Source of the DNA: Escherichia coli
GTDB taxonomy: Bacteria; Pseudomonadota; Gammaproteobacteria; Enterobacterales; Enterobacteriaceae
DNA length: 20,473 nt
Reading direction: 5' to 3' (one strand)
Assembly (NCBI RefSeq): GCF_003334315.1
Contig: NZ_QOWR01000068.1
Every line of letters starts with the position of its first letter. Positions within the stretch are counted from its first letter, which is position 1. Below are positions 1-20,473 of the stretch, in pieces. The position numbers and the translations under genes are program-made. The notes below the pieces were generated by a model. That model saw nothing but the letters and a program-made list of their open reading frames with translations. It did no database searches and had not been told where the DNA came from.

Positions 1-149
1 GGTTGAGAAGCGGTGTAAGTGAACTGCAGTTGCCATGTTTTACGGCAGTGAGAGCAGAGATAGCGCTGATGTCCGGCGGTGCTTTTGCCGTTACGCACCA
101 CCCCGTCAGTAGCTGAACAGGAGGGACAGCTGATAGAAACAGAAGCCAC
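1..149 (-). CDS. insA: IS1 protein InsA, N-terminal part (partial, runs off the window)
   Basis: The reverse complement from the GTG at 149-147 translates to [49 protein letters not shown], the InsA N-terminus with its CxxC...CxxC zinc-finger motif. Confidence 0.9.
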
Positions 150-204
150 TGGAGCACCTAAAAAACACCATCATACACTAAATCAGTAAGTTGGCAGCAT
201 CACC
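1..204 (-). mobile_element. IS1 insertion sequence, left-end portion (IRL plus insA 5' region), truncated by the window edge
   Basis: The reverse complement of 182-204 is GGTGATGCTGCCAACTTACTGAT, the IS1 terminal inverted repeat. The rest of 1-204 matches the IS1 left end as I remember it, with one apparent substitution at about 170 (cctAaaaaa versus cctCaaaaa). The element continues leftward out of the window, so the other end and the target-site duplication cannot be seen. Confidence 0.93.
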
Positions 205-326
205 CGGGTTGTCAGTTCCGATTAGATAGAACCATGTCATCACGGTCAGAATTATGTTGATGGTGAGCGTCAACTTTGACAGGTATTTTGTTAAAAATGA
301 AGAATTCATTTCCTTTCTTGCTTTCC

Positions 327-1265
327 TTATTGGTTTTTCACGTCAAGATTAATTATTGTTGATGCATTTTTCGAAGGTGAGGGGAGACGAATGCCACTCA
401 ACCTGTTAATGATGGATTCGCAGAATACAATGTCATTATCTTTCTGACTTGCATCAAATGCAGATATGCCACCATAACCGTCTGCGAATATCCTGGCATG
501 ACACACCGCATCATTAGCACCATCGATTCCGGAAATGGCTTTTGATAATGCATCCGTAATTATTTTAGTGTCATGCACTAATTCCTTCTTGCTTCGTCCA
601 TCCTGAGTGGCGAATGAGTATTCTTTCTTTACAGTTTCATCACAATATAATGCTGCACTTTCAGGTGAGTACATTCTCAGTTCCAGCCAGCTTGAGCTTG
701 CACTCGAACCGGCGCTATTCACCCATGTCATTAACATGCTTTCTTTTTTGGCTACCCTGACGACGTACACATCCGTAGTATTCGGACCACCCGCTATGGT
801 TGAGCAGATTTTATGAAACTCAATGCCTCTCTTCGTGAGTGATGAGGCAGGATTGAATGTACAATTCTCATTCAGATAACCACCACATTTTGATGGTGCC
901 ATTGATATATATTCAGGGCCGAACTTGGCTGGCATTGACGTTCCAAGGGAAACCTCCCAGCCTAATTCTTTTTTCCTTTTCTCCAACACTGTTGATTTAA
1001 CGCCCATAACATTGATGCGAGCAAATCCAGTGCGGAGTGACATTCCGGAAGCTGTTTGCGTAACACCGTCAGCCCAAACAATATCTGAGTTTGACTGCCA
1101 GTCCCACGACAAGCCGTGACCAGCATCCGGCATTGCTGAATAAACAAAATCACCCAACTCAGAACTGGGCCTTCCCGAAAGAGATTCGGGGGAAATATCT
1201 TCAGCGGATATAGCGTAAGGCGGGAGCATCGCAACCATAACAGATAACAGTATTAATCCTTTCAT
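327..1265 (-). CDS. hypothetical secreted protein (312 aa) with a TolA-domain-III-like C-terminus; function unknown
   Basis: The ORF is open over 327-1334. I prefer the ATG at 1265-1263 because it begins a Sec-type signal peptide, MKGLILLSVMVAMLPPYAISA|EDI, and an AGGA lies 10 nt upstream; the ATG at 1334 has neither. The mature protein has 7 Cys. The last 77 aa or so (CHARIFADGYGG...FCESIINRLSGIRLPSPS) resemble the TolA C-terminal domain pattern. I recognise no family for the N-terminal 230 aa or so. Confidence 0.65.
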   Translation of the reverse strand: MKGLILLSVMVAMLPPYAISAEDISPESLSGRPSSELGDFVYSAMPDAGHGLSWDWQSNSDIVWADGVTQTASGMSLRTGFARINVMGVKSTVLEKRKKELGWEVSLGTSMPAKFGPEYISMAPSKCGGYLNENCTFNPASSLTKRGIEFHKICSTIAGGPNTTDVYVVRVAKKESMLMTWVNSAGSSASSSWLELRMYSPESAALYCDETVKKEYSFATQDGRSKKELVHDTKIITDALSKAISGIDGANDAVCHARIFADGYGGISAFDASQKDNDIVFCESIINRLSGIRLPSPSKNASTIINLDVKNQ

Positions 1266-1584
1266 TTGAATCAGTTCCTGAAGCGAACATTCAGAACATT
1301 CAACAAGCCCAGTGAAGGCCGCAAGACATTTCAACCGTTAGGCGAACCAACCAGACTCAGTACATCCATATTCTGCGAGAACAAGGATGCCCACAAATCA
1401 CTGGATTCTCCCTTGGTTTATGTTGGTGCGCATAATGTATATTATGTTAAATCATGTCTGAGTGATGCGAAGTGCTTTTCTGGTAGTCGTTATTCGTTCA
1501 GGGTTCAAGAACTTAAGCCTCTCCTCTTTCATAATTGGCCTGTGCATGGAGAAATAGCCTGGTTATTCCCTGCCCCATGCTAAG

Positions 1585-1868
1585 AGCGCAGTGTCTGTCG
1601 CATAGACACTGCATACGAAAACACCAGAGGGTGCTGTTACTTATTTAAGGACGGATCAAGCGGGAATGAGTCCACTCCGGTATCAGAAATGGCTACGTCT
1701 CAATGAAGTCAGGCGACCGATGCTGAATGAACATTACGATGTCACCACAGCAGCCTATGCTGTCGGTTACGAAAGCTATCCCATTTCAGTCGGGAATATT
1801 CGCGGATGTTTGGAGAGTCACCCAAGAGAGATATTACCAGGTTAAGAAAGTCTGTCGGACAGCTTTAA
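1585..1868 (+). pseudogene. yneL: AraC/XylS-family (YqhC-like) regulator remnant: C-terminal HTH region only, with an in-frame stop and a frameshift
   Basis: One reading frame gives ...SAVSVA*TLHTKTPEGAVTYLRTDQAGMSPLRYQKWLRLNEVRRPMLNEHYDVTTAAYAVGYES. After a 1-nt frame change at about 1777-1779 it continues SHFSREYSRMFGESPKRDITRLRKSVGQL*, with the stop at 1866-1868. This is the AraC-family dual-HTH signature (MSPLxYQKxLRL...VGYES.S.FSREYxRxFGxxP). There is a TAG at 1603-1605. No N-terminal ligand domain is detectable upstream. The ORF the K-12 yneL annotation most likely corresponds to would be 1666-1845 (59 codons). Confidence 0.75.
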
Positions 1869-2122
1869 TAAACCCTGCACTTATCTGTTTAGAGCAATTC
1901 GGTGTTAGTTTCAGCAAGCAAACATTAACCATAGCTAATGATTTATAGCCATATTAACCATTGGTAGCTCTTGACCTTTCCTGACACTTCCCTTGTTCGC
2001 AATAATATTCTGTTTAGTCACGGTTTATAAATAACATGCATAATGAAATCGTCATGTTATTTAGCGACATAAAATGTTTTTGCAAATACTCTCTTCAACA
2101 AGTGCAGCAATAAACTTGTTGT

Positions 2123-3349
2123 GGAACCAATATCCAGGTCGCAGGATATCGCTATTCTACGCAAGGTTTTTATAACTTATCCGACAGTGCATACAGTCGA
2201 ATGAGTGGTTACACCGTCAAGCCTCCTACCGGAGACAGCAATGAGCAGACACAATTTATTGATTATTTTAATCTGTTCTACAGTAAGCGTGGTCAGGAAC
2301 AAATAAGCATCTCTCAGCAGCTTGGAAATTACGGTACGACATTTTTCAGTGCCAGTCGCCAAAGTTACTGGAACACGTCACGCAGCGACCAGCAAATATC
2401 ATTTGGATTAAATGTGCCGTTTGGTGATATTACGACTTCGCTGAATTACAGCTATTCCAATAATATATGGCAAAACGATCGGGATCATTTACTCGCTTTT
2501 ACGCTTAATGTTCCCTTTAGTCATTGGATGCGTACAGACAGTCAGTCGGCATTTCGTAATTCAAATGCCAGTTACAGTATGTCAAACGATTTGAAAGGCG
2601 GCATGACCAATCTATCGGGGGTTTATGGCACTCTGCTGCCGGATAATAACCTGAATTATAGCGTTCAGGTCGGTAACACCCAAGGGGGTAATACATCGTC
2701 TGGCACCAGTGGTTACAGTTCTCTTAATTATCGTGGAGCTTACGGTAATACGAATGTCGGTTACAGTCGGAGTGGTGACAGCAGCCAGATTTATTACGGA
2801 ATGAGTGGTGGGGTTATTGCTCATGCTGATGGCATCACCTTTGGACAGCCGCTGGGCGACACAATGGTTCTGGTTAAGGCTCCTGGCGCTGATAATGTCA
2901 AAATAGAGAACCAGACCGGAATTCATACCGACTGGCGTGGCTATGCAATATTACCATTTGCGACAGAATATAGAGAAAATCGTGTCGCTCTTAACGCGAA
3001 TTCCCTTGCAGATAATGTTGAACTGGATGAAACCGTAGTCACTGTCATCCCAACTCACGGTGCTATTGCCAGAGCAACATTTAATGCACAAATCGGCGGG
3101 AAAGTATTAATGACGTTGAAGTACGGTAATAAAAGCGTTCCATTCGGTGCAATTGTCACACACGGAGAGAATAAAAATGGCAGCATTGTCGCGGAAAACG
3201 GTCAGGTTTATCTGACTGGACTTCCACAGTCAGGGAAATTACAGGTTTCATGGGGCAAAGATAAAAACTCAAACTGTATTGTCGAGTACAAGCTTCCTGA
3301 AGTTTCTCCTGGTACCTTACTGAACCAGCAGACAGCAATCTGTCGCTAA
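2123..3349 (+). pseudogene. ydeT: fimbrial usher (FimD family), C-terminal half only; 5' half deleted
   Basis: Translation from 2123 gives GTNIQVAGYRYSTQGFYNLSDSAYSRMSGYTVKP..., which matches the mid-region of FimD-type ushers (GYRYST.GY.N..D..YSRM.GY) and continues to the C-terminal domains. An in-frame TAA at 2111-2113 precedes it and no usher N-terminus, plug start or signal peptide is present. The ORF-track ATG at 2201 (382 aa) is an internal Met. Confidence 0.9.
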
Positions 3350-3362
3350 GGAACAATAGATT

Positions 3363-3893
3363 ATGAAATACAATAACATTATTTTCCTCGGTTTATGTCT
3401 GGGGTTAACCACCTATTCTGCTTTATCCGCAGATAGCGTTATTAAAATTAGCGGGCGCGTCCTCGATTATGGCTGCACAGTCTCATCGGATTCGCTTAAT
3501 TTTACCGTAGATCTCCAAAAAAACAGTGCCAGACAATTTCCAACGACCGGTAGCACAAGTCCAGCCGTCCCTTTTCAGATTACGTTAAGTGAATGCAGCA
3601 AAGGGACAACGGGGGTTCGGGTTGCATTTAACGGTATTGAGGATGCAGAAAATAATACTTTGTTGAAACTGGATGAAGGAAGCAATACGGCCTCCGGTTT
3701 GGGTATAGAAATATTGGACGCAAATATGCGTCCGGTGAAACTGAATGATCTTCATGCCGGGATGCAGTGGATCCCACTGGTACCAGAACAGAACAATATT
3801 TTGCCTTACTCCGCTCGTCTGAAGTCAACTCAGAAGTCCGTCAATCCGGGACTGGTGAGGGCTTCGGCAACCTTTACCCTTGAATTTCAATAA
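3363..3893 (+). CDS. ydeS: fimbrial minor subunit (FimF-like), F9/Fml-type operon
   Basis: 176 aa with a signal peptide (MKYNNIIFLGLCLGLTTYSALSA|D), the conserved fimbrial Cys pair (DYGCTV ... LSECS) and a C-terminal beta-strand ATFTLEFQ. AAGGA lies upstream and the gene is tightly spaced after the usher fragment. Confidence 0.9.
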   Translation: MKYNNIIFLGLCLGLTTYSALSADSVIKISGRVLDYGCTVSSDSLNFTVDLQKNSARQFPTTGSTSPAVPFQITLSECSKGTTGVRVAFNGIEDAENNTLLKLDEGSNTASGLGIEILDANMRPVKLNDLHAGMQWIPLVPEQNNILPYSARLKSTQKSVNPGLVRASATFTLEFQ

Positions 3894-3905
3894 TCAGAGT
3901 CAGAT

Positions 3906-4409
3906 ATGAAAAGACTTCACAAGAGGTTCCTGTTAGCTACGTTTTGCGCGTTATTCACAGCAACTCTCCAGGCCGCCGATGTCACTATCACTGTTAATGG
4001 TCGGGTAGTCGCTAAACCCTGCACTATTCAAACCAAAGAAGCTAACGTTAATCTCGGGGATCTTTATACGCGCAATCTGCAACAACCTGGTTCTGCATCT
4101 GGCTGGCACAATATTACTTTGTCATTAACCGATTGTCCGGTTGAAACAAGTGCAGTGACGGCAATCGTGACAGGTTCAACTGACAATACGGGTTATTACA
4201 AAAATGAAGGTACTGCCGAAAATATTCAGATAGAGCTGAGGGATGACCAGGATGCTGCGTTAAAAAATGGCGATAGCAAAACGGTTATTGTTGATGAGAT
4301 CACTCATAATGCACAGTTTCCACTTAAGGCAAGAGCTATCACGGTGAATGGAAACGCAAGCCAGGGAACGATCGAGGCGCTAATCAATGTGATCTACACC
4401 TGGCAATAA
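3906..4409 (+). CDS. ydeR: fimbrial minor subunit (FimG-like), F9/Fml-type operon
   Basis: 167 aa with a signal peptide (…ATLQA|[18 protein letters not shown]), a fimbrial Cys pair (KPC ... LTDC) and the C-terminal strand [10 protein letters not shown]. It starts 12 nt after the ydeS stop. Confidence 0.9.
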
Positions 4410-4467
4410 CGTCGATTCGATTTTCTTAGCCTTCTTTTTAAATCAATTTTTAACCTTAGGATATATC

Positions 4468-5382
4468 ATGGGTAAAACAATCAGTATAAAGGTCCTGTTC
4501 GGTATTTATCTTCTATTAATGGCAGGCAAAGTTTTTGCCTTCAGTTGTAATGTCGATGGCGGGTCAAGTATTGGAGCAGGTACAACCTCTGTTTATGTTA
4601 ATCTCGACCCTGTAATACAGCCGGGCCAGAATCTGGTTGTAGACTTGTCTCAGCATATAAGTTGCTGGAATGATTACGGCGGCTGGTACGACACTGATCA
4701 TATAAACCTGGTACAAGGCTCAGCTTTCGCAGGCTCCCTACAGTCATATAAAGGATCGCTGTACTGGAATAATGTGACCTACCCCTTCCCGTTGACGACA
4801 AATACCAACGTATTGGATATTGGTGATAAGACACCGATGCCATTACCGTTAAAACTCTATATTACCCCAGTTGGGGCGGCCGGTGGAGTTGTCATAAAAG
4901 CGGGGGAAGTCATTGCCCGTATTCATATGTATAAAATTGCAACATTAGGAAGCGGAAATCCGCGTAATTTTACGTGGAATATTATTTCAAATAACAATGT
5001 TGTTATGCCAACAGGCGGCTGCACCGTTGATAGTCGTAATGTCACCGTGGATCTCCCGGACTTTCCTGGAAGCGCAGAAATACCCCTTGGCGTATATTGC
5101 TCAAGCGAACAAAAGCTCTCATTTTATCTTTCGGGTGCCACCACTGACAGTAGCCGACAAGTGTTTGCTAACACAGCACCTGATGCAACAAAAGCATCGG
5201 GAGTGGGTGTCACTCTAATGCGTAATGGAAAAATACTGGCTACGGGAGAAAATGTCTCCCTGGGGACAGTAAATAAAAGCAAAGTACCTCTGGGTTTAAG
5301 CGCAACCTATGGACAAACAGGAAACAAGGTTTCAGCCGGAACCGTCCAGTCAGTCATTGGTGTCACTTTTATCTATGAATAA
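4468..5382 (+). CDS. ydeQ: FimH-like two-domain fimbrial tip adhesin (F9/FmlH orthologue group)
   Basis: 304 aa. After the signal peptide (…GKVFA|FSCNVDGG), long stretches align with FimH as I remember it: VYVNL.PV...[14 protein letters not shown]; [25 protein letters not shown]; VQS(V/I)IGVTF(I/V)Y(E/Q) at the C-terminus. Confidence 0.9.
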
Positions 5383-5454
5383 TTGTGATTTTGACCTTAG
5401 TCTATGCGCTCCATTCACGAAAATTGCGCGGATAATTATTTTGTGAAGGCTATT

Positions 5455-5472
5455 AGCCTACACCTGTAAGAA
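5455..5472 (+). promoter_or_regulatory. EvgA-box-like 18-bp inverted repeat upstream of ydeP
   Basis: AGCCTACACCTGTAAGAA compared with the published EvgA consensus TTCYTACA-NN-TGTARGAA. The right half-site is perfect and the left matches 6 of 8. It lies 244 bp upstream of the ydeP ATG and a TATATT -10 candidate sits at 5508-5513. Confidence 0.6.
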
Positions 5473-5715
5473 AATCCGCGCACAATTGAAGCCAGAGTCT
5501 TATTTTTTATATTGAAAAATATGTTAATTTAAACACTATGAGAGATGATGCTTAACTTATCGTATTTAATCTATTGTTTAACGATAATAGATTAAAAATA
5601 GAAAGAGAGTAGTCCCCTACTCTTATATATCCATGTTGGCGATAATCCCTTTGTATGTACTGTGCATCATCGCTATTACAAATCCTAATAATTCATTTCC
5701 ACACAGGATAAGTAG

Positions 5716-7995
5716 ATGAAGAAAAAAATTGAATCCTACCAGGGTGCTGCAGGTGGTTGGGGTGCTGTTAAATCCGTAGCGAATGCAGTACGTAAGCAGA
5801 TGGATATACGCCAGGATGTTATTGCCATGTTTGACATGAATAAGCCAGAGGGCTTTGACTGTCCGGGTTGTGCATGGCCAGATCCTAAGCACAGTGCGTC
5901 ATTCGACATTTGTGAAAACGGCGCAAAAGCAATCGCCTGGGAAGTCACGGATAAGCAGGTAAACGCCTCTTTCTTTGCTGAGAATACGGTTCAATCATTA
6001 CTTACCTGGGGAGACCACGAGCTTGAGGCTGCGGGGCGACTCACTCAGCCTTTGAAATATGATGCCGTCAGCGACTGTTACAAGCCATTAAGCTGGCAAC
6101 AAGCTTTCGACGAAATTGGCGCACGCCTTCAAAGCTATAGTGATCCCAATCAGGTTGAATTCTATACTTCGGGCCGCACTTCCAATGAAGCTGCCTTTCT
6201 TTATCAGCTTTTTGCCCGTGAATACGGGAGCAATAACTTTCCCGACTGCTCCAACATGTGCCATGAACCGACAAGCGTGGGTTTGGCAGCGAGTATCGGT
6301 GTAGGTAAAGGGACCGTGTTGCTGGAAGACTTTGAGAAGTGCGATTTAGTCATTTGCATTGGGCATAACCCTGGTACAAACCACCCTCGCATGCTGACTT
6401 CGTTGCGCGCTTTAGTGAAACGGGGAGCGAAAATGATCGCCATCAATCCTCTACAGGAACGTGGCCTGGAGCGATTTACCGCACCGCAAAACCCGTTTGA
6501 AATGCTGACGAACTCTGAGACTCAGTTGGCCAGTGCCTACTATAACGTGCGCATTGGTGGCGATATGGCGTTGCTCAAGGGGATGATGCGCCTGTTAATT
6601 GAGCGCGATGATGCTGCAAGCGCCGCAGGTCGGCCTTCATTGCTTGATGACGAGTTTATTCAAACGCATACCGTCGGCTTTGACGAGCTACGCCGTGACG
6701 TTCTCAATTCCGAGTGGAAAGATATCGAACGTATTTCTGGACTAAGTCAGACACAAATCGCCGAACTGGCTGACGCATATGCCGCTGCCGAACGCACCAT
6801 TATCTGTTACGGAATGGGGATCACTCAGCACGAACATGGTACCCAGAACGTACAGCAACTGGTCAATCTGCTGTTGATGAAAGGTAACATTGGCAAGCCT
6901 GGTGCGGGTATCTGCCCACTACGTGGACACTCTAATGTACAGGGCGACCGAACCGTCGGTATCACCGAGAAACCGTCTGCAGAGTTTCTGGCTCGTCTGG
7001 GTGAGCGCTATGGCTTCACCCCACCTCATGCACCTGGACATGCTGCAATTGCCAGCATGCAAGCAATATGTACGGGGCAGGCTCGAGCATTGATCTGCAT
7101 GGGGGGCAATTTTGCGCTGGCAATGCCAGATCGGGAAGCGAGCGCTGTACCGTTAACGCAATTAGATTTGGCGGTACACGTAGCCACTAAGCTTAACCGC
7201 TCTCATCTGTTGACCGCACGGCATAGCTATATTCTGCCGGTCCTGGGACGTAGCGAGATTGACATGCAAAAAAACGGTGCGCAGGCGGTAACCGTTGAGG
7301 ATTCAATGTCGATGATTCATGCCTCGCGTGGCGTGTTAAAACCCGCCGGTGTAATGCTGAAATCAGAGTGTGCAGTGGTCGCGGGAATCGCGCAGGCAGC
7401 ACTACCCCAGAGCGTGGTAGCCTGGGAGTATCTGGTGGAAGATTATGATCGCATTCGCAATGACATTGAAGCTGTGCTGCCAGAGTTCGCCGACTATAAC
7501 CAGCGCATCCGTCATCCCGGTGGTTTTCACCTGATAAATGCAGCTGCTGAAAGGCGCTGGATGACGCCGTCAGGTAAGGCTAATTTCATTACCAGCAAAG
7601 GGCTGTTAGAAGATCCCTCTTCAGCGTTTAACAGTAAGCTGGTCATGGCGACAGTACGCAGCCACGATCAGTACAACACGACGATTTATGGTATGGATGA
7701 TCGCTATCGAGGGGTATTCGGTCAACGAGATGTGGTCTTTATGAGTGCTAAACAAGCTAAAATTTGCCGTGTAAAAAACGGCGAAAGAGTTAATCTTATT
7801 GCGCTTACGCCAGACGGTAAGCGCAGCTCACGCCGCATGGATAGATTAAAAGTGGTCATTTACCCTATGGCTGACCGCTCACTGGTGACCTATTTTCCAG
7901 AATCGAATCACATGCTAACACTTGATAACCACGATCCATTAAGTGGCATTCCTGGCTATAAAAGTATTCCGGTTGAATTAGAACCATCAAATTAA
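5716..7995 (+). CDS. ydeP: molybdopterin (MGD) oxidoreductase of the FdhF/formate-dehydrogenase-like family; EvgA-induced acid-resistance protein
   Basis: 759 aa. It has an N-terminal Fe-S Cys cluster ([10 protein letters not shown]...FDICENG), [10 protein letters not shown] at the position where FdhF carries ARV-U-HGPS (Cys instead of Sec), and a conserved [12 protein letters not shown] segment. The protein matches K-12 YdeP as I remember it. Confidence 0.95.
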
Positions 7996-8008
7996 TGCCT
8001 CTTCTCAT

Positions 8009-8048
8009 TTCTTCTGCTGTCATCCGCACAGCAGAAGAATTCCTCATT
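8009..8048 (+). terminator. intrinsic terminator after ydeP
   Basis: A perfect 12-bp stem, TTCTTCTGCTGT (8009-8020) with ACAGCAGAAGAA (8028-8039), closes a 7-nt loop and is followed by the T-rich tail TTCCTCATT. It starts 14 nt after the ydeP stop. Confidence 0.75.
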
Positions 8049-8113
8049 GACTATTATTTCGCAATTTGCTCACATGGATTAAATTAAACTACATACTATA
8101 AGATATAAACTTC

Positions 8114-8131
8114 TGCCTACAGCTGTAAGAA
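8114..8131 (+). promoter_or_regulatory. EvgA-box-like 18-bp inverted repeat upstream of safA-ydeO
   Basis: TGCCTACAGCTGTAAGAA compared with TTCYTACA-NN-TGTARGAA. The right half-site is perfect and the left matches 6 of 8. It lies 112 bp upstream of the safA ATG. Confidence 0.65.
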
Positions 8132-8242
8132 ACTCCGCTCAGTACTGAAGCACCAGTCCTATTTCCTCTTTTCTCCAGCCTGTTATATTAAGCATACTGA
8201 TTAACGATTTTTAACGTTATCCGCTAAATAAACATATTTGAA

Positions 8243-8440
8243 ATGCATGCGACCACAGTGAAAAACAAAATCACGCAAAGAGACAACTATAAAGAAATCA
8301 TGTCTGCAATTGTGGTTGTCTTATTACTGACACTTACGTTGATAGCCATTTTTTCGGCAATTGATCAGCTGAGTATTTCAGAAATGGGTCGCATTGCAAG
8401 AGATCTTACACATTTCATTATCAATAGTTTGCAAGGCTGA
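8243..8440 (+). CDS. safA: small single-pass membrane protein SafA (connector between EvgS/EvgA and PhoQ/PhoP)
   Basis: The 65-aa product MHATTVKNKITQRDNYKEIMSAIVVVLLLTLTLIAIFSAIDQLSISEMGRIARDLTHFIINSLQG has one central hydrophobic helix. The gene lies immediately upstream of ydeO and downstream of an EvgA box, and matches K-12 SafA (b1500) as I remember it. No obvious Shine-Dalgarno sequence. Confidence 0.88.
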   Translation: MHATTVKNKITQRDNYKEIMSAIVVVLLLTLTLIAIFSAIDQLSISEMGRIARDLTHFIINSLQG

Positions 8441-8514
8441 AAACAAACAGCAAATTATAAATATGAAATGTTAAAAAAGTATCGATAAAAACTTTATTGT
8501 TTTAAGGAGATAAA

Positions 8515-9276
8515 ATGTCGCTCGTTTGTTCTGTTATATTTATTCATCATGCCTTCAACGCTAACATTTTAGATAAAGATTACGCCTTCTCTGACGGCGA
8601 GATCCTGATGGTAGATAACGCTGTTCGTACGCATTTTGAACCTTATGAGCGGCATTTTAAAGAGATCGGATTTACTGAAAATACCATTAAAAAATATCTA
8701 CAATGCACTAACATCCAGACAGTGACGGTGCCTGTTCCTGCGAAGTTTTTACGTGCTTCAAATGTACCGACTGGATTGCTTAATGAAATGATTGCTTATC
8801 TCAACTCGGAAGAACGCAATCATCATAATTTTTCAGAACTTTTGCTTTTTTCTTGCCTGTCTATTTTTGCCGCATGCAAAGGTTTCATTACACTATTAAC
8901 TAACGGTGTGCTATCCGTTTCCGGAAAAGTGAGAAATATTGTCAACATGAAGCTGGCGCACCCATGGAAGCTGAAAGATATTTGTGACTGCCTGTACATC
9001 AGTGAAAGCCTGTTGAAGAAAAAACTAAAGCAAGAGCAAACGACATTCTCACAGATTCTATTAGATGCCAGAATGCAGCACGCAAAAAATTTGATACGCG
9101 TAGAAGGTTCAGTCAATAAAATTGCCGAACAATGTGGTTATGCCAGTACATCTTATTTTATTTATGCGTTCCGCAAACATTTCGGCAACAGTCCGAAGAG
9201 AGTTTCTAAGGAGTACCGTTGTCAAAGTCACACGGGTATGAATACGGGCAACACGATGAGTGCTTTAGCTATTTGA
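8515..9276 (+). CDS. ydeO: AraC/XylS-family acid-resistance regulator YdeO
   Basis: 253 aa with a C-terminal AraC dual HTH (WKLKDICDCLYISESLLKKKLKQEQTTFSQILLDARMQHAKNLI...IAEQCGYASTSYFIYAFRKHFGNSPKR). A strong SD (TAAGGAGATAAAATG) precedes the start. Confidence 0.95.
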   Translation: MSLVCSVIFIHHAFNANILDKDYAFSDGEILMVDNAVRTHFEPYERHFKEIGFTENTIKKYLQCTNIQTVTVPVPAKFLRASNVPTGLLNEMIAYLNSEERNHHNFSELLLFSCLSIFAACKGFITLLTNGVLSVSGKVRNIVNMKLAHPWKLKDICDCLYISESLLKKKLKQEQTTFSQILLDARMQHAKNLIRVEGSVNKIAEQCGYASTSYFIYAFRKHFGNSPKRVSKEYRCQSHTGMNTGNTMSALAI

Positions 9277-9324
9277 TTATTTGCTAACGAGTAGTCAACC
9301 ACGCACGCTACGTAAGAATTATAT

Positions 9325-9356
9325 GGGGCAGCCATTCCCTGCCCCGCGTTGTTTTT
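9325..9356 (+). terminator. intrinsic terminator after ydeO
   Basis: The stem GGGGCAG (9325-9331) with CTGCCCC (9339-9345) closes a 7-nt loop and is followed by GCGTTGTTTTT, with the T-run at 9352-9356. Confidence 0.65.
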
Positions 9357-9677
9357 AGGCGATATATTTATTGAAATAAATAAGTGACATCCATCACATA
9401 TTTATGCACTTGCATAACCTGTTGCATGATTATTTATGATCTCAATTCGGCATTTTGTCAGTAAAATGCAATAATTTATTAAATATCAATAAATTAGTTG
9501 TTTATCGGCGAGAAATTACTTAATAGAACAGAAAGTAATGTCAACGCTTTATGGACTGTTATTTCCCTTTTTTTAGCTAAATCTGCTATCTCTTTATGTG
9601 ACTAACTTCACTTACATCCACTTATTTCTCTTCGTAAAATTACTTCGGAATTAAGTACAATAAGAAGAGGAACATTT

Positions 9678-11360
9678 ATGAAGTCTGCATTAAAGAAAAG
9701 TGTCGTAAGTACCTCGATATCTTTGATACTGGCATCTGGTATGGCTGCATTTGCTGCTCATGCGGCAGATGATGTAAAGCTGAAAGCAACCAAAACAAAC
9801 GTTGCTTTCTCAGACTTTACGCCGACTGAATACAGTACCAAAGGAAAGCCAAATATTATCGTACTAACCATGGATGATCTTGGTTATGGACAACTTCCTT
9901 TTGATAAGGGATCTTTTGACCCAAAAACAATGGAAAATCGTGAAGTTGTCGATACCTACAAAATAGGGATAGATAAAGCCATTGAAGCTGCACAAAAATC
10001 AACGCCGACGCTCCTTTCATTAATGGATGAAGGCGTACGGTTTACTAACGGCTATGTGGCACACGGTGTTTCCGGCCCCTCCCGTGCCGCAATAATGACC
10101 GGTCGAGCTCCCGCCCGCTTTGGTGTCTATTCCAATACCGATGCTCAGGATGGTATTCCGCTAACAGAAACTTTCTTGCCTGAATTATTCCAGAATCATG
10201 GTTATTACACTGCAGCAGTAGGTAAATGGCACTTGTCAAAAATCAGTAATGTGCCGGTACCGGAAGATAAACAAACACGTGACTATCATGACAACTTCAC
10301 CACATTTTCTGCGGAAGAATGGCAACCTCAAAACCGTGGCTTTGATTACTTTATGGGATTCCACGCTGCAGGAACGGCATATTACAACTCCCCTTCACTG
10401 TTCCAAAATCGTGAACGTGTCCCCGCAAAAGGTTATATCAGCGATCAGTTAACCGATGAGGCAATTGGCGTTGTTGATCGTGCCAAAACACTTGACCAGC
10501 CTTTTATGCTTTACCTGGCTTATAATGCTCCGCACCTGCCAAATGATAATCCTGCACCGGAGCAATATCAGAAGCAATTTAATACCGGTAGTCAAACGGC
10601 AGATAACTACTACGCTTCCGTTTATTCTGTTGATCAGGGTGTAAAACGCATTCTCGAACAACTGAAGAAAAACGGACAGTATGACAATACAATTATTCTC
10701 TTTACCTCCGATAATGGTGCGGTTATCGATGGTCCTCTGCCGCTGAACGGGGCGCAAAAAGGCTATAAGAGTCAGACCTATCCTGGCGGTACTCACACCC
10801 CAATGTTTATGTGGTGGAAAGGAAAACTTCAACCCGGTAATTATGACAAGCTGATTTCCGCAATGGATTTCTACCCGACAGCTCTTGATGCAGCCGATAT
10901 CAGCATTCCAAAAGACCTTAAGCTGGATGGCGTTTCCTTGCTGCCCTGGTTGCAAGATAAGAAACAAGGCGAGCCACATAAAAATCTGACCTGGATAACC
11001 TCTTATTCTCACTGGTTTGATGAGGAAAATATTCCATTCTGGGATAATTACCACAAATTTGTCCGTCATCAGTCAGACGATTACCCGCATAACCCCAACA
11101 CTGAGGACTTAAGCCAATTCTCTTATACGGTGAGAAATAACGATTATTCGCTTGTCTATACAGTAGAAAACAATCAGTTAGGTCTCTACAAACTGACGGA
11201 TCTACAGCAAAAAGATAACCTTGCCGCCGCCAATCCGCAGGTCGTTAAAGAGATGCAAGGCGTGGTAAGAGAGTTTATCGACAGCAGCCAGCCACCGCTT
11301 AGCGAGGTAAATCAGGAGAAGTTTAACAATATCAAGAAAGCACTAAGCGAAGCGAAATAA
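9678..11360 (+). CDS. ydeN: periplasmic Ser-type sulfatase (type I sulfatase family)
   Basis: 560 aa with a signal peptide (…GMAAFAAHA|ADD). It carries the metal-binding motif IIVLTMDDLGYGQ and the sulfatase signature S-G-P-S-R-AAIMTGR (10071-10085), which has Ser rather than Cys at the formylglycine position. An AGAGGA SD is present. Confidence 0.95.
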   Translation: MKSALKKSVVSTSISLILASGMAAFAAHAADDVKLKATKTNVAFSDFTPTEYSTKGKPNIIVLTMDDLGYGQLPFDKGSFDPKTMENREVVDTYKIGIDKAIEAAQKSTPTLLSLMDEGVRFTNGYVAHGVSGPSRAAIMTGRAPARFGVYSNTDAQDGIPLTETFLPELFQNHGYYTAAVGKWHLSKISNVPVPEDKQTRDYHDNFTTFSAEEWQPQNRGFDYFMGFHAAGTAYYNSPSLFQNRERVPAKGYISDQLTDEAIGVVDRAKTLDQPFMLYLAYNAPHLPNDNPAPEQYQKQFNTGSQTADNYYASVYSVDQGVKRILEQLKKNGQYDNTIILFTSDNGAVIDGPLPLNGAQKGYKSQTYPGGTHTPMFMWWKGKLQPGNYDKLISAMDFYPTALDAADISIPKDLKLDGVSLLPWLQDKKQGEPHKNLTWITSYSHWFDEENIPFWDNYHKFVRHQSDDYPHNPNTEDLSQFSYTVRNNDYSLVYTVENNQLGLYKLTDLQQKDNLAAANPQVVKEMQGVVREFIDSSQPPLSEVNQEKFNNIKKALSEAK

Positions 11361-11372
11361 CTAAACCTTCAT

Positions 11373-11398
11373 GCGGCGGATTTTTCCGCCGCCTTATT
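11373..11398 (+). terminator. GC-rich hairpin between ydeN and ydeM (possible terminator or attenuator)
   Basis: The stem GCGGCGG (11373-11379) with CCGCCGC (11386-11392) closes the loop ATTTTT and is followed by the tail CTTATT. It lies 13 nt after the ydeN stop and 14-20 nt before the ydeM ATG. The tail is only weakly U-rich. Confidence 0.45.
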
Positions 11399-11411
11399 GA
11401 GCGAGATAGCG

Positions 11412-12569
11412 ATGCACGTTACAGCCAAGCCCTCCAGTTTTCAATGTAATCTCAAATGTGATTACTGTTTTTACCTTGAAAAAGAGTCGCAGTTTACTCA
11501 TGAAAAATGGATGGATGACAGCACTCTGAAAGAGTTCATCAAACAATATATCGCAGCGTCTGGCAATCAGGTCTATTTTACCTGGCAAGGCGGTGAACCC
11601 ACTCTGGCTGGCCTGGATTTTTTCCGTAAAGTTATTCACTATCAACAACGCTATGCAGGCCAAAAACGTATTTTTAATGCATTACAAACGAATGGCATTT
11701 TATTGAATAATGAATGGTGTGCCTTTCTCAAAGAACATGAATTTCTGGTTGGTATCTCGATCGATGGCCCCCAGGAGTTACATGACCGTTACAGACGCAG
11801 TAATTCAGGTAACGGTACTTTTGCAAAAGTGATAGCAGCCATCGAGCGTCTGAAATCATATCAAGTAGAGTTTAATACGTTAACCGTCATTAATAACGTT
11901 AATGTCCATTACCCTCTTGAGGTTTATCATTTTTTAAAATCTATCGGCAGTAAACATATGCAATTTATCGAATTGCTAGAAACCGGGACGCCGAATATTG
12001 ATTTCAGTGGTCATAGTGAGAACACATTCCGTATCATTGATTTTTCTGTGCCTCCCACGGCTTATGGCAAGTTTATGTCAACCATTTTTATGCAATGGGT
12101 TAAAAACGATGTGGGTGAAATTTTCATCCGTCAGTTTGAAAGCTTTGTCAGCCGTTTTTTGGGGAATGGGCATACCAGTTGTATTTTCCAGGAGTCCTGC
12201 AAGGATAATCTGGTTGTTGAAAGTAATGGAGACATTTACGAATGCGACCATTTTGTCTATCCACAGTACAAAATTGGAAACATTAATAAATCTGAACTCA
12301 AAACGATGAACAGTGTACAACTGACAGCGCAAAAAAAACGGATTCCAGCGAAATGTCAGCAATGTGCATATAAACCTATCTGCAATGGCGGTTGTCCTAA
12401 GCATCGTATTACTAAAGTAAACAATGAGACTGTTTCTTATTTTTGCGAAGGTTATAAAATCCTTTTTTCAACCATGGTACCTTATATGAACGCCATGGTA
12501 GAGTTAGCTAAGAACAGAGTACCGCTTTACCACATTATGGATGTTGCAAAACAAATGGAGAATAATTAA
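11412..12569 (+). CDS. ydeM: radical-SAM anaerobic sulfatase-maturating enzyme homologue (AtsB/anSME family, SPASM domain)
   Basis: I start the gene at ATG 11412 ([21 protein letters not shown], 385 aa) rather than the TTG at 11397 given by the ORF track. The radical-SAM motif CNLKCDYC lies at 11445-11468. A GGEP motif is present (WQGGEPTL). C-terminal auxiliary-cluster cysteines include CIFQESC...YECDHF and [17 protein letters not shown]. Confidence 0.9.
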
Positions 12570-12622
12570 TAACGCTCTCTTTTAACTCCATTCTTAGCCT
12601 CCTTCTTATGACCTTAACAAGG

Positions 12623-12651
12623 CACCCGACATAAATTCCTGTCGGGTGTTT
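12623..12651 (+). terminator. intrinsic terminator after ydeM
   Basis: The 9-bp stem CACCCGACA (12623-12631) with TGTCGGGTG (12640-12648) closes an 8-nt loop and is followed by TTTCG. Confidence 0.7.
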
Positions 12652-12819
12652 CGTCATCATCATCTTCCCTTGCGAAAATCCTGGCTTACGTGGTATGCAT
12701 CAGGGCATTAGCAATATCCTTGATTATCAATAGCATAACCATAACCACTGAAAATGAAATATTCCTTTATATTTCATATTGTTAAATGATACTTAAATAA
12801 ATTTCATCAGTAAATCATT

Positions 12820-12838
12820 GCCATAGATAATCATTGGA
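12820..12838 (+). promoter_or_regulatory. candidate Fur box upstream of yddA
   Basis: GCCATAGATAATCATTGGA matches 12 of 19 positions of GATAATGATAATCATTATC by my manual count, with a perfect central GATAATCATT. It lies 22 bp upstream of the yddA ATG. A second Fur-like core, TGATTATCAATAGC, sits at 12721-12734. Confidence 0.4.
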
Positions 12839-12859
12839 TGGCACAATCAATTTTCGCTA

Positions 12860-14545
12860 ATGATAACCATTCCCATTACGCTTCGTATGTTGATAGCAAA
12901 GTATCTCTGTCTGTTGAAGCCCTTTTGGCTGCGTAAGAATAATAAAACTTCAGTGTTGTTAATCATTATTATCCTCGCAATGATCCTTGGCGTGGTTAAA
13001 ATTCAGGTCTGGTTAAACGACTGGAATAATGATTTTTTCAATGCGCTAAGCCAGAAAGAAACCGATAAGCTTTGGCAGCTTGTCCTTTGGTTCCCTGCCC
13101 TGCTGGGGATCTTTGTATTAATATCCGTAAACAAAACATGGTTAATTAAACTGCTGACTATTCGCTGGCGCGAATGGTTAACAGATTACTACCTTAATCG
13201 GTGGTTTGCAGATAAAAACTACTACTTCACGCAGATCTACGGCGAGCATAAAAATACAGATAACCCTGACCAACGTATCGCTGAAGACATTCTCTTACTG
13301 ATCAGCAAAACGCTCAGTCTTTCATTTGGCTTCATCCAGTCACTTAGCATGCTGATCACCTTTACCGTTATTCTTTGGCAAAGCGCGGGTACGCTCTCAT
13401 TCACTGTTGGTGGAACAGAATGGAATATCCAGGGGTATATGGTCTATACCGTCGTGCTCATTGTGATCGGTGGAACTTTATTTACCCATAAGGTGGGTAA
13501 ACGTATTCGTCCGCTTAATGTGGAAAAACAACGTAGCGAAGCGACATTTCGAACAAATCTTGTGCAGCATAATAAGCAGGCAGAACTGATTGCGCTAAGC
13601 AATGCTGAGTCTCTACAACGCCAGGAGTTGAGCGACAATTTTCATACCATTAAAGAGAACTGGCATCGTTTAATGAATCGTCAGCGGTGGCTTGATTACT
13701 GGCAGAATATTTATTCGCGCTCGCTTAGCGTTCTTCCCTACTTTCTGTTATTGCCGCAGTTTATTAGCGGGCAGATCAATCTGGGCGGACTGATGAAATC
13801 GCGCCAGGCATTTATGCTGGTATCGAACAATTTAAGCTGGTTTATTTATAAATATGACGAACTTGCTGAACTGGCTGCGGTTATCGATCGCTTGTATGAG
13901 TTCCATCAACTCACTGAACAGCGCCCTACGAATAAGCCTAAAAATTACCAACATGCGGTACAAGTGGCTGATGCGAGTATTCGTACGCCTGATAATAAGA
14001 TCATATTAGAGAACCTGAACTTTCATGTTTCGCCAGGCAAATGGCTATTACTGAAAGGCTACTCTGGTGCGGGAAAAACCACACTGCTTAAAACATTATC
14101 CCACTGCTGGCCGTGGTTTAAAGGTGATATTTCTTCTCCTGCTGACAGTTGGTATGTGTCACAAACACCGTTAATCAAAACCGGCTTACTGAAAGAGATT
14201 ATTTGTAAAGCACTTCCCCTGCCCGTAGACGATAAATCGTTGAGCGAAGTACTGCATCAGGTTGGTCTTGGGAAATTGGCTGCGCGTATTCATGACCACG
14301 ATCGCTGGGGAGATATTCTTTCCAGCGGCGAAAAACAACGTATCGCCCTGGCACGATTAATTTTACGACGTCCGAAATGGATATTTCTTGACGAAACTAC
14401 CTCTCATCTTGAGGAACAAGAGGCTATCCGCTTACTGCGTTTAGTGCGTGAAAAACTACCCACAAGCGGCGTCATTATGGTTACACATCAACCCGGTGTC
14501 TGGAACCTGGCCGATGATATTTGTGACATTAGCGCGGTTTTATAA
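12860..14545 (+). CDS. yddA: fused permease/ATPase ABC transporter (SbmA/BacA-like transmembrane domain plus NBD)
   Basis: 561 aa. The N-terminal 330 aa or so are hydrophobic and multi-helix. The C-terminal NBD has Walker A GYSGAGKTT, the signature SSGEKQR and Walker B WIFLDETTS. Confidence 0.95.
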   Translation: MITIPITLRMLIAKYLCLLKPFWLRKNNKTSVLLIIIILAMILGVVKIQVWLNDWNNDFFNALSQKETDKLWQLVLWFPALLGIFVLISVNKTWLIKLLTIRWREWLTDYYLNRWFADKNYYFTQIYGEHKNTDNPDQRIAEDILLLISKTLSLSFGFIQSLSMLITFTVILWQSAGTLSFTVGGTEWNIQGYMVYTVVLIVIGGTLFTHKVGKRIRPLNVEKQRSEATFRTNLVQHNKQAELIALSNAESLQRQELSDNFHTIKENWHRLMNRQRWLDYWQNIYSRSLSVLPYFLLLPQFISGQINLGGLMKSRQAFMLVSNNLSWFIYKYDELAELAAVIDRLYEFHQLTEQRPTNKPKNYQHAVQVADASIRTPDNKIILENLNFHVSPGKWLLLKGYSGAGKTTLLKTLSHCWPWFKGDISSPADSWYVSQTPLIKTGLLKEIICKALPLPVDDKSLSEVLHQVGLGKLAARIHDHDRWGDILSSGEKQRIALARLILRRPKWIFLDETTSHLEEQEAIRLLRLVREKLPTSGVIMVTHQPGVWNLADDICDISAVL

Positions 14546-14582
14546 AAACAATAAAAGCCCTGCTGTACGGAGATATAAATAA

Positions 14583-16952
14583 ATGAAGCGAGTTCTTATT
14601 CCTGGCGTCATTTTATGTGGCGCTGATGTGGCGCAGGCCGTCGATGACAAAAACATGTACATGCATTTTTTTGAAGAGATGACGGTCTATGCTCCTGTCC
14701 CTGTACCCGTAAACGGCAACACGCATTACACCAGTGAAAGCATCGAGCGTTTACCGACCGGGAATGGCAATATCAGCGATCTGCTGAGAACCAACCCTGC
14801 GGTACGCATGGATTCAACGCAAAGTACCTCGTTGAACCGAGATATTCGCCCTGAGAAAATCTCTATTCACGGTGCGTCGCCCTACCAGAATGCCTATTTG
14901 ATTGACGGTATTAGTGCAACTAATAACCTGAACCCAGCGAATGAGTCCGATGCCAGTAGTGCAACCAATATTAGCGGGATGTCACAGGGGTATTATCTTG
15001 ATGTCAGCTTACTGGACAATGTGACGCTTTATGACAGTTTTGTGCCGGTTGAATTTGGTCGCTTCAATGGCGGGGTAATTGATGCAAAGATCAAACGCTT
15101 CAACGCTGATGATAGCAAGGTGAAATTGGGTTATCGCACTACGCGTTCGGACTGGTTAACATCGCATATCGATGAGAATAACAAGAGCGCATTTAATCAA
15201 GGCTCTTCAGGAAGTACTTATTACTCCCCAGATTTTAAAAAGAACTTTTATACCTTGTCGTTTAATCAGGAACTCGCTGATAACTTCGGCGTTACCGCCG
15301 GTTTATCGCGCCGCCAGTCTGATATCACCCGCGCGGATTATGTTTCGAATGACGGCATTGTCGCCGGTCGGGCACAGTATAAAAACGTTATCGATACTGC
15401 ATTAAGCAAATTTACCTGGTTTGCCAGCGACCGCTTTACCCACGATTTAACCTTAAAATATACCGGCTCCAGCCGTGATTATAATACCAGCACCTTCCCG
15501 CAGTCTGATCGCGAAATGGGTAATAAATCCTATGGTCTGGCATGGGATATGGATACGCAGCTCGCATGGGCCAAACTGCGTACCACCGTTGGTTGGGATC
15601 ATATTAGTGATTATACCCGTCACGATCATGACATCTGGTACACCGAACTTTCATGTACATATGGTGATATTACAGGGCGTTGCACCCGTGGCGGATTAGG
15701 ACACATTTCCCAGGCTGTAGATAATTACACCTTCAAAACACGCCTGGACTGGCAAAAATTCGCCGTGGGTAATGTTTCGCATCAACCCTACTTCGGCGCG
15801 GAATACATCTATTCCGATGCGTGGACTGAACGCCATAACCAGTCTGAATCCTATCTGATTAATGCTGCCGGAAAGAAAACTAACCATACCATTTACCATA
15901 AAGGTAAAGGCCGCCTGGGAATTGACAACTACACGCTGTATATGGCGGATCGCATTAGCTGGCGTAATGTGTCATTAATGCCCGGCGTGCGGTATGACTA
16001 TGACAACTATCTGTCAAACCACAATATCTCCCCGCGCTTTATGACGGAATGGGATATTTTTGCTAATCAAACCTCAATGATTACAGCAGGTTATAACCGT
16101 TACTATGGCGGGAATATTCTTGATATGGGATTACGTGATATCCGCAATAGCTGGACGGAATCGGTATCAGGTAATAAAACTCTGACGCGTTATCAGGATT
16201 TGAAAACGCCTTATAACGATGAACTGGCAATGGGATTGCAGCAGAAAATCGGTAAGAACGTTATTGCGCGTGCAAACTATGTTTACCGTGAAGCGCATGA
16301 TCAAATCAGCAAAAGCAGTCGTACCGACAGCGCGACTAAAACCACCATTACTGAATATAACAACGATGGCAAAACCAAAATGCATTCGTTCAGCCTCAGT
16401 TTTGAACTGGCCGAACCCCTGCATATCCGCCAGGTAGATATTAACCCACAAATTGTCTTTAGCTATATCAAGAGCAAGGGCAACTTGTCGTTAAACAATG
16501 GTTATGAGGAGAGCAATACCGGTGATAACCAGGTGGTTTATAACGGTAATCTGGTCTCTTACGATAGCGTTCCAGTGGCAGATTTTAATAACCCATTAAA
16601 GATCTCCTTAAACATGGATTTCACGCATCAACCGAGCGGGTTAGTGTGGGCGAATACGCTGGCCTGGCAAGAAGCGCGTAAAGCTCGCATTATCCTTGGT
16701 AAGACAAATGCGCAATACATCAGCGAATATTCAGATTACAAGCAGTATGTTGACGAAAAACTGGATAGCAGCCTGACCTGGGACACCCGCTTGTCCTGGA
16801 CGCCACAATTTCTGAAACAACAAAACCTGACGATCAGTGCCGATATTCTCAATGTACTGGATAGCAAAACCGCTGTTGATACAACGAACACCGGTGTGGC
16901 GACCTACGCCAGTGGCCGTACTTTCTGGCTTGATGTCAGCATGAAATTTTAA
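14583..16952 (+). CDS. yddB: TonB-dependent outer-membrane receptor
   Basis: 789 aa with a signal peptide (…ADVAQA|VDD) and a TonB-box-like EEMTVYAP (14673-14696). Plug-domain motifs are present (ISIHGASPYQNAYLIDGI). The protein is a long beta-barrel with aromatic-rich strands and ends in the OMP terminal motif WLDVSMKF. It starts 37 nt after yddA. Confidence 0.95.
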   Translation: MKRVLIPGVILCGADVAQAVDDKNMYMHFFEEMTVYAPVPVPVNGNTHYTSESIERLPTGNGNISDLLRTNPAVRMDSTQSTSLNRDIRPEKISIHGASPYQNAYLIDGISATNNLNPANESDASSATNISGMSQGYYLDVSLLDNVTLYDSFVPVEFGRFNGGVIDAKIKRFNADDSKVKLGYRTTRSDWLTSHIDENNKSAFNQGSSGSTYYSPDFKKNFYTLSFNQELADNFGVTAGLSRRQSDITRADYVSNDGIVAGRAQYKNVIDTALSKFTWFASDRFTHDLTLKYTGSSRDYNTSTFPQSDREMGNKSYGLAWDMDTQLAWAKLRTTVGWDHISDYTRHDHDIWYTELSCTYGDITGRCTRGGLGHISQAVDNYTFKTRLDWQKFAVGNVSHQPYFGAEYIYSDAWTERHNQSESYLINAAGKKTNHTIYHKGKGRLGIDNYTLYMADRISWRNVSLMPGVRYDYDNYLSNHNISPRFMTEWDIFANQTSMITAGYNRYYGGNILDMGLRDIRNSWTESVSGNKTLTRYQDLKTPYNDELAMGLQQKIGKNVIARANYVYREAHDQISKSSRTDSATKTTITEYNNDGKTKMHSFSLSFELAEPLHIRQVDINPQIVFSYIKSKGNLSLNNGYEESNTGDNQVVYNGNLVSYDSVPVADFNNPLKISLNMDFTHQPSGLVWANTLAWQEARKARIILGKTNAQYISEYSDYKQYVDEKLDSSLTWDTRLSWTPQFLKQQNLTISADILNVLDSKTAVDTTNTGVATYASGRTFWLDVSMKF

Positions 16953-16996
16953 TAGTTCGGATTTTACTTAACCGGGTAAATTCGCCCGGTTTTCGC

Positions 16997-19792
16997 ATGG
17001 AGATAATTATGAGAAACCTCTGTTTCTTACTGACGTTAGTGGCAACTCTGTTGCTCCCCGGGCGGCTGATTGCCGCCGCCTTACCGCAGGATGAAAAGTT
17101 AATTACCGGGCAACTGGACAATGGCTTGCGATATATGATTTATCCGCATGCTCATCCAAAGGATCAGGTAAATTTATGGCTGCAAATTCATACCGGTTCA
17201 TTGCAGGAAGAAGACAATGAGCGCGGCGTGGCTCATTTTGTAGAACATATGATGTTTAACGGCACAAAAACATGGCCGGGTAATAAAGTCATCGAAACAT
17301 TTGAGTCAATGGGCCTGCGTTTTGGTCGCGATGTTAATGCCTATACCAGCTATGACGAAACGGTGTATCAGGTGAGTTTGCCGACTACGCAGAAACAAAA
17401 TCTGCAACAAGTGATGGCAATCTTCAGTGAATGGAGTAATGCCGCCACCTTTGAAAAACTCGAAGTAGACGCTGAACGTGGCGTAATTACTGAGGAATGG
17501 CGTGCCCATCAGGATGCGAAATGGCGCACCTCTCAGGCGCGCCGCCCTTTCCTGCTGGCTAATACCCGTAATTTAGACCGTGAACCTATCGGCCTGATGG
17601 ATACTGTCGCCACGGTCACACCGGCACAATTGCGCCAATTTTATCAACGCTGGTATCAACCCAATAATATGACCTTTATCGTGGTCGGCGATATCGACAG
17701 TAAAGAAGCGCTGGCGCTGATAAAGGATAATTTAAGTAAGCTTCCGGCTAACAAAGCAGCTGAAAATCGCGTCTGGCCGACAAAAGCTGAAAATCACCTG
17801 CGCTTTAATATCATTAATGATAAAGAAAACCGGGTGAACGGCATCGCACTCTATTATCGCCTGCCAATGGTACAAGTGAACGATGAGCAAAGCTTTATCG
17901 AACAAGCTGAATGGAGCATGTTAGTTCAGCTGTTCAATCAACGTCTGCAGGAACGCATACAGTCGGGCGAGTTGAAGACTATTTCTGGCGGCACTGCGCG
18001 CAGCGTTAAAATTGCACCCGATTATCAGTCGCTGTTTTTCCGTGTAAATGCACGAGACGATAATATGCAGGATGCTGCGAATGCATTAATGGCAGAGTTG
18101 GCAACCATTGATCAGCATGGTTTTTCTGCTGAAGAACTCGATGATGTCAAATCTACCCGCCTCACCTGGCTGAAAAATGCGGTTGATCAGCAAGCTGAAC
18201 GTGATTTACGTATGCTGACCAGTCGCCTGGCATCCAGCTCATTAAATAATACGCCGTTCTTGTCGCCGGAAGAGACATATCAACTTTCGAAACGTCTGTG
18301 GCAGCAAATTACCGTGCAAAGTCTGGCGGAAAAATGGCAGCAGTTAAGAAAGAACCAGGACGCATTTTGGGAGCAAATGGTAAACAATGAGGTTGCCGCC
18401 AAAAAAGCATTGTCTCCTGCGGCTATCCTGGCGCTGGAAAAGGAGTACGCCAACAAAAAGCTGGCGGCTTACGTCTTCCCAGGCAGAAATTTATCGTTAA
18501 CAGTAGACGCAGACCCACAGGCGGAAATTAGCAGCAAAGAAACGCTGGCGGAGAATCTGACATCATTAACACTTTCCAATGGTGCCAGGGTTATTCTGGC
18601 AAAATCCGCGGGTGAAGAGCAAAAGCTACAAATTATTGCCGTATCGAATAAAGGCGATTTAAGTTTCCCTGCGCAGCAAAAATCACTTATCGCGCTGGCA
18701 AATAAAGCAGTTAGCGGAAGCGGCGTTGGCGAACTCTCCTCTTCCAGCCTGAAACGCTGGAGTGCGGAAAATTCGGTAACCATGAGCAGTAAAGTCAGTG
18801 GCATGAATACGTTGCTCTCCGTTAGCGCGCGGACTAATAACCCTGAACCTGGTTTTCAGTTGATTAACCAGCGAATCACCCACAGCACGATTAACGATAA
18901 TATTTGGGCATCGCTACAAAATGCTCAAATTCAGGCGTTGAAAACGCTCGACCAGCGTCCAGCGGAGAAATTCGCCCAGCAGATGTATGAGACGCGCTAT
19001 GCTGATGACCGCACGAAATTACTGCAAGAAAATCAGATTGCACAGTTTACTGCCGCAGATGCGCTGGCTGCCGATCGCCAATTGTTTTCATCTCCAGCGG
19101 ATATCACGTTTGTCATTGTCGGTAATGTCGCAGAAGACAAACTCGTGGCGTTAATTACGCGTTACTTAGGATCAATCAAACACTCTGATTCGCCATTAGC
19201 CGCAGGTAAACCATTAACTCGCGCGACGGACAACGCATCGGTTACTGTAAAAGAACAAAATGAACCTGTGGCACAGGTTTCACAGTGGAAGCGTTATGAT
19301 TCCCGGACACCTGTTAATCTGCCGACGCGTATGGCGCTCGATGCTTTTAACGTCGCACTGGCAAAAGATCTACGCGTTAATATTCGTGAACAGGCATCTG
19401 GGGCATACAGCGTTTCTTCTCGCCTCTCGGTTGATCCTCAGGCCAAAGATATCAGTCATTTGCTGGCTTTTACTTGTCAACCAGAACGACATGATGAACT
19501 GTTAACGTTAGCGAATGAAGTGATGGTTAAGCGTCTGGCTAAAGGGATCAGTGAGCAAGAACTGAATGAATACCAGCAAAACGTTCAGCGCAGCCTCGAT
19601 ATCCAACAGCGTAGCGTTCAACAATTAGCGAACACCATTGTAAATAGTCTTATTCAATATGACGATCCTGCAGCATGGACTGAGCAGGAGCAATTGTTGA
19701 AACAAATGACGGTAGAGAATGTTAACACTGCCGTTAAACAATATCTTTCTCATCCGGTAAATACTTATACCGGAGTATTATTGCCAAAATAA
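16997..19792 (+). CDS. pqqL: periplasmic M16-family (pitrilysin-like) zinc metallopeptidase, tandem M16 modules
   Basis: 931 aa with the inverted zinc motif HFVEH at 17234-17248 (GVAHFVEHMMFNGT) and a signal peptide (…LLLPGRLIAA|ALPQ). ATG 17009 (MRNLCF…) is an alternative start with a GGAG 6 nt upstream. Confidence 0.93.
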   Translation: MEIIMRNLCFLLTLVATLLLPGRLIAAALPQDEKLITGQLDNGLRYMIYPHAHPKDQVNLWLQIHTGSLQEEDNERGVAHFVEHMMFNGTKTWPGNKVIETFESMGLRFGRDVNAYTSYDETVYQVSLPTTQKQNLQQVMAIFSEWSNAATFEKLEVDAERGVITEEWRAHQDAKWRTSQARRPFLLANTRNLDREPIGLMDTVATVTPAQLRQFYQRWYQPNNMTFIVVGDIDSKEALALIKDNLSKLPANKAAENRVWPTKAENHLRFNIINDKENRVNGIALYYRLPMVQVNDEQSFIEQAEWSMLVQLFNQRLQERIQSGELKTISGGTARSVKIAPDYQSLFFRVNARDDNMQDAANALMAELATIDQHGFSAEELDDVKSTRLTWLKNAVDQQAERDLRMLTSRLASSSLNNTPFLSPEETYQLSKRLWQQITVQSLAEKWQQLRKNQDAFWEQMVNNEVAAKKALSPAAILALEKEYANKKLAAYVFPGRNLSLTVDADPQAEISSKETLAENLTSLTLSNGARVILAKSAGEEQKLQIIAVSNKGDLSFPAQQKSLIALANKAVSGSGVGELSSSSLKRWSAENSVTMSSKVSGMNTLLSVSARTNNPEPGFQLINQRITHSTINDNIWASLQNAQIQALKTLDQRPAEKFAQQMYETRYADDRTKLLQENQIAQFTAADALAADRQLFSSPADITFVIVGNVAEDKLVALITRYLGSIKHSDSPLAAGKPLTRATDNASVTVKEQNEPVAQVSQWKRYDSRTPVNLPTRMALDAFNVALAKDLRVNIREQASGAYSVSSRLSVDPQAKDISHLLAFTCQPERHDELLTLANEVMVKRLAKGISEQELNEYQQNVQRSLDIQQRSVQQLANTIVNSLIQYDDPAAWTEQEQLLKQMTVENVNTAVKQYLSHPVNTYTGVLLPK

Positions 19793-19798
19793 TAACAG

Positions 19799-19829
19799 CC
19801 CCGTCAACACATCGTTGGCGGGGATTTTA
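19799..19829 (+). terminator. intrinsic terminator after pqqL
   Basis: The 10-bp stem CCCCGTCAAC (19799-19808) with GTTGGCGGGG (19814-19823) has one G-U pair, closes a 5-nt loop and is followed by ATTTTA. Confidence 0.8.
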
Positions 19830-20054
19830 GCAATATTCGCTATTTTTATGTAATAATTTTATAAATGCGTTCAAAATAATAATCAAGTACTAATAGTGAT
19901 ATTTTAAGGTCTGATTTTTACGTGATAATTCAGGAGACACAGAATGCGCATAAAAATAACAGCATAAAACACCTTACCACCACCCAAGAATTTCATATTG
20001 CATTGTTTTTCAATGAAAAAATATTATTCGCGTAATATCTCACGATAAATAACA

Positions 20055-20074
20055 TTAGGATTTTGTTATTTAAA
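20055..20074 (+). promoter_or_regulatory. GAD box (GadE binding site) of the gadBC promoter
   Basis: An exact match to the published 20-bp GAD box TTAGGATTTTGTTATTTAAA, 80 bp upstream of the gadB ATG. Confidence 0.85.
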
Positions 20075-20090
20075 CACGAGTCCTTTGCAC

Positions 20091-20119
20091 TTGCTTACTT
20101 TATCGATAAATCCTACTTT
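20091..20119 (+). promoter_or_regulatory. candidate gadB core promoter (-35 TTGCTT, 17-bp spacer, -10 TACTTT)
   Basis: Hexamers lie at 20091-20096 and 20114-20119. The implied start at about 20126-20127 fits the reported gadA/gadB transcription start roughly 27 nt upstream of the ATG, as I recall it. Confidence 0.45.
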
Positions 20120-20153
20120 TTTAATGCGATCCAATCATTTTAAGGAGTTTAAA

Positions 20154-20473
20154 ATGGATAAGAAGCAAGTAACGGATTTAAGGTCGGAACTACTCGATTC
20201 ACGTTTTGGTGCGAAGTCTATTTCCACTATCGCAGAATCAAAACGTTTTCCGCTGCACGAAATGCGCGACGATGTCGCATTCCAGATTATCAATGACGAA
20301 TTATATCTTGATGGCAACGCTCGTCAGAACCTGGCCACTTTCTGCCAGACCTGGGACGACGAAAATGTCCACAAATTGATGGATTTATCCATTAACAAAA
20401 ACTGGATCGACAAAGAAGAATATCCGCAATCCGCAGCCATCGACCTGCGTTGCGTAAATATGGTTGCCGATCT
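20154..20473 (+). CDS. gadB: glutamate decarboxylase beta, N-terminal 106 codons (partial, runs off the window)
   Basis: An AGGAG SD lies at 20143-20147. The translation is [107 protein letters not shown]. The MDKKQVTDL...AKSIS N-terminus distinguishes GadB from GadA (MDQKLLTDF...AKAIS), and the location next to pqqL agrees. Confidence 0.95.

What the first reader, a model, noticed from the sequence alone, without database searches (positions are those of the whole stretch)
327..1265. Orphan secreted protein with a TolA-domain-III-like C-terminus, between IS1 and the yneL remnant
This is the only gene in the window that I cannot place in a known family, and it sits in the accessory part next to an IS1 end. 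Seen directly: a 312-aa ORF with a Sec signal peptide and 7 Cys in the mature part. Its last 77 aa or so are ITDALSKAISGIDGANDAVCHARIFADGYGGISAFDASQKDNDIVFCESIINRLSGIRLPSPSKNASTIINLDVKNQ. This parallels the E. coli TolA C-terminal domain as I remember it (…YAGKTCTLRIKLAPDGMLLDIKPEGGDPALCQAALAAAKLAKIPKPPSQ…). Shared elements are C-x-x-R-I, then D-G, then a second Cys 25-27 residues after the first, then C-x9-10-(I/R)-(I/L)-P-x-P-(P/S). TolA domain III is the periplasmic hub used by Ff/CTX-type phage g3p and by group A colicins, and it contacts TolB, Pal and CpoB. A free periplasmic copy fused to an unknown 230-aa domain could act as a decoy that blocks phage or colicin entry, or as a modulator of Tol-Pal. 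That functional idea is speculation. The fold assignment is an inference from motif similarity only.
Basis: partly seen in the sequence, partly recalled or inferred. Interest (0 to 1): 0.68.

Follow-up and report, generated by a model that had tools for sequence, protein, structure and literature searches.

The report
TolA-mimic cargo gene on dif-integrated element
The gene is real and encodes a secreted two-domain protein whose tail copies the fold of TolA domain III, the envelope hub that filamentous phages and colicins use to enter cells, and it is carried on a small, apparently undescribed mobile element inserted at the chromosome's dif site.

Summary
The ORF at window 327-1265 (- strand, 312 aa) is confirmed. 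It is intact and under purifying selection (dN/dS about 0.1 against Kluyvera orthologues).

The protein is not an orphan. Residues 22-208 belong to a large family of secreted proteins that Pfam does not cover (291 cluster representatives; phrog_24752).

The main correction concerns context. An exact E. coli dif site lies at 1425-1452. The gene is the first cargo gene of a 3.44-kb element bounded by dif and a conserved 30-bp dif-like site. The element encodes no recombinase, forms tandem arrays, and occurs at dif in E. coli (95 of 5426 genomes), Kluyvera, Yersinia and Serratia, and at plasmid Xer sites. That makes it an IMEX (integrative mobile element exploiting Xer).

In E. coli its cargo slot holds secreted TolA-III proteins of three architectures.

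The best functional guess is untested: a periplasmic TolA-III mimic that blocks Tol-dependent invaders, namely dif-integrating filamentous phages and group A colicins.

The parts
327..1265 (-). ORF312: complete gene for a 312-aa secreted two-domain protein (stop codon 327-329)
   Evidence: dN/dS is 0.097 against the Kluyvera orthologue. Present in 56 of 5426 complete E. coli genomes, always chromosomal.
1203..1265 (-). Signal peptide, residues 1-21, with predicted cleavage AISA|EDIS
   Evidence: Read from the sequence. The first ~5 codons and the upstream leader are shared with the other cargo variants.
642..1202 (-). N-terminal domain, residues 22-208: beta-rich, with 4 conserved Cys (C127, C135, C154, C208); member of a secreted-protein family that Pfam does not cover
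591..641 (-). Linker, residues 209-225, low confidence and poorly conserved
   Evidence: pLDDT below 50 at residues 213-222. 47% identity to Kluyvera over this stretch.
330..590 (-). C-terminal domain, residues 226-312: divergent TolA domain III fold (alpha-beta-beta-alpha-beta) with the Cys pair C255/C282
205..309 (-). First 35 codons of the 119-aa membrane-protein gene (TM119), which follows ORF312 after 17 intervening bases; truncated here by IS1
   Evidence: The intact 119-aa gene is seen in L001, L002 and L006. The window copy reads ...IGTDNP and then runs into IS1. Two hydrophobic segments at about residues 12-32 and 48-68.
1..204 (.). End of an IS1 copy (terminal inverted repeat ending ...GGTGATGCTGCCAACTTACTGAT, read on the - strand). 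It is a secondary insertion that separates the visible part of the element from the rest.
   Evidence: Matches to related loci start at base 205, and bases 1-204 match all 5426 genomes many times over. IS1 is annotated at a similar position in H53. Recognition of the IS1 end sequence is from my own knowledge.
1266..1424 (-). Leader and presumed promoter region between dif and the cargo start codon, conserved among elements that carry different cargo
   Evidence: About 97-98% identical to L001 and L028, which carry other cargo genes, and recognisable in Yersinia and Serratia. The consensus scan found no sigma-70 match, so the promoter is inferred, not shown.
1425..1452 (+). Exact 28-bp E. coli dif site (GGTGCGCATAATGTATATTATGTTAAAT), which forms the right boundary of the element
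   Evidence: 0 mismatches; 0 expected by chance. dif sequence as given in PMC3025954. The K-12 empty site has dif alone between hipA and yneL.

Best explanation
ORF312 encodes a soluble periplasmic protein with two disulfide-bonded domains. The N-terminal domain is a ~185-aa beta-rich domain from a widespread, unnamed family of secreted proteins found on phages, plasmids and mobile elements. The C-terminal domain is an ~87-aa divergent copy of TolA domain III.

[quoted passage not shown] The layout is: dif | leader | cargo | 119-aa membrane protein | ~810-bp non-coding stretch | 315-aa DNA-binding, homing-endonuclease-like protein | 30-bp dif-like site. In this strain IS1 has cut the element just downstream of ORF312.

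Most likely mechanism (inferred): the free TolA-III mimic competes with host TolA-III for ligands that dock by beta-strand augmentation. These ligands are the N1 domain of g3p from filamentous phages, which in Enterobacterales themselves integrate at dif, and the TolA boxes of group A colicins. Cells carrying the element would then be protected against these Tol-dependent invaders.

Status of each step:
- Shown: the gene is real and constrained; the fold and homology; periplasmic targeting signals; the element's boundaries, distribution and cargo variation.
- Inferred: Xer dependence, expression, ligand binding and the exclusion phenotype.
For: Fold and homology.

Constraint: dN/dS is 0.064 for the N-domain and 0.131 for the TolA-like domain.

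Element:
- Exact dif at window 1425-1452.
- K-12 has dif alone at the same spot.
- The unit is bounded by dif and GGTGCGCATAATGTGTTGAACATGTTAAAT in E. coli, Kluyvera, Yersinia and Serratia, with tandem copies separated by the 30-bp site.
- On an IncF plasmid it is bounded by a plasmid Xer-type site and the 30-bp site.
- None of its proteins matches a recombinase.

The cargo slot repeatedly holds secreted TolA-III proteins:
- A 220-aa protein (Pfam TolA 32.9 bits) in 27 genomes.
- A 363-aa protein in E. coli C and on plasmid pEk72-1 (Pfam TolA 43 bits).
- ORF312 in 56 genomes.

Phage links:
- phrog_24752.
- A distant two-domain homologue lies directly after a CI-like repressor, and another lies beside KwaA.
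- Family members are fused to the Imm_superinfect domain.
- A lambdoid phage carries a small TolA-III gene between the Q gene and the lysis genes, where accessory genes commonly sit.

Background:
- g3p N1, colicin A and TolB all bind TolA-III by strand augmentation (PMC7391070).
- Filamentous phages of E. coli and Yersinia integrate at dif as tandem repeats (PMC7307601, PMC4266046).
- Periplasmic export of TolA-III alone makes E. coli tolerant to group A colicins and leaky (Levengood-Freyermuth et al. 1993, recalled from memory; the paper could not be opened).
Against: - There is no direct evidence of expression, ligand binding or any phenotype.
- The domain is only about 17-18% identical to E. 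coli TolA-III. Pfam's TolA model misses it, and so does a profile of the four closest sequences, so the ligand-binding surfaces may not be kept.
- In the model the short helix that precedes the last strand in TolA is absent (against the alignment).
- The Yersinia, Serratia and Enterobacter versions of the element carry cargo with no TolA-III domain, so TolA mimicry is not essential to the element.
- PADLOC has no hit.
- No filamentous prophage was seen next to the element in the loci inspected.
- The role of the well-conserved N-domain is unexplained by a pure decoy model.
Confidence: 0.4

Rival explanations
1. Tol-Pal modulator. The TolA-III mimic binds the TolB N-terminus (or CpoB) and so dampens Tol-Pal. 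This would change outer-membrane stability, vesiculation or septal Pal capture for the benefit of the element, for example through release or uptake of DNA or particles, rather than blocking invaders.
For: Same fold evidence. TolB binds TolA-III by strand augmentation with low affinity (PMC7391070). Exported TolA-III causes leakiness (Levengood-Freyermuth 1993, from memory). The gene is co-inherited with a small inner-membrane protein: both are 76% identical between E. coli and Kluyvera and both are 100% identical between the two Kluyvera loci L006 and L007, whereas the 315-aa gene differs.
Against: A constitutive tol-like defect is costly, yet the gene is kept under purifying selection in commensal and livestock E. 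coli. Nothing ties the element to vesicles or particle release. This reading is not exclusive of the decoy reading.
Confidence: 0.2
2. Targeting module. The conserved N-terminal domain is the active part, as a binding or enzymatic domain acting on an envelope component or a phage receptor. The TolA-III-like tail only docks it onto a partner with a TolA-box or TonB-box-like strand, such as TolB, an outer-membrane protein, or the 119-aa partner.
For: The N-domain is the more conserved half (dN/dS 0.064, 85% identity). It mostly occurs on its own or fused to other periplasmic adaptor domains: PDZ, Sel1, PG_binding_1, Imm_superinfect. It has invariant Trp, Arg and Glu positions.
Confidence: 0.2
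3. The element is a satellite of a filamentous phage, and ORF312 acts in the element's own transmission, for instance by sequestering helper-phage g3p or by aiding particle assembly or uptake.
For: It is a dif-integrated element forming tandem arrays of 3.4 kb, like TLCphi or RS1 satellites (PMC6744903, PMC5357621). It has a conserved ~810-bp non-coding stretch that could be an origin or packaging signal.
Against: No inovirus gene (pI/Zot, pII/HUH, pVIII, pIII) or DUF3653/XafT was detected in its proteins. The 315-aa protein's only phage relatives are ~30% identical homing-endonuclease-like proteins of tailed phages. Close copies sit on conjugative plasmids, which gives a simpler transfer route.
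Confidence: 0.08
4. Non-functional leftover ORF in a decaying island.
For: IS1 has destroyed the next gene in this strain. Some genomes carry truncated or split copies.
Against: dS is 1.6 with dN/dS 0.097 over 311 codons. The ORF is intact in 55 of 56 genomes at 98-100% identity. The AF2 model is confident. The two-domain architecture is conserved at 30% identity.
Confidence: 0.03

Closest known systems
TolA domain III (E. coli TolA residues ~325-421; Pfam PF06519; PDB 1TOL, 2X9A, 1S62, 3QDR)
   Different: About 17-18% identity, below Pfam's threshold. There is no transmembrane domain I and no long helical domain II, so it cannot be coupled to TolQR. It is fused to an unrelated N-terminal domain. 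In the model it lacks the short helix before the last strand. It is encoded on a mobile element.
Free TolA-III proteins annotated 'cell envelope integrity TolA C-terminal domain-containing protein': WP_016239973.1 (220 aa), WP_052167191.1 (363 aa, E. coli C), and the 142-aa 'TolA protein' of lambdoid phage mEp460
   Same: They are secreted or lipid-anchored proteins carrying a TolA-III domain without the TolQR-coupling parts, and they are encoded on mobile DNA. The first two occupy exactly the same cargo slot of the same dif element. All are uncharacterised.
   Different: They pass Pfam's TolA threshold (32.9 and 43 bits) and belong to a separate TolA-III lineage; BLASTP finds no similarity to ORF312. 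Their N-terminal parts are unrelated to ORF312's.
IMEXs (integrative mobile elements exploiting Xer): CTXphi, VGJphi, TLCphi, the gonococcal genetic island, EludIMEX/EcloIMEX, and the CUS-1, Ypfphi and UPphi prophages
   Same: Integration at dif with an intact dif regenerated on one side and a degenerate dif-like site on the other. No recombinase of its own. Tandem arrays. Accessory cargo next to dif.
   Different: It is only 3.4 kb. It has no inovirus genes, no DUF3653/XafT and no resistance gene. Its backbone is a 315-aa homing-endonuclease-like DNA-binding protein plus a 119-aa membrane protein. The 30-bp site has two extra bases between the Xer arms. It is also found at plasmid Xer sites.
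Entry blockade through the Tol pathway by g3p (periplasmic g3p N-terminal domains make cells resistant to Ff phages and tolerant to colicins; Boeke, Model and Zinder 1982, from memory)
   Same: The proposed outcome is the same: the TolA-III to ligand interaction is titrated out in the periplasm by a mobile-element protein.
   Different: The mirror-image strategy: g3p occupies host TolA, whereas a TolA-III mimic would occupy the invader's TolA-binding domain. Not demonstrated for ORF312.
pdif modules of Acinetobacter plasmids
   Same: Small gene modules bounded by XerC/XerD sites. An N-domain homologue lies about 100 bp from a pdif site on plasmid NZ_CP118894.1.
   Different: The sites and backbone are different. 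The association was seen in one plasmid only and was not analysed further.

Membership tests
TolA C-terminal domain (Pfam PF06519, TolA-III fold) | The sequence scores above the Pfam gathering threshold (25 bits) | tested here: not met
   0 Pfam hits at E<=10 for ORF312 or its tail. 7 of the 13 homologous tails do hit PF06519 (best E 3e-5).
TolA C-terminal domain (Pfam PF06519, TolA-III fold) | Profile-level homology to TolA-III | tested here: met
   The 13-tail profile against the PDB: TolA at E 2.3e-5, with the top 4 hits all TolA. Own-clade tails against distant tails: 97%, E 6.7e-11. Own-clade tails against the TolA set: 64%, E 6.7e-5. Distant tails against the TolA set: 96.7%. The own-clade profile alone against the PDB finds nothing.
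TolA C-terminal domain (Pfam PF06519, TolA-III fold) | Three-stranded sheet packed on helices, superposable on solved TolA-III | tested here: met
TolA C-terminal domain (Pfam PF06519, TolA-III fold) | Conserved cysteine pair | tested here: met
   C255 and C282 align with the two TolA cysteines in every alignment. Disulfide formation itself was not tested.
TolA orthologue (Tol-Pal energy transducer) | N-terminal transmembrane anchor that couples to TolQR, plus a long helical domain II | tested here: not met
   The N-terminus reads as a cleavable signal peptide. Residues 22-208 form a beta-rich globular domain. The gene is not in a tolQRA operon. Conclusion: a TolA-III mimic, not a TolA.
TolA-III functional mimic or decoy | Binds g3p N1, colicin TolA boxes or the TolB N-terminus | not testable with these tools
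   Needs binding assays or complex prediction. No multimer prediction tool was available.
IMEX (integrative mobile element exploiting Xer) | Inserted at chromosomal dif, with an intact dif on one side and a dif-like hybrid site on the other, and an empty site in relatives | tested here: met
   K-12 has dif alone. The same pair of sites is found in E. coli, Kluyvera, Yersinia and Serratia.
IMEX (integrative mobile element exploiting Xer) | No integrase of its own | tested here: met
   Pfam, NCBIfam, PHROGs and PADLOC scans of the encoded proteins show no tyrosine or serine recombinase. No ORF in the 810-bp gap is conserved between genera.
IMEX (integrative mobile element exploiting Xer) | Tandem arrays and occurrence in different replicons and species | tested here: met
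   Two copies in ET220 and in Serratia. Up to 6 places per E. coli genome. 36 or more plasmids. On the plasmid examined it is bounded by a plasmid Xer-type site.
IMEX (integrative mobile element exploiting Xer) | Integration and excision depend on XerC/XerD | not testable with these tools
   Genetic test needed.
TLCphi-type IMEX | Encodes a DUF3653 (XafT-like) Xer activation factor | tested here: not met
   No DUF3653 hit in any encoded protein at E<=1.
Filamentous phage (Inoviridae) prophage | Morphogenesis and replication genes (pI/Zot, pII, pIII, pVIII) | tested here: not met
   The unit has only three genes. Their PHROG and Pfam hits are an unknown-function family and 'HNH endonuclease' families. 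tblastn of ORF312 against 50,697 phage records finds no match.
Unnamed secreted-domain family (phrog_24752 and relatives) | ~180-aa domain with four conserved Cys and W/R/E signature positions | tested here: met
   E 1.7e-20 to phrog_24752. 291 representatives. C127, C135, C154 and C208, plus W54, W64, R78, R83, E100 and W103, are at least 90% conserved.
Known anti-phage defence systems (PADLOC-DB) | Match to a catalogued defence protein model | tested here: not met
   No relevant hit for any of the element's proteins.

The most novel reading that the evidence does not exclude
A family of miniature Xer-dependent elements is spread across Enterobacterales chromosomes and conjugative plasmids. 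It has a dedicated expression slot next to dif that has captured periplasmic TolA-domain-III mimics in three architectures from at least two lineages. These mimics act as entry blockers against Tol-dependent invaders. The targets include the filamentous phages that compete for the very same dif site, which would make this a new kind of exclusion mechanism (receptor-hub mimicry). The conserved 315-aa protein would be a new, non-DUF3653 factor that drives Xer recombination at the 30-bp site.
Probability: 0.3. Interest if true: 0.82.

Novelty: new variant of a known kind. Interest (0 to 1): 0.72.

Why it matters
TolA domain III is the periplasmic hub that Ff and CTX-type filamentous phages and group A colicins must engage to enter Gram-negative cells. 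No natural soluble TolA-III decoy has been described in the literature I could search.

Here such proteins are the recurrent cargo of a small element that uses the same chromosomal site (dif) as the filamentous phages of E. coli and Yersinia. That suggests direct competition between dif-integrating elements.

The element itself gives the Xer field a new and very compact system. It is 3.4 kb with three genes, a conserved 30-bp site, no XafT, and copies on both chromosomes and conjugative plasmids.

It is directly testable, because the laboratory strain E. coli C carries one variant. If the decoy idea fails, what remains is a well-defined new periplasmic domain family and a new IMEX family, both currently annotated only as 'hypothetical protein'.

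Tried and rejected
- Direct family scans of ORF312 gave nothing useful: Pfam, NCBIfam (only a spurious 13-bit cytochrome hit), PADLOC.
- BLASTP of ORF312 against the 220-aa TolA-C protein of the alternative allele showed no similarity.
- A profile of the four closest tails against PDB sequences found nothing. The link to TolA needs the more distant two-domain homologues.
- The first AF2 run, with 5 sequences, gave pLDDT 45. It was usable only for the C-terminal part. It was rerun with 145 sequences.
- tblastn of ORF312 against phage genomes found no match. Foldseek against BFVD found nothing below E 0.02. The afdb50 library was unavailable.
With the close-clade alignment, the GTDB species set returned one locus, an evidently mis-binned E. 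coli contig. IMG/VR returned one truncated Kluyvera remnant.
- In the 810-bp gap, Rfam found nothing and no ORF is conserved between genera.
- The sigma-70 consensus scan found no promoter between dif and the start codon.
- I first read the downstream 119-aa gene plus a displaced 3' fragment as a toxin-immunity or polymorphic-toxin layout. I rejected this: there is no toxin domain, and the cargo swaps occur after a shared leader, not at a C-terminal toxin junction.
- I rejected the idea that IS1 mobilised the gene. Matches in other genomes start exactly at the IS1 end, and IS1 is absent from most copies.
- Literature searches found no paper for the 30-bp site, for IMEX plus TolA, or for phage 'TolA-like' proteins. 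Levengood-Freyermuth 1993 could not be opened.
Full report
**1. Observation**

A longer TTG-initiated reading (335 aa) exists. However, the ATG is preceded by a GGA-containing Shine-Dalgarno-like stretch and starts a typical Sec signal peptide, MKGLILLSVMVAMLPPYAISA|EDIS (read from the sequence). There are six cysteines, not seven. Pfam, NCBIfam and PADLOC give nothing for the whole protein.

**2. The gene is real and constrained**

- 56 of 5426 complete E. coli genomes carry it, always on the chromosome. 55 carry it at full length, and all copies are at least 95% identical.
- The closest non-E. coli homologues are from Kluyvera (76% identity) and from two metagenomic sequences (65%).
- Against the Kluyvera orthologue, dS is 1.6 and dN/dS is 0.097. 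By region, dN/dS is 0.064 for residues 22-208 and 0.131 for residues 226-312.

**3. N-terminal domain (residues 22-208)**

- An exhaustive profile search found 291 cluster representatives at E<=1e-3 and 206 at E<=1e-10. Nearly all of the match lies in residues ~20-205.
- Most relatives are ~210-240-aa proteins. Some carry extra domains.
- None of 145 members gets a Pfam hit over this domain. The Pfam hits that do appear are on fused parts: TolA_C (3), Sel1, PDZ, PG_binding_1, Imm_superinfect, DnaJ and zinc ribbon.
- PHROGs holds the domain as phrog_24752, function unknown (E 1.7e-20).
- Homologues sit on Acinetobacter plasmids and on a plasmid that also carries a phage terminase gene.
- Four cysteines and several Trp, Arg and Glu positions are at least 90% conserved.
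- With the deep alignment AF2 models this domain at pLDDT 94-98.
- I therefore call it a member of an unnamed periplasmic domain family of unknown activity.

**4. C-terminal domain (residues 226-312)**

- (a) Thirteen family members share a ~100-aa tail after the last N-domain cysteine. Seven of these tails hit Pfam TolA PF06519 individually, although ours does not.
- (b) A profile of the 13 tails hits E. coli TolA C-terminal domain chains in the PDB at E 2.3e-5 to 1.1e-4. These are the top four hits, and both cysteines and the (I/L)P motif align.
- (c) The link does not rest only on the distant members.
  - The four-sequence profile of our clade aligns to the nine distant tails with 97% probability (E 6.7e-11).
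  - It aligns to a set of bona fide TolA-III sequences (host TolA, the phage mEp460 TolA, and the 220-aa and 363-aa cargo proteins) with 64% probability (E 6.7e-5).
  - The distant tails align to that set with 96.7% probability.
  - On its own, the four-sequence profile finds nothing in the PDB.
- (d) Structure.
  - The second AF2 model (mean pLDDT 86.8; 77-88 over this domain) has the order helix 226-244, strand 254-261, strand 266-271, helix 279-289, strand 303-310.
  - Even the first, poor model put TolA-III on top in Foldseek.
- Caveats.
  - The structure is predicted.
  - Identity to TolA-III is about 17-18%.
  - The short helix that precedes the last strand in TolA appears to be missing.
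  - The protein is not a TolA orthologue. It has no membrane anchor and no helical domain II, so it cannot be energised by TolQR.

**5. What the locus is**

- Comparing with other genomes, the window is collinear with K-12 from base 1381 onward (yneL, ydeT and so on).
- In K-12 the interval between hipA and yneL contains the chromosomal dif site and nothing else.
- The window has an exact dif (GGTGCGCATAATGTATATTATGTTAAAT) at 1425-1452, which is 159 bp upstream of the ORF's start codon. The sequence identity is taken from PMC3025954.
- In strain ET220 two tandem 3441-bp units lie between hipA and dif. The 30-bp site GGTGCGCATAATGTGTTGAACATGTTAAAT lies between the two units and again at the hipA end of the array. 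It has the same XerC arm as dif, two extra bases between the arms, and an altered centre and XerD side. True dif lies at the yneL side.
- The same pair of sites bounds the homologous unit in Kluyvera, Yersinia and Serratia (tandem again in Serratia).
- The three Kluyvera contigs differ in flanking sequence immediately after the last base of dif.
- On IncF plasmid pEk72-1 the unit is bounded by a plasmid Xer-type site (GGTGCGCATAACAAAGATTATGTTAAAT) and the 30-bp site.
- Close copies of the backbone gene are on at least 36 Citrobacter, Klebsiella and Enterobacter plasmids.
- The unit encodes three proteins: the cargo, a 119-aa protein with two membrane segments, and a 315-aa protein. An ~810-bp stretch with no ORF conserved between genera and no Rfam hit lies between the last two.
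- The 315-aa protein matches only PHROG 'HNH endonuclease' families (E 3e-35). Its distant relatives in tailed phages are annotated as homing endonuclease or winged-helix proteins.
- No recombinase and no DUF3653 was detected.
- These are the defining features of an IMEX (PMC5357621, PMC6744903).
- The backbone gene is in 95 of 5426 complete E. coli genomes, at 132 places and up to six per genome.
- In the window, IS1 (bases 1-204) has cut the 119-aa gene after codon 35. The rest of the element lies beyond the window's left edge.

**6. The cargo slot**

- The leader between dif and the start codon, and the first ~5 codons (MKRLI...), are shared by elements whose downstream cargo differs.
- Cargo types seen:
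  - A 134-aa secreted protein, alone or with a 110-aa Cys-rich secreted protein (Yersinia, Serratia, Enterobacter).
  - The 134-aa protein plus a 220-aa protein, which is the 110-aa module extended by a Pfam-positive TolA_C domain (32.9 bits). This is found in 27 E. coli genomes, sometimes followed by a 3' remnant of ORF312.
  - A 363-aa secreted protein with a Lys/Ala-rich linker and TolA_C (43 bits), in E. coli C and on pEk72-1.
  - ORF312.
- The TolA-III domains of the 220-aa and 363-aa proteins resemble each other and are 26% identical to host TolA-III. ORF312's domain has no BLASTP-detectable similarity to that of the 220-aa protein.
- So TolA-III mimics of at least two lineages, in three architectures, occupy this one slot.
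- The element is mosaic. Between E. coli and Kluyvera locus L006, ORF312 and the 119-aa gene are 76% identical while the 315-aa gene is 96% identical. Between the Kluyvera loci L006 and L007 the pattern is reversed.

**7. Mechanism**

What is shown:
- A constrained gene for a secreted protein ending in a TolA-III fold.
- Its carriage on a Xer-type element at dif.

What follows from established knowledge:
- TolA-III is bound by g3p N1, colicin A and TolB through beta-strand augmentation (PMC7391070).
- Filamentous phages of E. coli, Yersinia and relatives integrate at dif, in tandem, and can superinfect and displace one another (PMC7307601, PMC4266046).
- TolA-III exported alone into the periplasm renders E. 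coli tolerant to group A colicins and leaky (Levengood-Freyermuth et al. 1993, from memory).

What I infer:
- ORF312 acts as a periplasmic TolA-III mimic that titrates the TolA-binding parts of incoming filamentous phages and/or colicins.

Supporting hints:
- The TolA-III theme recurs in the slot.
- The N-domain family has phage associations.
- A distant, membrane-anchored two-domain homologue lies immediately after a CI-type repressor, and another lies next to KwaA.
- Lambdoid phage mEp460 carries a TolA-III gene between Q and the lysis genes.

Points against:
- There is no functional evidence.
- The binding surfaces are very divergent.
- Non-TolA cargo occurs in other genera.
- The conserved N-domain is unexplained.

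I put the decoy reading at about 0.4. The main rivals are a Tol-Pal modulator (0.2) and a targeting-module reading in which the N-domain is the effector (0.2).

**8. Comparison and novelty**

- As a fold, this is a new and very divergent member of TolA_C.
- As a protein, the combination of a family not covered by Pfam with TolA-III and no anchor is undescribed.
- As a locus, it is an IMEX of a type I could not find in the searchable literature. The 30-bp site returns no paper, and neither does IMEX plus TolA.
- I cannot exclude that it appears in supplementary tables of IMEX surveys, or that it overlaps the 'three ORFs next to dif' noted for UPphi prophages.
- I rate it a new variant of known kinds: IMEX, and TolA-III domain proteins.
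- Interest is 0.72. The idea of receptor-hub mimicry carried by a dif-site competitor is surprising and directly testable, including in E. coli C.

Noticed in passing
L002 4369-5179 and 7811-8623; L006 9325-10152 (outside the window, to the left of the IS1): There is an ~810-bp stretch between the 119-aa and 315-aa genes of the element. It is moderately conserved from E. coli to Serratia. It has no ORF conserved across genera and no Rfam hit. It may be an origin, an operator region or an unknown RNA.
   Followed up: partly
L001 3986-4933; L002 6863-7810 (315-aa gene): The conserved backbone protein matches only PHROG 'HNH endonuclease' families. Its distant relatives carry PF22083 or are fused to thymidylate synthase. 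It has no DUF3653. It is a candidate for a new Xer-activation or replication factor. Orthologues 70-96% identical occur in Yersinia, Serratia, Enterobacter, Buttiauxella and Kluyvera, and on 36 or more plasmids.
   Followed up: partly
L028 6762-7853 (E. coli C, NZ_CP020543.1 2331205-2332296): The laboratory strain E. coli C carries the same dif element with a different cargo: a 363-aa secreted protein with a K/A-rich linker and a Pfam-positive TolA C-terminal domain. An ISSen4 copy sits between dif and its leader. This strain is a convenient experimental handle.
   Followed up: partly
L030 1459-1486 and 4683-4712 (Enterobacter kobei IncF plasmid pEk72-1): The element sits on a plasmid between a plasmid Xer-type site (dif arms with centre CAAAGA) and the 30-bp site. 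This indicates that it shuttles between plasmid multimer-resolution sites and chromosomal dif.
   Followed up: partly
window 1381-1424; L002 and L006 equivalents: About 44 bp inside the element, next to the XerC arm of dif, resemble the host sequence that flanks the XerC side of the empty dif site. This is seen in E. coli and, with different sequence, in Kluyvera. It is unexplained: possibly accessory sequence, or traces of past exchanges.
   Followed up: no
L014 3860-4288 (phage mEp460_ev081, LR597641.1 40533-40961): A lambdoid phage encodes a 142-aa 'TolA protein' between the Q antiterminator and the lysis genes. Its C-terminal ~96 residues are 54% identical to the host TolA C-terminal region. 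This is another free TolA-III on mobile DNA with no known role.
   Followed up: partly
L027 1274-2664 (Acinetobacter plasmid NZ_CP118894.1): An N-domain homologue (195 aa) and an adjacent 188-aa membrane-anchored protein lie about 100 bp from a pdif (XerC/XerD) site. The plasmid has four pdif sites. The domain family may also travel in pdif modules.
   Followed up: partly
L010 371-2101; L013 608-3213: Distant two-domain homologues (membrane-anchored N-domain plus TolA-III-like tail) lie directly downstream of a CI-like HTH_3/Peptidase_S24 repressor (P0009) and next to a KwaA gene (P0010). The contigs are short, so the context is incomplete.
   Followed up: partly
L015 (JARKOR010000214.1, labelled Candidatus Nanosynbacter MAG): The only hit in the GTDB species set is a contig 98-99% identical to the E. 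coli locus. It is almost certainly a mis-binned E. coli contig in a Saccharibacteria MAG.
   Followed up: partly
L001 6126-6566; proteins P0005, P0006, P0007: Several rearranged copies exist. One is a 3' remnant of ORF312 left behind the 220-aa gene. Others are ORF312 fused in frame to the 119-aa gene, and a chimera of the 134-aa protein with the ORF312 tail. These show frequent recombination within the cargo region.
   Followed up: partly
L029 (E. coli ECONIH5, NZ_CP026202.1 87809-103587): Next to the element there are further IS-interrupted islands, with FRG-domain and DUF6904 proteins and two site-specific integrases. A similar FRG/TPR gene set lies beside the Enterobacter copy (L023). The dif neighbourhood seems to accumulate several kinds of insert.
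   Followed up: no

What the first reader, a model, noticed from the sequence alone, without database searches (positions are those of the whole stretch)
12860..19792. Three-compartment import module: TonB-dependent receptor, periplasmic M16 protease and a binding-protein-less ABC transporter
Three tightly spaced co-oriented genes (gaps of 37 and 44 nt) have no strong terminator until 19799. YddB has a TonB box (EEMTVYAP), a plug and a barrel ending in Phe. PqqL is a secreted tandem M16 protease with an intact HFVEH zinc site. YddA is a half-size fused ABC protein whose membrane domain is of the SbmA/BacA type. As I recall, M16 protease and TonB-dependent receptor pairs (FusA/FusC in Pectobacterium, YddB/PqqL in E. 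coli) have been proposed as protease-associated import systems that take up an iron-containing protein and digest it in the periplasm. The natural substrate in E. coli remains open. So does the role of YddA. No periplasmic binding protein is encoded, so YddA may be an exporter-fold importer (like Rv1819c, IrtAB or YbtPQ) that carries released cofactor or peptides across the inner membrane. That last point is inference.
Basis: partly seen in the sequence, partly recalled or inferred. Interest (0 to 1): 0.55.

Follow-up and report, generated by a model that had tools for sequence, protein, structure and literature searches.

The report
Known E. coli yddA-yddB-pqqL import operon
This is the already published, iron-regulated E. 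coli yddA-yddB-pqqL operon: an outer-membrane receptor, a periplasmic protease and an inner-membrane ABC transporter thought to import and digest a still-unknown small protein. The reading is correct but ordinary.

Summary
Window 12860-19792 carries three intact co-oriented genes: yddA (561 aa, SbmA/BacA-type membrane domain fused to an ABC ATPase), yddB (789 aa TonB-dependent receptor, PDB 6OFR) and pqqL (tandem M16 protease with HFVEH, PDB 6OFS). Hairpins lie at 12620-12651 and 19799-19823, and the best Fur-box match in the whole window sits on the yddA start codon.

Grinter 2016 called yddA a FusD homologue in the same operon and proposed import of the released cofactor. Grinter 2019 solved YddB and PqqL and named protease-associated import systems. 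Subashchandrabose 2013 showed co-transcription and Fur control. A 2026 paper places YddA with Rv1819c and SbmA.

My additions:
- YddA aligns over its full length with Rv1819c (E 2e-67) and has intact ATPase motifs.
- YddA-type ABC, YddB-type receptor and tandem M16 genes are adjacent in at least eight unrelated genomic contexts and four gene arrangements. Generic tandem M16 loci (75 controls) have no YddA-type neighbour.
- About 15% of complete E. coli genomes have deleted the operon.
- This window's yddB has a private 3-nt deletion that removes an invariant plug glycine.

The substrate and the cargo of YddA remain unknown. Novelty: already known.

The parts
12620..12651 (+). Stem-loop between ydeM and yddA. 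It is the likely terminator of the upstream ydeNM unit and the left boundary of the operon.
   Evidence: 12-bp stem; the 101-nt stretch 12565-12665 folds at -21.1 kcal/mol, z -3.9, 0 of 200 shuffles as good; followed by UUUCGUC.
12818..12847 (+). Sigma-70-like promoter match (TTGCCA, 18 nt, TG-CACAAT) just upstream of yddA. A GATAATCATT Fur half-site lies in its spacer.
   Evidence: 9 of 12 matches, with TG before the second hexamer; sequence. This is a consensus match only; the transcription start is not mapped here.
12856..12874 (.). Fur box overlapping the yddA start codon.
   Evidence: 15 of 19 matches to GATAATGATAATCATTATC, the best of all positions on both strands of the 20.5-kb window. 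It is the same site as the published GGGAATGGTTATCATTAG (PMC3855560). The second-best site is at 12958-12976.
12860..14545 (+). yddA: half-size fused ABC transporter with an SbmA/BacA / ABC_membrane_2 membrane domain and a nucleotide-binding domain. It is the FusD homologue.
   Evidence: Pfam. Rv1819c 6TQE, E 2e-67 over aa 34-552. ATPase residues S402, G403, G405, K406, T408; S488, G490, E491, Q493, R494; D511, E512; and H543 are invariant in 35 homologues; 37% identical to Dickeya FusD.
14583..16952 (+). yddB: FusA-family TonB-dependent outer-membrane transporter.
   Evidence: PDB 6OFR; FusA 4ZGV 3e-78. (Plug domain, aa 48-161). (ends in Phe).
14673..14696 (+). TonB box of YddB (EEMTVYAP, aa 31-38).
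   Evidence: the motif aligns with a conserved [DE]-x-[IMTV]-[IMLV]-x-V-x-[AS] stretch in eight of the nine homologues, including Dickeya FusA. The Pseudomonas sequence has an insertion there.
14835..14837 (+). Site of a private in-frame 3-nt deletion in yddB: common allele LNQGDIRP, window allele LNRDIRP.
   Evidence: difference from the common allele; none of 4,616 E. coli records matches 14790-14880 at 99% or better; the lost Gly is invariant in the nine other YddB/FusA sequences aligned.
16970..16991 (+). Weak hairpin in the yddB-pqqL spacer. It is not a convincing terminator.
   Evidence: 8-bp stem, centroid -12.8 kcal/mol; the whole spacer has z -0.9. RT-PCR spans this junction.
16997..19792 (+). 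pqqL: periplasmic tandem M16 zinc protease and FusC homologue. The likely true start is 17009.
   Evidence: PDB 6OFS/6OFT. (Pfam). (Shine-Dalgarno before 17009). (RefSeq start). (periplasmic, signal peptide cleaved, active on peptides).
17234..17248 (+). HFVEH inverted zinc-binding motif (aa 80-84).
   Evidence: H80, F81, V82, E83, H84, E160, E166 and E167 are invariant in 11 PqqL-clade sequences.
19799..19823 (+). Intrinsic terminator of the operon.
   Evidence: -18.6 kcal/mol, z -4.6, followed by AUUUUA.

Best explanation
This is the chromosomal E. coli yddA-yddB-pqqL operon, a Fur-repressed protease-associated import system of the Fus type.

Shown by sequence or by published experiments:
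- It is one transcription unit bounded by hairpins, with a Fur box on the yddA start codon.
- YddB is a 22-strand TonB-dependent barrel with a pocket of about 28 A, big enough for a small globular protein.
- PqqL is an active periplasmic zinc clamshell protease.
- YddA is a half-transporter (presumably a homodimer) of the Rv1819c/BclA/ABCD type with a complete ATPase site.

Inferred mechanism: under iron limitation, YddB uses the cell's general TonB (the operon has no dedicated FusB) to pull a small, probably metal-cofactor-bearing protein into the periplasm. PqqL captures and cuts it. YddA, which needs no binding protein, uses ATP to carry the released hydrophilic cargo (cofactor, cofactor-peptide or peptides) into the cytoplasm.

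The substrate protein and the YddA cargo are unknown.
For: Identity:
- 100% DNA match to E. coli chromosomes annotated yddA/yddB/pqqL.
- PDB 6OFR and 6OFS.

Regulation and operon structure:
- The best Fur-consensus match of the whole window lies on the yddA ATG.
- Published results: Fur derepression, more than 30-fold induction in urine, and RT-PCR across both junctions.
- PqqL is induced by bipyridyl, is periplasmic, and cleaves F/Y-F/Y-V/A peptides.
- Boundary hairpins.

YddA as an importer:
- Full-length homology to the importer Rv1819c (E 2e-67), then to ABCD1/ABCD4.
- Intact ATPase motifs.
- B. cepacia YddA is required for ubonodin entry.
- The SbmA lineage derives from a YddA-like ancestor.

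Functional linkage of the three genes:
- They are adjacent, with entirely different flanks, in an Enterobacteriaceae MAG, a plasmid-like contig, L005, Orbaceae, L090 (order A-B-L), Gilliamella (B-A-L), Dickeya (TonB-B-L-A) and Pseudomonas (FecI-FecR-B-L-A).
- None of 75 loci with a generic tandem M16 protease has a YddA-type neighbour.
- Grinter 2016 reached the same conclusion.
Against: - No substrate is known. PqqL did not cut human or plant ferredoxins or globins.
- The yddB and pqqL deletions grow normally in iron-limited LB, even without the other iron TBDTs.
- In CFT073, iron level alone did not change transcription.
- No transport experiment exists for E. coli YddA or for FusD.
- I found no conserved Cys and no import-system-specific Cys/His in the YddA membrane domain that would mark an Fe-S or metal site.
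- About 15% of complete E. coli genomes have deleted the operon, so it is dispensable in many lineages.
Confidence: 0.7

Rival explanations
1. The system imports a peptide or small protein as such, for example a host or microbial cysteine-rich or antimicrobial peptide, a RiPP-like molecule, or a nutrient peptide. Iron is only the regulatory cue. PqqL trims the cargo and YddA imports the fragments, as BacA/BclA/SbmA do with peptides.
For: - The characterised relatives of YddA carry peptides, bleomycin or B12 rather than iron (JGI names).
- The YddA membrane domain has no metal-ligand signature.
- PqqL has a narrow peptide specificity and does not cut ferredoxins or globins.
- There is no iron-limitation growth phenotype.
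- E. coli pqqL complements PQQ peptide-processing mutants (cited).
Against: - Fur control and a Fur box on the start codon.
- The characterised homologous system, Fus, is an iron-piracy system.
- The YddB pocket is sized for a folded protein of about 28 A.
Confidence: 0.2
2. YddA is an exporter that is merely co-expressed. It might secrete a small molecule or peptide, or clear PqqL products from the membrane. The released iron would enter through the general Fe transporters (Feo, Fep, Fhu).
For: - YddA has the type IV 'exporter' fold, and many ABCD and ABCB relatives move substrates away from the ATPase side.
- No direct transport data exist.
Against: - Its closest solved relative, Rv1819c, and the genetically tested homologues (B. 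cepacia YddA, BclA) are importers.
- The gene stays glued to the receptor-protease pair through four different gene arrangements and unrelated flanks. That is hard to explain for an unrelated exporter.
Confidence: 0.07
3. In this particular strain the operon is a decaying or non-functional copy. The private yddB deletion disables the plug, in line with frequent loss of the locus in the species.
For: - The 3-nt deletion removes a glycine that is invariant from E. coli to Dickeya FusA and Pseudomonas, and it is absent from 4,616 other E. coli records.
- About 811 of 5,426 genomes lack yddB, and others carry IS insertions.
Against: - All three reading frames are intact and the change is in frame.
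- The effect of the change on the plug is untested.
- It could also be a sequencing or assembly error.
Confidence: 0.15

Closest known systems
Pectobacterium/Dickeya ferredoxin uptake system FusB-FusA-FusC-FusD
   Same: - A FusA-family TBDT (4ZGV is the only other solved relative of YddB, 3e-78).
- A single-chain tandem M16 periplasmic protease (FusC, 1.6e-58 to 6.6e-57).
- A fused ABC transporter of the same family (Dickeya FusD is 37% identical over 98% of YddA).
- Iron regulation.

   Different: - E. coli has no dedicated TonB homologue (FusB).
- The gene order is A-B-L rather than B(TonB)-A-C-D.
- PqqL does not cleave plant ferredoxin, and the substrate is unknown.
Mycobacterium tuberculosis Rv1819c (BacA) and rhizobial BclA: type IV ABC importers of hydrophilic cargo
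   Same: - Full-length sequence homology (E 2e-67, aa 34-552).
- ABC_membrane_2 / SbmA_BacA membrane domain fused to a nucleotide-binding domain.
- No binding protein.

   Different: - Rv1819c and BclA are stand-alone genes, as is the Ferrovibrio homologue (34% identity).
- YddA and FusD belong to sequence clusters whose sampled members are all embedded in receptor-protease modules.
- Rv1819c has an N-terminal extension of about 35 residues (its residue 71 aligns with YddA residue 34).
E. coli SbmA / Sinorhizobium BacA (SLiPT proton-driven peptide importers)
   Same: Homologous membrane domain (Pfam SbmA_BacA, 5e-34). Published phylogeny derives SbmA from a YddA-like ancestor.
   Different: SbmA has no ATPase domain and uses a glutamate ladder. 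YddA keeps the ATPase domain and only part of the ladder.
IrtAB and YbtPQ siderophore importers with an exporter fold
   Same: The idea is the same: a type IV 'exporter' fold working inwards without a binding protein.
   Different: These are a different family (classical ABC_membrane PF00664). Neither is among the 60 best PDB matches of YddA, where only Rv1819c and ABCD proteins align through the membrane domain. This is analogy, not homology beyond the ATPase domain.

Membership tests
Protease-associated import system (Fus-like; Grinter 2016/2019) | FusA-family TonB-dependent transporter with plug, TonB box and 22-strand barrel | tested here: met
   (6OFR at E 0; FusA 4ZGV 3e-78). (Plug). (TonB box conserved in eight of nine homologues).
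Protease-associated import system (Fus-like; Grinter 2016/2019) | Adjacent secreted single-chain tandem M16 protease with intact HxxEH...E | tested here: met
   (H80, E83, H84, E160, E167 invariant). Periplasmic location and activity come (literature).
Protease-associated import system (Fus-like; Grinter 2016/2019) | Genetic linkage of receptor and protease kept across taxa | tested here: met
   at least eight contexts and four gene arrangements. Control.
Protease-associated import system (Fus-like; Grinter 2016/2019) | Iron/Fur regulation | tested here: met
   The best Fur-box match of the window lies on the yddA ATG. Iron level alone had no effect in CFT073.
Protease-associated import system (Fus-like; Grinter 2016/2019) | Demonstrated import and cleavage of a protein substrate | not testable with these tools
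   The literature reports no substrate for YddB/PqqL.
Fus operon proper (fusBACD) | Dedicated TonB homologue FusB in the cluster | tested here: not met
   There is no further + strand ORF of 80 aa or more in 12860-19792 apart from one nested in pqqL (19260-19505). Dickeya has a TonB_C gene upstream of fusA.
YddA/BclA/Rv1819c type IV ABC importers | ABC_membrane_2 / SbmA_BacA membrane domain fused to a nucleotide-binding domain, as a half-transporter | tested here: met
YddA/BclA/Rv1819c type IV ABC importers | Catalytically complete ATPase motifs | tested here: met
   GYSGAGKTT, LSSGEKQR, IFLDE and THQ. These residues are invariant in 35 homologues.
YddA/BclA/Rv1819c type IV ABC importers | Inward transport of hydrophilic cargo without a binding protein | not testable with these tools
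   The operon has no binding-protein gene. The direction is inferred from Rv1819c and B. cepacia YddA.

The most novel reading that the evidence does not exclude
The YddA/FusD transporters sampled here fall into sequence clusters, 37% or more identical to YddA, in which every member with a checked genomic context sits in a receptor-protease module. They may carry PqqL/FusC cleavage products (cofactor-bearing peptides) rather than a naked Fe-S cluster or iron. That would make the trio a complete three-step pipeline bringing a foreign protein's pieces into the cytoplasm. The absence of any conserved Cys/His site in the membrane domain and the peptide/B12/bleomycin range of the relatives fit this reading. 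Nothing here proves it.
Probability: 0.3. Interest if true: 0.5.

Novelty: already known. Interest (0 to 1): 0.2.

Why it matters
The operon is a validated fitness factor of uropathogenic E. coli in bloodstream infection. It is also the E. coli representative of a widespread class of systems believed to import whole proteins through the outer membrane. Its substrate and the job of its inner-membrane transporter are real open questions. The finding, however, restates the published model and does not make those questions more testable.

Two of my additions may be of practical use:
- The transporter-receptor-protease trio travels as a unit through different arrangements and contexts.
- About 15% of sequenced E. 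coli, including human urine and sputum isolates, have cleanly deleted it. This tempers its value as a vaccine or drug target.

Tried and rejected
- A strict Fur-consensus search with up to 3 mismatches found nothing. Position-by-position scoring was needed.
- The genome-contig scan with a PqqL-clade alignment picked active-site patterns. It mostly returned generic tandem M16 proteases at 24-29% identity, not FusC relatives. I used these as a negative control.
- GTDB 'E. coli' representatives L008 and L010 looked like pseudogenised operons. Their multi-frame, low-identity matches across all genes look like error-rich assemblies, so I did not count them.
- Plasmid-borne copies in E. coli turned out to be mislabelled chromosomes, chromosome fragments, or a 360-bp yddA fragment next to IS elements. 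This gives no evidence of a mobile E. coli copy.
- A look-up of the Ochrobactrum homologue P0217 found no record.
- A search for import-system-specific Cys/His ligands in the YddA membrane domain found none.
- I did not run structure prediction. Both soluble and outer-membrane proteins are solved, and YddA has a full-length solved homologue.


Full report
**What is there**

The window is E. coli chromosome. Region 12000-20473 matches many complete genomes at about 100% identity, annotated ydeM, yddA, yddB, pqqL, gadB.

- YddA matches Pfam ABC_membrane_2, SbmA_BacA and ABC_tran.
- YddB matches only the Plug domain.
- PqqL matches Peptidase_M16 and two stretches of Peptidase_M16_C.
- The translations contain EEMTVYAP (YddB aa 31-38), a C-terminal Phe, and HFVEH (PqqL aa 80-84).
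- YddB is PDB 6OFR, and its only other solved relative is the ferredoxin receptor FusA (4ZGV, 3e-78).
- PqqL is 6OFS/6OFT, followed by 9LDY and FusC (6B03/6B05/6BRS).

**Transcription unit**

- A strong hairpin lies between ydeM and yddA at 12620-12651. The 101-nt stretch around it folds at -21.1 kcal/mol, z -3.9.
- A second strong hairpin follows pqqL at 19799-19823 (-18.6 kcal/mol, z -4.6, then AUUUUA).
- Inside the operon there is only a weak hairpin in the yddB-pqqL spacer, and it does not beat shuffled sequence. The yddA-yddB spacer is unstructured.
- I scored every position of the window against the 19-bp Fur consensus. The single best site (15/19) is at 12856-12874, on the yddA start codon, and the second best is at 12958-12976. 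The first is the published putative Fur box.
- A sigma-70-like match with an extended -10 lies at 12818-12847.
- The ATG at 17009 has a GGAG 6 nt upstream and the ATG at 16997 has none. RefSeq uses 17009. The second gap is therefore more likely 56 nt than 44 nt.

**What is already published**

- Subashchandrabose 2013 (PMC3855560):
  - RT-PCR showed co-transcription of yddA-yddB-pqqL.
  - Expression rose more than 30-fold in urine and was derepressed in a fur mutant.
  - yddB and pqqL mutants lost fitness in mouse bacteraemia.
- Grinter 2016 (PMC5095587):
  - The operon 'also contains yddA, a FusD homologue'.
  - Gene order varies among taxa while the cluster is kept.
  - FusD would import the released Fe-S cluster.
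- Grinter 2019 (PMC6793856):
  - The structures of YddB and PqqL were solved.
  - PqqL is periplasmic, induced by iron chelation, and active on F/Y-F/Y-V/A peptides.
  - PqqL is inactive on ferredoxins and globins.
  - The yddB and pqqL deletions showed no growth defect in iron-limited LB.
  - The paper coined the term protease-associated import systems.
- A 2026 paper (PMC13316013) classes YddA as a type IV ABC transporter of unknown function. It names Rv1819c as the closest structure and places YddA as ancestral to SbmA.
- A 2022 preprint shows that B. cepacia YddA is required for entry of a lasso peptide.
- A December 2025 review still lists the PqqL substrate as n/a.

**What I could add**

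1. YddA aligns over aa 34-552 with Rv1819c (6TQE, E 2e-67), then with ABCD1 and ABCD4. All other PDB matches in the top 60 cover only the ATPase domain. The link to Rv1819c is thus homology, whereas the link to IrtAB and YbtPQ is analogy. The ATPase motif residues are invariant in 35 homologues.

2. Co-conservation. PqqL relatives at 39-47% identity and YddA relatives at 37-58% identity always lie in a trio of YddA-type ABC, Plug-only TBDT and tandem M16 protease, while the flanks differ completely.
   - Enterobacteriaceae MAG (speE/tyrA ... pdxJ).
   - A plasmid-like contig (ParB, Rep3, integrase, IS21 fragment).
   - L005 (holB/pyrF ...).
   - Orbaceae (... asnA).
   - L090.
   - All five of the above have the order A-B-L.
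   - Gilliamella has the order B-A-L.
   - Dickeya has TonB-B-L-A.
   - Pseudomonas yangonensis has FecI-FecR-B-L-A.
   - A 34%-identical Ferrovibrio homologue stands alone.
   - Among 75 loci holding a generic tandem M16 protease (24-29% identity), none has a YddA-type neighbour and three have a weak YddB-like TBDT.

3. The YddA membrane domain has no conserved Cys, and no Cys/His specific to members linked to import systems. This gives no support for a dedicated Fe-S or metal site. It fits a roomy, low-specificity cavity like that of Rv1819c. This is weak evidence, because the 'stand-alone' set was context-checked for only one member.

**Population view**

- Of 5,426 complete E. coli genomes, 5,406 retain some part of the operon, but only 4,604 retain 80% or more.
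- A 91-nt piece of yddB is missing from 811 genomes.
- The partial genomes sampled keep only the last 0.9-1.2 kb of pqqL, joined directly to the end of ydeM.
- There are at least two different junctions. EC32 (urine) loses yneP as well, and 23AR0151 (sputum) keeps it.
- Other genomes carry IS903B or IS5 insertions. Chimaeric gene calls fusing pqqL or yddA to ydeP, ydeO, ydeM or gadC appear in the protein database.
- The operon is therefore dispensable and repeatedly lost.

**A private allele in this window**

yddB lacks 3 nt at codons 85-86 (common allele LNQGDIRP, here LNRDIRP). No record among 4,616 matches that stretch at 99% or better. The lost glycine is invariant in the nine other YddB/FusA sequences aligned, from E. 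coli to Dickeya and Pseudomonas. Whether this is a real hypomorphic allele or a sequence error cannot be settled here.

**Verdict**

The most likely mechanism is the published three-compartment model: TonB-driven protein uptake by YddB, cleavage by PqqL, and ATP-driven import of the product by YddA. Gene identity is essentially certain. The transport steps and the cargo are inferred. Interest is low, because a specialist would not be surprised and the open question (the substrate) is not made more testable.

Noticed in passing
window 14835-14837 (yddB codons 85-86): There is a private in-frame 3-nt deletion: common allele LNQGDIRP, window allele LNRDIRP. It is absent from all 4,616 matching E. 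coli genome records. It removes a plug-domain glycine that is invariant in the nine other YddB/FusA sequences aligned. It could be a hypomorphic allele or a sequence error.
   Followed up: partly
L094 (NZ_CP085619.1) 8994-9917; L095 (NZ_CP195448.1) 8895-10163; equivalent to window ~12570-18630/18876: About 15% of complete E. coli genomes (811 of 5,426 lack the yddB probe) have a clean deletion from just after ydeM into pqqL. It removes the promoter, yddA, yddB and about two thirds of pqqL. At least two different junctions exist, in human urine and sputum isolates. The lineages were not determined.
   Followed up: partly
window 16997 vs 17009: The pqqL start is more likely the ATG at 17009 (GGAG 6 nt upstream; RefSeq choice) than the first ATG at 16997, which UniProt and PDB numbering use.
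   Followed up: yes
L004 1-5400 (Logan ERR12378274 contig): A yddA-yddB-pqqL trio (PqqL 47% identical) lies next to ParB, a ParA-like ATPase, Rep3, a phage-type integrase and an IS21 fragment. This suggests a plasmid-borne copy in an unidentified host.
   Followed up: no
L041 and L085 (Deferribacteraceae / Mucispirillaceae MAGs), L026 (Spirochaetota MAG): These loci hold a generic tandem M16 protease, and within 10 kb a weak YddB-like TBDT (146-163 bits). In L041 and L085 there is also an ABC protein scoring 56-62 bits against YddA. They may be distant protease-associated import systems outside the Proteobacteria.
   Followed up: no
window 12535-12657 (- strand) and 12620-12651: The small annotated ORF yneP overlaps the end of ydeM. 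It contains the strong hairpin that separates ydeNM from the yddA promoter.
   Followed up: no
PLSDB hits H58-H61 (e.g. NZ_CP046008.1 24414-24773): Several E. coli plasmids carry just the first 360 bp of yddA, in one case next to an ISVsa5 transposase. This is probably a chromosomal fragment captured by IS activity.
   Followed up: no
window 12860-12890 (yddA N-terminus): There is no Shine-Dalgarno sequence before the annotated yddA ATG. The first ten or so residues sampled (M1, M10) fall in alignment columns that are gaps in most homologues. The promoter-like -10 ends only 12 nt upstream, so the transcript may be nearly leaderless or the start may be mis-set.
   Followed up: no
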